Positions 1 through 64,000 are shown, counted from the stretch's first letter. The stretch: 64,000 nt of DNA from an uncultured archaeon (GCA_964610875.1 CAZSWP010000004.1:1-64000), one strand, 5' to 3'. The notes: generated from the sequence alone by a model not told the origin. Translations and numbers: made by a program.

Positions 1-235
1 GGTCGGAAGACAGTCTATGTATACGACAGATATTACAGAGCTCTTGTTAAGCAGTATTTTTTCTCTTTGGTTGGTACTGTTACTCTCTACTAATGCCAGT
101 AGATAGTGCTGAAGAGTACTTTTGCAGTAAGGTCATGAAGAAATACTTCCGTGAGAGAGAAACACACCCATCCAATCCTGCAATAATCTAAATTAATCTC
201 GTCAATAGGAGCACAGCAGTCATTGGAAATAATGC

Positions 236-775
236 CTATCCAACTATAATCATATAATTGCCTATTGCCAATGCAAAATATCCCAGTACGATAGAAAATA
301 CCCCAAGAACAAGGAATCTCAGAGACCATTTGTGCTTTTCATATTTTTCTCTATTGATATCAGCAAGAGTATATATTTCTCTTAAGTAATCCTCAATAAT
401 AGAATCCTCATTCATCATGGTAACATTCGCAATATAGTCATCAATATTGGTTTCAATGATGTTCTGAAAGAAGATATTGCTTTTTAAATCCATATAGATG
501 CGTCCCTTTATCACAGATGTGGAAAATATAACTGAAATTAACAAGAATCCAAGTGCGACTACAGATGAGATATTAAGTAACAATGCTTGCAGAAGAAAGC
601 CCCTAGTCACGAGTTCGAGAAGATTAATGCTAGTGACACCAAAAATCAAGGGTAGCAGCACCGAATTTATCCCTAAAACTATGTTAGCTTTTGTATCAGC
701 TAGCTCTATTAGTTGTTGATTATGAGAAAATATTGTTTTAATATAATCAATTAGATTAGCCTTATCCGAACTCAT
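236..775 (-). CDS. Pycsar effector-like (DUF5706/PycTM-type) membrane protein
   Basis: N-terminal 'LIELADTKANIVLGIN', TM helices, 'SNIFFQNI', and 'EIYTLADINREKY' followed by a C-terminal TM; this layout matches DUF5706. Confidence 0.75.
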   Translation of the reverse strand: MSSDKANLIDYIKTIFSHNQQLIELADTKANIVLGINSVLLPLIFGVTSINLLELVTRGFLLQALLLNISSVVALGFLLISVIFSTSVIKGRIYMDLKSNIFFQNIIETNIDDYIANVTMMNEDSIIEDYLREIYTLADINREKYEKHKWSLRFLVLGVFSIVLGYFALAIGNYMIIVG

Positions 776-1192
776 CTTTGGACTCGGTTTAACGAACTAT
801 TTTCTTCCCGTATAAAAACTCATGGTTATATCTAATCCTTATCAAATTTCCATGTGAAGAATAGTATTGCAGTAAAAAAAGAATGAAACATGTTTCAGAC
901 AAGATTAGACTGCATGGATTGAACCCTCCTTTTTATTGATGAAATATAACTCCATTTATTCCACCTGACGGAAGTTTTTCTTGGCACACAATTGGGAACA
1001 TGACTACTCCTAGAGCTCGTGATAGCCTTCAAACAACTTCTCAACCTAGGACACAGACCTAGTAGCAGAGAAACTATTAACAACATCATGGTTGAAATTC
1101 ATGGAAATGGAGGGGCACTCCTGTTTTTCCACATCATCGCCCACAAACCCAGGTTTTGTAGAATATCTATCATCTTCTCTAGGCCTAGGGCA

Positions 1193-2191
1193 TCAGTCGT
1201 TCTTTTCCTTATTTGATTGCTTCATTGATTCAAAAAACTTCGATCCACCATTTGTTAAAGATACAAAACCTTCCTTCAATGCTGCGCCAATAGATGCCAG
1301 ATTTAATCCTGCTCGTAGTGATGCAGGTGCTTTTACTATACCCACATCATTCATCTCCATCAAAAGTTTCACGAATGCTCCTAAACGATAGATAGCAAAA
1401 ATTCCAACACATTTGGTGAAAGCACGACGAATTCCCTCAATCATACCTTCCTTTGGGTTCTCATATTCCTGTAATGCATGTTCTATTTCTTTGAAAGTAC
1501 AACAGAAAGTCTTTGATTCCTCATCAGGGTTATCCATGAAATGACCGGGGGCTTTCAATCCAAAGGGATTTCGAAGAAAGCCATCTATCTTCAATCTTGG
1601 CTCCTCATCTGGAATTGACCACCATGAATCAAGATGCATATCTGAAAGGGGCATCACTTCCAAACCAGAATCAATTTCTGAATCAGGAATATTTGAGGCT
1701 GGTAGAAAAGAATGCCAACCAGGAACCATCCTAAGTGCATTCCTTTTCCCATCAAGTTCTGTCAGATCAAGCTCACGGGTACAGTAGTGCACAAGATCAT
1801 AAATGGCGTATTTGCGATGCCCATCAAGAAAAACAAAGACTGGTTCATAGTCAGCTTCATGTTCAGGTACAGCTTGGTAGTCCCATACGTACAAGTACTG
1901 CAAACATTTGACTCGAGGGTTTCTTTCATCGACAACAATCCTACCAAATACATTGACAAACTCTGTATTCTCCAAAGCAGTAATTGTTGCTGCTGGAAGG
2001 TAATCTGATAAAGATTCGACGAGTTTTCTATCAGCATCTAACACACCAATAGTTGGTGGGAGATGTTCTTGTAGTAAGTCCCTATCATAGTAAGACTTGA
2101 GTCCACGACCGATATGTCTGAAGGTGTGGTCTTTGGGGCTCACAATTATCTTAATCGAATCAGTGTGTTTCTTTTCTATCAAATGAAGCAC
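1193..2191 (-). CDS. Hypothetical protein with NPP1/Vps62-like 'H-x-x-D-[WY]-E' motif
   Basis: 332-aa ORF containing 'LQYLYVWDYQAVPEHEADYEPVFVFLD'. Confidence 0.55.
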   Translation of the reverse strand: MLHLIEKKHTDSIKIIVSPKDHTFRHIGRGLKSYYDRDLLQEHLPPTIGVLDADRKLVESLSDYLPAATITALENTEFVNVFGRIVVDERNPRVKCLQYLYVWDYQAVPEHEADYEPVFVFLDGHRKYAIYDLVHYCTRELDLTELDGKRNALRMVPGWHSFLPASNIPDSEIDSGLEVMPLSDMHLDSWWSIPDEEPRLKIDGFLRNPFGLKAPGHFMDNPDEESKTFCCTFKEIEHALQEYENPKEGMIEGIRRAFTKCVGIFAIYRLGAFVKLLMEMNDVGIVKAPASLRAGLNLASIGAALKEGFVSLTNGGSKFFESMKQSNKEKND

Positions 2192-2292
2192 TACCAGAGT
2201 TATGCATTAGAATGATTTTTTCGCAAATAAGTATGCTCTGAAGATGCTCCTGAAAGAAGTTCGTCTTCAATCAGAAAACATCTATTCAGAGT

Positions 2293-2682
2293 CTATGCTG
2301 GACTGAATGCGAGATATGTATTACCTGATTCATCATGCTCATAGTCAATGATTACTGGGATACCGAGTTTCACCTCTTCAGGTTTCTCAGGGTCGAATCC
2401 CTTCAGACGACAGGTTATACGAGTATCTTCATCTAATTCCACAATTCCTATGTAATAGGGGACTTCAGCCTGAAACTCATCTGGAGCTATATGGATTACA
2501 GTGTATGAGATTAGTGTTCCTTTACCTGTGATATGTGTCCATTCCATCTCATTCCCGCCACAAGAGTAACAGACTCCGCTAGGTAGTGCATAGACAGCAC
2601 CACAACTACTACACTTGTATGCCTTGAAGCTCTCATCTTGTATATTCTGTTTCCATTGACCTATTGTTGGCTTTTCACTCAT
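2293..2682 (-). CDS. Zn-ribbon/OB-fold protein (DUF35, thiolase partner)
   Basis: CxxC..CxxC then 'GKGTLISYTVIH..PYYIGIVELDE'; overlaps the thiolase stop. Confidence 0.9.
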   Translation of the reverse strand: MSEKPTIGQWKQNIQDESFKAYKCSSCGAVYALPSGVCYSCGGNEMEWTHITGKGTLISYTVIHIAPDEFQAEVPYYIGIVELDEDTRITCRLKGFDPEKPEEVKLGIPVIIDYEHDESGNTYLAFSPA

Positions 2683-3851
2683 GCATCAGCCCTCCTCATA
2701 ATATTCACAACACATGTCGCACCAGTACCACCAAAATTATGCATGATTCCAGTGTCATGGTTGGAAACCTGATTCTTACCCGCATCACCAATTAGTTCTC
2801 TATAGACAACTACTGCCTGCTTGACCCCAGTAGCACCAACAGGGTGACCTACAGCTTTCAATCCACCCATCGGATTAATTGGTTTATCTCCATCTATCTC
2901 CGTAACGCCATCGCGTACAGCTTTCGCAGCTTCACCAGGTTTGAAGAAACCTATGTCTTCACTGGCAATTATCTCTGCTATGGTAAAGCAGTCATGCACA
3001 ACTGCGAAGTCCATGTCTTTTGGCCCAAGTCCCGCCATCTCGTATGCTTGTTTACTAGCGTTGACGGAAGAAGCAAAACTTGTCAGGTCCTTCCGGTCAC
3101 AGAGATTCATGGATGTTGAAGCCTGACCAGTACCGATGATCTTGACTGGCAAGTCTGTATACTTCTTGGCTTTCTCGTTTGATGTTAGAACTACAGCTGC
3201 TGCACCATCAGAGATAGGTGAGCAGTCAAATAACTTCAGAGGCCAAGCGATATATCTTGGAGTCATTGCCTTTTCAAGAGTGATTGGTTTCTGAAACTGT
3301 GCCAGTGGATTGGTTGCTGCGTTCTTATGAGCTTTAACAGCAACTCGTGCCATATCCTCTTCGGTTGTACCATATTCTTTCATGTGGGCAACAGCAGATA
3401 TTCCAAAGACACCAGGAAAAGTCAGACCAACACTTGATTCAAATTCATCATCCGCAGCCGCTGCAAGTGCCTCAGTGGCTTTGTTAGTTGAAACCGATGT
3501 CATCTTTTCAGCACCAGCTACTAGCACTGTATCGTATAGACCAGACTCGATGGCCATAACACCAGCACGTAACGCAGTAGCACCAGACGCACATGCGGCT
3601 TCATGTCTTGTTGCAGATAGTCCTCTCATGCCGGCAAAATCAACGAGCAATGGAGCTGTGTGACCTTGATGCACTAACATTTCTGGGATAAAAGTTCCAA
3701 TGAATGCAGCTTGGATGTCCTCTTTTGGAATGCCCGCATCCACAGTGGCTTTATCCACGGCTTCTACAAACATCTCTCGTAATGATACACCTTCCAGTGC
3801 ACCAAATTTGGTCATGCCTGCACTCACCATATTTGTTTCTTTGAGTGGCAA
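2679..3851 (-). CDS. Thiolase (SCP-x-like acetyl-CoA acetyltransferase)
   Basis: 'EAACASG', 'DCSPISDGAAA', 'HDCFTIAE', 'GHPVGATG'; probable TTG start at 3851 after a GAGGTG RBS. Confidence 0.92.
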   Translation of the reverse strand: MPLKETNMVSAGMTKFGALEGVSLREMFVEAVDKATVDAGIPKEDIQAAFIGTFIPEMLVHQGHTAPLLVDFAGMRGLSATRHEAACASGATALRAGVMAIESGLYDTVLVAGAEKMTSVSTNKATEALAAAADDEFESSVGLTFPGVFGISAVAHMKEYGTTEEDMARVAVKAHKNAATNPLAQFQKPITLEKAMTPRYIAWPLKLFDCSPISDGAAAVVLTSNEKAKKYTDLPVKIIGTGQASTSMNLCDRKDLTSFASSVNASKQAYEMAGLGPKDMDFAVVHDCFTIAEIIASEDIGFFKPGEAAKAVRDGVTEIDGDKPINPMGGLKAVGHPVGATGVKQAVVVYRELIGDAGKNQVSNHDTGIMHNFGGTGATCVVNIMRRADA

Positions 3852-4028
3852 GTTTGCTGTACACCTCTTCAATGATAAGTGGCGACGTGGAATAGAGCTA
3901 TAAAAAGATAATCTCTGGATACTGCAAATTTCAAATTTCGACACTTTCAAGTAAAAACTATAGTAAACCTCTCTCTCCGAAGCTGTTAAAGGGGAGTAAA
4001 TCTGGAAAGTTGTCAGAGTTGACAAACA

Positions 4029-5231
4029 ATGGACTTCTCATTATCTGAAAAGGATAAGAAACTCCAAGAACGAGCAGAAGCGTTCACAAAGGAGCATATC
4101 ACTCCAAAGGCAATGGAACTTGAGAAACGGAACGAATTCCCAAAGGAAGTTGTTCAAAAGGCTTATGAAGCAGGTCTCATGAATCTCCACATTCCTAAGG
4201 AGGCAGGAGGACCGGGGTTATCCTTGCTATCAGAGACCCTTGTTTCAGAAGCAACAGGATATGGTTGTGCAGGAGTTGCCACTTCGATCATGTGCAATAA
4301 TCTTTCGTTTGCACCACTAGTAATTGCAGCTACTGTTGAACAACTGAAAGAATATGTTCAACCACTCATCACGGGAAAGGATGCAAAATTTGGAGCATTC
4401 TGTCTTACTGAGAGGAAAGCTGGTTCAGATGCAGCTGCAGTTTCGACAAGAGCTGAGAGAGATGGTGATGAATACGTAATCAACGGTGTCAAGTGCTTTG
4501 CTACAAATGGACCTCAGGCTTCATTATTCACAGTATTTGCATCTACACAGCCTGAACTGAAGCACAAAGGACTATCTGTATTTATGGTACCAAAGGGCAA
4601 GGGAGTGAAGATCGGACATATTGAAAATAAAATGGGCCAACTGAATTGTGTTCAGAGTGAAGTCATTTTTGAAGATGTACGAGTGCCTAAAGAAACCCTA
4701 GTTGGTAAAGAAGGAGAAGGCTTCAAAATAGCTATGATGACCCTCGACAAGACACGTGCAGGAATTGCAGCAATTGCTACTGGAGTGGCACAAAGAGCTT
4801 TGGATGAAGCCGCACGGTTTGCTAATGTTCGTCATCAATTTGGACAAGCAATTGGTAAGTTCCAATCTATAGGTTTCATGCTTGCTGAGATGGGAGCAAG
4901 AACTTCAGCATCCAGACATCTCACCAGATATGCAGCTTGGTTGGCAGATCATGGTCACAAGAATTCTAAGGATTCAGCCTTTGCAAAGTTTTATGCATCA
5001 GATGCCGCCATGACAAATGCGACTGATGCGGTCCAGATAATGGGCGGTTACGGTTATCTATCAGAGTATCCAGCAGAGAAACTCATGCGTGATGCAAAAC
5101 TACTGCAAATATATGAAGGTACGAATCAAGTCCAACGTTTGGTTGCAAGTGGAGTCATCCTGAAAGAAAGTGTCAATTTGGACACTGGTTTTCATGTCAA
5201 ATACGATGGACAAGATGCGCCCATAATCTAA
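4029..5231 (+). CDS. Acyl-CoA dehydrogenase
   Basis: 'FCLTE..AGSD', 'R.QFG..IG.FQ', 'IYEGTNQVQR'. Confidence 0.95.
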   Translation: MDFSLSEKDKKLQERAEAFTKEHITPKAMELEKRNEFPKEVVQKAYEAGLMNLHIPKEAGGPGLSLLSETLVSEATGYGCAGVATSIMCNNLSFAPLVIAATVEQLKEYVQPLITGKDAKFGAFCLTERKAGSDAAAVSTRAERDGDEYVINGVKCFATNGPQASLFTVFASTQPELKHKGLSVFMVPKGKGVKIGHIENKMGQLNCVQSEVIFEDVRVPKETLVGKEGEGFKIAMMTLDKTRAGIAAIATGVAQRALDEAARFANVRHQFGQAIGKFQSIGFMLAEMGARTSASRHLTRYAAWLADHGHKNSKDSAFAKFYASDAAMTNATDAVQIMGGYGYLSEYPAEKLMRDAKLLQIYEGTNQVQRLVASGVILKESVNLDTGFHVKYDGQDAPII

Positions 5232-5242
5232 ACCTCGACATC

Positions 5243-5268
5243 GGGAGTGATTCATGAGAATCACTTCC
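5243..5268 (+). terminator. Stem-loop after acyl-CoA dehydrogenase
   Basis: GGGAGTGATTC-atga-GAATCACTTCC followed by a pyrimidine-rich tract. Confidence 0.5.
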
Positions 5269-5357
5269 TCAAACTTATTCCTCTCTTTTTCAGAATGGTT
5301 ACTTACTTAAGGGCTAATTATTTTCCGTCGAGTCAACATTGGCTGGAGAACGTAACA

Positions 5358-6110
5358 TTGCAAGACAATGAAATAATCCATGCAATCAAAAATCGTCGAG
5401 CAATCAGAGATTACATCACTGAGAGAGATGTACCTGACGAACTGATCTACAAAATTATCGAAGCTGGAGGATTTGCTCCAAGTGCTGAGAATCAACAACC
5501 ATGGAGAGTAATCGTTGTACGAAACAAAGAACTCCAGGAATTCATCGGACAAATTGCTGTTGACAGAACTATCCAGCTATTTGGCAGAGCAACTCCCAGA
5601 GAAGAGTTGGAGCGACGACTGAGCTATATTCAATCAAAAGCTAGTTTGGAAAGAACTATAGATTTCGTGATAACTGGTGGACGTTTTGAATATATCAAAG
5701 GAAAACCTGAAACATTTGGAGCGCCAGTATTGCTAGTACTGGCTGTTGACCAAACCCATGTTGGAAATTCACAGGCTACCCTTCGCGGCACAGGTGGTGT
5801 ATATGGCTGGTCCTCTTCGAGGCATGCAATTATTGCAGGTTCAATGATGCTGCAAAACATGACTCTTGCAGCTGCATCACTAGGTTTAGGTTCGTGTGTA
5901 TCATCAGTACAACTGGACCATTTTGATGATGTGGGTGCCATAGCAGAGAAGCTAGAGATTCCATATCCACACTGGGTGCCAATTCTTTGCCTTACAATAG
6001 GCTATCCAAAATATGAAAGAACATTGGGTCCACCTCGACAACCTCCAGAAGAGGTTGCATTCCTGAACAAATGGGGAACCCCGTTCGAACCAAAGGAGGG
6101 AAGCAAATGA
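5358..6110 (+). CDS. Nitroreductase family protein
   Basis: 'RRAIRDY', 'APSAENQQPW', 'QNMTLAAASLGLGSC'; probable TTG start after GGAG. Confidence 0.9.
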   Translation: MQDNEIIHAIKNRRAIRDYITERDVPDELIYKIIEAGGFAPSAENQQPWRVIVVRNKELQEFIGQIAVDRTIQLFGRATPREELERRLSYIQSKASLERTIDFVITGGRFEYIKGKPETFGAPVLLVLAVDQTHVGNSQATLRGTGGVYGWSSSRHAIIAGSMMLQNMTLAAASLGLGSCVSSVQLDHFDDVGAIAEKLEIPYPHWVPILCLTIGYPKYERTLGPPRQPPEEVAFLNKWGTPFEPKEGSK

Positions 6111-6655
6111 GCAATCTTGAACTTCTACGAACCAGTATGGTTGCTTTGTTAGATGGAATGTGGTGGGGACTACGAGACAATGTAGGCCCACTATCAATGT
6201 ACGAGGGATATGAGCGAGGGTTCAAACAGATTGGTGAAGAGGCAGCAGAGAAGATAGGAGAAAAAGGACCAAAAGCGGCTGCAAAGACAGCCCATGAGAT
6301 TTTTACCGCTATTGGTCTTAAAACAGAGTTAGATGGTGCAGAAATTACAGTTCATAGGTGTCCAATTTGGGACAGAATTCTTGAACGCGGTCTCGAATAT
6401 GCATTTCATGTGGAAAAGATCTGTTGGAAGCCCATGCTACTTGGTATTGGAGAGAAATTAGGGGCACATCCGGAGATGGAAACTTCTCTTCGACTCAATT
6501 TTGTGAGTAAAGCAAAGCTTGAATATAAGATTGAGAAAGCTAAGAAAAACCTAGAGAAGGACCGACTCACAAAAGAAGATTATGATGCAAAGATAAAGAA
6601 ATATGAAGAAGGACTCGCAGAAATCCAAAATGTCGGTAAGTACAAATTTACATAG
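6107..6655 (+). CDS. Hypothetical protein (possible V4R/DUF6125-like ligand-binding fold)
   Basis: ATGA overlap with the nitroreductase; 'HRCPIW..IC' cysteine pattern. Confidence 0.6.
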   Translation: MSNLELLRTSMVALLDGMWWGLRDNVGPLSMYEGYERGFKQIGEEAAEKIGEKGPKAAAKTAHEIFTAIGLKTELDGAEITVHRCPIWDRILERGLEYAFHVEKICWKPMLLGIGEKLGAHPEMETSLRLNFVSKAKLEYKIEKAKKNLEKDRLTKEDYDAKIKKYEEGLAEIQNVGKYKFT

Positions 6656-6703
6656 CGAATTTGCATACTGTAGAATCGTCTTCCTATCATAGGAGAGCTT
6701 GAT

Positions 6704-7969
6704 ATGGAATCTCTGGAGAAAGCTGGACTTGCTGTGAACTACAACAAGAGAGCAGAAACTCTAACAGACTGTCTTCCAAAAGAAGTCTTCATCTGGGATG
6801 AAACACTGCGCGATGGAGAGCAAACACCAGGTGTGGCACTCGCAATCGATGAGAAAATCGAGATAGCGAAAAAGCTTGATGAAATCGGTGTTTCAATTGT
6901 AGCAGTAGGATTTCCAGCGGTATCTGAAGGAGAACTAAGAGCTGTTTCTGCTATCGCAAGCGAGGGTCTTCAGAAAGCTTCGGTCGCAGCTCCAGCCAGA
7001 GCCGTTATTTCAGATATTGATGCATGCATTGATGCCGGAGTATCAGAAGTCCCTATATTCATAGCAACATCTGATTTCAGACTAAAATATCAGCTTCAGA
7101 TGACAAGAGAAGAGATGTTGGATCGATTGGCTACATGTATTGAATATGGGAAAGAACACGGCTTGATCATTGACTATATTGCAGAAGACTCTACAAGAAG
7201 TGATCTCGATTTTCTATGTCAAGCATACAAGACTGCTATTGATGCAGGTGCAGATAGAATTTGTTTGGCGGATACAGTAGGTTTTGTTAGACCCGCAGTG
7301 ATGAAGTATCTGATGCGTGGTATCAAAGAACGTCTCTGGTCGGAATCCAAATACAAAGTCCCAATTGCAGTTCATTGTCACGATGATTTTGGACTAGCCA
7401 ATGCGAACACCGTAGCGGCAATTGAGGAAGGAGCAACATATCCCCATGTTTGTGTCAATGGTTATGGAGAACGAGCTGGTAATGCAGCTCTTGAAGAAGT
7501 CGTTATGACTCTCGAGGAACTCTATGGAATCAAAACAGGTATCGAATCAGAGAAATTATACTCATTGAGTAAACTGGTTGAACGCCATTTCATGATACCT
7601 CTCCCGCTTCACAAAGCAATTTCAGGAGACAATGCCTTCACTCACTCAAGTGGAATTCATTCGCACGGACAACTCACACATTCCATGACCTATGAACCAA
7701 TTAGTCCTCTTGAAGTAGGAAGACGGAGAGAGTTCCATCTTGGAAAATTCGTGGGCAGGCATTTTGTTGAATACCTCTTGAAAATGGGAGGAATAGAAGC
7801 AACTGAAGCAGAAGCGCGAGAAATAACTGAAAGAGTAAAGAAGACTCATGAGGATCTCAAGCGAGTCCAATCCAAAGACTCCTTCGATACAATAAAGAAG
7901 GACCTAAGAGCCCTCAGGACAGGTGTATCGGAACGAGAATTCTGGGCTATTGTGTTTGATGTGATTTGA
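6704..7969 (+). CDS. Homocitrate/isopropylmalate synthase family (DRE-TIM) enzyme
   Basis: 'DETLRDGEQ', 'HCHDDFG', 'GERAGNA'; no LeuA regulatory domain evident. Confidence 0.92.
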   Translation: MESLEKAGLAVNYNKRAETLTDCLPKEVFIWDETLRDGEQTPGVALAIDEKIEIAKKLDEIGVSIVAVGFPAVSEGELRAVSAIASEGLQKASVAAPARAVISDIDACIDAGVSEVPIFIATSDFRLKYQLQMTREEMLDRLATCIEYGKEHGLIIDYIAEDSTRSDLDFLCQAYKTAIDAGADRICLADTVGFVRPAVMKYLMRGIKERLWSESKYKVPIAVHCHDDFGLANANTVAAIEEGATYPHVCVNGYGERAGNAALEEVVMTLEELYGIKTGIESEKLYSLSKLVERHFMIPLPLHKAISGDNAFTHSSGIHSHGQLTHSMTYEPISPLEVGRRREFHLGKFVGRHFVEYLLKMGGIEATEAEAREITERVKKTHEDLKRVQSKDSFDTIKKDLRALRTGVSEREFWAIVFDVI

Positions 7970-7970
7970 T

Positions 7971-8750
7971 TCAGGATTCCTTTTCAAGATCTTTTTTTAA
8001 GTTCCTCCTGAAAAGTAGTCCTACATCCATAATAAGAATACCAATCAGAAAGATGATACCAAAGATTCCTAGAATCGTTAGGTCTGTTAGCCATTGAACA
8101 AGGAAGATATAGCTTAGAACTTGGACAATCAAGAATACTGTCGCAATCACCAAATCAAGATATATTCCGATTTTGAAAATATTGGTTGCACGAAGTGAAC
8201 GCGAAGTTATTTCACCGAGTTCGTCTGTTTCAATTCCTTTTGTGTGAACAAATGCACCTTTCTTAGTCAAATCGCTCACGAGTAAATCAATGTCAATATT
8301 TTGGACTTTGTCTGCATCAAATTCAATGAAAGTACCCCTAATGAATTTTAGTGCACCGCCACCACTGAAAATTGCCAGAACAGCAAACACAATTGAGTAA
8401 ACAACTAGCTGCCAAAATGCGAATAATGCAAGAACAATGGCCATAGCAAGAAACATGAGAACTATCTCAATAACACCACCAGCACTCTCAACTCCACCTT
8501 CAAAGAGGAAACCGAGTCGACGCATAGCACTAACATTCACCCACGTTTCATATACATGAGGTTCGGCTTGAGAATCAAGTTGTTCATCTATCACACTCTT
8601 GACTTCCTGCTTTTTCGTTCCATAAACCGAGATTTCAATAACAGGTTTCTCGATGTTTTCTTTTCCTGATTCTTCAGAATTTGTATATGGCATGTCCATG
8701 TTACCTCCCAACCTTTCTAGTAGAAGATGCATTTGTATATAAGATTTCAT
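7971..8750 (-). CDS. Hypothetical membrane protein (start possibly at 8699)
   Basis: About 4 hydrophobic segments. Confidence 0.65.
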   Translation of the reverse strand: MKSYIQMHLLLERLGGNMDMPYTNSEESGKENIEKPVIEISVYGTKKQEVKSVIDEQLDSQAEPHVYETWVNVSAMRRLGFLFEGGVESAGGVIEIVLMFLAMAIVLALFAFWQLVVYSIVFAVLAIFSGGGALKFIRGTFIEFDADKVQNIDIDLLVSDLTKKGAFVHTKGIETDELGEITSRSLRATNIFKIGIYLDLVIATVFLIVQVLSYIFLVQWLTDLTILGIFGIIFLIGILIMDVGLLFRRNLKKDLEKES

Positions 8751-8805
8751 TATCCCACTTTCCTAAGACAAAAGGTATTTCCGCATATCCTAGTAGTGAA
8801 GAGTC

Positions 8806-9516
8806 ATGTCAGATGTGTTTGGAGAGATATTCAAAGATGCTCTAAAGGGAGGAGAAGCTCTACATATTCTTGAACGAGATGATGGTTATCTCCAAGAGGA
8901 TTCGGGGGCGTCTTACTTCGTCGAATTGGAAAATTGGGAGGAATCTGAAAGACTGGCTATTCACAGAGCAATGGGTCCGGTTCTTGATGTGGGATGTGGA
9001 GCAGGAAGAGTTGGGCTATATTTGAAAGAGGAGGACATAGAATATCACGGAATTGATTCATCCAAAGGAGCTATTGAAGTATGCAAAGCACGAGGGCTTA
9101 TGAATGTCTATGAAATGTCAGTGGAACATCTAGATTTTGATGATGGTTATTTCAAGACCATTATACTATATGGAAACAACTTTGGTCTTATGGGCAAACC
9201 TGAAGGAGTTGTTAAGATGCTAGAAAATCTGCACAAGGTAACATCTGATGATGCAATAATTCTTGCGGGTAGTAGAGACCCACAAATCACAGATAATCTA
9301 GAGCATCTGACATATCATAAGAGGAACATAAACGCCGGTAGACCTCCCGGGTTTGTGAAACTCAGAATGAAGTACAAGGATCATATTTCAGATTGGTGGT
9401 ATTTACTATTAGCGAATCAGAAGTTAATGGATGAGCTTGCTCAGAGAGCTGGGTGGAAGTTGTGTGAAACATTTGGCCCAGATAACTACTATGTAGGTCT
9501 AGTGAAAAAGATGTGA
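8806..9516 (+). CDS. Class I SAM-dependent methyltransferase
   Basis: 'VLDVGCGAGR', 'GIDSS', 'GNNFG'. Confidence 0.9.
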   Translation: MSDVFGEIFKDALKGGEALHILERDDGYLQEDSGASYFVELENWEESERLAIHRAMGPVLDVGCGAGRVGLYLKEEDIEYHGIDSSKGAIEVCKARGLMNVYEMSVEHLDFDDGYFKTIILYGNNFGLMGKPEGVVKMLENLHKVTSDDAIILAGSRDPQITDNLEHLTYHKRNINAGRPPGFVKLRMKYKDHISDWWYLLLANQKLMDELAQRAGWKLCETFGPDNYYVGLVKKM

Positions 9517-10052
9517 TAACAATGGCAATTTATGCATTAGGTGATAAGAAACCGAAGATTGACGAAACTGCGTATGTCCATCCCCAAGCATCAATCATAG
9601 GGGATGTAACTATTGGAAAAAGAGTATTTGTGGCACCAATGGTGTCAATCAGAGGAGACAGAGGACCAATAGTCATTGGTGATGAAACCAATTTTCAAGA
9701 TGGAACAGTTGTGCATTCAACGAATACGTATACAACCACTATAGGAAATAGAGTAAACATTGGTCACAATGCAACCATCCACGCAAAGACGGTTGGTGAT
9801 AATGCAGCAATAGGGATGGGAGCTGTACTCATGGTAGGATCAGTGGTTGCCGAACATGCACTCATCGCGAATGGTGCGTTATTAACCGCTAAGACTGTGA
9901 CTGAACCAAATAACATCTATGCAGGAGTGCCTGCTAAAATGCTGCGAGAAATGATGGAAGATGACCCAGCACGTAATACTATTGACATCTATCTTGATTC
10001 ATACATCAGGAATGCGGTAATCTATCCGAAAGAGCTTCAGCGATTAGATTAG
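9513..10052 (+). CDS. Gamma-carbonic anhydrase family (PaaY/YrdA-like)
   Basis: Hexapeptide repeats; 'IRGD', 'NFQDG..VH', 'IGHNATIH'. Confidence 0.9.
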   Translation: MITMAIYALGDKKPKIDETAYVHPQASIIGDVTIGKRVFVAPMVSIRGDRGPIVIGDETNFQDGTVVHSTNTYTTTIGNRVNIGHNATIHAKTVGDNAAIGMGAVLMVGSVVAEHALIANGALLTAKTVTEPNNIYAGVPAKMLREMMEDDPARNTIDIYLDSYIRNAVIYPKELQRLD

Positions 10053-10068
10053 AAATGGTAAGATTACA

Positions 10069-10794
10069 TCAAGGTTCAGATTCTTTCAGCTTGGTCTTTA
10101 CATAGGATAGAGCAACATAACCCAGTTCATCCAATAATTCCGGATCTTCTCTATTCTCATAAAATGCACTATCAAGTGGGTTTGCATGCAATTCGATATC
10201 CAGTATCTTGGACATTGTTGGATCTATTCCTACAACTAGCGAAGTTCTTAGAATTCTAAATCTTGAGAGATAGGATAAGACATGAGAAATTGGTACAACA
10301 ATTACTTGGAATAGGATTGCAATCATAGCTACATATTCAGCCAACTCAGGGTTACTACTTCCACCAGTGAATGTGACGAAATACAGGAGAATAAAGATGA
10401 TACCTAATCCCATGAGAGCATCAAAAACAGACCTCCATGAAACACCACTCTTTTCAAATGTGAGAATTAGATTATCTTCATTTTCTTTGATTGTGACACG
10501 CTTGGCATCAATATGTATCATAACGAAAACTGATAGCGAATATACAATGCATAACACTAAGATTACATCAAGTGAAAAACCAGACCTAAGAACCCATAAA
10601 ATGAAGAGAATAGTAGCAAGCACCCAAGCCATATATTTCCTTTTTTTTTCCTCAGATGTGAAGAAGATTTCAGCATATTTCCTTGCAACTAGTACTTTTT
10701 CTTCTGTATGCTCTTCCTCTGTATTGACAGAGGTTTCTGGTTCTGTCATATCTTCTTCTAGGAAAAGTTTCTCTATTTGACTCTGACGGCACAC
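10069..10794 (-). CDS. Hypothetical membrane protein
   Basis: 4 hydrophobic helices; start probably at the internal MTEPE. Confidence 0.65.
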   Translation of the reverse strand: MCRQSQIEKLFLEEDMTEPETSVNTEEEHTEEKVLVARKYAEIFFTSEEKKRKYMAWVLATILFILWVLRSGFSLDVILVLCIVYSLSVFVMIHIDAKRVTIKENEDNLILTFEKSGVSWRSVFDALMGLGIIFILLYFVTFTGGSSNPELAEYVAMIAILFQVIVVPISHVLSYLSRFRILRTSLVVGIDPTMSKILDIELHANPLDSAFYENREDPELLDELGYVALSYVKTKLKESEP

Positions 10795-10823
10795 TTTTAG
10801 CCAAGAACATCCGTATTGCTGTT

Positions 10824-11210
10824 ATGACTGAGATTACCTCATTCCCCTTCAACTACTTCTGTTATGTATGTGGCAACGCCATCACTATAGAGAAGGAAGT
10901 GCCAATGGCACCAAAGATAGCAAATCATGAGGTTCAATGTGAACATTGTGGTGACCAAACTAACATCCTTGTTACAAGATGCCCAGAATGCAAAGAAGGC
11001 GTAAGATACTTTTTGTCGGATTTAGATTTCAAGGAAGAAATAAGCAGGCTATCAGGCGCATATGTTAATCTCATTAAAGGAATAAAGAAGAGTCTGGAAA
11101 ATCACATTGATGAGTTCAATGTGCCACTTCCAAAGAAGTGGTCAGTGAATCTAAGCTGTAACTGTGGAAAAGAGTACACTGCTGAGATTAGGTTACCGCA
11201 ATTGGAATAG
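10824..11210 (+). CDS. Small multi-Cys Zn-binding protein
   Basis: Three CxxC motifs and one CxC. Confidence 0.7.
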   Translation: MTEITSFPFNYFCYVCGNAITIEKEVPMAPKIANHEVQCEHCGDQTNILVTRCPECKEGVRYFLSDLDFKEEISRLSGAYVNLIKGIKKSLENHIDEFNVPLPKKWSVNLSCNCGKEYTAEIRLPQLE

Positions 11211-11221
11211 AAAGATTCCAT

Positions 11222-11659
11222 CTACTTCACAATGATTTCATAGTCTATTTCTGTAGGGGTCTTCAAACTGTTTGCAATAGGGCAGGACTGATGAGCCAAA
11301 TTTATTGCTCTCTCAATCTTCGTACGATCGTCTTCATTTTTGATGAAAACTTTGAGATTCAATCTTATCTTTGTGAAACTCCAGATCCCATCATTTTCTC
11401 CCATCTCATCTTTTGAATCAATTTCTACATCTTCAAAGGATATACGCATTCTATGAGCTGCTTCGAATAGTGAAAGAATAATACAGGATGCTGATGCCGC
11501 AACAAGTAATTCTTGAGGTGAGATAACGCCTTCAGGAGCTTCAGCCCACCAATCAGGTGAAGAAGTGACTCGAATCTCCTCCAACCGCGGAAATTTCACA
11601 GAAACTAACCTGTTGCCAACTGTTTCGGAGTATGATTCATAAACATGTTCTTCTGTCAT
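11222..11659 (-). CDS. OsmC/Ohr family protein
   Basis: 'SPQELLVAASASC' and 'CPIANSL'. Confidence 0.88.
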   Translation of the reverse strand: MTEEHVYESYSETVGNRLVSVKFPRLEEIRVTSSPDWWAEAPEGVISPQELLVAASASCIILSLFEAAHRMRISFEDVEIDSKDEMGENDGIWSFTKIRLNLKVFIKNEDDRTKIERAINLAHQSCPIANSLKTPTEIDYEIIVK

Positions 11660-11890
11660 TTATAATCAAAAATATCCTACTTTTTAGACATATTAATATT
11701 CACAATTAGCTATAACTTCTGGGCATCAATTCCATAGGTAAGATATGGTATCTTGTCTGAAACTTATCCAACATGTAATTTCCCAGTTTCTACTATTCCA
11801 AAAATCATTGAATTCGATGCGAAATCTTTTCGCAACTCTCACTGTAGAGATTCAGCTTCGCCAACTTGACTAATTGATTTGACCTAACAA

Positions 11891-12385
11891 TTACAACTCA
11901 CCAAGTGGTTCAGGTTGTTGTTGTGAAACGGTTTGTAAACTTGACTCTTCTTCAACAACAATCTCATAATTGAGATATACCGGACATTTCATTGAGTTAG
12001 CAATCAAGCAATATTTGTGAGCTCGGTCGGCTACTTTCTCCATCTTCTTCCGCTCTTTTTCTGAGGGAATGCCAATGACCGCATTGAGTGTTATATGTTC
12101 GAATTCCCAACCATATTCACCCTTTTTGAGACTAGCTTCTCCAGATACATGAAAATCCGTGAATTCAGTACGGAATCTCTTCACTACACCGGGTATACTG
12201 ACTCCATAACAAGTCACTGCTGATGCAAGAAAAAGATGTTCAGGAGAGTACGTGTGATCTGGACCTTCACTCCAAAAATCGATTGGAGGAGCAGATTCTA
12301 TTGTTTCCTTGCCGTCTATTTGGATTGTCACTATCTTGTCTTTGACCCATTTACTTTCTACTTTGTATTCATGTTCCTCAGTCAT
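11891..12385 (-). CDS. OsmC/Ohr family protein (tandem paralog)
   Basis: 'SPEHLFLASAVTC' and 'CLIANSM'; both paralogs begin MTEEH. Confidence 0.88.
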   Translation of the reverse strand: MTEEHEYKVESKWVKDKIVTIQIDGKETIESAPPIDFWSEGPDHTYSPEHLFLASAVTCYGVSIPGVVKRFRTEFTDFHVSGEASLKKGEYGWEFEHITLNAVIGIPSEKERKKMEKVADRAHKYCLIANSMKCPVYLNYEIVVEEESSLQTVSQQQPEPLGEL

Positions 12386-12522
12386 TGTATCATCTCTTCT
12401 GTAAACGATGTTTTTTATGAATAATTGATTTGTGATACGTGAAATAGGCTTTATTTCATGAATTTTGCATCTCTGTGAAAGCGAGGCAAGATTTTATTAG
12501 GAAGCTTGTTGTAGAAAAAATA

Positions 12523-12646
12523 TGGTGGTCAGGTGGCTAGAAGGGCTAACTACTTCTGTAACATGCCCTCATAACTCCCCCCTCAGGAGTCAGGATTACC
12601 CTGATTTCGGGGAACTACCAGTTTGCTCTCCTGGCACTGGCCACCA
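12523..12646. ncRNA. Unclassified structured RNA candidate (~125 nt)
   Basis: GC-rich island in AT-rich intergenic DNA. TGGTGGTCAG (12523-32) pairs with CTGGCCACCA (12637-46); internal stems AGGGC/GCCCT, GGAGTCAGG/CCTGATTTC and TCCCC/GGGGA; TATA-like TTTTATTA at 12492-99. Confidence 0.55.
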
Positions 12647-12953
12647 CCCTTTCTAACTTCAGTTTTTGATTAAACAATTGAATATGATATCATCCAGACA
12701 AAGTATCCAAAATCATCAATCAATGCTTTGTTAAAAACCACTTGTCGAAGGTCATGTGTATAAGCACTAGTTGTATGAACAATGGATTGGCTCACGCGAT
12801 GGTTCGATTTTCCCTACAGCTAAACATTATAGAGTACATCAGGACCAATTTAGTTGTTGATACTCAACATCACATTTGGTCAATGCAAAAATGTTTGATC
12901 TAATGGAGTCTTTTGCCCTCTACGCAATCCAGACCCAAGCAATCCTGATTGCT

Positions 12954-13724
12954 TCATTCTCTTTTCTTGTTTATTTCGTGGAACTGCCTGCTAATCATGA
13001 AGAACAACAAGCTTGTCAGTATAAGTGCAAAGACACTAATGACAGGAGAGATCGGAAATGTCGAAATTCCAAGACCATATCGAATCAGAATCAGTGTATG
13101 TGTAAGAGGTGAAAAGAGAGAAACAACCTGACCAATCAAAGGCAGACTTTCAATAGGGATGAAAATACCACTCACGAACAACAGTGGAATTCTTACGAAA
13201 TTCATTGGCATCATGATGTTTCCCACACTCTCAGTTGGAATACTAGCAAATACGATCCCCATGGCAGCAAATGCAACGCAGGAGAGAAGAATTCCCAAGG
13301 TAAAAAGGACAAAATCAACCACCTGCAAAGAGAAGAACAGCCAACCTACAATAAAGGGCACGATAGATACGAGTAAGCCAAACACAACTCCGGCTAATGA
13401 TTTGCCAAGAATTACTGAAGTCAAAGACATTGGAGCAGAGAGGTATCTATCAAAAGTCTTCGTTCTCCGTTCTAGTGGAATTACTACAGGGCCTACTGTT
13501 GATGCAGCCCAAAACACCGTCTGTGAAAATAGAACTGGAAGCATCTGTAAAATTGTCAAATTCCGACCGACTGTGAAAGTGAAGAATAGAGCGAACGGAA
13601 ACATCACACCGAACATCAAAGTTGGTGGGGAGAGATAATAAACACGTATGTCCTTCCAACCAATAGCCCATGCTCGGGAGGCTTCTTTTCTGAGTCGAGA
13701 AATGAAATCCATGCCATCAGTCAA
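12954..13724 (-). CDS. ABC-2 type exporter permease
   Basis: 6 TM helices; 'ERRTKTFDRYLSAP', 'SGIFIP...SPLT'. Confidence 0.9.
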   Translation of the reverse strand: MTDGMDFISRLRKEASRAWAIGWKDIRVYYLSPPTLMFGVMFPFALFFTFTVGRNLTILQMLPVLFSQTVFWAASTVGPVVIPLERRTKTFDRYLSAPMSLTSVILGKSLAGVVFGLLVSIVPFIVGWLFFSLQVVDFVLFTLGILLSCVAFAAMGIVFASIPTESVGNIMMPMNFVRIPLLFVSGIFIPIESLPLIGQVVSLFSPLTHTLILIRYGLGISTFPISPVISVFALILTSLLFFMISRQFHEINKKRE

Positions 13725-13727
13725 AAC

Positions 13728-14711
13728 CTATCGCCTCCTTCCCATACCTTTCTGTTTTCCCCGAGTCTGGGACTTCCCTCTGTGTACGATCTGCTCACCC
13801 GTGAGTTCAAGGAACACATCTTCAAGAGTTGGTCCGAGTGTATTAACTGACAATATCTCAACACTTTTGCTTTGAGCCAGTGTGAAGATCTCCGAGAGAG
13901 CTAGCGGAGGATCGTAAGTATGACATCTGAATTTATCACCACGTTTCTGGAGGTCTCTAATACTAGGTAATTTCTGTAATTCGGTTTCCAATGATTCATT
14001 TGAAGTTTTGAAGGCCACTTCTATAGAATGCATTTTTTCCATTGCTTGTTTCAATTCTTCAGGAGGTCCAATCTTTCCGATCCTCCCCTGATTTATGATA
14101 GCAATCCTTGAACAGAGCTCATTTGCTTCTGCCATGTTATGCGTCGTGAGGAAGATGGTTGTACCGCTCTCATTGAGTGTACGGATCAACTGGCGGATTG
14201 TTCTTACGCTTTGAACATCTAGTGCTGTTGTAGGTTCATCAAGGAAGAGCACATCTGCGTCGTTTATCAATGCCATCGCAATAGTAAGACGTCGCTTCAT
14301 ACCACCTGAAAACTCTCGGACGTTCTCATTTTTGACTTCATAGAGCCCAAACATCTCAAGAAGTTCTTCTGCTTTCTTTTCCCGTTTCTCACGGCTAAGT
14401 CCATAGAGTTTACCAGTGAATATGAGATTTTCCCAAGCTGAGAGATCGTTATACACATTTGACAGGTCTGTGACAACTCCCATGCGCTCTTTTGCAGCAA
14501 AGGAATGAATCTCATGACCCATTATCTGAGCAGACCCCTCGGTCGGAGTCGAGATGCCAGTCAACATTCTTGTGGTTGTGGTCTTACCTGCACCATTAGG
14601 ACCCAAGAATCCGAAAATCTCTGATTCTTCAACTTCAAAGCTGATGTGGTCAACAGCTGTGAAATCTCCAAACATCTTTGTTAGACCTTTCACTGAGATA
14701 GCAGAAGTCAT
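13728..14711 (-). CDS. ABC exporter ATP-binding subunit (DrrA-like)
   Basis: 'GPNGAGKT', 'FSGGMKRR', 'FLDEPT'. Confidence 0.95.
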   Translation of the reverse strand: MTSAISVKGLTKMFGDFTAVDHISFEVEESEIFGFLGPNGAGKTTTTRMLTGISTPTEGSAQIMGHEIHSFAAKERMGVVTDLSNVYNDLSAWENLIFTGKLYGLSREKREKKAEELLEMFGLYEVKNENVREFSGGMKRRLTIAMALINDADVLFLDEPTTALDVQSVRTIRQLIRTLNESGTTIFLTTHNMAEANELCSRIAIINQGRIGKIGPPEELKQAMEKMHSIEVAFKTSNESLETELQKLPSIRDLQKRGDKFRCHTYDPPLALSEIFTLAQSKSVEILSVNTLGPTLEDVFLELTGEQIVHRGKSQTRGKQKGMGRRR

Positions 14712-14794
14712 GAGCCCTACAATTTCATATGATTAAAAAAATCTATTCATTAGGAAAGGCAGACGACTTCCGAGCGAAATCGAATATAGTCACA

Positions 14795-15600
14795 TTATTT
14801 CTTTGTAATTCGGGAAATAATATATCTCATAGGCAGTTCTATTTTTTCAAATGGATGATTATCCATTGGGAGGTGTCCTTCTAGAACATCGGTCATCATC
14901 CCTGCTTTCGAAATTAAGGTGGCAAATTCCGTTAGCGTAAATGGTGTATGAGTTTCATTCATCTCCTCCTCTTCTAAAGGACCACCAAAAGACCAAGTTT
15001 TTGTCATGAATTCGTACACATCGCGTAGAGTCATTCTGAGATGATCTTGGTCTATCTCTTCGAAAGTGAATTCACGGAAGACAAAATGCTCTCTGAAATA
15101 TCGCAGTTGTTCCAAAGTTTGTGCATTTACACGTATTTCAACCTCTGAAGTACCAGGAGAAGCATGGTCTAGTATTGCCATCGTACCATTAGGTGATAGG
15201 ATATCTCGAATACATTCCAAGGCGTGGATGAACTCCTTCTTACCGTTCATTGTAAGCTAGACACAATTCTGGACACCAGAGCATTGTCTTCCCAAAAACG
15301 GTACTGGGAATGGCTCTGTGAGGTCATGGTACGTGTCAGGTTGACCTCAGTATTCTTGTACCTTGTCTGAGTATATAACCCCCTCCTGAAACATGTCTAG
15401 GATTGTCTAGGATTTTTGGAGCTGCCAGCAACCCATGATAGAGTATATCTCATTCAAGCATTGAACTGAAATAATTGCATCATAAGATGAATCTCTGAAT
15501 GGAAAGAATGGTATGAAATATTTATCCAATATCAGGCTTGAATTCTTAGGTAAGAGATCTACAGCATCTTGAAGCATCTGTCGTCTGTATTTGTATCTCA
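14795..15600 (-). pseudogene. Degraded SAM-methyltransferase-like gene
   Basis: Fragments 'PFRDSSYDAIISVQCLNEI' and 'ALECIRDILSPNGTMAILD' separated by stops and frame breaks. Confidence 0.5.
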
Positions 15601-15611
15601 TCAAGCTACCC

Positions 15612-15770
15612 ATGTCGGATACTACTACCGACACTTCAACAACCACTCCAGAAATGCCATTCTCGATATCAATGGAGATGCTAATAATACTGGGAGGGGC
15701 AATTGGAGCAGTTATAGTGATAGCTGTAATTGTATGGTCACGTAGAAGCAGTGGATATACGCCAAAATAA
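15612..15770 (+). pseudogene. 52-aa remnant: Thr-rich linker + TM + RR surface-protein anchor
   Basis: Manual translation MSDTTTDTSTTTPEMPFSISMEMLIILGGAIGAVIVIAVIVWSRRSSGYTPK*; below the ORF-track cutoff. Confidence 0.6.
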
Positions 15771-15786
15771 AGAGAAAGATGAGAGG

Positions 15787-15808
15787 GTCCATCCAAGAGG
15801 GATGGACT
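15787..15808. terminator. Hairpin between convergent reading frames
   Basis: GTCCATCC-aagagg-GGATGGAC. Confidence 0.45.
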
Positions 15809-15817
15809 GTTCATGTT

Positions 15818-16702
15818 TTACTCTATCTTCTTACGAAGCTGACGCATCGCCTCTTTGACATCATCTTCAGAAACTTCTTCCTCTGCGAGTTCAACAGTTT
15901 CAACACCCGATGAACTAGTAGATGGAGCGTGCCTAACAGCCCGTTTAGAGAGACCTTTCAATCTGAGTGTTGTTGCAATTTCAGATATCTTTGACTCTGA
16001 GAGATCTTCTTCAGATATGTCATCCATACTCGCACCTAGTTCTTCAAGAATCGATTTCTGAATCGCGAGTTTATCGATTTCCTCAACAGCAATACCGGTT
16101 ATCAACTGTACAAGTAAATCCGCTTTTGTGAGGGGGAAGAACCTTCCTTTCGTGACTTCAGCGATTTTTTCGTATGTCTTGACTGCATTCTGATAGTTAG
16201 CAATCTCTGGAAAACAACCTACTGTGTGAATCACCTTCCCACTGTGATACGCTTTCTTAATCTCTTCTTCCCACTTCATTCCATCAGGCGTACCATCAGG
16301 CCAACTATCATTAGGTTCAACGCCATGTGGTGGAGCATCACCAATGAGGACCATCACTTTTGCAGCATCGTTTAGAAATTCCATTCTATTCGCCACATTG
16401 AGGGCTGTTGATACTGCTTCAGGCCCATCTCCCCCACCGCTAGCTCGCATCTGACGTACATTCTCTTCAATCATGTGCGTTTCAGGAGTGAGCTCAAATT
16501 TCTGTGTGACATAAGAGGTCTCTTGAGGTGGATGGTCTCGGTATGAAACTAAACCAACTCGTAGTCTATGACATAACTCCTCTTTCTTAATTGTTCTAAT
16601 GATCTCCAATATCTTCTGTTTGGTTACTTCAATATATGGACCCATTGACCCTGTGTTATCAACTATGAAAACTAAATCTAACTGACCTAATCTTTCTGAC
16701 AA
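15818..16702 (-). CDS. von Willebrand factor A domain protein
   Basis: MIDAS-like 'DLVFIVDNTGSM', 'SYRDH', 'GGGDGPEA', 'IGDAPPH'. Confidence 0.9.
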   Translation of the reverse strand: MSERLGQLDLVFIVDNTGSMGPYIEVTKQKILEIIRTIKKEELCHRLRVGLVSYRDHPPQETSYVTQKFELTPETHMIEENVRQMRASGGGDGPEAVSTALNVANRMEFLNDAAKVMVLIGDAPPHGVEPNDSWPDGTPDGMKWEEEIKKAYHSGKVIHTVGCFPEIANYQNAVKTYEKIAEVTKGRFFPLTKADLLVQLITGIAVEEIDKLAIQKSILEELGASMDDISEEDLSESKISEIATTLRLKGLSKRAVRHAPSTSSSGVETVELAEEEVSEDDVKEAMRQLRKKIE

Positions 16703-16804
16703 ATCCTCACCTCATATTTTCTGGCACTGTTACATCTTGTAAGAAAATAAGTGTATGTCGAGGATAGGAAAACCTTTGTGTTGGATACTAAGTTCATTTG
16801 AGAA

Positions 16805-17500
16805 GTGGGAATCATGAGATTCAAAGAGAGTGAATACTTCGACTATATTCTTGTACATATCATCTTCAGTATCATAACAACAGTACTGCTTTTGTTGCCT
16901 GTTGAAGCTGCGATTGGACTTCGCCTACTAATTGTTGTTATTGCATATAACGTGCTAATACCAGTCTGGGCAATCTACAGAAAACAGGAAAACTGGCTCA
17001 AAATCTGGTTGTTTGTCATTCCAATTAGCATCATCTTCATATTCCCCGATTGGTTTCTTGCTTCTGTACTGCAAGTCCTCGTATTTCCGAATGATGGTTT
17101 TCCAATGATTGGCGAAGTTCCCATCTATATGGCAGGTCTCTGGGCGATACCATTCTTCAACATTCTCTATATTGGTTCAGAAGTTCAAAACAGATACTCA
17201 ACAAGACATGCATACCTGATGGTTGCAATAGTATCTTTGTTGATATTCATCCTCTCAGAAGAGACCCTGTGGATGTTACCCTCCTGGTCAGCACAGAATG
17301 TGGTGATGATTGGGCATGTAGCGGCATACATCATTATTCCTGAGCTAATACTAGGTCTCTCGTTATTCTTTGCATACAATGACGTGAGAATGACAAGTAT
17401 TTGGCAAAAACTAGTTGCAGCCTTTGTGATTATGGTCTTCTATATTGGTAATGCTGCATTCTTTTACTTCGTTATTGAAAGACTCATTCTAGCAGGATGA
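16805..17500 (+). CDS. Multi-pass membrane protein (DUF6989-like)
   Basis: About 7 TM helices; 'PDWFL..VLVFP.DG.P.IG..P.YMAGLW.IP'. Confidence 0.7.
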   Translation: MGIMRFKESEYFDYILVHIIFSIITTVLLLLPVEAAIGLRLLIVVIAYNVLIPVWAIYRKQENWLKIWLFVIPISIIFIFPDWFLASVLQVLVFPNDGFPMIGEVPIYMAGLWAIPFFNILYIGSEVQNRYSTRHAYLMVAIVSLLIFILSEETLWMLPSWSAQNVVMIGHVAAYIIIPELILGLSLFFAYNDVRMTSIWQKLVAAFVIMVFYIGNAAFFYFVIERLILAG

Positions 17501-17734
17501 TCTAGCCAATAGAATTTGAATTTCATTTCAACCAGTACTCTTTCCATATCAATTTGATAGTTAGGAATAACATGGTCAGCATAACTGCAAGGAATACTAT
17601 TAGGGTTTCAACAGGATATATCATTATTTCACCATCTGGCCTTTTCTTGAACTACTAATCACCGATATGTTATATGTAGAGAATGCATAATATTATTCGT
17701 CATATGCAGCATATGAGAGTAAATGTAACTGCGC

Positions 17735-19405
17735 TTACTCTCGATAGTGATTCACTATAGGCATCTTCCAACCCATTCCAAAAGCCTTCTTGGTGATTCT
17801 GATACAAGGGGGAGCCTGCCATCGTTTATACTCGGCGTTCCTTACCCGACTGTAGACATCTTCAACGATATCAGGCGGGTAGCCTTTGTCTAGCAGCTCT
17901 TGTTTTCCTAATCTGTTTTCAACAATGTCATCCACCATAGGAGATACAATATCAAAATCAAATGGATCATATTGATCTTCCTTCAGCTCAGCAGAGGGTG
18001 GTTTCTCAATTGAACTGCGAGGAATCACGTCCCTTCCTTTTCTTCGATTGATGTATTCAGCAAGTGCATATACATCGAGTTTACTCACATCACCGATGAC
18101 TCCGACCCCTCCTGTCATATCGCCATATAGCGTGCAATATCCTAAGGCAAGTTCAGTCTTATTGCCTGTATTCAATACAAGTATCTTCAAATCTTTGAAT
18201 CGATTAGAAAAGTCCATCAAACTGTTGCCACGTACTCGTGGCTGTATGTTCTCATCAGCAACAGAGTCATCTGATGATTCATCTATTCCGAAATGAACCC
18301 TAATCATGTCTTGTGGTTCATCTAGTACACGCTCATAAGTATCAACAATCGCCTGGATTGGAAACTTGACATAGAGAACCCCTAGATTGTTAGCTAATTC
18401 TTCAGCATCTGTTTTACTATGAACACTTGAGAAACGGGATGGCATAGACACACCAATGAGATTCTCTGCACCTAAGGCATCAGCCGCAATACACGCAGTC
18501 ACTGCTGAATCAATCCCTCCACTGAGTCCGAGTACTGCACGCTTGAAACCTGTTTTTTTGAAGTAATCTCTTATTCCAAGTACTAGTGCGTTGTACATCT
18601 CCTCAAATTCGTTGTAAATTGGTGGAAGAACATGGGATGCAGTACCATTCTCAAGGTCAAGATCGACAACGACAAGGGATTCTCTAAATTGCGGACCATA
18701 AGCAATCATATTGCCTTGACCATCAGCCCCTAGACTCTGCCCATCAAAGACAAGCTCATCTTGGCCTCCAACAAGATTGACTAGAAACACAGGGACCCCA
18801 TTCTTCTTTGCTTTCTCTTTAACAAGGGTTTCTCGTTCGTATCGTTTTGCAATATGAAATGGTGATGACGAGATATTCACAATGATATTGGCACCCATAG
18901 AGCAGAGTGTGTCTGTCACTTTCAAATCGTACTCTTCGTCCCAGAGGTCTTCACATATTTCAACACCTAGCTTGAACTCAAATTCAGCAACCTTCACAGC
19001 AATCGGTGCTAACTCGCTCTCTCTTCCAGGCTGAAAATACCTAGCTTCATCAAAAACATCGTAAGTTGGTAACAGTGTCTTATGAACCACATGTACTAAT
19101 TTTCCATTCTCAAAGATAGCAGCTGAATTATAGAGCCTCCATTTTTCATCATGATCTACAAATCCGATGATTACAACCACATCTTTTGTATGTGACTCAA
19201 TCTCGCGTAGTGCATCCTTGTTTCTCCGAACGAATGCTTTTTCGTAAAGCAGGTCTTGAGGTGGGTACCCAGTAACTACCATCTCTGGAAATGCAAGTAG
19301 TTGAATACCACTCCTTTTAGCCTCGTCTATTCGCTTAATTACCATCTCGATGTTTCCGGAGAAATCCCCAACAGTCGGATTAACTTGAGCGAGCGCGAGT
19401 TTCAT
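17735..19405 (-). CDS. nadE: Glutamine-dependent NAD+ synthetase
   Basis: Nitrilase domain ('FPE', 'KTLLP.Y..FDE', 'ICEDLW') plus 'LSGGIDS', 'TGNKTE', 'PPSAEL'. Confidence 0.96.
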   Translation of the reverse strand: MKLALAQVNPTVGDFSGNIEMVIKRIDEAKRSGIQLLAFPEMVVTGYPPQDLLYEKAFVRRNKDALREIESHTKDVVVIIGFVDHDEKWRLYNSAAIFENGKLVHVVHKTLLPTYDVFDEARYFQPGRESELAPIAVKVAEFEFKLGVEICEDLWDEEYDLKVTDTLCSMGANIIVNISSSPFHIAKRYERETLVKEKAKKNGVPVFLVNLVGGQDELVFDGQSLGADGQGNMIAYGPQFRESLVVVDLDLENGTASHVLPPIYNEFEEMYNALVLGIRDYFKKTGFKRAVLGLSGGIDSAVTACIAADALGAENLIGVSMPSRFSSVHSKTDAEELANNLGVLYVKFPIQAIVDTYERVLDEPQDMIRVHFGIDESSDDSVADENIQPRVRGNSLMDFSNRFKDLKILVLNTGNKTELALGYCTLYGDMTGGVGVIGDVSKLDVYALAEYINRRKGRDVIPRSSIEKPPSAELKEDQYDPFDFDIVSPMVDDIVENRLGKQELLDKGYPPDIVEDVYSRVRNAEYKRWQAPPCIRITKKAFGMGWKMPIVNHYRE

Positions 19406-19521
19406 TGTTTCTCACCTTTTCTTCTGAGATGAATCCGAGTAAAGTCTTTTGTGAAAAGGGCTACAGGCAATACTTCCGGAAATCTTATACTCGCTGGCAA
19501 TTATCGCCACAATTCTGGATA

Positions 19522-20157
19522 TTATTGCTTTTCGGCGAAGATGTCCTTTAGAAGTTTCACTGCTCTCCTGTAATCATCTAGACTAGTGGTAATCAGTTCA
19601 TCATCTTCAGTTCTTGATTCAACACATATTAATCGAAATATCTCTTTGTATTGTGAGATTGTTGCAGGTAGTCCGTGAAGATGAAGTAAAGACTCAGAAG
19701 CATGGTTTCTAACAAGATAGTCAGGATCAAGAACTGCATCAAAGAGGGCAGGTATGACGTCAGGCGTGGTGTAATATCGAAGTTTCATTGCAGCAACAAG
19801 GCGGTCATAAGGACTTCCAGCCTGTTGAAGGACCTTGATAATATACGGAACATACTCGGTCGTGTTTTCAATCTTGTTTAGTGCAATGGCGATTTCTATC
19901 AATTGTCTAGGAAAAGCATCTGTCAATTTCTCTTTGAGATGAGGTAGTGCTTTCACAGAACCCATCTCGCCAAGACCCATTGGAGCCCAATAACTCCCTT
20001 CATTCATGGAATCAATCAACATCTGTTCGCCTTTTTCACGTTCCTCTCCCTCCAATTGAGCCGCACTAGTGGGGTTAATCCCATCGTGCCACATCATATA
20101 CGGATCCCCAAAGAAGTTTTCCATAAAATAATCCCATGCTCTACTAGGCATCATCAT
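19522..20157 (-). CDS. HEAT-repeat protein
   Basis: 'IPALFDAVLDPDYLVRNHASESL'-type repeats. Confidence 0.75.
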   Translation of the reverse strand: MMMPSRAWDYFMENFFGDPYMMWHDGINPTSAAQLEGEEREKGEQMLIDSMNEGSYWAPMGLGEMGSVKALPHLKEKLTDAFPRQLIEIAIALNKIENTTEYVPYIIKVLQQAGSPYDRLVAAMKLRYYTTPDVIPALFDAVLDPDYLVRNHASESLLHLHGLPATISQYKEIFRLICVESRTEDDELITTSLDDYRRAVKLLKDIFAEKQ

Positions 20158-20261
20158 TCACCTTGAATTATCATGACCACATTTAATCTAAAACATTGAG
20201 TGCATGTATAGAAAACTGGTACCGATTCCCATATTTTCATTGTATAGAAATCAGTTACCAC

Positions 20262-23198
20262 CTATCGCCTTCGGCAGATCATAGCAATGACAATCAACGC
20301 GACAATAGCTCCAAGAACTATTATCCAATTCTCTCGGAGGTATTCGATGAGTGTATCAGTTATCCCCCCAGTAGTTGTTGGACTGTCAGTTGTTGTATCT
20401 GTATCTGAGGTCTCTGTTGATGTATCAGTAATGGTATCGGTTGTTATATCAGTAGTAGTTGCTGTAGTAGTCGTCTGTTCTTCAATGGTGTAGCTGAAGA
20501 CCGAGGATTCAATTGAATTACCTGCGTTATCCGTAGCAATAACAACATATCTGATATTTGTGCCAACTGGAGAAGGAGCAATTGTACCAACATATAATCC
20601 TCCAGTCATTGTCATCTGGATTGTATTGTTTGTTATCCAATTATCCACTGAGAATGAGATGAACACTTGGTTTATTCCAGACGAGTTGAGAGATTCTGAA
20701 ACATTCGCGGTTACTTCAACAAAGATACCATCATAGGTACTACCTGTTCTGTTGTCACTAACAGAGTGCATGATTGGTGCTCTAGTATCCATTATAGTAT
20801 AGTGACTAAGGTGAACGGGATTTCCAAGTGCACTCGTGTTCACAGGTAAGATTCGATACCAAACACCTTGTCCATATTGGTTAGCAGGAATCTGTTTTGT
20901 ATATATCCCACTGGAGAGTGTCATGTTGGATACGAAGGATGATGTCCAGTTGTTGTAAGATATCTCAAATGTGACAAAGTCTGCATTTGATACATTTGCA
21001 GATACTTGAACAGTATTGTCATATTCAGGTTGGGAGGGAATCTGTGAGGTCTCCCAAATGATGGGAAGTTTGTATGTTTCTTCAATTGCAGCACATGTAT
21101 TGAGTTTCCCATAACCCCATTCAAAATTGGGAATACCAGGAGGTCTAGGAATAACTCCAGTATACGCATCATTATATGACGTATACTCAATTATGTCCTT
21201 GACTATAGAACCACAATCTCCATTCAATTGAAGTATGAGTGCAGCAGCACCAGCAACATGTGGACCAGCTGCAGATGTACCACTGAATAACTGATACCCG
21301 CCAAAAACCGGATAGCAGGGCATTCCTCCTGTTGTCCACCAAGAAGAATATGATGAATCACTTGACCACGAAGAAACTACATCCCACCCACCAGGTGCTG
21401 CGAGGGAAATTTTCATATTGCCATCAATACGTGGACCTTGGGAAGAATATGGAGCTAGCCAGCCATAGCCAGGAGACCATAGGTTACGTGACATATAAGA
21501 TGCCACTGATATTGCACTATCTGCTGTAGAGGGCCATGTTATTGTATATTGACTATCTGTATAGTCGTACCAAGACGCACCATAGCTCCATCCTGTCATA
21601 TCATCAGCGATGTAGAGATGAATATCTCCTGATTTTGTATTATTGATTTCAATACTCCAGTATTTTGTATCTTGAATTGTTCCAGCGATGTTTGCAGAAA
21701 TATCAATTGCAAGCATGTAGGTATCTCTCATGGATTTTGACTTGAATGTGTCAATTGAAATATTCGTAGAGGTCACTGCATTCTGAAAATTGTAGTAACC
21801 CGAGGAGAAGGTGAGTTGATGTACCAGTGAACCTGTGGAGGTAGGTTCAGTAATATTGACTTTTGCGTCTGTAAGAGGTGATTTCGAAAGCACAGTGATG
21901 TACATTTCTGAAATACCCGTAGCTGTAGGTGCATAGAATCTGGTGGAGGTTGTGACATTCCCAGTGGCAGTATACTTAGCGTGTCTATATCCTTCACTCA
22001 AGCTACCTCGCATGTTCCCTGCTGGAACTATCACAGGAATGCCACTTGACACAAGGGTATCAATCATGAGCTCAACATTGCTTGAACCATCCAAGTATTG
22101 ATAGGTCCATGCTCCTAGCTCAATAATGATAACATCTGCACGAAGCTTTTGAGCCCAAATTAGACCTTCCTCAACTGTTAAGCCATCACTTCCAAACACA
22201 TTGATGGCAGCCAGCTCAGCGTCTGGAGCAACACCAACATATTTTCGATAGCCTAATTGACCACCATTGAGGATACCAGCAACACCAGTACCATGACCAT
22301 CAGTATCATAGAAAGTACATGAAGTGAGATTCTGATCTCTATCCCATACTTGAATCGTGTCTTGTAATGACTTGTGTACAATGTACTTCGTCTTTGGCGT
22401 CTTTAATCCAATTAATTGATCTGCAGTTGTAAAAGCGCCATCACTGTTAGTATCATTGAATAAAAAGAATGTATCACCATCATCAATTGAGCCAATTGTA
22501 GTTCCATTATCCATCCAGAGCCAGTCCACATACATTGTAAAACTCCCATCGTTGTCAACATCTATGGAATAGAGAGTTTCATTTGCACTAATTATATAAT
22601 CGCCATTTACGTCGATTCCATCAGTCCCATTATCGAAACCCCAAGTGGATGGATGTGTCCCTACATTGAACCAAGTATAATTTCCTCCATCAGGAAATAG
22701 GAAGTCAGGATGACGCCATTGGATTCCAGTATCAAGATCGGCAATCAACATATTTTTTCCAGTTAGGTTTCTACCATAGTAGTCTTGCATCTGCCAGGAG
22801 ATGTTTGTGTAGGAGTCAGACATGGAAATATCACGAGGGACCACGGCATGAGGGTTTCGCAAAGGTTCACTTTTTACAAAGAGAGGTTCAGCTTCTAGAA
22901 GCATGAGAGTATGTTCAGAAATTTCAGCCAGATATATACTCCCAATGTTATCAATCCTGATTCCAAAATCTACACCTAAAGTCTGTAGATATTCAATCTC
23001 ATCAGCAGATAGTTCATGGATGAATTGAATTGATACCTTCTCACCTTCTAGGCTGTAGACATTCATATCAGGAGTTTTCAAATCATCGGTTTCTGTAACT
23101 TCGATTGTATTTATCTCAGCAGTTTGGATAACAGTTCCATTCATACAGAGAAATAGACTTGATATAACTAGTAAAGCAATTAGCGCAGACTTCAACAA
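20262..23198 (-). CDS. Membrane-anchored S8 (subtilisin-like) serine protease
   Basis: Signal peptide; triad 'DLDTG', 'HGTGVAG', 'SGTSAAGPHVAG'; Thr-rich linker, TM and RRR at the C-terminus. Confidence 0.92.
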   Translation of the reverse strand: MLKSALIALLVISSLFLCMNGTVIQTAEINTIEVTETDDLKTPDMNVYSLEGEKVSIQFIHELSADEIEYLQTLGVDFGIRIDNIGSIYLAEISEHTLMLLEAEPLFVKSEPLRNPHAVVPRDISMSDSYTNISWQMQDYYGRNLTGKNMLIADLDTGIQWRHPDFLFPDGGNYTWFNVGTHPSTWGFDNGTDGIDVNGDYIISANETLYSIDVDNDGSFTMYVDWLWMDNGTTIGSIDDGDTFFLFNDTNSDGAFTTADQLIGLKTPKTKYIVHKSLQDTIQVWDRDQNLTSCTFYDTDGHGTGVAGILNGGQLGYRKYVGVAPDAELAAINVFGSDGLTVEEGLIWAQKLRADVIIIELGAWTYQYLDGSSNVELMIDTLVSSGIPVIVPAGNMRGSLSEGYRHAKYTATGNVTTSTRFYAPTATGISEMYITVLSKSPLTDAKVNITEPTSTGSLVHQLTFSSGYYNFQNAVTSTNISIDTFKSKSMRDTYMLAIDISANIAGTIQDTKYWSIEINNTKSGDIHLYIADDMTGWSYGASWYDYTDSQYTITWPSTADSAISVASYMSRNLWSPGYGWLAPYSSQGPRIDGNMKISLAAPGGWDVVSSWSSDSSYSSWWTTGGMPCYPVFGGYQLFSGTSAAGPHVAGAAALILQLNGDCGSIVKDIIEYTSYNDAYTGVIPRPPGIPNFEWGYGKLNTCAAIEETYKLPIIWETSQIPSQPEYDNTVQVSANVSNADFVTFEISYNNWTSSFVSNMTLSSGIYTKQIPANQYGQGVWYRILPVNTSALGNPVHLSHYTIMDTRAPIMHSVSDNRTGSTYDGIFVEVTANVSESLNSSGINQVFISFSVDNWITNNTIQMTMTGGLYVGTIAPSPVGTNIRYVVIATDNAGNSIESSVFSYTIEEQTTTTATTTDITTDTITDTSTETSDTDTTTDSPTTTGGITDTLIEYLRENWIIVLGAIVALIVIAMICRRR

Positions 23199-23346
23199 AG
23201 CTCCCTCTACTGATTTGCGTGCATTATTTCTATTATCTCTTGTCTAATAAGGCCTATTCATATGAAATCTCTCGATTTTTCGACAGGTCAACATGGGAGC
23301 AATACAAATAGTATGGCTTAAGACGTGTTGTGGATGATGGACAGAT

Positions 23347-23919
23347 ATGTTTCACGGAGAGAAGGTCACTCTCAGAGCGATAGAGATGTCGGATCTGGAA
23401 CCAATATTGGAGTTTAGAAACAGCTGGGAGTTAAGGAGATGGCATGGAGTTCCACTTCCTAAGTCAAAGAAAGCAGTGAGAGAATGGCTCGAAAAAGCAA
23501 CAGTATCTGACCCGTGGAAAGATGGACAATTAATCTTAGCAATCACAGAAAAGAAATCTAGAGAGTTCCTAGGAATAGCCAGACTCTATGATATCAGAAG
23601 CCCACATCTTCGAGGGTCAATCGGCGTTTCAATCCAAAATCCGAAGCATCAAGGAAAAGGGTACGGGTCAGACACAACACTTGTATTATTGTGGATAGGT
23701 TTTCACGTACTAGGTCTGAACAGCATCTATCTTGATATCATGGAAGATAATGAGAGAGCGATGAAAACAGCTGAAAAGATGGGTTTCAAAAGAATTGGTG
23801 TGTTTAGAGAGACTGAGTTCATTGCAGGCGAATTCCAAGGGCTTGTGTACTATGATATTCTCCGCAGCGAGTTTTTCGAACGATATCCACCTGGTTCATT
23901 AATCGCTGATGGACATTAA
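23347..23919 (+). CDS. GNAT acetyltransferase (RimJ/RimL-like)
   Basis: 'QGKGYG', 'N.RA...EKMGF..IG..RE'. Confidence 0.9.
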   Translation: MFHGEKVTLRAIEMSDLEPILEFRNSWELRRWHGVPLPKSKKAVREWLEKATVSDPWKDGQLILAITEKKSREFLGIARLYDIRSPHLRGSIGVSIQNPKHQGKGYGSDTTLVLLWIGFHVLGLNSIYLDIMEDNERAMKTAEKMGFKRIGVFRETEFIAGEFQGLVYYDILRSEFFERYPPGSLIADGH

Positions 23920-24024
23920 TTGCAGGTTCATAGATTTATCCTTTGAAGACATGACTCACCTCTGCATAAATGAAAATGGAGAAGTTCATTCAATTTTGAG
24001 CGATGTGGTGAGTGAAATGCCACA

Positions 24025-26490
24025 CTACTCTTCGAAATACATATCATAACTTCTCCGTTTTCTTCCTCTATAGACCATATATCCTGCGATTAACAGAGCG
24101 ACACCGATTGTCACAGGAATGATTAAGGCAGGATTGAGCAGGTTTAGTAGTCCTTGATCCTGCACCTGATAGGAATCGGTTGATGAAACCACCCAATTAT
24201 CCTCATTATCACAGACATATGCTTTATAGTAAACCAAAGAACCTCCAAGTTGAGCAGGTATTTCAGCCTCCCAGTGGTCACCAGTTTTTACTGCACTTGT
24301 ATTAGTCCATGATAAACCTTGATCGACTGAATAAGATACTATCACTTCTTTAACAGAATCAGGGTCATCAACTGTGACACTGACTGTTACAACATCAGTG
24401 GCCGTTGGACTTTCAGGTGATGTGGTCATTGAAGAAATTGAAACTGATGATTCTTCTTGCTGGAAATAATCAAAGAGGGAGAAATCTACGATTGGATAGT
24501 GGTCAATATTATTGCTGTTGATCTCATAAGGGGTATCACCAATACCATCGTCATCTTCATCAACCCCATCATATTGTTCCCAATAATTGCCAATTGTGGT
24601 ATTATCCCATTCAAGATTCGAACTCAGCGAAATGTCTGCTCCATGATTACCACCTGTAAGAAAAGCGTTGAAATATATCAGACAGTTTGAAGCTGATTCG
24701 AGCGATATATCATAAACATGGGAATTATTGATTAGGTTGCCATGAACTGTTATATCCTCAGTATTTGCAATTTCAACCCCGTAATGGTCTGATATCGAAA
24801 ATTGATTTCTAATTATTTTTGATCCTTTTGATGTGTCGAGATAAATACCGTCCCAACCAACATCAAAAAAGATATTTTCAGATACAGTTGTATTAGGAGC
24901 TTCTAAAACAAGAATGCCATTATCATCAACAAGCTGTACTTCATTGTTTATGAATTGACAACTAGATGCATTGAACACCGATAGGCCTTGCCACCCTGTT
25001 TTATCGAATATGTTATTCTTCACAATTGTGTTATTAGACCATGCATGTATGAGAACTCCGTCCTCATCTGTGTTGTATATCTCGTTCGATTCAAAAACGC
25101 AAAACTGAGATTCGTGAGCACGCATTCCCGTCCAAAATGTGTCATATAATTTATTTCCATTCAAATGGGAATAGTCCGACCCAAATTCAGCAACCATACC
25201 ACCAGTGCGAACTAGAATATTATTTGAAATATCTGCATTTGGGGACATCGAAGTAGATAGACCATATGCTTGAGTATCTTCTACATGGTTGAATTCAATA
25301 ATGGTATCAGACGTCTGATAGGTAGTTATACCCACAGAAGTGCTATTGTAGACTTTGTTATAATTGATTGTGGAATTCCAGCTGCTCGTAGCAATCCCGT
25401 GCCATGTTGAATTCAGAACAGTATTATTTTCAATTAATGCAGATTCAGAATTTTCAACACCAATTCCATTCTCACTTGAGAAACTCACATGATTATTTTG
25501 GACTATATTCTCAGGTCCACCATTGAGTCTAATTCCATACCAAGTTGTATGAGAGATAGTGTTATTTTTAATCAGGGAATTTGGATTCTCACTACATATA
25601 CCATTCCAACCAGAATTATGAATTATGTTATTTCTAACAGTTTGGTCAGTGGCCCCATAACAAAGACGGATTCCGTCCCATCCCTGATTGACCAACTCAT
25701 TGTTTTGAATAGTAGTATAATTTGAGAATTCTAAACGAATTGCTCCATTAGTTGTGTCATGAACACTATTGAATGAGATTATGGAATGCAAGGACCTGTA
25801 TTCATAGATACCATAACCACTTGAATCTGAGATTTCGTTGTTCATTATTATGGAGTTTTCGCTCATAGTATTATGAACACCATTTACCGACTCCTGAATT
25901 GTACAACCATCAGCTGTACAGTCATTTGCCTGAATAATGACAATACCCGTTGTACACGAGTATGCGTACGATTCTCCAATGAAACATGAAGTGCTCCTTG
26001 AAAAGGCAAAGCCAACATCACAATCGTTGGCACTACAGTTGTGAATTTGACAAGAAGTACAACTATCAAGCCATATTCCATGTGTTTTAACATTTAATGA
26101 AATACTTTCGAATTTGAGATTTGAACAATTCTTGGCATGTATTGCGGAATTACCAATGGCGGTGGCACTGCTCAAGTAACAGTTGATTATGGAAACGAAT
26201 TTTGTTGTATTAGCAATATCAATACAGACCGAATCACTCGTAATATTTAACCCCTCTATGAGGTATGGTTCACTTTCTGTACCACTACCTGGAAAACCTA
26301 AGCTTTCAAGATGAGTGTTGTTATGTATCTCAATGGGTCCACTCGTCGTGTAGGCTAAGGTTTTATCCACATCCACAGATTCAAGATTGATACTCTCTGG
26401 AGTTATTGTGGTGATTACAGGAATCATTAGGAACAGTAGCATAGCTATTGCGAGAACACGGGATTCTATATTCATCTCTCTCTCTCTCAT
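24025..26490 (-). CDS. Surface protein with right-handed parallel beta-helix (NosD/CASH) repeats
   Basis: Many 'GI.L......I.NN.I' repeats, 'GNYW..Y.G.D...DGIGDTPY', C-terminal TM. Confidence 0.88.
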   Translation of the reverse strand: MREREMNIESRVLAIAMLLFLMIPVITTITPESINLESVDVDKTLAYTTSGPIEIHNNTHLESLGFPGSGTESEPYLIEGLNITSDSVCIDIANTTKFVSIINCYLSSATAIGNSAIHAKNCSNLKFESISLNVKTHGIWLDSCTSCQIHNCSANDCDVGFAFSRSTSCFIGESYAYSCTTGIVIIQANDCTADGCTIQESVNGVHNTMSENSIIMNNEISDSSGYGIYEYRSLHSIISFNSVHDTTNGAIRLEFSNYTTIQNNELVNQGWDGIRLCYGATDQTVRNNIIHNSGWNGICSENPNSLIKNNTISHTTWYGIRLNGGPENIVQNNHVSFSSENGIGVENSESALIENNTVLNSTWHGIATSSWNSTINYNKVYNSTSVGITTYQTSDTIIEFNHVEDTQAYGLSTSMSPNADISNNILVRTGGMVAEFGSDYSHLNGNKLYDTFWTGMRAHESQFCVFESNEIYNTDEDGVLIHAWSNNTIVKNNIFDKTGWQGLSVFNASSCQFINNEVQLVDDNGILVLEAPNTTVSENIFFDVGWDGIYLDTSKGSKIIRNQFSISDHYGVEIANTEDITVHGNLINNSHVYDISLESASNCLIYFNAFLTGGNHGADISLSSNLEWDNTTIGNYWEQYDGVDEDDDGIGDTPYEINSNNIDHYPIVDFSLFDYFQQEESSVSISSMTTSPESPTATDVVTVSVTVDDPDSVKEVIVSYSVDQGLSWTNTSAVKTGDHWEAEIPAQLGGSLVYYKAYVCDNEDNWVVSSTDSYQVQDQGLLNLLNPALIIPVTIGVALLIAGYMVYRGRKRRSYDMYFEE

Positions 26491-26577
26491 TACAAAAAGG
26501 ATGAATAGAAAACCATACTAATTAGATTTATGGTGATTGATTACAGCTTTTGATAAAGGATTGATAGTAGTTCATTC

Positions 26578-27471
26578 CTAGTAATCTAATCTTAGTTTCC
26601 AGTGTATTTCATCCGCTAAAATTTTGCTCTCTTCAGAATCAGTGACAAGTTCTATCTCATCAGGAGAAGACACTCCAATTCCTAGTTCAATGGCACGGGC
26701 AATCTGTTCCTGCTGGAAAATCGGTCCAGTTCCCACTTCACGTGTCGTGCCTAGAATTCGTAACATTGCGACTCCAACAGCATCAATTGCAATCTTATCT
26801 GTTCCAGCGATGAACACATTTGCTTCCTTTTTAGTGCCCTTCATCGGACCTCCATCCACAAAGGATAGTACACCATCCATTATGATTAAATCCCATGAAT
26901 ATACTGAATTAATCTCCGCAATCATCTTTCTTTGATGAGGAGAGCTGTGTAATTCGCTCATGTAGTCGTATCCTTTTCTTGGAACGAGAGCAGTAGCATT
27001 CTTCAATGACATGGTGAAATGTCCACCGTACATGTGCGTCTTCAAACAGCAGGTTTCAATCACGCATTCAGCTTCATCGTATATCTTAGCAAATAGAAAT
27101 CCATCTTTCCAATGGCTTCCCTCAGGCTCCTTCATAACCCAACCTTCTCTTTGTAGAGTAGAGAGATTGACAATAGAGAAATCAAGTTCTTCAGCTAAGT
27201 CATATAGTCCTTTTTCCCTAAAGACCTGCTCTGTATTTGCAGGACCACTTCTCTCAGCAATAGTGATAGACGTTGCACCCATATCTTGAATCTTGACTAT
27301 CAGTTGTCTTAGAGTGACCATTGAGGTGGATGCAGGATGAGGGTCACCTGTATTGAAATTAGGTTTCAATACAACTGCTTTTCCTTTGACGGGATTTATT
27401 CCCAGCAACTCAAAAGACTTGTTTACTCCATACACTCTATCATTTGTTTTAATCACCGCAACTTTCGTCAA
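26578..27471 (-). CDS. DUF362 domain protein
   Basis: 'VVLKPN', 'LKTH...T.SLKN', 'D.IAIDAV'. Confidence 0.85.
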   Translation of the reverse strand: MTKVAVIKTNDRVYGVNKSFELLGINPVKGKAVVLKPNFNTGDPHPASTSMVTLRQLIVKIQDMGATSITIAERSGPANTEQVFREKGLYDLAEELDFSIVNLSTLQREGWVMKEPEGSHWKDGFLFAKIYDEAECVIETCCLKTHMYGGHFTMSLKNATALVPRKGYDYMSELHSSPHQRKMIAEINSVYSWDLIIMDGVLSFVDGGPMKGTKKEANVFIAGTDKIAIDAVGVAMLRILGTTREVGTGPIFQQEQIARAIELGIGVSSPDEIELVTDSEESKILADEIHWKLRLDY

Positions 27472-27570
27472 ATACTACACCACTAGGATACTTCACTGAT
27501 GTGAAGCAATACATCCCTATGGTTCTTACAGCATTTGATGGTTTTGTTATGAATCAAAGTGGGAGAGAAA

Positions 27571-27956
27571 CTAGACATGCGGAGGTCCAGCACAAATCCT
27601 TTTACTTGCTATCTCACCAAATCCTGAAAACTCAGGGTCAGGAGGAGCTCCAATACCAACACCGAGTATTAGTCGTCCATTTGAAAGATGATCGAGTGTG
27701 ACAGTTTCTCGAGCAAGTTTCCAAGGTCTCCTGCGTGGAAGTGGAGTGACATGGGCACCAACTCTCATTCTTTTGGTATTACATGCAATTGCTGCAAGTG
27801 CAACCCATGAGTAGTATGATTTTCTTTGAAGACAGCCATATGGTCCCAGATGAAGAAACCATCCCAGCCTGCTTCCTCAGCTTCGACAGCCACATTGACC
27901 AAATTATTGATTTCACCAAAGTAACCAAAGTTAGGGAGAGACATACCGCATTTCAA
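27571..27956 (-). pseudogene. LLM-class flavin-dependent oxidoreductase, frameshifted and truncated
   Basis: 'AEEAGWDGFFIWDH' in one frame and 'VTPLPRRRPWKLARETVTLDHLSNGRLILGVGIG' in another, then an early stop. Confidence 0.85.
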
Positions 27957-28030
27957 GAGAACACCTCAAACGAACTTCAAGGCATTCAATCCGAGATATG
28001 GAAACTTCTCTCGTCATTTATGAGTGAGTT

Positions 28031-29632
28031 CTAGAAAAGATTCTCAATCATCTCCTTGAATCTTCCCAGTTCTTCAGCGGGAATATTACCTTTCGTCACT
28101 GCTTCAACAAGACGCCTTGCCGTATCTTCTGTAAACTTCAGCGTAGCAAGTTTTGTCCCCATATCCTCAGTTATTGATTGATACTTCGTTCCACTTGTCG
28201 CTTCTGGGACCGCAATAATAGCATAGTCTGCTTCTTTTGCCGCTATGATATCATTCAGCCGTTTGACAGAATAGTAAGCGGCTACTCCACCGCTTCGATC
28301 CCAATCCTTTACATTTGCCACATCAATACAGATTTTTTTAGAGGTGCCATCTTGTGTGAGTTCGAGAATGGCGGTAGCTTCACGTTCCGCAACACCTTTT
28401 GCCACTACAAGTTGGGTGGTCACGTTCTTCTCCTTTCCAGCTTCTTCCAAAGCTTTTGCTACAGCGTTGATGACAACAGGAGCAGTCAGCTTAATCACAA
28501 AGTCCGACTGTTCCTCAATTGGTTCAGGTTCCTTGTCAAACAATATTGCATCAATTCGGGGGATGATATGCCGCAGAGCCTCTCTGGGAACTCCTTTTGA
28601 ATGGGTAAATGCTTCATCAATGTCAGAAGTAGTTAAGGGGAACAATTTGTCAGGAGGGGGATCGATGTTCTGTCTATCCCAGTATCTTTTCATGGAGGAA
28701 GCAACAAACTCCTCTATATCTTCTTTTGTAAATTCGCGAAGATTGACAACGGGTTCCATTCTGGACTGCATTGGACCATCTGCAATGTTGTATATTCGCT
28801 CCCAGATTTCTGTTAGACAGGAGGCAACAATTAGAACATTCTTGGATTCGTTGTAAAGACGTTTCATTACCTCAAGAAAATGGAGTTCACCCTCTTCACC
28901 ATGTGTATTGTATGGACCTTCCATTTCATCTATGAATAACATGATTGGCTCTTCTGAACCTTCAAGCAATAATTTGAGTGTGGCAAACGTGACATCATCT
29001 TCTTCTAGAATCGTCCTGACATCGAGTTGTTCAATTTCTTCATGACTCAATGCATCTCCAAGTAACCATCTTCTTGCTAGGTCCTTGTGTGCGGGATCTA
29101 ATCGATATCTAAGTAGAACTTTGACAACATCTGCAGATATTCCAGGATACTCCACCAATAATCTCTCAAGAGCATAATCATAGTCATAGAGTTCATGGGT
29201 TACTCCCTTCACGCCACCAAATTTTGTAATCAACATATCAACTGCGTTTTCAAATATTCGCTCTCCCATCTCATCTACAAGGCATGCATGGAAATGCAAT
29301 GGGACTCTCACTGGAGCAGGAGGAGAAGGAACATAGACTGCTACAAAATTTAGTTCTTTCATTGATTTCTCCTTATCCTTCAACGCCCAGAACAAGTGTG
29401 TTTTTCCCATACCTGCTGAACCAAGTACAGGTTGAAATCTTGGTGTCGAGTCACTCTTTACGAAACGCAGCATTCTGAATATGACTCTGTCAGCATCTTC
29501 GTGTGGGCCTTCGATATCTATCTCATCTGGGGTGTCCCCTCTTGATACATATCGTTTCAATGGTGGGTCATCTCGGAGTATTTCTAGATACATCTCTTCA
29601 TCGAAACTTGTATTTCCTTCAGATTCTTCCAT
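28031..29632 (-). CDS. P-loop (AAA/STAND-like) ATPase with C-terminal alpha/beta domain
   Basis: Walker A 'GSAGMGKT', Walker B 'MLFIDEME', 'G.PRE'; ATG at 29632 after GGAG. Confidence 0.8.
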   Translation of the reverse strand: MEESEGNTSFDEEMYLEILRDDPPLKRYVSRGDTPDEIDIEGPHEDADRVIFRMLRFVKSDSTPRFQPVLGSAGMGKTHLFWALKDKEKSMKELNFVAVYVPSPPAPVRVPLHFHACLVDEMGERIFENAVDMLITKFGGVKGVTHELYDYDYALERLLVEYPGISADVVKVLLRYRLDPAHKDLARRWLLGDALSHEEIEQLDVRTILEEDDVTFATLKLLLEGSEEPIMLFIDEMEGPYNTHGEEGELHFLEVMKRLYNESKNVLIVASCLTEIWERIYNIADGPMQSRMEPVVNLREFTKEDIEEFVASSMKRYWDRQNIDPPPDKLFPLTTSDIDEAFTHSKGVPREALRHIIPRIDAILFDKEPEPIEEQSDFVIKLTAPVVINAVAKALEEAGKEKNVTTQLVVAKGVAEREATAILELTQDGTSKKICIDVANVKDWDRSGGVAAYYSVKRLNDIIAAKEADYAIIAVPEATSGTKYQSITEDMGTKLATLKFTEDTARRLVEAVTKGNIPAEELGRFKEMIENLF

Positions 29633-29705
29633 TACTCTCCCTCTGCGCGAGCAATGACTTCTAATTCGATTAGGTGATAATGAATCTATTGTTTGATTGC
29701 AATTA

Positions 29706-30389
29706 TCATAACCAGAAGATGTATGCAACAACTCCCATTGATAAGAGAAATATTGCCATGTAATATGTCAGAAGAATTGCTGGTTCTTGAAACTTGAATT
29801 CATGATGGAACTCTCTGATACCAATTAATGAGTCAGATATTATGAAGAAGACTGCACCAACGACCAGAAGGAATCCAAGGAATGTATTGGTCGACAGCCA
29901 GAGAAGGAGTGAAGTGCTGAGGGTCAATGATATTGCTAGAGCATATATATCCACAGCTCGAAGCATCTTATGGTCCATTCCCTTCTCTGATGTCTTTAGA
30001 TATCTATGGTAGAAGAAGATATAGAATAATAACCCGACTAGACAGACAACAAAGACTGCAAAAGGGATGAGCTGGAATCCTTGTTGTATACTCTGTTGTA
30101 AAAAGTTGATAACAAAGAAGAGGTGTGCAAAGAGAAATAATCCAAGCCCAGGTAGAATATTATACTCCATCGCAATGTCCCCTAAGCCACAAAAAATCAA
30201 AGCCACTGCTAATAATAGATAAAAAATTGTAAACTCTGGTTGAAACAATAGCACATAGATTGCACCAATAAACGCTGGAAGTGGCTTGACTATCGTTCTG
30301 AGCATATTAGATTCAGAGGTCAACGTTTTATGAGCCGTTGTCAATAATGCCAACGCCCAGAAAGCTATACCATAGATGAGAAGGGACAT
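29706..30389 (-). CDS. Lysoplasmalogenase (YhhN/TMEM86) family
   Basis: 'KPLP', 'GLGD', 'GL..FLFAH', 'F.ISDS.I', 'TYY.A'. Confidence 0.88.
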   Translation of the reverse strand: MSLLIYGIAFWALALLTTAHKTLTSESNMLRTIVKPLPAFIGAIYVLLFQPEFTIFYLLLAVALIFCGLGDIAMEYNILPGLGLFLFAHLFFVINFLQQSIQQGFQLIPFAVFVVCLVGLLFYIFFYHRYLKTSEKGMDHKMLRAVDIYALAISLTLSTSLLLWLSTNTFLGFLLVVGAVFFIISDSLIGIREFHHEFKFQEPAILLTYYMAIFLLSMGVVAYIFWL

Positions 30390-30446
30390 GATTTCCTTTG
30401 AAATACGAATCCCCTTATGAATTTTTAATCAGAGAGATTCTGTGTT

Positions 30447-30716
30447 TTATATTCCTTTTCTCCACTTATCAACCGAATTCTTCGATACAATAAGATAGTC
30501 GAAACTCTCACCTGTAATCTCCTTGATTTGTTCCTTCTGTTCGCCGTTTAGCTGTATCGCTTTAGATGCCATCTTTGTCGACCATGGTTTTCCAAAAAGC
30601 TCATCAAGATTATCTTTGAATTCGATATGCAATCTAGCAGGACCAAATCCCGTTATCATTTTAAGATGTTCACGCTGCCCTTGCGTTAGTTTTAGTACCA
30701 TATTTTTGGAACTCAT
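30447..30716 (-). CDS. Small hypothetical protein with internal duplication
   Basis: 'LTQGQREHLKMITG' / 'LNGEQKEQIKEITG'; GGTG RBS. Confidence 0.65.
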   Translation of the reverse strand: MSSKNMVLKLTQGQREHLKMITGFGPARLHIEFKDNLDELFGKPWSTKMASKAIQLNGEQKEQIKEITGESFDYLIVSKNSVDKWRKGI

Positions 30717-30788
30717 TCTTTCTTCACACCTTATAGTAAGTACATATTCTTCCTTTAAACATATTATTTGTTGAGAGGTATTGAATTC

Positions 30789-31457
30789 TTAGTCAAGTGT
30801 GAATTCCTCACCATGTTCAAGTAAGACAACTTTAATGGAGGGATTATCTTGAACTTTTGATCTGAAGACCTCCGAGTCAGCATCCTTCACATGCATAGGG
30901 ATTGCTACCTTTGGTTCTATCAGAAGCGCTGCTTCAGAAGCTTCATCCATATCCATGGTGTAAGTGTCGCCACTGGGGAGTAAAGCAACATCTATCTCTC
31001 CAAGTACTTCCATCTCAGGAATCAAATCAGTGTCTCCAGCATGATAGATTCTTTTTCCATTAATTGTAATGATGTATCCAACACCAAAACCCTTGGGATG
31101 GAATGGTTCACCAGATGGACGGAAACGTTTTACATTGTAGGCATGAACTGCACGTACAACAACACCATCATCTAGTTGGAAAAACTCGTTTGCATGCACA
31201 CTCCAAATGAAGCCCTTTAACGCATCACGACAGTTCTCCGGTGCAATGATTGGAGACCCTAGTTTCCGTATCTGTTTAATCATACCTGGGTCACAATGAT
31301 CTGCATGATTGTGGGTGACCAGAATCAAGTCTGCTTTTTCAAGATTCTTCGGTTTTAATTTTTTCATGTATTTAGTTGAGGGGTCGATATAGATGACCTT
31401 TTTTTCCGTTTTGATTTGGAAACTTGCATGGGCTAAACAACGAATAGTTATTGACAT
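30789..31457 (-). CDS. MBL-fold metallo-hydrolase
   Basis: 'THNHADH', 'YHAGDT', 'IPMH'. Confidence 0.92.
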   Translation of the reverse strand: MSITIRCLAHASFQIKTEKKVIYIDPSTKYMKKLKPKNLEKADLILVTHNHADHCDPGMIKQIRKLGSPIIAPENCRDALKGFIWSVHANEFFQLDDGVVVRAVHAYNVKRFRPSGEPFHPKGFGVGYIITINGKRIYHAGDTDLIPEMEVLGEIDVALLPSGDTYTMDMDEASEAALLIEPKVAIPMHVKDADSEVFRSKVQDNPSIKVVLLEHGEEFTLD

Positions 31458-31539
31458 ACATTTCACCTTTTTTCTACTAAGAATATCATCACAATTGAGA
31501 TTGTAACTACTACACGGTCTCTTAATACCATTCACATAT

Positions 31540-33378
31540 TCAAGCAGTAGCTTGAAAGACCTGTGTAACAACTTGTTCCACTATGAGATTGGTATCGGGA
31601 TTCAAGAGACCTGAATCAACCGTCTTCTCTAACGAGTTCCAAATCACACTATCTTCCTGCAGCTTCTCAATTACTTGGTCAACCTTCTTTAGTGCCGTGT
31701 ATGATTCTCCTTTGAACACATAACAGAAAAGAAATGGTACAACTGCTCTAAAGAGTATGAAGTATTCACCAACCTTTATTCTATCAAGAGGCAATGAGAA
31801 GACTTCATCACTAAAACTTGTTATTGCACTCAGAAAACCACTGATCAATGATTCATCAACATTGAACGTGGTCTGGAATTCTTTGGAAACGATACAGAAA
31901 CCCCCGTGAGCGGACATCAACATGAATTGAACTGGATCATCTGTGGCAATCATTGGAGCTTCTGCTTCCCGAATCTTAGCCATTCGTTCTACGCGTTCAT
32001 CTATCTGGGCTGCATGTACTCTTTCAACTACTGATGCGCGTTTCATAGTGAGTTTAGTCCATTCTTCCTCTTTTTGTAGAAGTTCATCGAACTCGCCAGA
32101 GATTTTTCGAGCGAGCTGGTCCAGTCCCTTCTCATCAGCAATCAGTTGTGCTTGAGTTAAGAGGCGTTTAGCATTTTCATATTCGAGTTCAACTAAGGAA
32201 ATCTGAGCTTGTAGACAGTAGGTTTCTGCTTTAAGCCAATGGGACCCTTGACTTGTTGCTATCTCCAAAGCCATCTCAGCATATTCTTTGATTTGTCCCA
32301 TAATTTTTTCATTACCCGATATTTTCAATTGGTCTAATAACAAATCACTCAGACTGAGAAGAGAAAGAAATGTAACTTCAAAATACGTTATCTTCTCGTT
32401 TACAACTTGTTCAAACAACTGATGAGCTTCTTCAAGAGAGTCCACATCTCCACGGGCTTTGAGCCATAATGCTTTTGCAACGCGGTAGTGTTGATTTATT
32501 AGAAGACTCTCAACTCCTGCATCTATCTCCTTCATCTGATCAATAAATCGTTCTGCTTTTTTGAGTTGATCCTGGTTCACTGCGATAATCACTGCATAAT
32601 AGAGGCTTCTAGCCAGGTACACTTTATTTCCAATCTCTTGAAACATGCTTATGCTTCTATCAAGATTCTCTGCCGCTTCATCTAAGTTCCCTTTTTGGTA
32701 TTGGATAATTCCAGTTGTGGTAATTGTACCCGCAATGTTCGGAGTATATCCTATCTCTTCAGAGACCTCCCTTGATTGTGAAACATATTCAAGAGCTTGA
32801 TCTAAATTACCAATTACACGATAAGCACTACCTACATTGTGAAGAGCTGCACTGGCACTCTTCCTATTACCAAGTTCTTCCAAGAGGGGGTGACTCTGTA
32901 GATAGATTTCGATGGCAAGATCAATGTCACCTTTGTGCAGAGTGTTCAAACCTTGAAGAGTAAGCACCTTAGCTAGTCTAGCCATGTTCTCTCGAGTGGT
33001 AAGATCATGCTTCTTTAGCATATCTTCAGCCTTTCTGCAAGTTTCAAGTCCTTCTTCAATTTGCCCTAGAGCACTTAGAGCAAAAGCTTTTGAAATCGTA
33101 GCATCCAGAATTGCTTCTTTATAGGAATCATCAAGGTCAGCTTGAAGAATTCTCTCGATTGTTTTTAGACCATCCTGATACTTACCTTGCCCAATGATAC
33201 ACATTCCTCTCCATGCATCAACTCTTGCTTTAGATTGGTCCTTGTTTCTAAGATAATCGATATCAAGAGTTTCAATTGCTTCCAATGCTTCTTTATACTG
33301 ACCCAAAATAATGAACTCTTTGATTTGTTCAAACAGTTTTGCATTCTTGATTGCAAGGAATTGATTTCTCATGCTCAT
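31540..33378 (-). CDS. TPR-repeat protein with C-terminal longin-like domain
   Basis: TPR repeats ('ALHNVGSAY..IGNLDQALEY'); C-terminal 'LISGFLSAITSFSDEVF'. Confidence 0.8.
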   Translation of the reverse strand: MSMRNQFLAIKNAKLFEQIKEFIILGQYKEALEAIETLDIDYLRNKDQSKARVDAWRGMCIIGQGKYQDGLKTIERILQADLDDSYKEAILDATISKAFALSALGQIEEGLETCRKAEDMLKKHDLTTRENMARLAKVLTLQGLNTLHKGDIDLAIEIYLQSHPLLEELGNRKSASAALHNVGSAYRVIGNLDQALEYVSQSREVSEEIGYTPNIAGTITTTGIIQYQKGNLDEAAENLDRSISMFQEIGNKVYLARSLYYAVIIAVNQDQLKKAERFIDQMKEIDAGVESLLINQHYRVAKALWLKARGDVDSLEEAHQLFEQVVNEKITYFEVTFLSLLSLSDLLLDQLKISGNEKIMGQIKEYAEMALEIATSQGSHWLKAETYCLQAQISLVELEYENAKRLLTQAQLIADEKGLDQLARKISGEFDELLQKEEEWTKLTMKRASVVERVHAAQIDERVERMAKIREAEAPMIATDDPVQFMLMSAHGGFCIVSKEFQTTFNVDESLISGFLSAITSFSDEVFSLPLDRIKVGEYFILFRAVVPFLFCYVFKGESYTALKKVDQVIEKLQEDSVIWNSLEKTVDSGLLNPDTNLIVEQVVTQVFQATA

Positions 33379-33619
33379 AGCTGACTCACACTAGGCTGTT
33401 TGTGGAAGGGATGAATAGATGATAGAGTTCCTTGCTCCTTTTTTATCTATCTAGGTTATTTTCTAGTAGTAGGGAAGTCATTGCACATAAAAAACAATGC
33501 TGATGGTGAAATTATCATAGATTTCGACGATTACAGAAAAATTAGAGGAGCTGATGGTGAAACCCGCTGCTGTGTCCTAAGACGCGTTTACTCATGGATT
33601 ACAGAATTACTTCTTTGAT

Positions 33620-34585
33620 TCATTGCGTCATTGCTTTCTTTGACGATATTACAGTAGGTGTTGTAACTGTGGTCAACTTGGTTTCGTTGGCTCCAAGTGA
33701 TTTAGCAATTCGCCTCACGGCGCGTTTCATGAACCTCAGCAATATCTCGTTAAAGACTATCACTGGAATCACATATGCCATGAGAACAATGGGGAGTCCA
33801 AAAGACTGGAGCAAAGCAATGAGTATTGATTGTGCGTTAATTTGATTGGTCACAATAATAGGAATGAAGTTATTTGCAAAAGTAACAATGGGGATTGTCA
33901 GTACGGTGAAACCGCCAAGAAGGTTGCTTAACCACCGTCCAACACCAATAGTATCAGGGCAACGTCGTACTTTCAATTCATCATCTTTCAAATGCATTAC
34001 AATCCCTGAGTCATTTAGTAACCATGTTGGAATGAAGAATGCTAGAACAACTGGTAATAGTATGAGTGCACTAACAATCTGTACTAACGAGTAGTAGAAT
34101 GGAATTGCTGCATCTGGTAGATTCGTGATTTCGGCAAAAAGGTAGTCTCTCAAAAGACCTGAAACAACACCGCCAAGAGACAATGCAAATAGTGCAGGTA
34201 CTACTGACCTACGAATCATTCTAATGCTGCCAAAATCATCTCCAAGCTCAAGTATGCTAATATCATAAGCTGTTGCGCGTATCAATAGGGTTCCAAATAA
34301 CAGCAATGAAGCAATAGGTAATCCGAGTACTAGATACTCCACAATAGTGATTATTGGAATATAGGTTAGAATCCAATTAACATCACTGACCGCTCTTCCT
34401 GTCAATGGGCCTCCAATTAGATCATAAGTCCCACCATTCGGAATGATTGTTACTAAGTCTTGAACAATTCTTTGAACAAGAAATCCTGCCAAAACTAGTC
34501 CTGCCAAAGCAAATAGGATTGGCAGTATGAATCTTAGATACTTATGAGCCATTATCGCACCCATCAGTAGTAATTGCAAACACAC
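33620..34585 (-). CDS. Hypothetical multi-pass membrane protein
   Basis: About 6 TM helices. Confidence 0.7.
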   Translation of the reverse strand: MCLQLLLMGAIMAHKYLRFILPILFALAGLVLAGFLVQRIVQDLVTIIPNGGTYDLIGGPLTGRAVSDVNWILTYIPIITIVEYLVLGLPIASLLLFGTLLIRATAYDISILELGDDFGSIRMIRRSVVPALFALSLGGVVSGLLRDYLFAEITNLPDAAIPFYYSLVQIVSALILLPVVLAFFIPTWLLNDSGIVMHLKDDELKVRRCPDTIGVGRWLSNLLGGFTVLTIPIVTFANNFIPIIVTNQINAQSILIALLQSFGLPIVLMAYVIPVIVFNEILLRFMKRAVRRIAKSLGANETKLTTVTTPTVISSKKAMTQ

Positions 34586-34771
34586 ATTTTAGCTTACTTG
34601 TGACATTTGATAGATGAGAAGGAAAATCATTTGCTGCCTGAAGTTCTAAGAACAATTGTTTGGTAGCCATGGAGTGGTAGGCGATGCCTATTTATTGTGG
34701 TATTTTCAGGGGGCAGCTTACTATCGACAATTAACGAATCAGCCTTGTTGGCTGAAACGGAGGAAAAACAA

Positions 34772-36295
34772 GTGACCCAGATGTACAATAAAGTCACTGA
34801 CGACGTCGTGAAGAAGCTCGTCAACATCTGTGGCGACCAATACGTCACAACGAGCGAACCACTACGTCACAGCTACATGGCCAAGGGTATCATGGGTCTT
34901 GAGGCTGTTCTCCCAGAGGTGATTGTGAGACCCGCAAATGCTGAGGAGGTCTCCAAGATCCTTATTGTGGCGAACGAGAATCTCAATCCCGTCACTCCCG
35001 CAGCTGGTGGCCTCAGTGGAGGTTTTGCACTCCCCGCTATCGAACCTGGCGGAATCTACATGGACATGACCAGAATGGACAAAATGCACGTAGACACAGA
35101 GAATCGTGTCATGGTCGTAGAACCCGGTGTCAAGTCGGGAGATGCATGGAGAATTTTCAAGACCAAGTATCCGGACTGGGCTCCCCCAATACCTGATGGA
35201 GCACCCCCGGCAGCCACAGTACTTGGTGATGCTATCGAGAGAGGCTTTTCACTCGTTACTGGGGTATACGGTCCGCAAGCCGACATGATCATGGGAATGG
35301 AGATCGTACTCCCAACTGGTGAGATATTTCACACAGGCTCATGGGCGCTTGACACTGCAAAGCCATTTTATCGATGGGGTGTCGGTCCAAATCCTGACGG
35401 CCTCTTCTTAGGCTCACAAGGATCTATGGGAATCATTACTAAGTGTGCTATCAAGATGGTCCCCCATCCGCACTATAAGACCGTTGTAGCGTATGGCGGT
35501 GAAACCTGGGATGACATCATCAAACCTGCCTGGGAGATATCCAAGCATGAGATGGGTGTTAGTGAACGCACAGTGATGGTTCAGGGTGGTAACTATGAGC
35601 TTGTGATGACTCGCTGGCCAAAAGAGAATGTACCCGTCGACTACGACTTTTACAAAAAGATTGGAGTCGACAAGAAGTGGATGAATTACGAGTGCTGGGC
35701 TTGGACTCAGGAAGAACTGGACTTCACCTTGAAGAAGATTGATGAGGTCTACAAAGACTACAATGCAGAATACTCAAGAGAAACGAAGAAACAGGACCTC
35801 CATCCAAAGCAGGTTGCATCCAGATTGAAGAAACCTAACAAGATTGCTATCCCCTACTCACTCTGGCAGGCTGGATTCTTGTTTATCACATGGTACTGTC
35901 CGTGGCTTGAATCAGGGGAGATGATGGACGAATATTGTGCTGCAATGGAGAACTATGGCTTCCCGCCAACTATGTGGGTTGCATCCATTGACCACGCACG
36001 ACAGGCTATCGTCATGCCAATACTCTGTTTCGACAGCACTGAACCCGGAATCTACGATAAGATTCGTGAATTCAATCTTGAAACAACCAAGAGCTTCTTG
36101 AAGAAGGGTTGGATCAACTACAGACCTGACCCATTCGTACACGCTCCACAGACATTCAGTCAGACTAAGGAATACTACAGGATGCTGGTGAAGTTCCGCA
36201 AGGTGCTTGACCCGAATCTTATACTGCACCCAGGTCGTCTCGCCATCCCATGGGAAAGCGTTACGGACCTTCCGAACCCACTTGACGAGAAGTAA
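34772..36295 (+). CDS. FAD-binding oxidoreductase (GlcD/VAO family)
   Basis: 'PEVIVRP...EEV', 'VVEPGV', 'GSQGSMGIITK', 'LDPNLILHPG'. Confidence 0.9.
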   Translation: MTQMYNKVTDDVVKKLVNICGDQYVTTSEPLRHSYMAKGIMGLEAVLPEVIVRPANAEEVSKILIVANENLNPVTPAAGGLSGGFALPAIEPGGIYMDMTRMDKMHVDTENRVMVVEPGVKSGDAWRIFKTKYPDWAPPIPDGAPPAATVLGDAIERGFSLVTGVYGPQADMIMGMEIVLPTGEIFHTGSWALDTAKPFYRWGVGPNPDGLFLGSQGSMGIITKCAIKMVPHPHYKTVVAYGGETWDDIIKPAWEISKHEMGVSERTVMVQGGNYELVMTRWPKENVPVDYDFYKKIGVDKKWMNYECWAWTQEELDFTLKKIDEVYKDYNAEYSRETKKQDLHPKQVASRLKKPNKIAIPYSLWQAGFLFITWYCPWLESGEMMDEYCAAMENYGFPPTMWVASIDHARQAIVMPILCFDSTEPGIYDKIREFNLETTKSFLKKGWINYRPDPFVHAPQTFSQTKEYYRMLVKFRKVLDPNLILHPGRLAIPWESVTDLPNPLDEK

Positions 36296-36360
36296 CTAAG
36301 GTGGGTGAACAAGTTACGCATCGTAACTACTAAATACGAATTGATTACAAGGAGGAACGA

Positions 36361-37674
36361 TTGAGAATGCCAGATCTTGAAGAACTTCGTCGAGTCAACG
36401 CGCGCTGTATACACTGCCGTGCATGTCAGTATGCTTACTCAGGTGAGCCGGACAAAGAAGGTGAGACTGAGGAATATACTGGAATGCTACAGGGATGTCC
36501 CGCTGGAATCTACTATGGTTGGGAAGGCTACTTTAACTCAGGTAAGCAATGGATGGCACGCGCATTTCTGAACGGGGAGATGCCAGCTAGTAAAGAATTA
36601 CTTGAGGTCGTGGAAGCCTGTACCACCTGTGGCCTATGCGAAACACAATGCCCGAACTATATTGACACAGTTCATATAACAGAAGCATTGCGTGCGGCAA
36701 TCATTGAGTCGGGTGTAGAACCCCTCAGTAAGCACAAGATATTCGGAGAACGCGTAGTGGACAAGGACATGCGGAATCCATACAAGGAGCCGCGTTCAGA
36801 ACGTACAAAGTGGTACAGTGGTCCTGTTGACGTGATGGATGCAAAGGTTGCTTATTTTGTTGGATGTACAGCAGCGTATAGGCAACAAGGTATTGCCGAC
36901 CACACAGCAAGCATTCTGAAGAAACTCGATATTGACTTCACAATCCTGTCTGACGAAGTCTGTTGTGGTTCTCCAATCTTGAGGACCGGTCAACGTGACA
37001 TATTTCGTGACGTGATGGAAACCAATATGGAATTGTTCAAGGACTTTGATCTTCTTGTATACTCTTGCGCTGGTTGTTACAAAACGATTGAAAATGACTA
37101 TACGCATTTCAGCGGTAAACCATTACCGTGGAAGAATCGCCACACAGTAGAGCTGGTCTATGACCTGCTGCAAGAAGGTAAGCTCAATATTGAGCAACCA
37201 TATCCAGAGAAGGTCACATGGCACGATCCCTGTCACAGTATTCGACACATTGGTATCCAGATTGAGAAGCGAATTCTTGCTGAATCCAACAACTGGCTAC
37301 TTGACAGCAGAAAGGCAGAGAAGGCAAAACAGGAACATTACGAGATTCCTCGAGTTGTTCTCAATGCTATTCCTGATCTGGACTTTCGTGAGATGTACCG
37401 CATCAAGGGTGACTCCTTCTGCTGTGGAGCTGGCGGTGGTGTGAAGGCACAGTTTCCAGACATGGCACTTGCAACTTCGAAGGAGCGTCTCAAAGAGGCT
37501 GCATCCACAGGTGCTGATATTCTCATGACATCTTGTCCTTTCTGTGTGACGAACTTCAATGATGGTCTAAAGGACCTCAGAAAGGAAGAAGAGGAGACTG
37601 GAAAGGACCTGTCAGACATTGGTTCTAAACTCAGAGTTGTTGAGTTGCTCGAACTTCTTGATCAGTTACTATAA
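36361..37674 (+). CDS. Fe-S oxidoreductase, GlcF/HdrD-like with CCG domains
   Basis: 'CIHCRAC', 'CTTCGLCETQCP', two 'CCG' motifs, 'HDPCH', 'CPFC'. Confidence 0.92.
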   Translation: MRMPDLEELRRVNARCIHCRACQYAYSGEPDKEGETEEYTGMLQGCPAGIYYGWEGYFNSGKQWMARAFLNGEMPASKELLEVVEACTTCGLCETQCPNYIDTVHITEALRAAIIESGVEPLSKHKIFGERVVDKDMRNPYKEPRSERTKWYSGPVDVMDAKVAYFVGCTAAYRQQGIADHTASILKKLDIDFTILSDEVCCGSPILRTGQRDIFRDVMETNMELFKDFDLLVYSCAGCYKTIENDYTHFSGKPLPWKNRHTVELVYDLLQEGKLNIEQPYPEKVTWHDPCHSIRHIGIQIEKRILAESNNWLLDSRKAEKAKQEHYEIPRVVLNAIPDLDFREMYRIKGDSFCCGAGGGVKAQFPDMALATSKERLKEAASTGADILMTSCPFCVTNFNDGLKDLRKEEEETGKDLSDIGSKLRVVELLELLDQLL

Positions 37675-37683
37675 TAGAACTTC

Positions 37684-37710
37684 GGAGACCCTATTTTTAT
37701 CAGGGTCTCC
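37684..37710 (+). terminator. Stem-loop terminator
   Basis: GGAGACCCT-9 nt-AGGGTCTCC followed by a T-run, 10 nt after the stop. Confidence 0.65.
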
Positions 37711-38031
37711 TGGACTCTTTTTAAAATACGCTAACATTCTACCCTGAACTCAACACCATACTTGGTATCCTCTTGACTCACTGAACTTTTCATGCTACCC
37801 ATGTCGAAACAAGCTCCTCTTAGTCTGAAGAAGAATGAACCCACTAGTATTCTTCCGGTTTTAATTAGTATATGAATGATAATCTATTTACTATGCAATA
37901 TTATGACAAGTTAACCTTGAAATAAATCCATGAAGAATGATGGGATGTTTTATTTGTCTGAAGGATTCACAAGGAAACTCTCAGCTTAATATCGAAAGAT
38001 TTGTCTTCTCTCCAAGCGAATCAGTTTGTCG

Positions 38032-38928
38032 TTAGTTCAAGTATTTCTCTCCAGAATCAGCAAACAGGACTACAATCACAGCATTCTTTATTTTTCTTTG
38101 AAAAACATCTCGCGCAACTTCGAGTGCTGCCCACATTGCTGCGCCTGCACTATGACCAGTAAATAATCCTTCCACTTCACTCAACAGAAGTGACAGTTTC
38201 CGTGCATCCTGTTCAGTTACAAAATACCGTTCATCTAGATATGACTGATTGAAAATACATGGTATAGCATCCTCATACAAATTCTTCAGACCTTGTATAA
38301 ATGCTCCATTAGTTGGCTCTGCTGAGATTATTTTAACACCATCAAGTTCTTCTTTCAACCTTCTAGCCACACCCATCAGAGTTCCTGATGTGCCCAATCC
38401 TGCTACAAAGTGAGTTATTTGTCGATCAGTATCTTCGAGAATCTCTTGGGCTGTTGTTTCATAATGAGCTCTCCAATTCGCAGCATTATTGTACTGGTTT
38501 GGATTGAAGTATTTGTCAGGTTCTTGACTGATCATTCTCTCAACATAAGCTCGCGCTCCATCGATGCCAAGTTCTTCCGGTGTTAGTATGACTGATGCAC
38601 CATATGATTCCATGATTTTAATTCGCTCAAAGGACATCGATTCAGGCATCACAAGCTTGGTATTGTATCCTTTCAATGCGCTGATCATTGCCAATCCGAT
38701 TCCTGTGTTTCCACTAGTTGCTTCAATGATTGTTTTATCTGGACTAAGGAGTCCACTCCTCTCCGCTTCCTCAATCATGTGGAGTGCAATCCTATCTTTC
38801 ACACTACCACTAGGATTGAATCGCTCTAGTTTAGCAAGTACGGTCACTTCTGGATAAGGATTAATTCTCTTGATTTTGACCAGTGGCGTTCGACCTATCA
38901 GTTGGGTTATATCATCGTAGAACTTCAT
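38032..38928 (-). CDS. PLP-dependent cysteine synthase (CysK/CysM family)
   Basis: 'NPSGSVKDR', 'TSGNTG', 'GLGTSGT', 'DSGEKY'. Confidence 0.93.
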   Translation of the reverse strand: MKFYDDITQLIGRTPLVKIKRINPYPEVTVLAKLERFNPSGSVKDRIALHMIEEAERSGLLSPDKTIIEATSGNTGIGLAMISALKGYNTKLVMPESMSFERIKIMESYGASVILTPEELGIDGARAYVERMISQEPDKYFNPNQYNNAANWRAHYETTAQEILEDTDRQITHFVAGLGTSGTLMGVARRLKEELDGVKIISAEPTNGAFIQGLKNLYEDAIPCIFNQSYLDERYFVTEQDARKLSLLLSEVEGLFTGHSAGAAMWAALEVARDVFQRKIKNAVIVVLFADSGEKYLN

Positions 38929-39306
38929 TTTCTCGATGTGATGATTTATCAATGCTTTAAAGGATGATTGCAATTCTTGCATATTTCTTTGGTAATTCTT
39001 CTAAAAGAAATAATATCTACAGTTGATTCTATTGTTGGGAATTGCTGAAGCTTTGTTATCTCACACACCAAGGAAAGCAAGAGATTTGGACAGGGAACAG
39101 GTTTCTCTTGGTGCTGATATGTCCAACAAATCTCAATCACTCTTTACTGGTATGGCGGTTTTGAAGTTCGAAGTAGAACTATAATTCATGCAATAAAACT
39201 CGTTTGGAATTCTATTAGTATGATTAATATTCTTTGAAACATTTATCCCAAATAACTTGTGAACTATCGAATTTATATACAAGCATCACTCTTAGAGAGT
39301 TTCACA

Positions 39307-39801
39307 ATGATTCCACGCATTCATAACTATTGTGAGAACTGTAATGCTCAGCGGGGTATTTCTAAGAACCTTGAAGGCACAGCAGGGACTTGTCCGCAGT
39401 GTAATTCCGAGATGAAAAGAGTCTATGATAAGCTGACGAATGGTCAGTGGTTCACACTGCTTTTAGCTGCAGGTCTAGTCCTCCAAGGAGCAATAAATTC
39501 CATGCTGGGAACCTTTTCATATGCCCCATCACTATGGGTTGCATGGTATAACCTCATCGGATCAATACTAGGTCTGGTATTCGTACTGATTGGAATTGTC
39601 ATTGGCGTAAGATTGTTCCTGACCAGTATTAAAACGATTAACTGGAACCTAGCTTCCGAAGAGATACCTTCAGACTATCAAAATCATTTCCTAAAGGCCG
39701 TTCTGATAACCGGTATTGTTGGTGCAATTCTAGCTTTCCTCTTTGCTGGAATCGTTAGCGGGATTGCATATGCCATCGCATCAGTAGTTCCTCCCTTGTG
39801 A
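39307..39801 (+). CDS. Zn-ribbon membrane protein
   Basis: CxxC..CxxC followed by 3 TM helices. Confidence 0.65.
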   Translation: MIPRIHNYCENCNAQRGISKNLEGTAGTCPQCNSEMKRVYDKLTNGQWFTLLLAAGLVLQGAINSMLGTFSYAPSLWVAWYNLIGSILGLVFVLIGIVIGVRLFLTSIKTINWNLASEEIPSDYQNHFLKAVLITGIVGAILAFLFAGIVSGIAYAIASVVPPL

Positions 39802-39943
39802 AAGAATGAAGGAAATCGACCTGTTGCTGGTCTGCCTTTAATCAGATTTGAGAATGAGCTAATGTGCTTTTCACTCGAATCTGTAAATAGTACTAGAATA
39901 TCTTCTTTTTTGCTATTGATTATGTAATTTAAAATAAAAAAGA

Positions 39944-39965
39944 AAACGGGTACGGCGACCCGTTT
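39944..39965 (-). terminator. Stem-loop terminator
   Basis: AAACGGGT-acggcg-ACCCGTTT, followed by T-runs on the minus strand just after the 39976 stop. Confidence 0.6.
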
Positions 39966-39975
39966 GTGTATTATA

Positions 39976-40923
39976 TTACCACCATTCTGCTTTGCTGCTT
40001 CTGGTTCTCGATTCGAGGTCTCTGTACAGTACTGCTTGGAAGATTGCTGGAAGTGGGCTAATAATCAGTCCTGCTACAATTGTTCCAAGGCCAACTAGTA
40101 ATGGACTCACTAATGCCAGTGGTAGGAATACTCCTGCAATTACAATACTTGCTATTCCAACTACTATCGCAAATAGTATGAAGCCAACTAATATGTGGAA
40201 GAAATTGCCTTCACTGATATTCCATGCTTTCTTCAAAGAATCAACAACTGACTTGTCTTCCTCTGCAACTACGACTGCTATTGTTGGTAAGAGTCTTACT
40301 ACAAGATAGAGTGTTATTATCCCGCCTACTAAGATTAGCACTGACGCTGTCAAAAGTGAGCTATATGTTGCAGGGTCAAGTGGGTCTACTGCAGGTATTG
40401 CAAGAACAAATAGGAATGCTCCTGGCAAGACTGGTAGTAGGATTATAAAACCGTACAAGAGTTGTGCTCCAATAAGAACTCCTAGTCTACTAATTGCATA
40501 AGAGAATGAATCTCCAATGGTACCGGCTCCTGGATCGCCATAATCTGTCAGGCATAATTTGATAGCCGCTCCATATGTAATTGCGTTTATCACAAATCCA
40601 ACTACAGTCAGAAGTATTGAAATCACAAGTAGTAGTGCATCAGTAACACCGGTCCACATGAATATCTGAAATAAAATATCCAATGGATTACTTCCGATTA
40701 GATTTAGAAATCCTTGAGGATCTGTAGGTGCAATCGCGAATGCAATTGCTGAATTAATTATTGCGAGTACTGCACCAACAAGACCAACAATAACCAAGTA
40801 GGCTCCGATTCTTCGTATCCAGAGATTAAAAGTTCTGGACACAAGACCCGTTGCACCAACAGTATAGTCTGGTCCTGGTTGGGATGGAGGTCCTGTTTCA
40901 GGTGTTATATCATCTATCGCCAT
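39976..40923 (-). CDS. Integral membrane protein (DUF7847/GPDPase membrane-domain-like)
   Basis: 6 TM helices; 'SLKKAW..S.GNF', 'LYRDL..R'. Confidence 0.75.
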   Translation of the reverse strand: MAIDDITPETGPPSQPGPDYTVGATGLVSRTFNLWIRRIGAYLVIVGLVGAVLAIINSAIAFAIAPTDPQGFLNLIGSNPLDILFQIFMWTGVTDALLLVISILLTVVGFVINAITYGAAIKLCLTDYGDPGAGTIGDSFSYAISRLGVLIGAQLLYGFIILLPVLPGAFLFVLAIPAVDPLDPATYSSLLTASVLILVGGIITLYLVVRLLPTIAVVVAEEDKSVVDSLKKAWNISEGNFFHILVGFILFAIVVGIASIVIAGVFLPLALVSPLLVGLGTIVAGLIISPLPAIFQAVLYRDLESRTRSSKAEWW

Positions 40924-41122
40924 ATTCTCTCCTCTGAAATAACTATAGATAATACGCCCTTTATAGACCTTCTGTTATCATATAAATGCCCCAAATTCCT
41001 ATTATGATAGGATAGGGGTTTATAATACATATTCTTGATTATTATGCTTCTCTAGATTTTCTAAATAGAGTAAAGCATCTCCATTTGCTTGAAACTGTCA
41101 TTATCCCTCTGTGTAACATTCA

Positions 41123-41758
41123 CTAAGATACATGTTTCATCATTACTTGATTCAAATTATTTGTGCCATATAGAATCCATATCAGCCATAGCCACAGGAT
41201 TCCTGTCAATGCGGTGGTCATCTCGGGGATAGCGTTTCCAGTCCAGAAGGGAAAGATTCCTCCGTACCATCCACCCCACATGATTATAGAAATGAATGGT
41301 AATATCACTGATAATAGTGAGAACCACCGTAGATGCTTGAATCGTAGCATTCCAAATCCTACGATCCACATAGCAAATGGGAAGCTAGCAAAGAATCCCA
41401 CGGATACGATGAAATGGGCTGTTCCAAAATTTTCGGAGAGTAGTCCGACCAGTATAAGAAATCCCAGTGCAATCAGAAATGGAAGCATGCCTATCTTTGT
41501 GAGTGTATCATTCAGGTTGAAAATGAACCAAACAGTGAAATGCAGTATAATTAAGCTTGTAATCACCAAACCAAAATTAAAAATAACGGCTGCTGCAACT
41601 CCATTTCCGTAATGCCCTAAATCACTCAGAGCATTACCATCCCACGTAAACCATGATGAAAGTGAGATGGCTCCTAGAATGCTAAATAATGCAACAAACG
41701 GGCCAAAGAAACCCATGACCTCGGGTAGTGAGAACATACGATTCTTTAAGATTGACAT
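41123..41758 (-). CDS. DUF998 membrane protein
   Basis: 'WF.W..NALSDLG', 'FN.GL', 'H..VS..FF', 'AIPE'. Confidence 0.8.
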   Translation of the reverse strand: MSILKNRMFSLPEVMGFFGPFVALFSILGAISLSSWFTWDGNALSDLGHYGNGVAAAVIFNFGLVITSLIILHFTVWFIFNLNDTLTKIGMLPFLIALGFLILVGLLSENFGTAHFIVSVGFFASFPFAMWIVGFGMLRFKHLRWFSLLSVILPFISIIMWGGWYGGIFPFWTGNAIPEMTTALTGILWLWLIWILYGTNNLNQVMMKHVS

Positions 41759-41981
41759 GTAGAATTGATTAGCAAACCGACTTTTGAATCATTCAGTATT
41801 GTATCTTGAACAAGAATTTTGTAGTCAAATGTGAATGCCAGGCAATACAAGATTTTATTGTGATAAGACCTATATCTCCAATTGACCTCACGGAATACAC
41901 CTGAGTTGGACGCGTACCTTCACATTGAAGGAGACTGGAATGTCTTCCCGTGTGAGTAGAACATCCATGACTTAAACATGG

Positions 41982-43979
41982 TTGAAATCACAAGGAAGTA
42001 GAAAATTGGAAATCAAAGCATATGATTCAAAGAACAACCCATATAGGGCTATATTAGAGTGGACAAAAGATGGTCCTAAAATATCTTTGAAGGCCATATC
42101 AAATGAACTTGGGATTGTGTCATATCTCCAGACATTTGGTTTTCATCAAGATGCTGAACACGGTTCGATCCAATTCAAATTTGATAAACCGATTTTAGTA
42201 GAAAAAACACCCATACTAATAGCATCCAAAAAATACGATGAACATGCAAAAGAACAAGTTATAATGTACCCTCCATCTACAGAAGGTTGGTATGCCAAGG
42301 TCATAGATGGGATAAAACCAGTTTTCCTTTTTATCCAGAGGATCATTAGAAAGCCCAAACTGAGAATGCTAACAATTACGAATGATGATTGTGATGAGAT
42401 TATTCTTTCATTTCCAGTTAACACATTCGAGGTTGAGTGGCTCTTTACCGAACCAAAACATGTGACTTGGGAGGAGGAGTTACTGAAAACACATACCACC
42501 GTTGTACTTGACAATTGGGTCGAAACAATGTTGTCTTTACCAGCTCCAAATTATCGAAATCTTATGGAATTGACTAATGGTGTTCAAATATCAGACCTTC
42601 GACCTCGTGGGACTTCTATGAAGGAAACGTTAGAACCACTATTACCTTCATTCTATCAGGGAAAAATACGTGAACAGTTGATGGCTTTCTTAGCATGGAC
42701 AACTACAAACCCACAACCTTTTACGGAAGATCCTGTGGATTTACTTCTTCAATTCTCAAGCTCAGGATATCTTAGATTTTTAGTTTCACAATATCTTATG
42801 GATAAAGCGCTTGGTCTTGAAACGCAGCAATATCTAAGATACTTTTTAAACATTGTAGTGAAATCTGACTATTGGCAACAAACCAATCCAACCAAGTTCC
42901 TTAATCAAATAAAGCAACCAGAATTATCTCACGAATTCATCAGTGTATTGAAGAACCTTTCAAAAGTAAATAGAATTCCGAAAGGGTTACCAGTTAGAAA
43001 ACAGGATGCTATTTTCAACAAAGATTTGTGGATAACACGTATGCGTCTTATACAATTCCCCATTGTATACCGTGCCACAATTGATTATCCACAGATTGGC
43101 TTAATTCACACGTTTCGTCTACAAAGGGCATATAGATGGCCTCACAGACATACGTGGTGGAGTTTTACTTTTGATGAACAGAAAGTAGATTATCCCAATA
43201 GGGTTTCATTCAGCTTGATTCCAAAAGGGGCGTTTGATAGGATTCAGAATGATTCTACTTCAATGCTAAACAAGCATCTCTCTCAGGTCATTTGGCAATC
43301 AAGGAATAATAATATAGATGCAATGCTGAAATCTGATGTAAGAATTTCGCCTGTTGAAAGAATACGGAAAAAAATTGGTTTGGAATCATCAATTAAAAAG
43401 ATGAAGAGAAAATATACTCCTAATATTTCACATCGAAAAAGAAATCTTGATTCAGTTGATGTGATAGCTCTTGACTATCTTCAAACTGGTATATCTCTAT
43501 TTAATTTAGAAGATGAGAATTATGTCACACCAATCGGAAACATATCAAATGATGTCTTATATGAGAGAATTTCCAAAATAATTGCCTCGGGGCTAGCACA
43601 GCCGGACTTCTTATGGCAAGGTTTGCAATCTTCTGAAAGGTCATTGAATATTCTGAAATCCATCGGTATCTATATTGAAGCAAAGGAAGATAGTACCAAG
43701 GTTGGATTCGGATTAGCACAATTACTCCTTGATGAAATGCCAACTAGTGACATCAGAATTTTGGATGACGGAAGGAAGATTTTCTGTATTGTTAGATATG
43801 GAGATGTAAATGAATTGAAGAAACTGGAAGAGTTTGGAAAGGACATTGGACTATCAATGAAAATCGAATTGATTCATGATTTGTTGCATTATGGATATGG
43901 AATGCTTACAAGGTTATGGCGTAATGAAGAGTGGGATAGCGATATTTCCGGATTACTGAGTCAAGATCGTACGCATTGA
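41982..43979 (+). CDS. Large hypothetical protein with possible C-terminal Lrp/AsnC-like wHTH+RAM module
   Basis: 665-aa ORF; C-terminal 'LDSVDVIALDYL...LYERISKIIASGL' followed by an alpha/beta pattern. Confidence 0.55.
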   Translation: MKSQGSRKLEIKAYDSKNNPYRAILEWTKDGPKISLKAISNELGIVSYLQTFGFHQDAEHGSIQFKFDKPILVEKTPILIASKKYDEHAKEQVIMYPPSTEGWYAKVIDGIKPVFLFIQRIIRKPKLRMLTITNDDCDEIILSFPVNTFEVEWLFTEPKHVTWEEELLKTHTTVVLDNWVETMLSLPAPNYRNLMELTNGVQISDLRPRGTSMKETLEPLLPSFYQGKIREQLMAFLAWTTTNPQPFTEDPVDLLLQFSSSGYLRFLVSQYLMDKALGLETQQYLRYFLNIVVKSDYWQQTNPTKFLNQIKQPELSHEFISVLKNLSKVNRIPKGLPVRKQDAIFNKDLWITRMRLIQFPIVYRATIDYPQIGLIHTFRLQRAYRWPHRHTWWSFTFDEQKVDYPNRVSFSLIPKGAFDRIQNDSTSMLNKHLSQVIWQSRNNNIDAMLKSDVRISPVERIRKKIGLESSIKKMKRKYTPNISHRKRNLDSVDVIALDYLQTGISLFNLEDENYVTPIGNISNDVLYERISKIIASGLAQPDFLWQGLQSSERSLNILKSIGIYIEAKEDSTKVGFGLAQLLLDEMPTSDIRILDDGRKIFCIVRYGDVNELKKLEEFGKDIGLSMKIELIHDLLHYGYGMLTRLWRNEEWDSDISGLLSQDRTH

Positions 43980-44290
43980 TTATCAAATAGTATAACTTCA
44001 AATATTCCGTATTTGGTTATTTTCATTCAAATTGTAGAATAAATACTCATAGTATTTTCCAACTATAGAATTGCGGTTAATGCCATCCTTTGTTCATTTT
44101 GCATCCTAGTTTAGACAAAGGAGATGCTTAGTAATGAATCAGTTTCAAAATAGAATAGAATTATGAAACAAAATGAAGTACAACGACCCAGATCCTGATA
44201 TTGAACCCTTTTAGAATCTCTTTCGTGTATCATGGAGTAGATAAGATACACAGAAAGACAACAGAAATACTCCTGTGTTTGCTTAAAATT

Positions 44291-44312
44291 CAGAGTGCAA
44301 ATTTGCACTCTG
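44291..44312. repeat. Perfect 22-bp palindrome
   Basis: CAGAGTGCAAATTTGCACTCTG equals its own reverse complement. Confidence 0.9.
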
Positions 44313-44409
44313 GACGTATTCTATTTTGATATTGATTCTTCAAATGATTCGAGATTCATTGTATCTTCTATGATTCATTATTCAATTTACTTTCCATGTA
44401 TTTCCTCAT

Positions 44410-45232
44410 TAATGTACGTTTCAATGGTCCCGATTTTTTTATCACTCCTTTTAGTAAATCAACATGTAATGTGGTTGGTACGATAGGTATCTCTCCTTTG
44501 TTTAAACAGTGACCAATTAATGCCTGTAGTCACAAGTGCGCAATTGACACGACAACTTGGCGCAATTGCTGGTGCCTTTCCTTTTCGTTTCTTCTGCTGT
44601 GCAAGCTGAATATCAATTCCTTCAGGTTTGAATCCCATAAACATCATGCCAAATTTCAGAATGAAATTATGCCATTCTGGAGTATCTCTTTCAGCAATCT
44701 CACCAAAGAACTCTGTGAATGAAGGACTTTTCATTGGGTCGAATACAGCAAGTCCTGCACCAAAACCAATAACGGGACTTGAAAAGACGGGAATATTTTC
44801 CTCTCTGACAATATCAAACATTGCTTTTCTCTCTTGCATCACTGAAATGTCAATACCATCAACAATAACATCTGCATCCCTTACGAAGCGCTCAACATTG
44901 TCCATGGTGACACCGTCTGGAAAAACTTCAACCACTGCAATTGGATCAATCTTCAGAACCTCTTCTGCACTAACTCGTGCTTTGTTTCGACCAATGCTCT
45001 CTATATTTGCTCCAAGCTGTCTATTGAAGTTAGTCGCCTCAAAGATAGCTAGATCGCCAATTCTGAATTTTCAAAATCCGAGTTGAGCAAGTGTGAAGAT
45101 GATGTCGGAGTTACCACCGACACCAGCTTGTGCGACAACCGCATGTCTAATCCAATCCTGCTCTTCTGGTGTTATTATCCTTGTATTCCTGTCAACAGTT
45201 TCTTCGTAGCTTGGAATCTGTTTTACATCCAC
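44410..45232 (-). pseudogene. ThiF/MoeB-family adenylyltransferase, inactivated
   Basis: 'AGVGG', 'FEATNFNRQ', 'IGRNKA', 'DVIVDGID'; in-frame TGA at 45071-73; 3' frameshift leaves 'GEIPIVPTTLHVDL' in another frame. Confidence 0.85.
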
Positions 45233-45277
45233 AGTTGATGAGCTAGCCCACTTAGAGGTTCAACACCAGTGGTCATT

Positions 45278-46816
45278 TTACATAGCTTCACAGGTAGCAA
45301 GAACTCTATCATCAGTTGTCAATGGAACTGGCTTGATTTGCACATGATGCTCCTTAATCCTATCCTCAAACACTGAAGACTGCATCCTGTAGATTCTAGT
45401 GGCTCCGAGTGCACCTGTTTCTCTTACAATCTTGAACTCCATATTGACGCTCTTAAGATAGTCTTCAAATGACCGTACAAAATCTACTGGGTCTACTTCA
45501 GAAGAGAATAGAGCTGCAATCACATAATAGGGTAGTCCATCTCGAACCACTCCCACCACAGTGAAGTCTGTCACTTCTGTATCTGTCTTCATACATGCTG
45601 TCTTCATTGCGTTTGATACATGTGCCTCAGTCAGTTTCTCACCTGATAGATTTATGACTCGTCCCTTTCGTGAAACACTTGTTATCGTGTAGGGGTCTGT
45701 AGAACTGAAAGTAACCATGTCGCCAATTCGGTATCTGTAGAATCCTTGGTCATTAGTCACTACTATCTCATAACGACCGTTCATCTTCACTTCAGATAGT
45801 GGAATGACTTCTGGGTTAGGGATACCTACTTGGGATTCCGGAATGAACTCAAAGTAGTTCAAATTCGTAGCAAGCTGCATCCCATTTCCCGATAGCAACT
45901 GATGAGCCATGAATCCCTCACTAGCTCCATAGAATTCCCAAATTGTTACGTTTGGAAATGTTTGCTCTATCCAGGTCCTATAGGGATCTGTATCGATACC
46001 TGAAGCAAGGAATAATCTCATATCAGGACAGAGTTCCGCAACATCGAGTCTGTCATCATAGAGAGCATCTCTTATTTTAGCCTCATATTTCGTTCCTTTG
46101 AACTCGTCAAGTAGTGCTGGTCCGTAATGTTCCTGCAAACGACGAATGAGGGCAAGGTTCAATGTAGTGATACCTTGTAGTGCAGTCACATCATGAGTAG
46201 CAATGACCTTGGCATATTCCCACATCTTCTCATCCATGTCTTGTATGTCGAATACTTCTTGACCTGGTTTTATTAAACGCTGGAATATTTTGTTCTGATG
46301 TTTTGCATATACTCCTGTGGCATATCCTACAGGAACTCCGTTGATCTCATCAATCATTGCAGGAGCTCCGAAAGTAACCAGAGGTCCATCAACAAGTTTG
46401 GAGTTCTCTGGATCCTGTGCTAGGAATCCCATCCATCCAAGCATGCTGCCTTTGGCGACTTGTTTCAGTCCGTGGTCAGTTATCGGTAACTGCTTTGGAA
46501 GACCAGTCGTACCAGAGGTCTGAAGATACCAGACTACTGGGTCTGCTGTTAATATCTGCCCTGTAGGATTCTCATAGACCATCTTGAGATAACGAGCCAT
46601 GCTCTTTGAGTCCATCAGGGGAACTCTATTTCTATACTCGTCAGGCGAAGCAATATCTCCAAAACAAAGTTTCTTTCCAATCACAGTATCCTGATGACGG
46701 GTAAGGATATGTTCTAGCTTCTCCTCCATCATCGTGATTGGATGGTTGAGGACTTGCTCAATCAACTTCTGTTTTCTCTTCGCCACGACTCCGATTAAGC
46801 GTCGCATTATTGACAT
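45278..46816 (-). CDS. GH3-family acyl-acid amido synthetase
   Basis: 'TSGTTG.PK', 'YGASEG', 'YFEFIP', 'YRYRIGD', 'GEK'; ATG at 46816 after GGGGTGG. Confidence 0.9.
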   Translation of the reverse strand: MSIMRRLIGVVAKRKQKLIEQVLNHPITMMEEKLEHILTRHQDTVIGKKLCFGDIASPDEYRNRVPLMDSKSMARYLKMVYENPTGQILTADPVVWYLQTSGTTGLPKQLPITDHGLKQVAKGSMLGWMGFLAQDPENSKLVDGPLVTFGAPAMIDEINGVPVGYATGVYAKHQNKIFQRLIKPGQEVFDIQDMDEKMWEYAKVIATHDVTALQGITTLNLALIRRLQEHYGPALLDEFKGTKYEAKIRDALYDDRLDVAELCPDMRLFLASGIDTDPYRTWIEQTFPNVTIWEFYGASEGFMAHQLLSGNGMQLATNLNYFEFIPESQVGIPNPEVIPLSEVKMNGRYEIVVTNDQGFYRYRIGDMVTFSSTDPYTITSVSRKGRVINLSGEKLTEAHVSNAMKTACMKTDTEVTDFTVVGVVRDGLPYYVIAALFSSEVDPVDFVRSFEDYLKSVNMEFKIVRETGALGATRIYRMQSSVFEDRIKEHHVQIKPVPLTTDDRVLATCEAM

Positions 46817-46961
46817 CTTTTCCACCCCGTTCGACGCGCGCTGGTTCCAACTCCGCGCCAAACTCTGCTGTCAAATATATGATTTAATTTTACTAAAATG
46901 TACTACTGAAAGCTACATTGGGGTATTATAAAGTCTGGATAATACTTTTGAGATATGATTA

Positions 46962-47058
46962 CAACTGCTACGCAAAACGTATGGTAAATAGAATTATATG
47001 AGCGAATTCGAACACTCATAATGCTCTATTTTCATTCCATTTGCACAGCCGTAACACC
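46962..47058 (-). repeat. Inverted repeat copy A (97-bp hairpin element)
   Basis: Reverse complement matches 50155-50251 at 94/97; weaker ungapped similarity extends to about 46922. Confidence 0.95.
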
Positions 47059-47110
47059 ATTTCGGTCTTTTTTGGGTTTTTCTTTAAAAACCCTGAGATA
47101 ATTCATTCTG

Positions 47111-48595
47111 TCAATTCTTCCAAAAATTGAATAATCCTGTGATTCTTTTTCTCACTCTCTGCTCTATCAACCAGGTTTCTCTAAGCTCAAGGTCGAGCTG
47201 GGAGAGAAATCCTCTGAGGTAGGCTGGTACCAATTGTCTATGATCTGCTGGAAGTCCGAGAAAGAGAATGAGGGTTTCTGAAGACTCTGAGAGATATGAC
47301 TCGACCCAGGGAACACCTCTCTCTAGGGAATTTCGCAGTAGTCGTAATGTTTTTGGTTCTCCAGTGATATTCAAATAGACATGAGCTGAAAGACCTGTTA
47401 ATTCAAAATGTGGTAGATGAACAAGTTGCATGACTTGCTTCTTATCAAGTGATGTAAGGATATCTCTAATCTCAGAAGGTTGAAGACCAAAGCCATTAAG
47501 AATTGCATTTCTAGTAGACATAAGACCTAATCCTGCCCATCCTACAGAGAGAGCTAAGTTCTCCTCATTTGATAGTTCAGCTGTTTTTTTCACATCATCG
47601 ATTCTCTCTTCGAATAATATCAGGTCTTGCTCATTGCTCTCGTTGTCTTGAAGACTCACATTTACTCTCCAGTATGGTCGAACATACATATCAGTCCGCA
47701 AAGACATTCGATACTCTGATATTTTGTGGATATGATTTCCCTTCAATGTCTTCTTTGAAATTGCTAAGGATATTGGTTTGTGATTGTCAGATGTGTAGGA
47801 GTCAACTATACTAGCAGCATTCTCACTTTGGACAATGTACTTGTGAAATCCCAGTCTGTCTGAGAGGGGCCACATAATTTGTGATAGTGAGGTTTCTGCG
47901 ACCGTACGAAAATAATCTACTTCTTGTTTTGAAAGACTTAGTCTGTCACGAAGCCTCCCGATTCGCATGATGGTTGTGCTTGCTCGTTCATTGAGATAGT
48001 GTAATAGTACATTCAGACGTGCTGAGTTCAGCACATTGATGGTGACTGAAATATATCTGGATATTTCTGAGTAGAGTTCACCTTGATCCTCTCTGTCCCA
48101 TTCAGTTAATACAGTAGATAGAATATCAAGCCACCAGGGTTTGGTATTGCATTCCTCTGCAATCATTGCTAAGCGCAGCAGATTGATTGATTCAATGGGT
48201 AATCCTTGGTTTCCATGAATATCATACGACCAAGGTACAACCGAAAAGTTTCCCTCAAGTATTCGGCAGAGAACATAGATTAAAGGACTCTTGACTCCGT
48301 TCTCTATTTCTGGGAGAAGGGAATCTACCTGCTCGAATAATGTTCGTACTTTTTTAGCTGGACTCGAATCATGTGGGATTGGTCCCAATATATTCTCAAT
48401 CTCCACCAATTTGAGAGGTTTATTTGATAATGGTGAAAAACCCGTCTGTTCTTCGAAAACCTCTGGGTTGAATGAATACTCTTCCGGACTAAGTGCTTTG
48501 GTTTTGACCTCCTCATCAGTTAGGTCTTTTCCAAGTTTTTCCCCTGCCCGTAGTCCCATTGTGCATTGCCCCAGCAATAATGTATTTTCACTCAC
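47111..48595 (-). CDS. Hypothetical protein with possible C-terminal Lrp/AsnC-like wHTH+RAM module
   Basis: 'FGLQPSEIRDILTSLDKKQVMQL...GLSAHVYLNITG'. Confidence 0.55.
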   Translation of the reverse strand: MSENTLLLGQCTMGLRAGEKLGKDLTDEEVKTKALSPEEYSFNPEVFEEQTGFSPLSNKPLKLVEIENILGPIPHDSSPAKKVRTLFEQVDSLLPEIENGVKSPLIYVLCRILEGNFSVVPWSYDIHGNQGLPIESINLLRLAMIAEECNTKPWWLDILSTVLTEWDREDQGELYSEISRYISVTINVLNSARLNVLLHYLNERASTTIMRIGRLRDRLSLSKQEVDYFRTVAETSLSQIMWPLSDRLGFHKYIVQSENAASIVDSYTSDNHKPISLAISKKTLKGNHIHKISEYRMSLRTDMYVRPYWRVNVSLQDNESNEQDLILFEERIDDVKKTAELSNEENLALSVGWAGLGLMSTRNAILNGFGLQPSEIRDILTSLDKKQVMQLVHLPHFELTGLSAHVYLNITGEPKTLRLLRNSLERGVPWVESYLSESSETLILFLGLPADHRQLVPAYLRGFLSQLDLELRETWLIEQRVRKRITGLFNFWKN

Positions 48596-48644
48596 TACTT
48601 ATTCCTAATAAGTTGGTAGCTCGGCAGATGTTGATAGTTGGTGT

Positions 48645-50099
48645 TTGAAGAAATACTTAGATGTTCCAAGTGCTACAAAATCGCTGAGCGACGTTATGAG
48701 AACGATTCGACTCCCTGCCACATTGAAGGATGGTGGTGTAGTCAAAATTACCATACCTGTTGAATCAGTTGATGGTGTAGAGATTGTTCGAATTACTGGT
48801 CATAGTGATATTCTAGAAGTGGATTTATTTCCTCTAAGGAAAACCAAGACATTAGGGTCTCTCAGCATCGAAAGAAATGAAAAGCTCAAAACTCTTGATA
48901 TCACTCCTCTCAGTATTCTCGCAAATTTGCAGCATCTAGCAATTAGCTGGAATCCATCGCTAAAAGAATTACACGTGGCTACAATTCCTCATTTAAGGCA
49001 ACTCACTGTTTACATGAATCGAAGTCTTCCAAGTCTGGATTTGTCCTTCTTGGAAGCAATGATTGATTTACATAGAATAGAAATATCCTATAATTCAACA
49101 CTACAGCATCTTAATCTGAGACCAGTACGGAAACTACTGGGATTGCAGCAACTTGTTATCTCAAATAATTGGAATCTTTCTGAACTTGATCTCTCTCCTC
49201 TCAGTGAACTGAAAAATCTCCATGAACTCGTCATCACTGGAAACAAACATCTTTCATCTCTTGATCTGAGTCCATTAGCTGGACTGGATGAATTACAGGT
49301 TTTCCAAGCATATGGAAATGACGGAATCAAAGAGCTAGACTTGAGTCCTCTCATCGGAATGGAATCTTTGCGAAAAGTAGATGTCACCTCCCGAACTTAT
49401 CGTAGATCAATACTAGAGTCTGAAACCATCAAGAAGGTGGCACCTCTAATTTTTAAACAGATTAATCAAAGCGACTTTCTACTCTCACTTGATCCTATCC
49501 AATCTTACTCTTACCTTAACCAATTGGTTCCTATCATTGAAGAATATGAATCACCATGGAAGCTGCATCATCTCACTCGGAGTCTATTGCTTCTTCTTGA
49601 TTTAGGATGGCTTGGATTTCTTGACATATCTTCAATTGTTCTATCTGATATTCTGAAATCGTATAAGAGAATGGACTTTGAAACCATTGCTCGTGAGAAA
49701 ATCATCAAACTCTATAAAGAACAGATTGAAGCATCGGGCGTTACTATCGGATTGGAGATGAATAAAGCTAAACAGGTAAGCTGGTTCGCTCTCAACGCCT
49801 CGCGAATTGTTGATTTGAGATGGGGTGAGGTAGAGGACCTCGACCTTTGTCAGGAGGGTGATGTGATTGATTTACAGCTGCTGCATCTGACAGCTTACGG
49901 TTATGAGATTTTGAAACACTTCAATCTTGGCATGACCTGCACAGTTAATGACTTCACTAAGGTAGAGAGTGCACTCAGGGATGTTGGATTATCAATTAGG
50001 CATCGTGTGAGTAAAGTGCCAGTACTCCCCCAAAAAATGTCTAAGAGTCTGTGCGAGTATATCCTTCATCTTGTGGATTATCGAAAAGAGAAAGCATAA
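48645..50099 (+). CDS. Leucine-rich repeat protein
   Basis: About 7 repeats of 'LxxLDLSPLxxLxxLxxLxIxxN'. Confidence 0.9.
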   Translation: MKKYLDVPSATKSLSDVMRTIRLPATLKDGGVVKITIPVESVDGVEIVRITGHSDILEVDLFPLRKTKTLGSLSIERNEKLKTLDITPLSILANLQHLAISWNPSLKELHVATIPHLRQLTVYMNRSLPSLDLSFLEAMIDLHRIEISYNSTLQHLNLRPVRKLLGLQQLVISNNWNLSELDLSPLSELKNLHELVITGNKHLSSLDLSPLAGLDELQVFQAYGNDGIKELDLSPLIGMESLRKVDVTSRTYRRSILESETIKKVAPLIFKQINQSDFLLSLDPIQSYSYLNQLVPIIEEYESPWKLHHLTRSLLLLLDLGWLGFLDISSIVLSDILKSYKRMDFETIAREKIIKLYKEQIEASGVTIGLEMNKAKQVSWFALNASRIVDLRWGEVEDLDLCQEGDVIDLQLLHLTAYGYEILKHFNLGMTCTVNDFTKVESALRDVGLSIRHRVSKVPVLPQKMSKSLCEYILHLVDYRKEKA

Positions 50100-50154
50100 T
50101 GGATTTTTATGGATTAATGAAAAGTTCTTGAAAATTTCCAATTTCATGTCTTTA

Positions 50155-50251
50155 GGTGTTACGGCTGTGCAAATGGAATGAAAATAGAGCATTATGAATG
50201 TTCAATTTCGCTCATATAATTCTATTTACCATACGTTTTGCGTAGCAGTTG
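50155..50251 (+). repeat. Inverted repeat copy B (97-bp hairpin element)
   Basis: GGTGTTACGGCTGTGCAAATGG...CGTTTTGCGTAGCAGTTG; similarity decays by about 50291. Confidence 0.95.
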
Positions 50252-50354
50252 CATTCATATCCCAAATTAATCATCTGGGCAATATTATACCGTAGGCATG
50301 TTCTTCCATAAGTTAGTATATCCTTTATTCATACATTTTTACTCGTGAGCAAAG

Positions 50355-51062
50355 ATGTCAACGGGGATACAGTCTCTCAGACTGGTATTCCAAGAGAGTC
50401 AGTCAGACGAGGCACCTGAATGGACTGATGTGACTCTCAGTCTTCAGACGATGTATGAAGACAGGAATATCCACATTGAGAGAGCTAGACTGAACCAAGA
50501 TGGATATCTCTATCTTGTTGTTGGACTTCGGAGTCATATACTGTCTCCATTTCCACGAGTGAAGAAAGTGAAGACTGGCAGATTCATGCCATGTGATATG
50601 ATTGGACTTGTTCCACTGGTCTCACTCCTAGTGGGCCGTGAGAACAAGGGTGTCGAGCTTGGAGCGATTACTACAGAGAAGTGCACGCAGATAGTAATGG
50701 GATTTCAAGCTGAGAATACCAAGACCCTTGCCAGAGATGTATACGATTTCATCACAACGTGGAAGAAATGGTCAAGCGTTCTAGAGAACGTAGTGAAGAA
50801 AGACTATCCGATAGATTTCGATGTTCTTGAGTTTCTGTCAGAAGAGAGCGGTTATGTCGGTTCAAACTGGCAAGACCGAATCAAGGACAGAGACCTTCCA
50901 TTATCCATTATCGTGAGAGCATGTAGATCACTCCTCCAGTCCGTACTGACTACAAAACAACTGAGTCATCCATTGCTCCATGAGATCATGACATGGCTTG
51001 ATGGTCTTCGACCACAGTTGGAGATTCATGCCACGGCACAGGAGGTGCTTGCTGAAGTATGA
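50355..51062 (+). CDS. Hypothetical protein, first gene of the recombination operon
   Basis: 235-aa ORF; ATGA overlap with the next gene. Confidence 0.7.
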   Translation: MSTGIQSLRLVFQESQSDEAPEWTDVTLSLQTMYEDRNIHIERARLNQDGYLYLVVGLRSHILSPFPRVKKVKTGRFMPCDMIGLVPLVSLLVGRENKGVELGAITTEKCTQIVMGFQAENTKTLARDVYDFITTWKKWSSVLENVVKKDYPIDFDVLEFLSEESGYVGSNWQDRIKDRDLPLSIIVRACRSLLQSVLTTKQLSHPLLHEIMTWLDGLRPQLEIHATAQEVLAEV

Positions 51063-51517
51063 TGACCTACAATGACGAGATGATGCTGCGTTTCACGCCA
51101 TCGTGGTATCAGTCTATCAATGAGTCTTGGTTAGCCGGAGCAAATGACGCACTCGAGAGTCTTCCTCTTAGCAAGACCAAACAGAACGATTACGAATGGC
51201 AGGAATTCATTGGAGAGATTCTAGTCAAATCTCTGGAATACAATCTTCCTGCTATTGCTACAATGACACATGATGACGGACCTAATTCTCTGCTGGATAG
51301 ACTAGGTGGCCATGTCAGTATTGCTGGTAGAGTCACAGAAGACGGTCTGCGATTTAGATTCAGTGAGTCCAGTCAGGTCTTACTCTCACTGGTCTCAGGT
51401 TATGGTTTTGAAGACGAGGATGATTTTGTTGTTGCTGTAGAATTCTTAGATTGTTTTCTCTGTATGTTCCCAGTACGAGGTCCATTAGAACAAGAATTGG
51501 AGTTGATTTTGAAATGA
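51059..51517 (+). CDS. Hypothetical acidic protein
   Basis: GGAGG RBS; overlaps both neighbours. Confidence 0.7.
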   Translation: MMTYNDEMMLRFTPSWYQSINESWLAGANDALESLPLSKTKQNDYEWQEFIGEILVKSLEYNLPAIATMTHDDGPNSLLDRLGGHVSIAGRVTEDGLRFRFSESSQVLLSLVSGYGFEDEDDFVVAVEFLDCFLCMFPVRGPLEQELELILK

Positions 51518-52572
51518 TTGAACTAGAAGAAGTACCGGGCGTAGGTCCAGCCGCTGCAAAGAAACTCAAAGGGGTGTTCATCACAACTGCCGAGCTATTA
51601 GCTGTGCAGAACCCAAATGAACTACAGAGTCGGACCAAGTTAGGTGAGGGAACCTGTAAGAAGTTAGTCCGTGCTGCAAGGGACCTCGTTGGTGGATTTG
51701 GTATCATGAGTGGTATTGAGGTTGAACAAGAAATGGCAGCAAAGATCAGGTTGTTGTTTGGTTTGGAGGATCTTGACGAATCTATGTTAGGTGGAATTGA
51801 AGAAGGATCTCTCGTAGAACTATACGGCCCAGCTCGCGGAGGTAAGACACAATGGTGTTATCATCTTGCAGTACGTGCTCAGCTGCCTGTAGAAAGAGGT
51901 GGACTTGATGGTCGTGTAATCTGGTTGGATACGGAATCAAGTTTCAAACCATTGACATTTCGTGCTTGTGCACTCCGGTGGGGTTTAGACCCTGATATTG
52001 CGTTAGAGAACGTTGGTCGGGCGAATGTTATCCTCTCATCACAAATACCTGAGTTGTTCGAACGTATTCCCCAACTTTGTGCGGAAGAAAACTACAAACT
52101 CGTCGTGATTGATTCCTTTACAGGTCTTTTCAGAGCTGAGTATACTGGCCTTAATCAATTAAAAGAACGTCAACAGGAGATGAACGAACTACTCAATCAG
52201 ATGCGTCGACTTGGTACTGCGACTGGCACAATATTCGCATATACAAATCAAGCCACATCTACAATATCCACCTATGGAGGAATTTCTAATGCTCCAGTGG
52301 GGGGCCACATAATCTCACATGCATCAGACTACCGCTTCTACGTGAGAAGAAAGAAAGACGATGAACGTTATATCGAACTTCAGGACAACGCAGGTGTGCC
52401 GGAGTTTAAGAAAACTTGTAGGATAGGATGGGGTGGCTTCTACTCCGATGCGAAGACAAAGAAAAACGAAGAAGCTCGTGTTGTTGATGAATTAAAGAAA
52501 CAGGGCAAGATGAGTGCAGCTGAGGTAATCAAGGAGATGGCTAAAGTTCAAGCTGAGGAGGAGGAGGCATAG
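51514..52572 (+). CDS. radA: RadA/Rad51-family recombinase (divergent paralog)
   Basis: N-terminal HhH 'LEEVPGVGPAAAKKL', Walker A 'GPARGGKT', 'LDTESSF', 'VVIDS', 'FRAEY.G...L.ERQQ', 'GGH..SHAS'. Confidence 0.88.
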   Translation: MIELEEVPGVGPAAAKKLKGVFITTAELLAVQNPNELQSRTKLGEGTCKKLVRAARDLVGGFGIMSGIEVEQEMAAKIRLLFGLEDLDESMLGGIEEGSLVELYGPARGGKTQWCYHLAVRAQLPVERGGLDGRVIWLDTESSFKPLTFRACALRWGLDPDIALENVGRANVILSSQIPELFERIPQLCAEENYKLVVIDSFTGLFRAEYTGLNQLKERQQEMNELLNQMRRLGTATGTIFAYTNQATSTISTYGGISNAPVGGHIISHASDYRFYVRRKKDDERYIELQDNAGVPEFKKTCRIGWGGFYSDAKTKKNEEARVVDELKKQGKMSAAEVIKEMAKVQAEEEEA

Positions 52573-52573
52573 A

Positions 52574-52996
52574 ATGCAGTTTGTTGGGTATGAGTGTTTA
52601 AAATGCAAGAACCGCGGCTGCAAGAAAGAGGGCTCAAATATGAGGTGCAGTCTTTGTGGGACTAATCTTGATTCAGAAAATATCCTATTTCATGCTCCAG
52701 ATGAGAAAACTGCTAGGTCTATGCTAGTAAAGGCGATTGCGAAGTCAACTTCGAAATCACGTGGAAAGATTCAGAGAGGATTGGGGACCAGAAGACGTGT
52801 CCTAAATATTGTTCATTGTCTTGTTGATCTAAGAAGAGGACGTCCTGTTTCTAAATCGAAGATTCTTGAAGAATGTGTGGACGCAGGGATAGACAGTGAG
52901 AAGGCTCTCCATCATCTCTCTCTACTCCTCGATAGTGGTGAAGTTATCCACACATCTGAAGGATATCGCCCTGGTACGATTGAGGAGGTGCTATGA
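52574..52996 (+). CDS. Zn-ribbon + winged-helix protein (DUF1922/DUF5817-like)
   Basis: CxxC..CxxC; C-terminal 'EECVDAGIDSEKALHHLSLLLDSGEVI'. Confidence 0.7.
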   Translation: MQFVGYECLKCKNRGCKKEGSNMRCSLCGTNLDSENILFHAPDEKTARSMLVKAIAKSTSKSRGKIQRGLGTRRRVLNIVHCLVDLRRGRPVSKSKILEECVDAGIDSEKALHHLSLLLDSGEVIHTSEGYRPGTIEEVL

Positions 52997-53590
52997 TTGG
53001 CGACAGTAGAAGTCCCCTATCGCACACCTCACAGGAACCTGATTGGTCTCGCCAACCTGCTGATGAGGAAGGAGAATGCACAACTCACGGTGGTTAACAT
53101 CGGACCAGCTGAACCTAATCCAGAGCTCTTCGTAGTGACAACTATCACTTGGAGGCGTGAGGGGGAAGGACAGATGACCAATCTGCCGCGTCTTCTCTCA
53201 GTACTGGAAACAATGCGTGGCACGAGAGGAGTGCCAAACAAAGTCTACCTCGACACATCCGATGGGGTGAGTCTATACATCCCCACAGAGAAGAAGACCT
53301 CTGACATCCCGACCGAACCAAAAGAGGCTGTCAAATTTCTACGAGATCTGTGTACCAATACTCTCCAATTTGTTGAGGTCACATCAAAGGAAGTGGAGAG
53401 TACATTTTGGAAGATTGCTAGAAAGAAAGGGTTCAGTCCTGAGATAGTCACACGAATGGAAGAATCTGTACAAGGGTTTGATTCTCCTTCAAATATGTAT
53501 CGCTATCGACGACTTATGGAGCGATTCTTCTCAATTCGGTTCCGCGTGCAACGCGCTGAGAGTGTTCTACATCTGGAGGATATTGAATGA
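52997..53590 (+). CDS. Hypothetical protein
   Basis: 197-aa ORF with GGAGGTG RBS, coupled to both neighbours. Confidence 0.7.
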   Translation: MATVEVPYRTPHRNLIGLANLLMRKENAQLTVVNIGPAEPNPELFVVTTITWRREGEGQMTNLPRLLSVLETMRGTRGVPNKVYLDTSDGVSLYIPTEKKTSDIPTEPKEAVKFLRDLCTNTLQFVEVTSKEVESTFWKIARKKGFSPEIVTRMEESVQGFDSPSNMYRYRRLMERFFSIRFRVQRAESVLHLEDIE

Positions 53591-55557
53591 TAGAAACTGT
53601 CGCTATAACTGATTGGTTTCCATACGTCCCTCGTCAGAATCAATTACTTGCAGTCAGATTAGCGACAGAAACATTTGCTACCAAAACCGTTGGAATGCTC
53701 AGTGCTGATTGCGGCGTTGGAAAGACGATCGCTGTACTATCAGGATATCTTCACGCACGATGGGAAGACCCTGATGCTCGATTACTGGTCCTTACCCGTA
53801 CACATTCACAATCGAGAGTCTTTGAGGATGAACTCAGGGTTCTGAGAAAGAATCATCCAACACGCCTGACTAGTGCTACTGCAACAAGCATGGTTTCAAG
53901 AGTCCATGTATGTCCGATTCAGCATCGAATCTCTGCTGAAACCTCCAGTGGTTTCACACGTGGCTGTGCACTGATGATTCGACTAGGGAGGTGCTCTTAC
54001 TACTGGAACTTCTACAGAAAGTCTACAGAGGATGGGAGGCCCCGTTTACGTGATTCATCAATGGAACTTGTGGATGATTTGATTGAGAATGATGTTGTAA
54101 CACGAGATATTGTTGAATCACTCAGTGAATCTGAAGGGCTATGTCCATATGAGGTATTGAGATGGTGTGCTCGTCAGAGTCGTGTTATCATTGGTCCGTA
54201 TTCTTACATATTCAAAGAAAGAGTTAGGAATGCACTATTACACTCTCTTGGACAGAGTCTTCCAGATATCGACTTGCTGGTTGATGAGGCTCATAATCTA
54301 CATGGTCACGTACTGGACTCTGAAACAGCTACTTTAACAGGGAGTGACCTACAGTGGCTTCGAGATAATAAAGATCAGGTCAGAAAAGAGACTGGTCTAG
54401 ATTGGATTAATGATGCAGTTGAGTTCCTGTGGTCAACACTCATAGAACAACTTGACAGAGTGAGTTCAAAAAAGACAGAGATTTCTCTCAATAGATGGGA
54501 TGTAATTCCTCGATTTGTTGAGCAGGATGCTCTTGCACTCCTTATGGAACGTACTAAGATACTTGAGGGTCCTGACTCAGTGATAGGAGAGAGTCCCCTA
54601 GATCGATTAGCTGAATTTCTCTATATAGGTGTTAGAGGACTGGAGAGTGCTGATTGGCACATATCTTTGGAGATGTTACATCGATGGAAAAGTGAGGTAA
54701 GTCCTGTTGATGCAGCTCTCAAGATACGTCCGTTGAACGCTGCAGGTCTGACTGCTCCTGTTCTTCGAGGTGCCCGTTCTTCACTACTCATGTCTGGAAC
54801 TCTTCGACCGACTGAACACTACGCAGACCTACTTGGCATAAAAGGGGCACTCTGTGAAGACATCATGAGTCCTTTCCCCTCAGGCTCCCGTATGATACTA
54901 CTTGACAAAGTACTCTCAACAAAATATACCGAACGTTCAGACTCACTCTGGCAAAGCATTGCAGACAAGATTGAACGTGTACTAACAATAATGCCTGCAG
55001 AGAAAAGTGCTCTCATAGCCTTTCCAAGCTATGAGATGATGAAACAGGTTCTCAGTTTCAATGTAGATTGTGGATATAGGAAACGAATAATTGAAGACCG
55101 AGAGGCACGTATTGAACATCTACAGGCCGCTGTTGAAACTGGACCTTATGCCATATTCATGGTCTATGGTGGAAAATTCAGCGAGGGTATCGACCTTGTC
55201 TTCGATGGAAGTTCATTGATTGATCTGATTATTGGGATTGGCATTCCTTTCAGCCCGCCTACTGGATATCAGAATGCTTTGCAGAATTGGTATGAGGAAC
55301 GATTTTGGGAGGGCGCAGGTTACTATTACAGTTCAGTGGTTCCAGCTGTTCGACAGGTTGTTCAGCTCATAGGACGTCTCCGAAGGTCCCCCACAGACTG
55401 GGGCGTAGTAGTCCTATTAGACCGCAGATTTAGAAAATATGTCAATATGTTTGGTGAAGATGCAATCTCTGATTTGTGGGAGTTTTCAACCACAAGCGAG
55501 TTGGAAGAAGCAATCCATGTTTTTCTAAGATATCGTCAAGGGAGGAATATGCTATGA
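53587..55557 (+). CDS. XPD/Rad3/DinG-family Fe-S 5'-3' helicase
   Basis: 'GVGKT', 'TRTHSQ', 4 Cys ('VCP', 'GCA', 'RCSYY', 'LCPYE'), 'DEAH', 'SGTL', 'SEGID', 'QLIGR..R'. Confidence 0.93.
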   Translation: MIETVAITDWFPYVPRQNQLLAVRLATETFATKTVGMLSADCGVGKTIAVLSGYLHARWEDPDARLLVLTRTHSQSRVFEDELRVLRKNHPTRLTSATATSMVSRVHVCPIQHRISAETSSGFTRGCALMIRLGRCSYYWNFYRKSTEDGRPRLRDSSMELVDDLIENDVVTRDIVESLSESEGLCPYEVLRWCARQSRVIIGPYSYIFKERVRNALLHSLGQSLPDIDLLVDEAHNLHGHVLDSETATLTGSDLQWLRDNKDQVRKETGLDWINDAVEFLWSTLIEQLDRVSSKKTEISLNRWDVIPRFVEQDALALLMERTKILEGPDSVIGESPLDRLAEFLYIGVRGLESADWHISLEMLHRWKSEVSPVDAALKIRPLNAAGLTAPVLRGARSSLLMSGTLRPTEHYADLLGIKGALCEDIMSPFPSGSRMILLDKVLSTKYTERSDSLWQSIADKIERVLTIMPAEKSALIAFPSYEMMKQVLSFNVDCGYRKRIIEDREARIEHLQAAVETGPYAIFMVYGGKFSEGIDLVFDGSSLIDLIIGIGIPFSPPTGYQNALQNWYEERFWEGAGYYYSSVVPAVRQVVQLIGRLRRSPTDWGVVVLLDRRFRKYVNMFGEDAISDLWEFSTTSELEEAIHVFLRYRQGRNML

Positions 55558-55760
55558 GGATAAGATCAACGATTTTACTGAGCTCGTTAGTGCTTTTACT
55601 TTCAATAGCTTTCACTATATTGCCTTATACAATGCTAGTTAGTTCTATGGTCATCACTCTTCTGATATTGAATTGTATTGTGATTTGGAATCTCTTTGGA
55701 TTAGTAACTGGTAGTGATTGCGAACTATCATTTATCGTGTTGAGGGAGGATGTCAAGTGA
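55554..55760 (+). CDS. Small 2-TM membrane protein
   Basis: GGAGG RBS, ATGA overlap, two hydrophobic helices. Confidence 0.65.
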   Translation: MRIRSTILLSSLVLLLSIAFTILPYTMLVSSMVITLLILNCIVIWNLFGLVTGSDCELSFIVLREDVK

Positions 55761-56359
55761 TGAGAATTCCCAAAAGTCTGAAAAATTGGTATATGTTGCT
55801 TGTTGCACTTGTCACCGCATGGAGTCTGCGTAATTTCATCTTTGGTGGAATAGAACCCCTCATTCTTACTGTATTGGGTTACGCTAGCTTGCTCTTTGTT
55901 TTGTCAATAGTACTTAGTAGTAGATGGCGTAGACTATACTGGGATGAAGAGAGGAATCTTCTAACGATTCTTCGGCCATGGGGTAAGGAAATAATTGGAA
56001 TGTGTCTGATTAAGACCGTTCCACAAGGAATTGACCTTAGTCACAATGCAAAACGAGTTTTATCATCCATGGCAGTCAGACTATCAAAGGTCAACAATGC
56101 GGTTGTGGATTTCATTGTCTGTAGGCCTCTAAGAGATGGACCAACAAGAATTGGATTCATGATCACAAGAAAACAGGATGCAATTCAATCACTCAGAAAG
56201 GGGATTGAGAAACTCGTAGACAAAGTGTATGAAGATGTGATGGTTCTAGAGAGTGCAATGCGTGCCGCGTATCCGCACACACCAATTGTCAAAGCTGCAT
56301 TCCAAGATGTCTTATTGGTCAAGTCCGGAGGTGTTGACACTGTCGCTAGATCTGCATGA
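55760..56359 (+). CDS. Membrane protein (2 N-terminal TM + soluble domain)
   Basis: GGAGG RBS; hydrophobic N-terminus. Confidence 0.7.
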   Translation: MRIPKSLKNWYMLLVALVTAWSLRNFIFGGIEPLILTVLGYASLLFVLSIVLSSRWRRLYWDEERNLLTILRPWGKEIIGMCLIKTVPQGIDLSHNAKRVLSSMAVRLSKVNNAVVDFIVCRPLRDGPTRIGFMITRKQDAIQSLRKGIEKLVDKVYEDVMVLESAMRAAYPHTPIVKAAFQDVLLVKSGGVDTVARSA

Positions 56360-56612
56360 TATTGTGAAAATACCACTTCCAAACAATCTGAATGCTGAAG
56401 ATCTTCTTCATCTACTAGAAATTGGGCATGGATATGAATGGAAGACTTGGTGCTTGAAACCACTTCTTGTAAGGCGAGGCATCTCATCTAGACAAGGACT
56501 GCCTCTGACATTTCTTATTGGTAATGAATTGGTAGTCGAAGGAAAGGCCGAGGCGGAGATGCTTCGAAGATTACTGACTATCTTAGACAATCTTCAGGGA
56601 GGTAGGGATTAG
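56334..56612 (+). CDS. Small hypothetical protein
   Basis: GGAGGTG immediately upstream; fills the gap to 56613; start approximate. Confidence 0.55.
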   Translation: MTLSLDLHDIVKIPLPNNLNAEDLLHLLEIGHGYEWKTWCLKPLLVRRGISSRQGLPLTFLIGNELVVEGKAEAEMLRRLLTILDNLQGGRD

Positions 56613-58943
56613 ATGTCAAAGCGTCATATTATGGGAAGTAAGCCTGCACAAGATCCCCTGAGCGAAGTAAAAACTAGTAGTTTCACTATATCAGGAACAA
56701 CCGCCATAAACTGGCAGAACAGGGAGATCCCTCAATCCTGGAATATACCCCTATTGCTTTGCTTGATTTCATTTGTAGGTGTATTCTTCTTTCCAATCAT
56801 TACAATACTTGCTTCGATAATTGCTGGTGTTGTAGCAGTATTACTGTCCAAATCTCCACGAGGAATTGGTCATATTGAGGCAACCATGAAAGAAGTGCCT
56901 GATGCTGACTTATCCTTCATACCTGGCAAGAATTCTGTCAAATGTCATGGTGTGACCAAAATGTATGCTTCCATACTGGATTTAGATGAATTGAATCCTA
57001 GACTACCCAACAATCTAGCCTCATTGATCCGTGCAGTTCCGATGGGAGATGGGTTCTGTCTTACAGTTTCCATGACTTCAGTAAAACCTGGGGTTTTGAG
57101 GACTCCTGATATTGCGGAAGATAATCTCAACGAATACTTCCATATGATATCCAAAAAGGACCTTGAACGCTATATTGACTACTATAACGGCCTTTGGGGT
57201 GTTTCAGTAAGTCATACTCTCTTAGTGTCAGATGAGCATGATATTTCATTTCATCATTCTTCCATCCAAGGCTCAATACCCACCAAATGGTCAAAGACAA
57301 AACAGCGTGGTATCGTAAAGAGATTGGAGAGTTACAGTATTGGTTCAAGAGACCCTGATTTTCTAATTGTTGGTACAGAGGCTTCTGAATGGCTAGTACA
57401 ATTAAAGAGTGAACTCTCATCAGAGGTTGGAATCAGTATTCCTGGTCAATTCGTTTCTCCGATTCGTGAAAGGACAATTGACTATCGGTTGGGAACTGTA
57501 ATCAATCCAGATACTTTACAACTTGGCCCTCCAACAGGAATCACTCATGAAGAATTAGTAAACGGGTTGATTATTGCTGGTGGTGATTGGGAGTTGAGTC
57601 GTCGGAGAGTCCTGATGCTTCTAATCCAGCAATTAATCACTAACAAGAAGAGAGTTGTTCTTCTAAGCTCTCATAAGGAAGCTCTCGAACTCACTGCTCT
57701 CTCGTCTGATGCTGTGGGAATGAGTATCGGGAAAGAACTCGTATTGAATCCAGTCGATCCTGAAAACGTGCCACGAACCGAATATGTGGAACACCTGATT
57801 CGTGCACTTGAAACTTTCACGCAAAACAACCTCTCAGATGCTCCTGACCTTGAGAATGCACTCGGGAGAGCTGTAGCTATTGGGAATGCCACCGTAGCAG
57901 ATGTAAGTTTCACAAATGACGAGTACCTCTCAGCCGAAGAGAAACCTCCCTTTAATGAAGAATATCCAAACAAAGGTTCTCTGACTGGTATGAGTGCAAT
58001 CAGAAGGATGCATCAAGGTGCGGCTTCTCGTGCATTCTATGGTACACAGACAGTGAAGACAAAAACTCTCGTTGGCCACCCATTATCAGTACTAAATCTA
58101 TCAATGGGATCACTTCCATTTGACAAGTTTGCTTGGGACTTGCTCTGCATCAAACTTCTTGGAGAGCCTTCTGACAAGGATGTAGTTGTGATTCTTGATG
58201 ATCCGGAGAATCTAAACACTATGATGAAACGATACGATAAACGAGAACCATGGATGGAACAACTGTTTAGGATGCTTATCAGTAAATTCTCTGTTATCGT
58301 CAGCACATCGCGTCCTTCTACTATACCCAAAGGTGTTCTAAGAACCTTATCTGCTTGTTTGACTATGAGACTGCGTTCTGACAATGAAATAGCTTCTATA
58401 GCAGGTATTCTCGGTCTGGGCGTAATCACCAGCATGCATACAAAAGACCGTTGGTCTCCGAGAGAGGGGAGCTACCTTCGCAGTTTAGAAGACGATGTGG
58501 CACTTCTCGTATGTCAACCAAATGAAACACCTCATCCCGTAAAACTTGATGATGCACCTGTTGTTCTAATACCAAGTGAAGAAGATCTACGAGAACGTCT
58601 CTCATCAGTCACTTCATCACATCATGAATCTGATGGGACTCATAGTCAGGGTCTACTTGGAACCATTGCCAAGAGAGACCCCGATTTGACAAAAGGTGTC
58701 TTACGTTTATTGGAGCGATATGAACCTCTTACTGAAGAATCAATGGGCCGTTTCATCAAAGCATCAGGCAAATTGGATGGAGATATAGAAGGGGTTCTTA
58801 TCCGTTTGAAAGAATCAGGTTTGATTCTTGAAGGTCATGAAACACACAGCGGAGTTTCGTACAAGAACTACCGTTTGACATTGAAGGGAACAATGGCAAT
58901 TAGACAATCAGAGGAGAAAGAAATGGTAGAGGGTGTTGCATGA
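56613..58943 (+). CDS. Membrane-anchored HerA/VirB4/FtsK-superfamily protein with degenerate Walker A and C-terminal wHTH
   Basis: N-terminal TM pair; 'GLIIAGGDWELSRR' where GxxGxGKT is expected; 'VVVILDDPE'; 'IVSTSRPS.IP..VL..L...LTMRL'. Confidence 0.65.
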   Translation: MSKRHIMGSKPAQDPLSEVKTSSFTISGTTAINWQNREIPQSWNIPLLLCLISFVGVFFFPIITILASIIAGVVAVLLSKSPRGIGHIEATMKEVPDADLSFIPGKNSVKCHGVTKMYASILDLDELNPRLPNNLASLIRAVPMGDGFCLTVSMTSVKPGVLRTPDIAEDNLNEYFHMISKKDLERYIDYYNGLWGVSVSHTLLVSDEHDISFHHSSIQGSIPTKWSKTKQRGIVKRLESYSIGSRDPDFLIVGTEASEWLVQLKSELSSEVGISIPGQFVSPIRERTIDYRLGTVINPDTLQLGPPTGITHEELVNGLIIAGGDWELSRRRVLMLLIQQLITNKKRVVLLSSHKEALELTALSSDAVGMSIGKELVLNPVDPENVPRTEYVEHLIRALETFTQNNLSDAPDLENALGRAVAIGNATVADVSFTNDEYLSAEEKPPFNEEYPNKGSLTGMSAIRRMHQGAASRAFYGTQTVKTKTLVGHPLSVLNLSMGSLPFDKFAWDLLCIKLLGEPSDKDVVVILDDPENLNTMMKRYDKREPWMEQLFRMLISKFSVIVSTSRPSTIPKGVLRTLSACLTMRLRSDNEIASIAGILGLGVITSMHTKDRWSPREGSYLRSLEDDVALLVCQPNETPHPVKLDDAPVVLIPSEEDLRERLSSVTSSHHESDGTHSQGLLGTIAKRDPDLTKGVLRLLERYEPLTEESMGRFIKASGKLDGDIEGVLIRLKESGLILEGHETHSGVSYKNYRLTLKGTMAIRQSEEKEMVEGVA

Positions 58944-61141
58944 CTATAGTAAATGATTCTAGGACATATGTTGAAGAGATACTTCAAAGCGTAGGGATAT
59001 CCCCGCGTGGCGTTCAAGTCGAAGCCATGGATGCTGGTGTGTTTGAGGGCAACTCAGTTCTAGTCTGCAGTCCAACAGGGTCTGGCAAAACCCTTGTCGG
59101 TGAGATGGCATTACTAACAGCTGTTACTTCCGGAAAGAAAGGTCTCTATCTTGTGCCTCTTAGAGCATTAGCAAGCCAAGTCTCTCAAATTCTAAAGCAG
59201 CGGTATGAATCAAGAAACATTCGAATCGGGATTTCTACTGGTGATTTTCAATCCGATGGATCAATACTTGGTGATTATGATATCATTGTCACTACCTATG
59301 AACGAACCGACTCGCTTCTTCGTCATAAGACTGAATGGTTGAATGAGATTGGGACTGTTGTTATCGACGAGATTCAAAATCTATCAGATGAACGAAGAGG
59401 TGCTCGACTTGAGAGTGTCATCATACGTCTTCGACACCTGATTGAAGGTCTCCAGATTGTTGCTCTCTCGGCAACAATTGGTGCACCTGATGTGCTTGCT
59501 GAATGGCTGGGATGCGAGCTCGTACACTGGACTGATCGTCCTGTTCCACTGCGAAATATAATTGTCACTACGAAGAACAGAGATGAATCTATAGAAAAGT
59601 ATGTGATGGCCACTGTGCAGAGAAACGGTCAAGCTATCGTCTTTCATAGAACAAGAAAGGAATCTGAAGCCAGTGCAAAACGACTAGCAAAGAATGTCTG
59701 CAAGCAATTAACAACTGAAGAGCAACAGAAAGTGGATCTTGAATTAAAATCAATAGAACACTATCATGTTTCCATGCCTTCAAACTTACGTTCTCTACTA
59801 CATGAAGGTATTGCATTTCATCACGCAGGACTCACTTATTCGGCAAGAAATCTTGTCGAATCACTGTTTCGACGTGGTCTTGTCCGCACCGTATGTGCAA
59901 CTACTACCTTGGCATCAGGGATGGACTTGCCTACAAGGACCGTCATCCTTGCTAATTCAAGATCTCCCTCAGACTATACGCAGCTATTAGCAGCCAATAG
60001 AGTACATCAGATGCTAGGTAGAGCTGGACGTCCTGGAAAGGATAAGAAAGGATTTGGAGTTATACTAGCTGATAGTCGTGGTCAGGCTGATGAAATCGAG
60101 AAGAAGTATTTTCATACTTTCAGGGATGATTCTGAAAAAGTTGTTTTAGAACCGAAATTCGACTCTGTAAAAAGCCGGATGAATGTGGGAACTTCTCTCA
60201 CCGAGCAATTACTTGTATTTGTCGATCTTTTAGGTGAAGCTTCACTGAAAGATGTTGAAGATGTCTTCTTAGCAGCTTCGCTGCACTTTCATCTTGGAAT
60301 TCGCGATACAAGAGCACCGATGCGCTTGTTGAATCTGGATGCAATTACTGTTGAAACGGCATTGGAATGTCATGCTATCAATGACACAATGCGTGCTGTA
60401 AGAAGTGGAGTCTTAGGTAATGTACAACTACGTGAAACCACTGACCGTGTCATTGGTGGTATTGTCACAGAACGAGGAGGGCAGAGGACGGTGTGTCGTT
60501 TCTCAGCGCGGTCCAGAAAGAGTGGCGTAAAAGATGGTCCAATGTGTTCATGTGGGAGACCCATAAATGAGGATGGAATCCTCTGCACGCATCTAGTTGC
60601 TCTTGGTGCAGTGGCAGCAAAAGAACAGCCGCAGCTTGCCAACTATGTTATTCCAATTGCTCTTGGAGAAACTAGTCCTTTCAAAACACTTGTTAGAATG
60701 GGGCTATTGGAAGGTACCACTGAGGATCGGGTCAGATCCACTAGACTTGGAATGTTAGTCAATCGTCTCTATCTATCTATTGATACTGTTCGTGAGATGT
60801 TAGCTGTTCTTCCATTTGTGGAAGATACAGAATCACTCCTGAGTCTTATAAAGCACCTCACAATGATAGAGAGTCAACGTTCAATGGAAGAGTGTTTTGA
60901 GCACATCATCGGTCTAGCCATAACTACTGACCTGGATTTTGAGGAACTAGCAGTGCAAACAGGCGTATCTGTTGGCGATTTGTATGGTCTGCTTGATACT
61001 GTGAGATGGCTTGGCTATTCAATAATGATCATAGCAGAACAAGCAAATTTGATTGAGGTGGCAGATATGGCTCGCCACCTTCACAATGGAATTGATTCCA
61101 GATTTAAAGAAATGGATGGTGAATCAGATGGCAACTACTGA
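58940..61141 (+). CDS. Ski2/Hel308-like SF2 helicase with SWIM zinc finger
   Basis: 'SPTGSGKT', 'PLRALA', 'DEIQ', 'LSAT', 'FHHAGL', 'QMLGRAGRP'; 'CSC..LCTH'. Confidence 0.9.
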   Translation: MTIVNDSRTYVEEILQSVGISPRGVQVEAMDAGVFEGNSVLVCSPTGSGKTLVGEMALLTAVTSGKKGLYLVPLRALASQVSQILKQRYESRNIRIGISTGDFQSDGSILGDYDIIVTTYERTDSLLRHKTEWLNEIGTVVIDEIQNLSDERRGARLESVIIRLRHLIEGLQIVALSATIGAPDVLAEWLGCELVHWTDRPVPLRNIIVTTKNRDESIEKYVMATVQRNGQAIVFHRTRKESEASAKRLAKNVCKQLTTEEQQKVDLELKSIEHYHVSMPSNLRSLLHEGIAFHHAGLTYSARNLVESLFRRGLVRTVCATTTLASGMDLPTRTVILANSRSPSDYTQLLAANRVHQMLGRAGRPGKDKKGFGVILADSRGQADEIEKKYFHTFRDDSEKVVLEPKFDSVKSRMNVGTSLTEQLLVFVDLLGEASLKDVEDVFLAASLHFHLGIRDTRAPMRLLNLDAITVETALECHAINDTMRAVRSGVLGNVQLRETTDRVIGGIVTERGGQRTVCRFSARSRKSGVKDGPMCSCGRPINEDGILCTHLVALGAVAAKEQPQLANYVIPIALGETSPFKTLVRMGLLEGTTEDRVRSTRLGMLVNRLYLSIDTVREMLAVLPFVEDTESLLSLIKHLTMIESQRSMEECFEHIIGLAITTDLDFEELAVQTGVSVGDLYGLLDTVRWLGYSIMIIAEQANLIEVADMARHLHNGIDSRFKEMDGESDGNY

Positions 61142-62753
61142 AGAAAAGACTAAGACAACGGAATCCAGAGACATCACATCAGTGGACTCTGAGGAAGAAA
61201 AGAAAGATGATTCTGCTATCAGTACAGATAGGGACGAATTGTCCTCAGATATTTGCGGTGCATTACATGATTCTGGGCATCATGTCCATACCTACTCGAA
61301 TGGCGTTACTGTTGGAGCATTACTATCAGCAGTCAGAGGTGCCAGAAGTGTCTTAATTGACTTGGCATTTGTAGTGGACTGGCGTTCTTGGCCAATCAAA
61401 AGAGATGGCATTGCACTGAAAGCAGCTCTATTAGATACAATGAATAAGCCACTCGAGGAGATACTGGATGATATTGGCCTGAGCGATCAAATTAATACTG
61501 CACAAAAATACACTCCGAAAGGCAGAATCGAGATGACTACTCTTTCTGCTAGAGAAGGTCACTCTGGTTCTCATATTTTAGAAACACGCTCGGTCTATAT
61601 TGTAACAAATGGACCAAAACCTTCAATCGATTTGAACTGGCTCACCGCTTCTGAACGATGTGTTCCTTTCAATCAATTTGCGATGGCAAGAAAATCTGAT
61701 TCAAGAGCTTTTGTCAATGCAGCACAAAGTCGTGTCAAAAACGAGATTTGGGACTCGTATGAGAAGGGATATGAATTCGGAATATTTGGCACACTGCTAT
61801 CTATTTTCGCTTTAGTGTCACTCATTAGTGGAATCTATGTCTTGACAACTGGAATTGGTACATTTTGGGTTCCTATCGCATGTGCAAGCGCCGGTGGCTT
61901 CATCTCACTTCTAATTTTCTATATCAGCAGAAGACAACTTGATGCCTTTCTCTCCACATTGAATCAACAGAATAGAGATGTAGCGAAGATTGGAGACTAT
62001 TCTCGTTTGAAGACATCAGCAGAAGAATACCAGGATATATTAGCCAGACTCAGAGAGATGTCCTTCATCGTTTCTCCCCTAATGGCCTCATTAGGTGGTT
62101 CAATGGAGGTCGGTGATGTCGATAGTGCTATCAGTGCTGCTTCTACAATAATAGATGAATGTGTTCGTTTCTCTACTGGAAAAGTCGCAGATACTGGAGA
62201 TGAAGGTCTCTCACTATTCTTGAATTCTTTTCAGTCATTGAACAAAGATGCTGATATTGATGCTCTATCTGTTTGCTATGTGGGAGTTACTAATCATCTC
62301 ACCAATCCGGTATCAATGGAGGAAATGCTTAGCTATGGCACAACGCTCCTAAATGAGCTACATAATATTGGAGTCATTCCGCCTGAGATTCGAGCCAAGA
62401 TTGATGACAGGTTAAATGCACGAAGTATCAAATCTGCATTCGAATTGCTAGACAAAGCAGTTACAGAAGACAAGGATAAAGATACTATTACAGAGGATGA
62501 AGTCTTAGATGAGCTGGCTGAAGCCGATGATTCAGAAGATGTATCTGAAAGATTGGGCGAGGAAAAAGATCCAGGTCCTGCAGAGTCTGATTTAGACAAA
62601 ACAGCTGAAGATGAAGTCCCGATCATTATCGCAGAGGACGTTCCTGAAGATGCTGATGAAGAAGTGTTTCCTCCTGATGATGAAGATGATGTAGAAGTGA
62701 ATAAAGTTGCAGCTGATCTAGTGCGAAAAAGGAACAAAGAGCGTCGAAAATAA
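61128..62753 (+). CDS. Membrane protein with 2 central TM helices and very acidic tail
   Basis: Hydrophobic hairpin and D/E-rich C-terminus; GGTGA RBS. Confidence 0.7.
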   Translation: MATTEEKTKTTESRDITSVDSEEEKKDDSAISTDRDELSSDICGALHDSGHHVHTYSNGVTVGALLSAVRGARSVLIDLAFVVDWRSWPIKRDGIALKAALLDTMNKPLEEILDDIGLSDQINTAQKYTPKGRIEMTTLSAREGHSGSHILETRSVYIVTNGPKPSIDLNWLTASERCVPFNQFAMARKSDSRAFVNAAQSRVKNEIWDSYEKGYEFGIFGTLLSIFALVSLISGIYVLTTGIGTFWVPIACASAGGFISLLIFYISRRQLDAFLSTLNQQNRDVAKIGDYSRLKTSAEEYQDILARLREMSFIVSPLMASLGGSMEVGDVDSAISAASTIIDECVRFSTGKVADTGDEGLSLFLNSFQSLNKDADIDALSVCYVGVTNHLTNPVSMEEMLSYGTTLLNELHNIGVIPPEIRAKIDDRLNARSIKSAFELLDKAVTEDKDKDTITEDEVLDELAEADDSEDVSERLGEEKDPGPAESDLDKTAEDEVPIIIAEDVPEDADEEVFPPDDEDDVEVNKVAADLVRKRNKERRK

Positions 62754-62767
62754 CATGAGGTGATAGT

Positions 62768-63451
62768 GTGAAAATTCCTCAAGAATTGTCTACTTTGCTG
62801 CGAAATGGTGGTCTGATACATGTTTCCGGACCTGCGGGTGCCGGAAAAACCATGTTCGCTATTGCCATCGCATCAGAGATGTTACAGCAAGGAGATGTTC
62901 ATTGGGTCGCTGCAGATGCAAAGATTGCATTTACTTCAATCTTGAAAGAGAACGTGAGCCTGACTTCTGGTGATCCAAGTCGCTTGACATTGAATATTCC
63001 TACAGGTCATGCTGAGGTACAAGAATCAATCAGATCTGCGGCAAATGCTACTAGCGATATGACGAAATTGATAATCATCGATCCGATTACAAGGTCTCTT
63101 GATTTAGCACGCGATGATGATCTTATGTGGGGTCAACCCCTTTTTGAGGAGATCTTGCCTACATTGGCGGCAATATCTGGGGGGAAAGGCATTCCTATTA
63201 TTATAACAAGCGAGGTCCGGAGGTTTCCATCCGGCGAGGATGTACCTATCCATTGGAATAGTATTCGTAAATGGTCTGACATGGAGCTTCGTCTCTCTGG
63301 TCGACCTAAACTTGGGCCTAGAGTTATTGAGGTATTTCGTGAAGAGAAATGGGATTCCTATTTGGAAATGACAGTGGATGAAACAGGATTGGTGCAGCTC
63401 ATAGACAACAAATTGGAGGTTTTCGAGTGTTCGGAAAGTTGTCCCGTATAA
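62768..63451 (+). CDS. RadB-like RecA-superfamily ATPase
   Basis: 'GPAGAGKT', 'LIIIDP', 'IIITSEVR'; no N-terminal HhH domain. Confidence 0.75.
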   Translation: MKIPQELSTLLRNGGLIHVSGPAGAGKTMFAIAIASEMLQQGDVHWVAADAKIAFTSILKENVSLTSGDPSRLTLNIPTGHAEVQESIRSAANATSDMTKLIIIDPITRSLDLARDDDLMWGQPLFEEILPTLAAISGGKGIPIIITSEVRRFPSGEDVPIHWNSIRKWSDMELRLSGRPKLGPRVIEVFREEKWDSYLEMTVDETGLVQLIDNKLEVFECSESCPV

Positions 63452-64000
63452 TGATATACGCAGTCATTGGTGCAGGTGTGCTGGTTTTTAGCACTCAGGT
63501 TTTGAGTATAGCAGTGGACATGGCGATAGCTCTCCAATATGGAGAATATGCATCATTGGTGTTTCTTGGTTTGCTTGCAGTTATTTGTCTAAGACTTTCA
63601 AAGAACGCAGATAAGGAGCGATCAATTCCAAAGATGATAGCTAAGATAATTGGTAGTTTTTCTATGATACTCATCGTTTTTGTTGTGTTCTTAGCAAATC
63701 TAAGAAGCGGGGTGTTTGTTGGGCTTCTTTCAGGTACGATGGTGCTTGGCGTGATTTACGTGATGACCAATACATCAGATGTTGTCCTGTTAGCAAAAGA
63801 TGTTTTTCGAGGAACAATAAAAGTTCCTCTCAAAGGAACAAATAGAACGCAGTTGGTTAAGCAAGTAATCAGCTCAAAGAATAGACTCGTATATCTAATT
63901 CCCTCAAACTATTGGGAAAAAATGATTGAAATTCTTCGTGTACGTCCATTGTTACCTGTAGCTCTGGTTCATCTTCATGAAGAGGACATCCTAGTTGTAA
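63427..64000 (+). CDS. Multi-pass membrane protein (runs off the window)
   Basis: GGAGGT RBS then GTG; open to the window end; about 4 hydrophobic helices by manual translation. Confidence 0.65.
   Translation, partial: MFGKLSRIMIYAVIGAGVLVFSTQVLSIAVDMAIALQYGEYASLVFLGLLAVICLRLSKNADKERSIPKMIAKIIGSFSMILIVFVVFLANLRSGVFVGLLSGTMVLGVIYVMTNTSDVVLLAKDVFRGTIKVPLKGTNRTQLVKQVISSKNRLVYLIPSNYWEKMIEILRVRPLLPVALVHLHEEDILVV

What the first reader, a model, noticed from the sequence alone, without database searches (positions are those of the whole stretch)
46922..50291. Duplicated ~97-bp element in inverted orientation, heading both the GH3/ThiF unit and the RadA operon
Seen: 46962-47058 and 50155-50251 are reverse complements at 94/97. 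Identity ends sharply on the inner side (after GTAACACC) and fades over about 40 bp outward. Each copy lies 52-55 bp after the stop of one inner gene and points into a different transcription unit (about 146 bp to the GH3 ATG, about 104 bp to the 50355 ATG). Transposon TIRs would have a sharp outer edge, and no transposase is present. Inference: a shared regulatory module co-regulating both units, and/or recombination arms allowing the 3.1-kb inner segment to invert.
Basis: partly seen in the sequence, partly recalled or inferred. Interest (0 to 1): 0.8.

Follow-up and report, generated by a model that had tools for sequence, protein, structure and literature searches.

The report
Shared twin-box upstream module, Asgard regulon
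The inverted repeat is real. It is two mirrored copies of a six-copy, about 92-base control module that sits in front of a conserved set of DNA-recombination, membrane-ATPase and surface-protein operons in this Thorarchaeota (Asgard) genome, and relatives carry their own species-specific versions at the same gene positions.

Summary
Observation confirmed. Window 46962-47058 and 50155-50251 are reverse complements at 94/97, 27/40 over the next 40 nt outward, and at chance level inward.

The pair is not a transposon. It belongs to a six-copy family in this genome. All copies share an invariant 5' box (GTGTTACGGCTGTGCAAATG) and 3' box (ACGTTTTGCGTAGCA) in an indel-free 92-nt frame. The interiors are almost unrelated (36-49% identity). 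Every copy points into a downstream gene.

In 11 of 19 related genomes, GH3 and the first gene of the RadA-paralog cluster are direct divergent neighbours. The 3.1-kb inner segment is therefore an insertion specific to this genome, placed between two mirrored modules.

Several relatives (at least five other genera) carry their own, differently sequenced module. It lies upstream of the same orthologous units: GH3, the cluster head, the 198-aa plus giant surface protein unit, and a membrane HerA-like ATPase.

No RNA structure is supported: there is no covariation, and no shared fold here or in a relative.

Best reading (about 0.6): a regulon-defining, protein-bound promoter-region DNA module that evolves in concert within each genome. 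The binding factor and the transcription start are unknown, and inversion of the inner segment is untested.

First-reader notes on this window (e1-5672697, e1-5672698) had flagged the same element.

The parts
46966..47057 (-). Copy A of the 92-nt twin-box module, reading towards GH3
   Evidence: Row A of the gapless alignment A1.
47037..47057 (-). Copy A, 5' box (GTGTTACGGCTGTGCAAATGG)
   Evidence: The 20-mer GTGTTACGGCTGTGCAAATG is identical in copies A, B, C and E; D has 1 mismatch and F has 5.
47015..47032 (-). Copy A, semi-conserved centre (AAAATAGAGC-ATTATGA), BRE/TATA-like
   Evidence: It resembles this genome's tRNA promoters. With the PWM, column 46/47 is the top hit in D and E, second in B and third in A. 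This is suggestive only.
46966..46981 (-). Copy A, 3' box (TACGTTTTGCGTAGCA; palindrome TACG-N5-CGTA)
   Evidence: ACGTTTTGCGTAGC is exact in all six copies and has no other exact copy in the genome.
46922..46965 (-). Copy A, 3' tail with fading similarity (also shared with copy C)
   Evidence: 27/40 identity between A and B over 46922-46961. The alignment tail GTTKYAWTMATATCYC appears.
50156..50247 (+). Copy B of the 92-nt twin-box module, reading towards the RadA-paralog cluster
50156..50176 (+). Copy B, 5' box
50181..50198 (+). Copy B, semi-conserved BRE/TATA-like centre
   Evidence: A similar AAATAGAGGATTATG lies upstream of the orthologue in genome G032.
50232..50247 (+). Copy B, 3' box
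50248..50291 (+). Copy B, 3' tail with fading similarity
47059..50154 (.). 3.1-kb inner segment, read as an insertion specific to this genome between the two mirrored modules
   Evidence: In 11 of 19 relatives GH3 lies directly divergent from the P0004 orthologue, 575-752 nt apart hit-to-hit in the ten measured. No P0001 or P0002 homologue lies between them.
47111..48595 (-). P0001, 494-aa orphan ORF in the inner segment
   Evidence: No Pfam, NCBIfam or PADLOC hit. No homologue at E<=1e-5 among 5.8 billion protein clusters.
48645..50099 (+). P0002, 484-aa leucine-rich-repeat protein in the inner segment
   Evidence: LRR_4 and LRR_EndoS Pfam hits. Distant paralogues on contigs C58, C66 and C34.
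45278..46861 (-). GH3-family gene served by copy A (likely ATG at 46816)
   Evidence: GH3 N-terminal, middle and C-terminal domains. Orthologues at 45-57% identity lie next to the cluster head in relatives.
50355..51062 (+). P0004, 235-aa first gene of the RadA-paralog cluster, served by copy B
   Evidence: Found in 30 of 40 family genomes. AF2 model has pLDDT 85.7 and no PDB fold match.
51451..52572 (+). RadA paralog
   Evidence: Rad51 domain at 181 bits. The main RadA is elsewhere, on C36, at 318 bits.
52574..52996 (+). Zn-ribbon plus winged-helix protein, a candidate (untested) regulator encoded in the cluster
   Evidence: Found in 31 of 40 relatives, about 2.2 kb downstream of the P0004 orthologue in each genome whose coordinates I compared. 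CxxC...CxxC plus a winged-helix pattern. Weak HTH_20 and MCM_C hits. The AF2 winged-helix domain matches IclR, LexA and MarR winged-helix domains at Foldseek probability 0.84-0.99 but with E-values of only 0.02-0.13.

Best explanation
The two arms are mirrored copies of a promoter-region control module, about 92 bp long. It consists of an invariant 5' box, a BRE/TATA-like centre, a free spacer of fixed length and an invariant, partly palindromic 3' box.

The module marks the operons of one regulon: GH3, the RadA-paralog recombination cluster, the 198-aa membrane protein plus giant surface protein, and a membrane HerA/VirB4-like ATPase. In this genome it also precedes two loci that begin with orphan ORFs. 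One of these lies upstream of the OB-fold/PCNA/primase/GINS operon.

The proposed mechanism is inferred, not shown. A dedicated sequence-specific DNA-binding protein contacts both boxes. The box centres lie about 74 bp apart, roughly seven helical turns, so both face the same side of the helix. Bound there, the protein would clamp or recruit the basal transcription machinery between or next to the boxes, switching all units together.

GH3 and the cluster head are ancestral divergent neighbours, each with its own outward-facing copy. In this genome a 3.1-kb two-gene segment was inserted between the copies, which makes them look like terminal inverted repeats. Within each genome the copies stay alike while the sequence turns over between species. 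This points to gene conversion and/or co-evolution with a fast-evolving regulator.
For: Shown:
1. Six copies exist in the genome. They align without a single gap over 117 columns. The boxes are invariant while interiors are 36-49% identical. The distance from box to box is exactly 92 nt in copies A-E.
2. All copies lie in 5' regions and read towards a downstream gene. Four lie in divergent intergenic regions, so the element is not the 3' end of the inner genes.
3. GH3 is directly divergent from the P0004 orthologue in 11 of 19 relatives.
4. Relatives have mirrored arms in that spacer: G019 30 nt at 83%, G003 28 nt at 89%, about 280 nt apart.
5. Further copies of each genome's own module lie before orthologues of the 198-aa/giant gene (G019, G003) and of the HerA-like gene (G003).
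6. Similarity between the P0004 upstream and the 198-aa-gene upstream within one genome exceeds the 95th percentile of cross-genome controls in 7 of 17 genomes. The same holds for the HerA-like upstream in 3 of 10 comparisons (nine genomes).
7. G019 has exactly three copies, each spanning 84 nt. Four congeners have none with that sequence.
8. No RNA structure is supported. Covariation is 0.111 against 0.101 in shuffles (173/500). Copies C and E fold no better than shuffled sequence. G019's copies have no consensus fold.
9. The centre resembles this genome's tRNA promoters and is the top PWM hit in D and E.
10. A Zn-ribbon/winged-helix protein is encoded in the cluster in most relatives.
Against: - No transcription start, expression or binding data exist.
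- The TATA-like centre scores only modestly (3.7-6.3 bits) and is absent in copies C and F. In relatives the best promoter-like position is not at a consistent place within the module. So whether the boxes lie upstream of, around or inside the transcript is open.
- Boxes of 15-20 invariant bases are longer and more uniform than typical transcription-factor sites.
- The two boxes can pair with each other (10 bp with two G-U pairs on the sense strand only), which an RNA reading explains more naturally.
- Many relatives (10 of 17) show no detectable shared module with this crude alignment test.
- Copies E and F precede orphan ORFs. No counterpart was found before the PCNA operon of G003 or G019, so the link to the replisome operon is uncertain.
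Confidence: 0.6

Rival explanations
1. RNA-level element. The module is transcribed as a 5' leader or a small RNA whose ends pair (GCUGUGCAAA with UUUGCGUAGC) around a hairpin. It acts on mRNA stability or translation, or as a binding platform for an RNA-binding protein or a trans-acting RNA.
For: - The terminal 10-bp helix has two G-U pairs that exist only on the strand co-directional with the downstream genes.
- Copies A and B fold far better than shuffles (z = -3.9 and -2.1; D is -1.7).
- Copy A has a TATA-like TTTTTAAA about 30 nt upstream of the 5' box.
- Perfect invariance of 15-20-nt boxes is typical of recognition by base pairing.
- An earlier first-reader note (e1-5672697) proposed this reading.
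Against: - The terminal helix never varies, so it is uninformative.
- Interior pairs are broken in C, E and F. The covariation score equals shuffled and slid controls.
- C and E have z near 0.
- The one A/B difference that falls in the stem breaks a pair rather than compensating.
- G019's three copies give no consensus structure.
- No Rfam family matches at gathering score.
- No consistent promoter lies upstream of the 5' box in B-F.
- Interiors have no guide-like matches elsewhere in the genome.
Confidence: 0.17
2. Mobile or recombinogenic DNA. The family is a MITE-like or portable promoter element, or the A/B pair serves as arms for inversion of the 3.1-kb segment (or the boxes flank an invertible mini-promoter).
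For: - The A/B pair is inverted, 97% identical in the core, with a 45-nt perfect run.
- The box ends are weak inverted repeats of each other (TGYTACG ... GCAAA).
- Copies E and F appear lineage-specific and sit before orphan ORFs, as if the element had spread.
- The inner segment is an insertion carrying an orphan gene.
Against: - No target-site duplication appears at any copy.
- No transposase, integrase or invertase domain was found in the flanking genes tested.
- No copy lies inside a gene or in a convergent spacer.
- There are only six copies, and degenerate matches occur at control level.
- Copies occupy the same orthologous promoters in other genera.
- The sharp inner edge is the module edge in all copies, not a junction.
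- Box-to-box inverted symmetry is not seen in G019 by eye; I ran no formal test.
- Inversion of the inner segment would not rewire the outer genes.
Confidence: 0.12
3. DNA-processing sites used by the cluster's own machinery (oriT-, att- or origin-recognition-box-like sites), not transcription signals.
For: - The boxes are long, species-specific and invariant, as expected for sites that co-evolve with a dedicated DNA enzyme.
- Copies B and C are direct repeats bracketing the roughly 18-kb recombination cluster, with the same layout in G019 and G003.
- Mirrored arms around a spacer resemble origin or oriT layouts.
Against: - Every copy sits at a fixed short distance before a gene start and is oriented towards it.
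- Copies occur at four to six separate operon heads, including on other contigs.
- No relaxase, integrase or Orc1/Cdc6 gene was found among the flanking genes scanned against Pfam.
Confidence: 0.06

Closest known systems
DNA-damage-responsive element (DDRE, ANTTTC within a 20-bp consensus) of the Sulfolobales Orc1-2 regulon, in the ups, ced and tfb3 promoters (PMC6061795)
   Same: It is a short shared promoter element that ties together operons for a surface structure, a membrane DNA-translocation system (Ced includes a HerA/VirB4-type ATPase) and DNA-transaction genes in an archaeon. It lies within about 100 bp upstream of start codons.
   Different: - There is no sequence relation.
- This module is about 92 bp with two invariant 15-20-nt boxes in a fixed frame, not a degenerate hexamer.
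- The regulator is unknown, and no Orc1-2 link was tested.
- The sequence is species-specific and turns over in concert.
- Induction by DNA damage is pure analogy.
Bacterial regulon operators with paired boxes at fixed phasing (e.g. NrdR boxes, LexA SOS boxes); own knowledge
   Same: Identical sites before several operons of one functional theme. Spacing between boxes is constrained. The 3' box has palindromic character.
   Different: Those motifs are conserved across whole phyla and are 14-16 bp long. Here the boxes differ even between congeneric species and flank about 57 bp of free sequence.
Promoter-bearing miniature repeats such as Neisseria Correia elements; own knowledge
   Same: A roughly 100-150-bp repeat with conserved ends and a variable middle, found upstream of genes and able to supply promoter signals. 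It can look like inverted repeats.
   Different: Correia elements have clear TIRs and TA target duplications, occur in hundreds of copies at non-orthologous sites, and also insert between convergent genes. None of this is seen here.
E2F/DP sites (TTTSSCGC) of eukaryotic S-phase promoters. Asgard E2F homologues have been reported but have no known targets (PMC7617429)
   Same: The genome encodes an E2F_TDP-domain protein with an RRVYD motif. The 3' boxes here and in G019 and G022 contain TTT[GC]CG-like cores. One copy lies upstream of the PCNA/primase/GINS operon.
   Different: The box matches the E2F consensus at only 6 of 8 positions. G003 and G008 boxes lack the core. No binding or genomic linkage evidence exists. 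This is a lead, not a finding.

Membership tests
Regulon-defining promoter/operator module | Several copies, each upstream of and oriented towards a gene or operon | tested here: met
   6 of 6 copies qualify: 4 in divergent spacers and 2 between tandem genes, co-directional with them.
Regulon-defining promoter/operator module | The same orthologous operons carry the (diverged) element in related genomes | tested here: met
   GH3 side: G019 and G003 clearly, others weaker. 198-aa/giant gene: 7 of 17 genomes above the cross-genome 95th percentile. HerA-like gene: 3 of 10 comparisons.
Regulon-defining promoter/operator module | Bound by a specific regulator; target genes co-expressed | not testable with these tools
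   No expression or binding data are available. Candidates only: the Zn-ribbon/winged-helix protein at 52574-52996 and the E2F-like protein.
Regulon-defining promoter/operator module | Contains or abuts the core promoter (BRE/TATA at the right distance from the TSS) | tested here: inconclusive
   The tRNA-derived PWM puts the best hit at alignment column 46/47 in D and E, second in B and third in A, with none in C or F. The position is not consistent in relatives.
MITE / TIR transposon | Terminal inverted repeats with a sharp outer edge | tested here: not met
   For the A/B pair the sharp edge is the inner one. Within one module the ends share only TGYTACG plus an offset GCAAA.
MITE / TIR transposon | Target-site duplications flanking copies | tested here: not met
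   No direct repeat flanks any of the six copies.
MITE / TIR transposon | Many copies at non-orthologous or random sites; a transposase partner | tested here: not met
   Six copies, all in 5' regions. Near-matches occur at control frequency. No transposase domain was found in the neighbours.
Structured non-coding RNA / cis-regulatory leader | Conserved secondary structure supported by covariation | tested here: not met
   Covariation 0.111 against 0.101 shuffled (173/500), and slid controls are equal or higher. C and E have z near 0. G019's copies have no consensus fold.
Structured non-coding RNA / cis-regulatory leader | Match to a described RNA family | tested here: not met
   No Rfam 15 hit at gathering score in the 64-kb window. 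No tRNA or tmRNA.
Invertible DNA segment (recombination arms / inverton) | Both orientations present in reads; a nearby invertase | not testable with these tools
No recombinase domain was found in P0001, P0002 or the flanking genes.
E2F/DP binding site | TTTSSCGC core | tested here: not met
   The 3' box TTTTGCGT matches 6 of 8 positions. G022 has TTTCGCGT (7 of 8). G003 and G008 boxes lack it.

The most novel reading that the evidence does not exclude
The twin-box module is the operator of an Asgard regulon for DNA damage response or DNA exchange. It would be a functional counterpart of the Sulfolobales Orc1-2/DDRE control of ups and ced. Its species-specific boxes would co-evolve with a regulator encoded in the cluster (the Zn-ribbon/winged-helix protein) or with the Asgard E2F-like factor. 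It would switch on, as one unit, a membrane HerA/VirB4-like ATPase, a giant surface protein, spare recombinases and a GH3 enzyme. In this species it would also have reached the PCNA/primase/GINS locus, coupling replication to that programme.
Probability: 0.2. Interest if true: 0.7.

Novelty: new variant of a known kind. Interest (0 to 1): 0.5.

Why it matters
I found no paper on transcription regulation in Asgard archaea (no cis-elements, no regulons) in the two literature searches I ran.

This module gives a sequence-defined, testable regulon. It ties the conserved Thorarchaeota 'membrane-linked recombination cluster' to three further units: GH3, the giant surface protein and a membrane HerA-like ATPase with an intact P-loop. 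That is independent, non-coding evidence that these genes work together. It also names the probable missing active ATPase partner.

The pattern of invariance within a genome but turnover between species, at fixed orthologous promoters, is an unusually clean case of concerted evolution of a cis-element. It offers a direct handle for finding the regulator, using a 92-bp bait with species-swap controls.

Tried and rejected
**RNA and coding readings**
- Rfam and ARAGORN on the window gave nothing.
- Small-ORF reading of the element: frames are not conserved between copies (inspection).
- Guide-RNA reading: interiors have only chance-level 13-16-nt matches elsewhere in the genome.

**Searches for the element elsewhere**
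- BLAST in 60 relatives found none.
- An exact two-box pattern in 399 other Asgard genomes found none.
- The metagenome collection gave 3 hits that lack the rest of the element, about the number I expected by chance from a rough estimate.
- Viral contigs gave none.
- A family HMM against relatives' loci gave nothing significant. One borderline syntenic match appeared in G032 (E = 0.12).
- Degenerate box searches in the own genome stayed at control level beyond the six copies.

**Promoter and regulon tests**
- The first unsupervised motif run on tRNA upstream regions failed to converge and was replaced by hand-anchored sites.
- The TATA position was not reproducible in relatives.
- No module copy and no inverted repeat was found before the PCNA operon in G003, G019, G008 or G005.
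- E2F-site reading: only a partial match.

**Proteins**
- P0004 as a regulator: a confident model but no DNA-binding or other known fold.
- P0001: no homologue and no domain.

**Tools**
- The bacterial promoter/terminator scan was uninformative.
Full report
**1. Observation**

The inverted repeat is real. The repeat finder gives arms 46922-47058 and 50155-50291: 137 nt, 88% complementary, 3096 nt apart.

A direct count gives:
- 94/97 for 46962-47058 against 50155-50251, with differences at 47007, 47009 and 47015.
- 27/40 for the next 40 nt outward, then chance level (7/40).
- Chance level inward (9/30).
- A longest identical run of 45 nt.

The stated distances to the flanking stop and start codons are correct. 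Within the 3.75-Mb assembly the pair scores E = 5e-45.

**2. The element is a small family, not a pair**

The window is contig C4:1-64000 of a 124-contig assembly that is 95% complete. Earlier scan notes call it Thorarchaeota. I did not check the taxonomy independently.

BLAST, nhmmer and motif searches find six copies. They are given here on the strand that reads 5'-GTGTTACGG...GCGTAGCA-3':

| Copy | Location | Strand | Note |
|---|---|---|---|
| A | C4:46966-47057 | - | in window |
| B | C4:50156-50247 | + | in window |
| C | C4:68558-68649 | + | 4.6 kb beyond the window |
| D | C79:3178-3269 | + | |
| E | C16:46715-46806 | + | |
| F | C53:16605-16696 | + | degenerate 5' box |

All six align over 117 columns without a single gap (alignment A1).
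- The 20-nt 5' box GTGTTACGGCTGTGCAAATG is identical in A, B, C and E. D has one mismatch.
- The 15-nt 3' box ACGTTTTGCGTAGCA is identical in all six. It has no other exact copy in the genome.
- The 55-nt interiors are only 36-49% identical between distant copies, against 95% for A/B and 71% for A/D.

So the ends and the length are under selection and most of the middle is not. Degenerate searches find nothing beyond control frequency.

**3. Context**

Every copy lies in a 5' region and reads towards a gene.

| Copy | Downstream genes |
|---|---|
| A | GH3, then a ThiF fragment |
| B | P0004 (235 aa), a 152-aa ORF, a RadA paralog, a Zn-ribbon/winged-helix protein and the rest of the recombination cluster |
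| C | a 198-aa membrane protein and a 2591-aa surface protein |
| D | a 1041-aa membrane-anchored HerA/VirB4-like ATPase with an intact GKT P-loop; divergent from a PLD/DrmC-like nuclease |
| E | an orphan 110-aa ORF, then (675 nt from the module) an RPA3-like OB-fold gene, PCNA, PriS and Gins51 |
| F | an orphan 102-aa ORF, then a LAGLIDADG-like 348-aa protein |

PCNA and PriS at locus E are the only copies in the assembly. The window's RadA is a paralog of the main one on C36.

Copies C-F sit in divergent spacers. The element is therefore not a 3' feature of the inner genes.

**4. Comparative evidence (the decisive part)**

*The sequence itself is not found elsewhere.*
- 60 relatives by BLAST: none.
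- 399 other Asgard genomes by pattern: none.
- Viral contigs: none.
- Metagenome contigs: three hits that lack the rest of the element, about the number I expected by chance from a rough estimate.

*The layout is found elsewhere.*
- In 11 of 19 related genomes that have a P0004 orthologue, GH3 lies directly upstream and divergent. The gap is 575-752 nt hit-to-hit in the ten measured. No P0001 or P0002 homologue lies in between.
- The 3.1-kb inner segment is therefore an insertion specific to this genome. P0001 has no homologue at all.
- That ancestral spacer contains a mirrored pair of a genome-specific element in several relatives. G019 has 30-nt arms at 83%, extendable to a two-box module of about 105 nt. 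G003 has 28-nt arms at 89%. In both, the arms are about 280 nt apart. Weaker pairs occur in G005, G008 and G030.
- The same genome-specific element recurs before the orthologue of the 198-aa/giant gene in G019 and G003. It also recurs before a HerA-like orthologue in G003.

*A control-based test.* I compared the best local alignment between the P0004 upstream and the 198-aa-gene upstream of the same genome with all cross-genome pairs (95th percentile 14).
- Within-genome scores: 49 (this genome), 33, 24, 23.5, 22, 20 and 17.
- That is 7 of 17 genomes, covering six genera.
- For the HerA-like gene, 3 of 10 comparisons (nine genomes) score 33-59 against a cross-genome 95th percentile of 13.5.

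*Turnover is fast.* G019 has exactly three copies of its own two-box pattern, each spanning exactly 84 nt. Four congeneric species have none. The modules in G019, G022 and G008 again show long conserved boxes separated by gapless, unconserved spacers.

So the positions and the architecture are conserved. The sequence turns over quickly between species but stays uniform within a genome.

**5. DNA or RNA?**

On the sense strand the boxes can pair: GCUGUGCAAA with UUUGCGUAGC, with two G-U pairs. Copies A and B also form a long hairpin with z = -3.9 and -2.1.

Against an RNA structure:
- The terminal helix never varies, so it carries no information.
- Interior pairs fail in C, E and F.
- The covariation score is 0.111 against 0.101 in shuffles (173 of 500 shuffles reach it). 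Slid controls are equal or higher.
- C and E fold no better than shuffled sequence.
- The one A/B difference that falls in the stem breaks a pair.
- G019's three copies have no consensus fold at all.
- No Rfam family matches.

I therefore favour recognition as double-stranded DNA. An RNA role for the boxes is not excluded.

**6. Promoter content**

Thirteen tRNA genes of this genome show a purine-rich stretch followed by [GC]TT[TA]A[TA]A, starting 28-41 nt (mostly 33-37) before the tRNA 5' end.

The module's semi-conserved centre resembles this: AAAATAGAGC-ATTATGA in A and B, GGGC-TTTATGA in D, AAAGCC-TTTATGA in E. With a PWM built from the tRNA sites, alignment column 46/47 is the best hit within about 350 nt in D and E. 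It is second in B, third in A, and absent in C and F.

If this is the TATA box, transcription would start near the semi-conserved TCTATTT at columns 76-82. The 5' box would then lie at about -65 to -45 and the palindromic 3' box (TACG-N5-CGTA) at about +9 to +24.

This placement is an inference. The scores are modest, and in relatives the best promoter-like position is not consistent.

The box centres lie about 74 bp apart by my own estimate from alignments A1, both here and, roughly, in G019 and G008. That is about seven helical turns. In G003, by my count from the alignment, two copies differ by 10 nt in inter-box spacing (42 against 32). Both observations fit binding on one face of the DNA, but they are few.

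**7. Who binds?**

This is unknown. Candidates found in passing:

(a) A 140-aa protein encoded in the cluster (window 52574-52996).
- It is present in 31 of 40 relatives, about 2.2 kb downstream of the P0004 orthologue in each genome whose coordinates I compared.
- It has a CxxC...CxxC zinc ribbon and a C-terminal winged helix.
- The AF2 model has pLDDT 88. The winged-helix domain resembles those of IclR, LexA, MarR and KAT6A at Foldseek probability 0.84-0.99, but the E-values are only 0.02-0.13.
- Sources.

(b) An E2F_TDP-domain protein (185 aa) with an RRVYD motif and a coiled coil, at contig C5:73714-73902.
- Asgard E2F homologues are already reported, but I found no targets described for them in the review I read (PMC7617429).
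- The 3' boxes contain TTT[GC]CG-like cores. These match the E2F consensus only partly and are absent in G003 and G008.

(c) The LAGLIDADG-like protein after copy F.

P0004 itself gives a confident model with no known fold. None of these candidates was tested for binding.

**8. Interpretation and rivals**

| Reading | Confidence |
|---|---|
| Regulon-defining promoter-region DNA module | about 0.6 |
| RNA leader or small RNA | 0.17 |
| Mobile or recombinogenic element, including inversion arms | 0.12 |
| DNA-processing site for the cluster's machinery | 0.06 |
| Remainder, including artefact | balance |

In the best reading, the A/B inverted repeat is the ancestral mirrored pair of the GH3 | cluster-head divergent promoters, pushed apart by a 3.1-kb insertion.

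The inversion idea is untested. Even if inversion occurs, it would not change which outer gene each module faces.

**9. Comparison with known systems**

The closest functional analogue is the DDRE/Orc1-2 regulon of Sulfolobales. It joins ups pili, the Ced DNA importer and tfb3 through a shared promoter motif (PMC6061795). The gene themes match: a surface structure, a membrane HerA/VirB4-type ATPase and DNA-transaction genes. There is no sequence relation, the architecture differs, and damage inducibility here is only an analogy.

The module fails the defining tests for a MITE (no target-site duplication, no sharp outer edge, no random sites). It also fails those for a structured RNA family (no covariation).

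The two literature searches I ran for Asgard E2F targets and Asgard promoters returned no paper describing an Asgard cis-regulatory element.

**10. Limits**

- No reads, expression data or binding data were available.
- Ten of 17 relatives show no shared module with my crude alignment test.
- The link of copies E and F to the PCNA operon and the LAGLIDADG-like gene is uncertain, because orphan ORFs intervene and no counterpart was found in G003 or G019.

Noticed in passing
Own genome contig C5:73714-73902 (-); L054:1144-1701 (-): A 185-aa protein has an E2F_TDP winged-helix domain (41.7 bits, above the Pfam cut-off) and the DP-type RRVYD motif, followed by a coiled coil. None of the 14 control genomes reached the cut-off. 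Asgard E2F homologues are already reported (PMC7617429), but I found no targets described in that review.
   Followed up: partly
window 47111-48595 (-): P0001 is a 494-aa open frame with no Pfam, NCBIfam or PADLOC domain. It has no homologue at E<=1e-5 among 5.8 billion protein clusters. It sits in a 3.1-kb insertion specific to this genome, beside an LRR protein.
   Followed up: partly
Own genome contig C79:3306-6431 (+) (L012): This is a 1041-aa membrane-anchored HerA/VirB4-like ATPase with an intact GKT P-loop and weak CedD and mad8 hits. It shares the module with the cluster that, per an earlier unchecked note (e1-5672695), holds a P-loop-less VirB4-like protein, so it could be the active partner. 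The family is patchy across genera, has up to 6 copies per genome, and some copies carry in-frame stops. That pattern suggests accessory or mobile status.
   Followed up: partly
Own genome contig C79:2071-3090 (-) (L012): A PLD-family nuclease-like protein (PLDc_2 plus Nudix_N; best PADLOC hits are DrmC) lies divergent from the HerA-like gene, 88 nt from the module's 5' box.
   Followed up: no
Own genome contig C53:17565-18611 (+) (L014:6566-7612): A 348-aa protein carries two LAGLIDADG-like motifs (LLGAICSDGYF and LQGVADADGSV), both keeping the acidic residue. It lies downstream of copy F. Its homologue in G003 lies divergent from the OB-fold/PCNA operon.
   Followed up: no
window 50355-51062 (+): P0004, the first gene of the RadA-paralog cluster, gives a confident AlphaFold model (pLDDT 85.7, pTM 0.85). 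It has no Foldseek match at E<=0.001 in the PDB and may be a new fold.
   Followed up: partly
window 52574-52996 (+): A conserved family combining a Zn ribbon (CxxC...CxxC) and a winged helix is encoded about 2.2 kb into the cluster in most Thorarchaeota relatives searched. No Pfam family covers it.
   Followed up: partly
G003 loci L034 (about 1269-1350) and L060 (about 1511-1590): Two copies of G003's module keep the same two boxes (GGGTACAGATTATCACGGT and GGGGGCCTATGG) but differ by 10 nt in spacing (42 against 32). That is one helical turn.
   Followed up: no
window 44459-44935 (-): The ThiF-like frame downstream of GH3 is only 158 aa and matches just positions 92-173 of the 238-position ThiF profile.
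   Followed up: no
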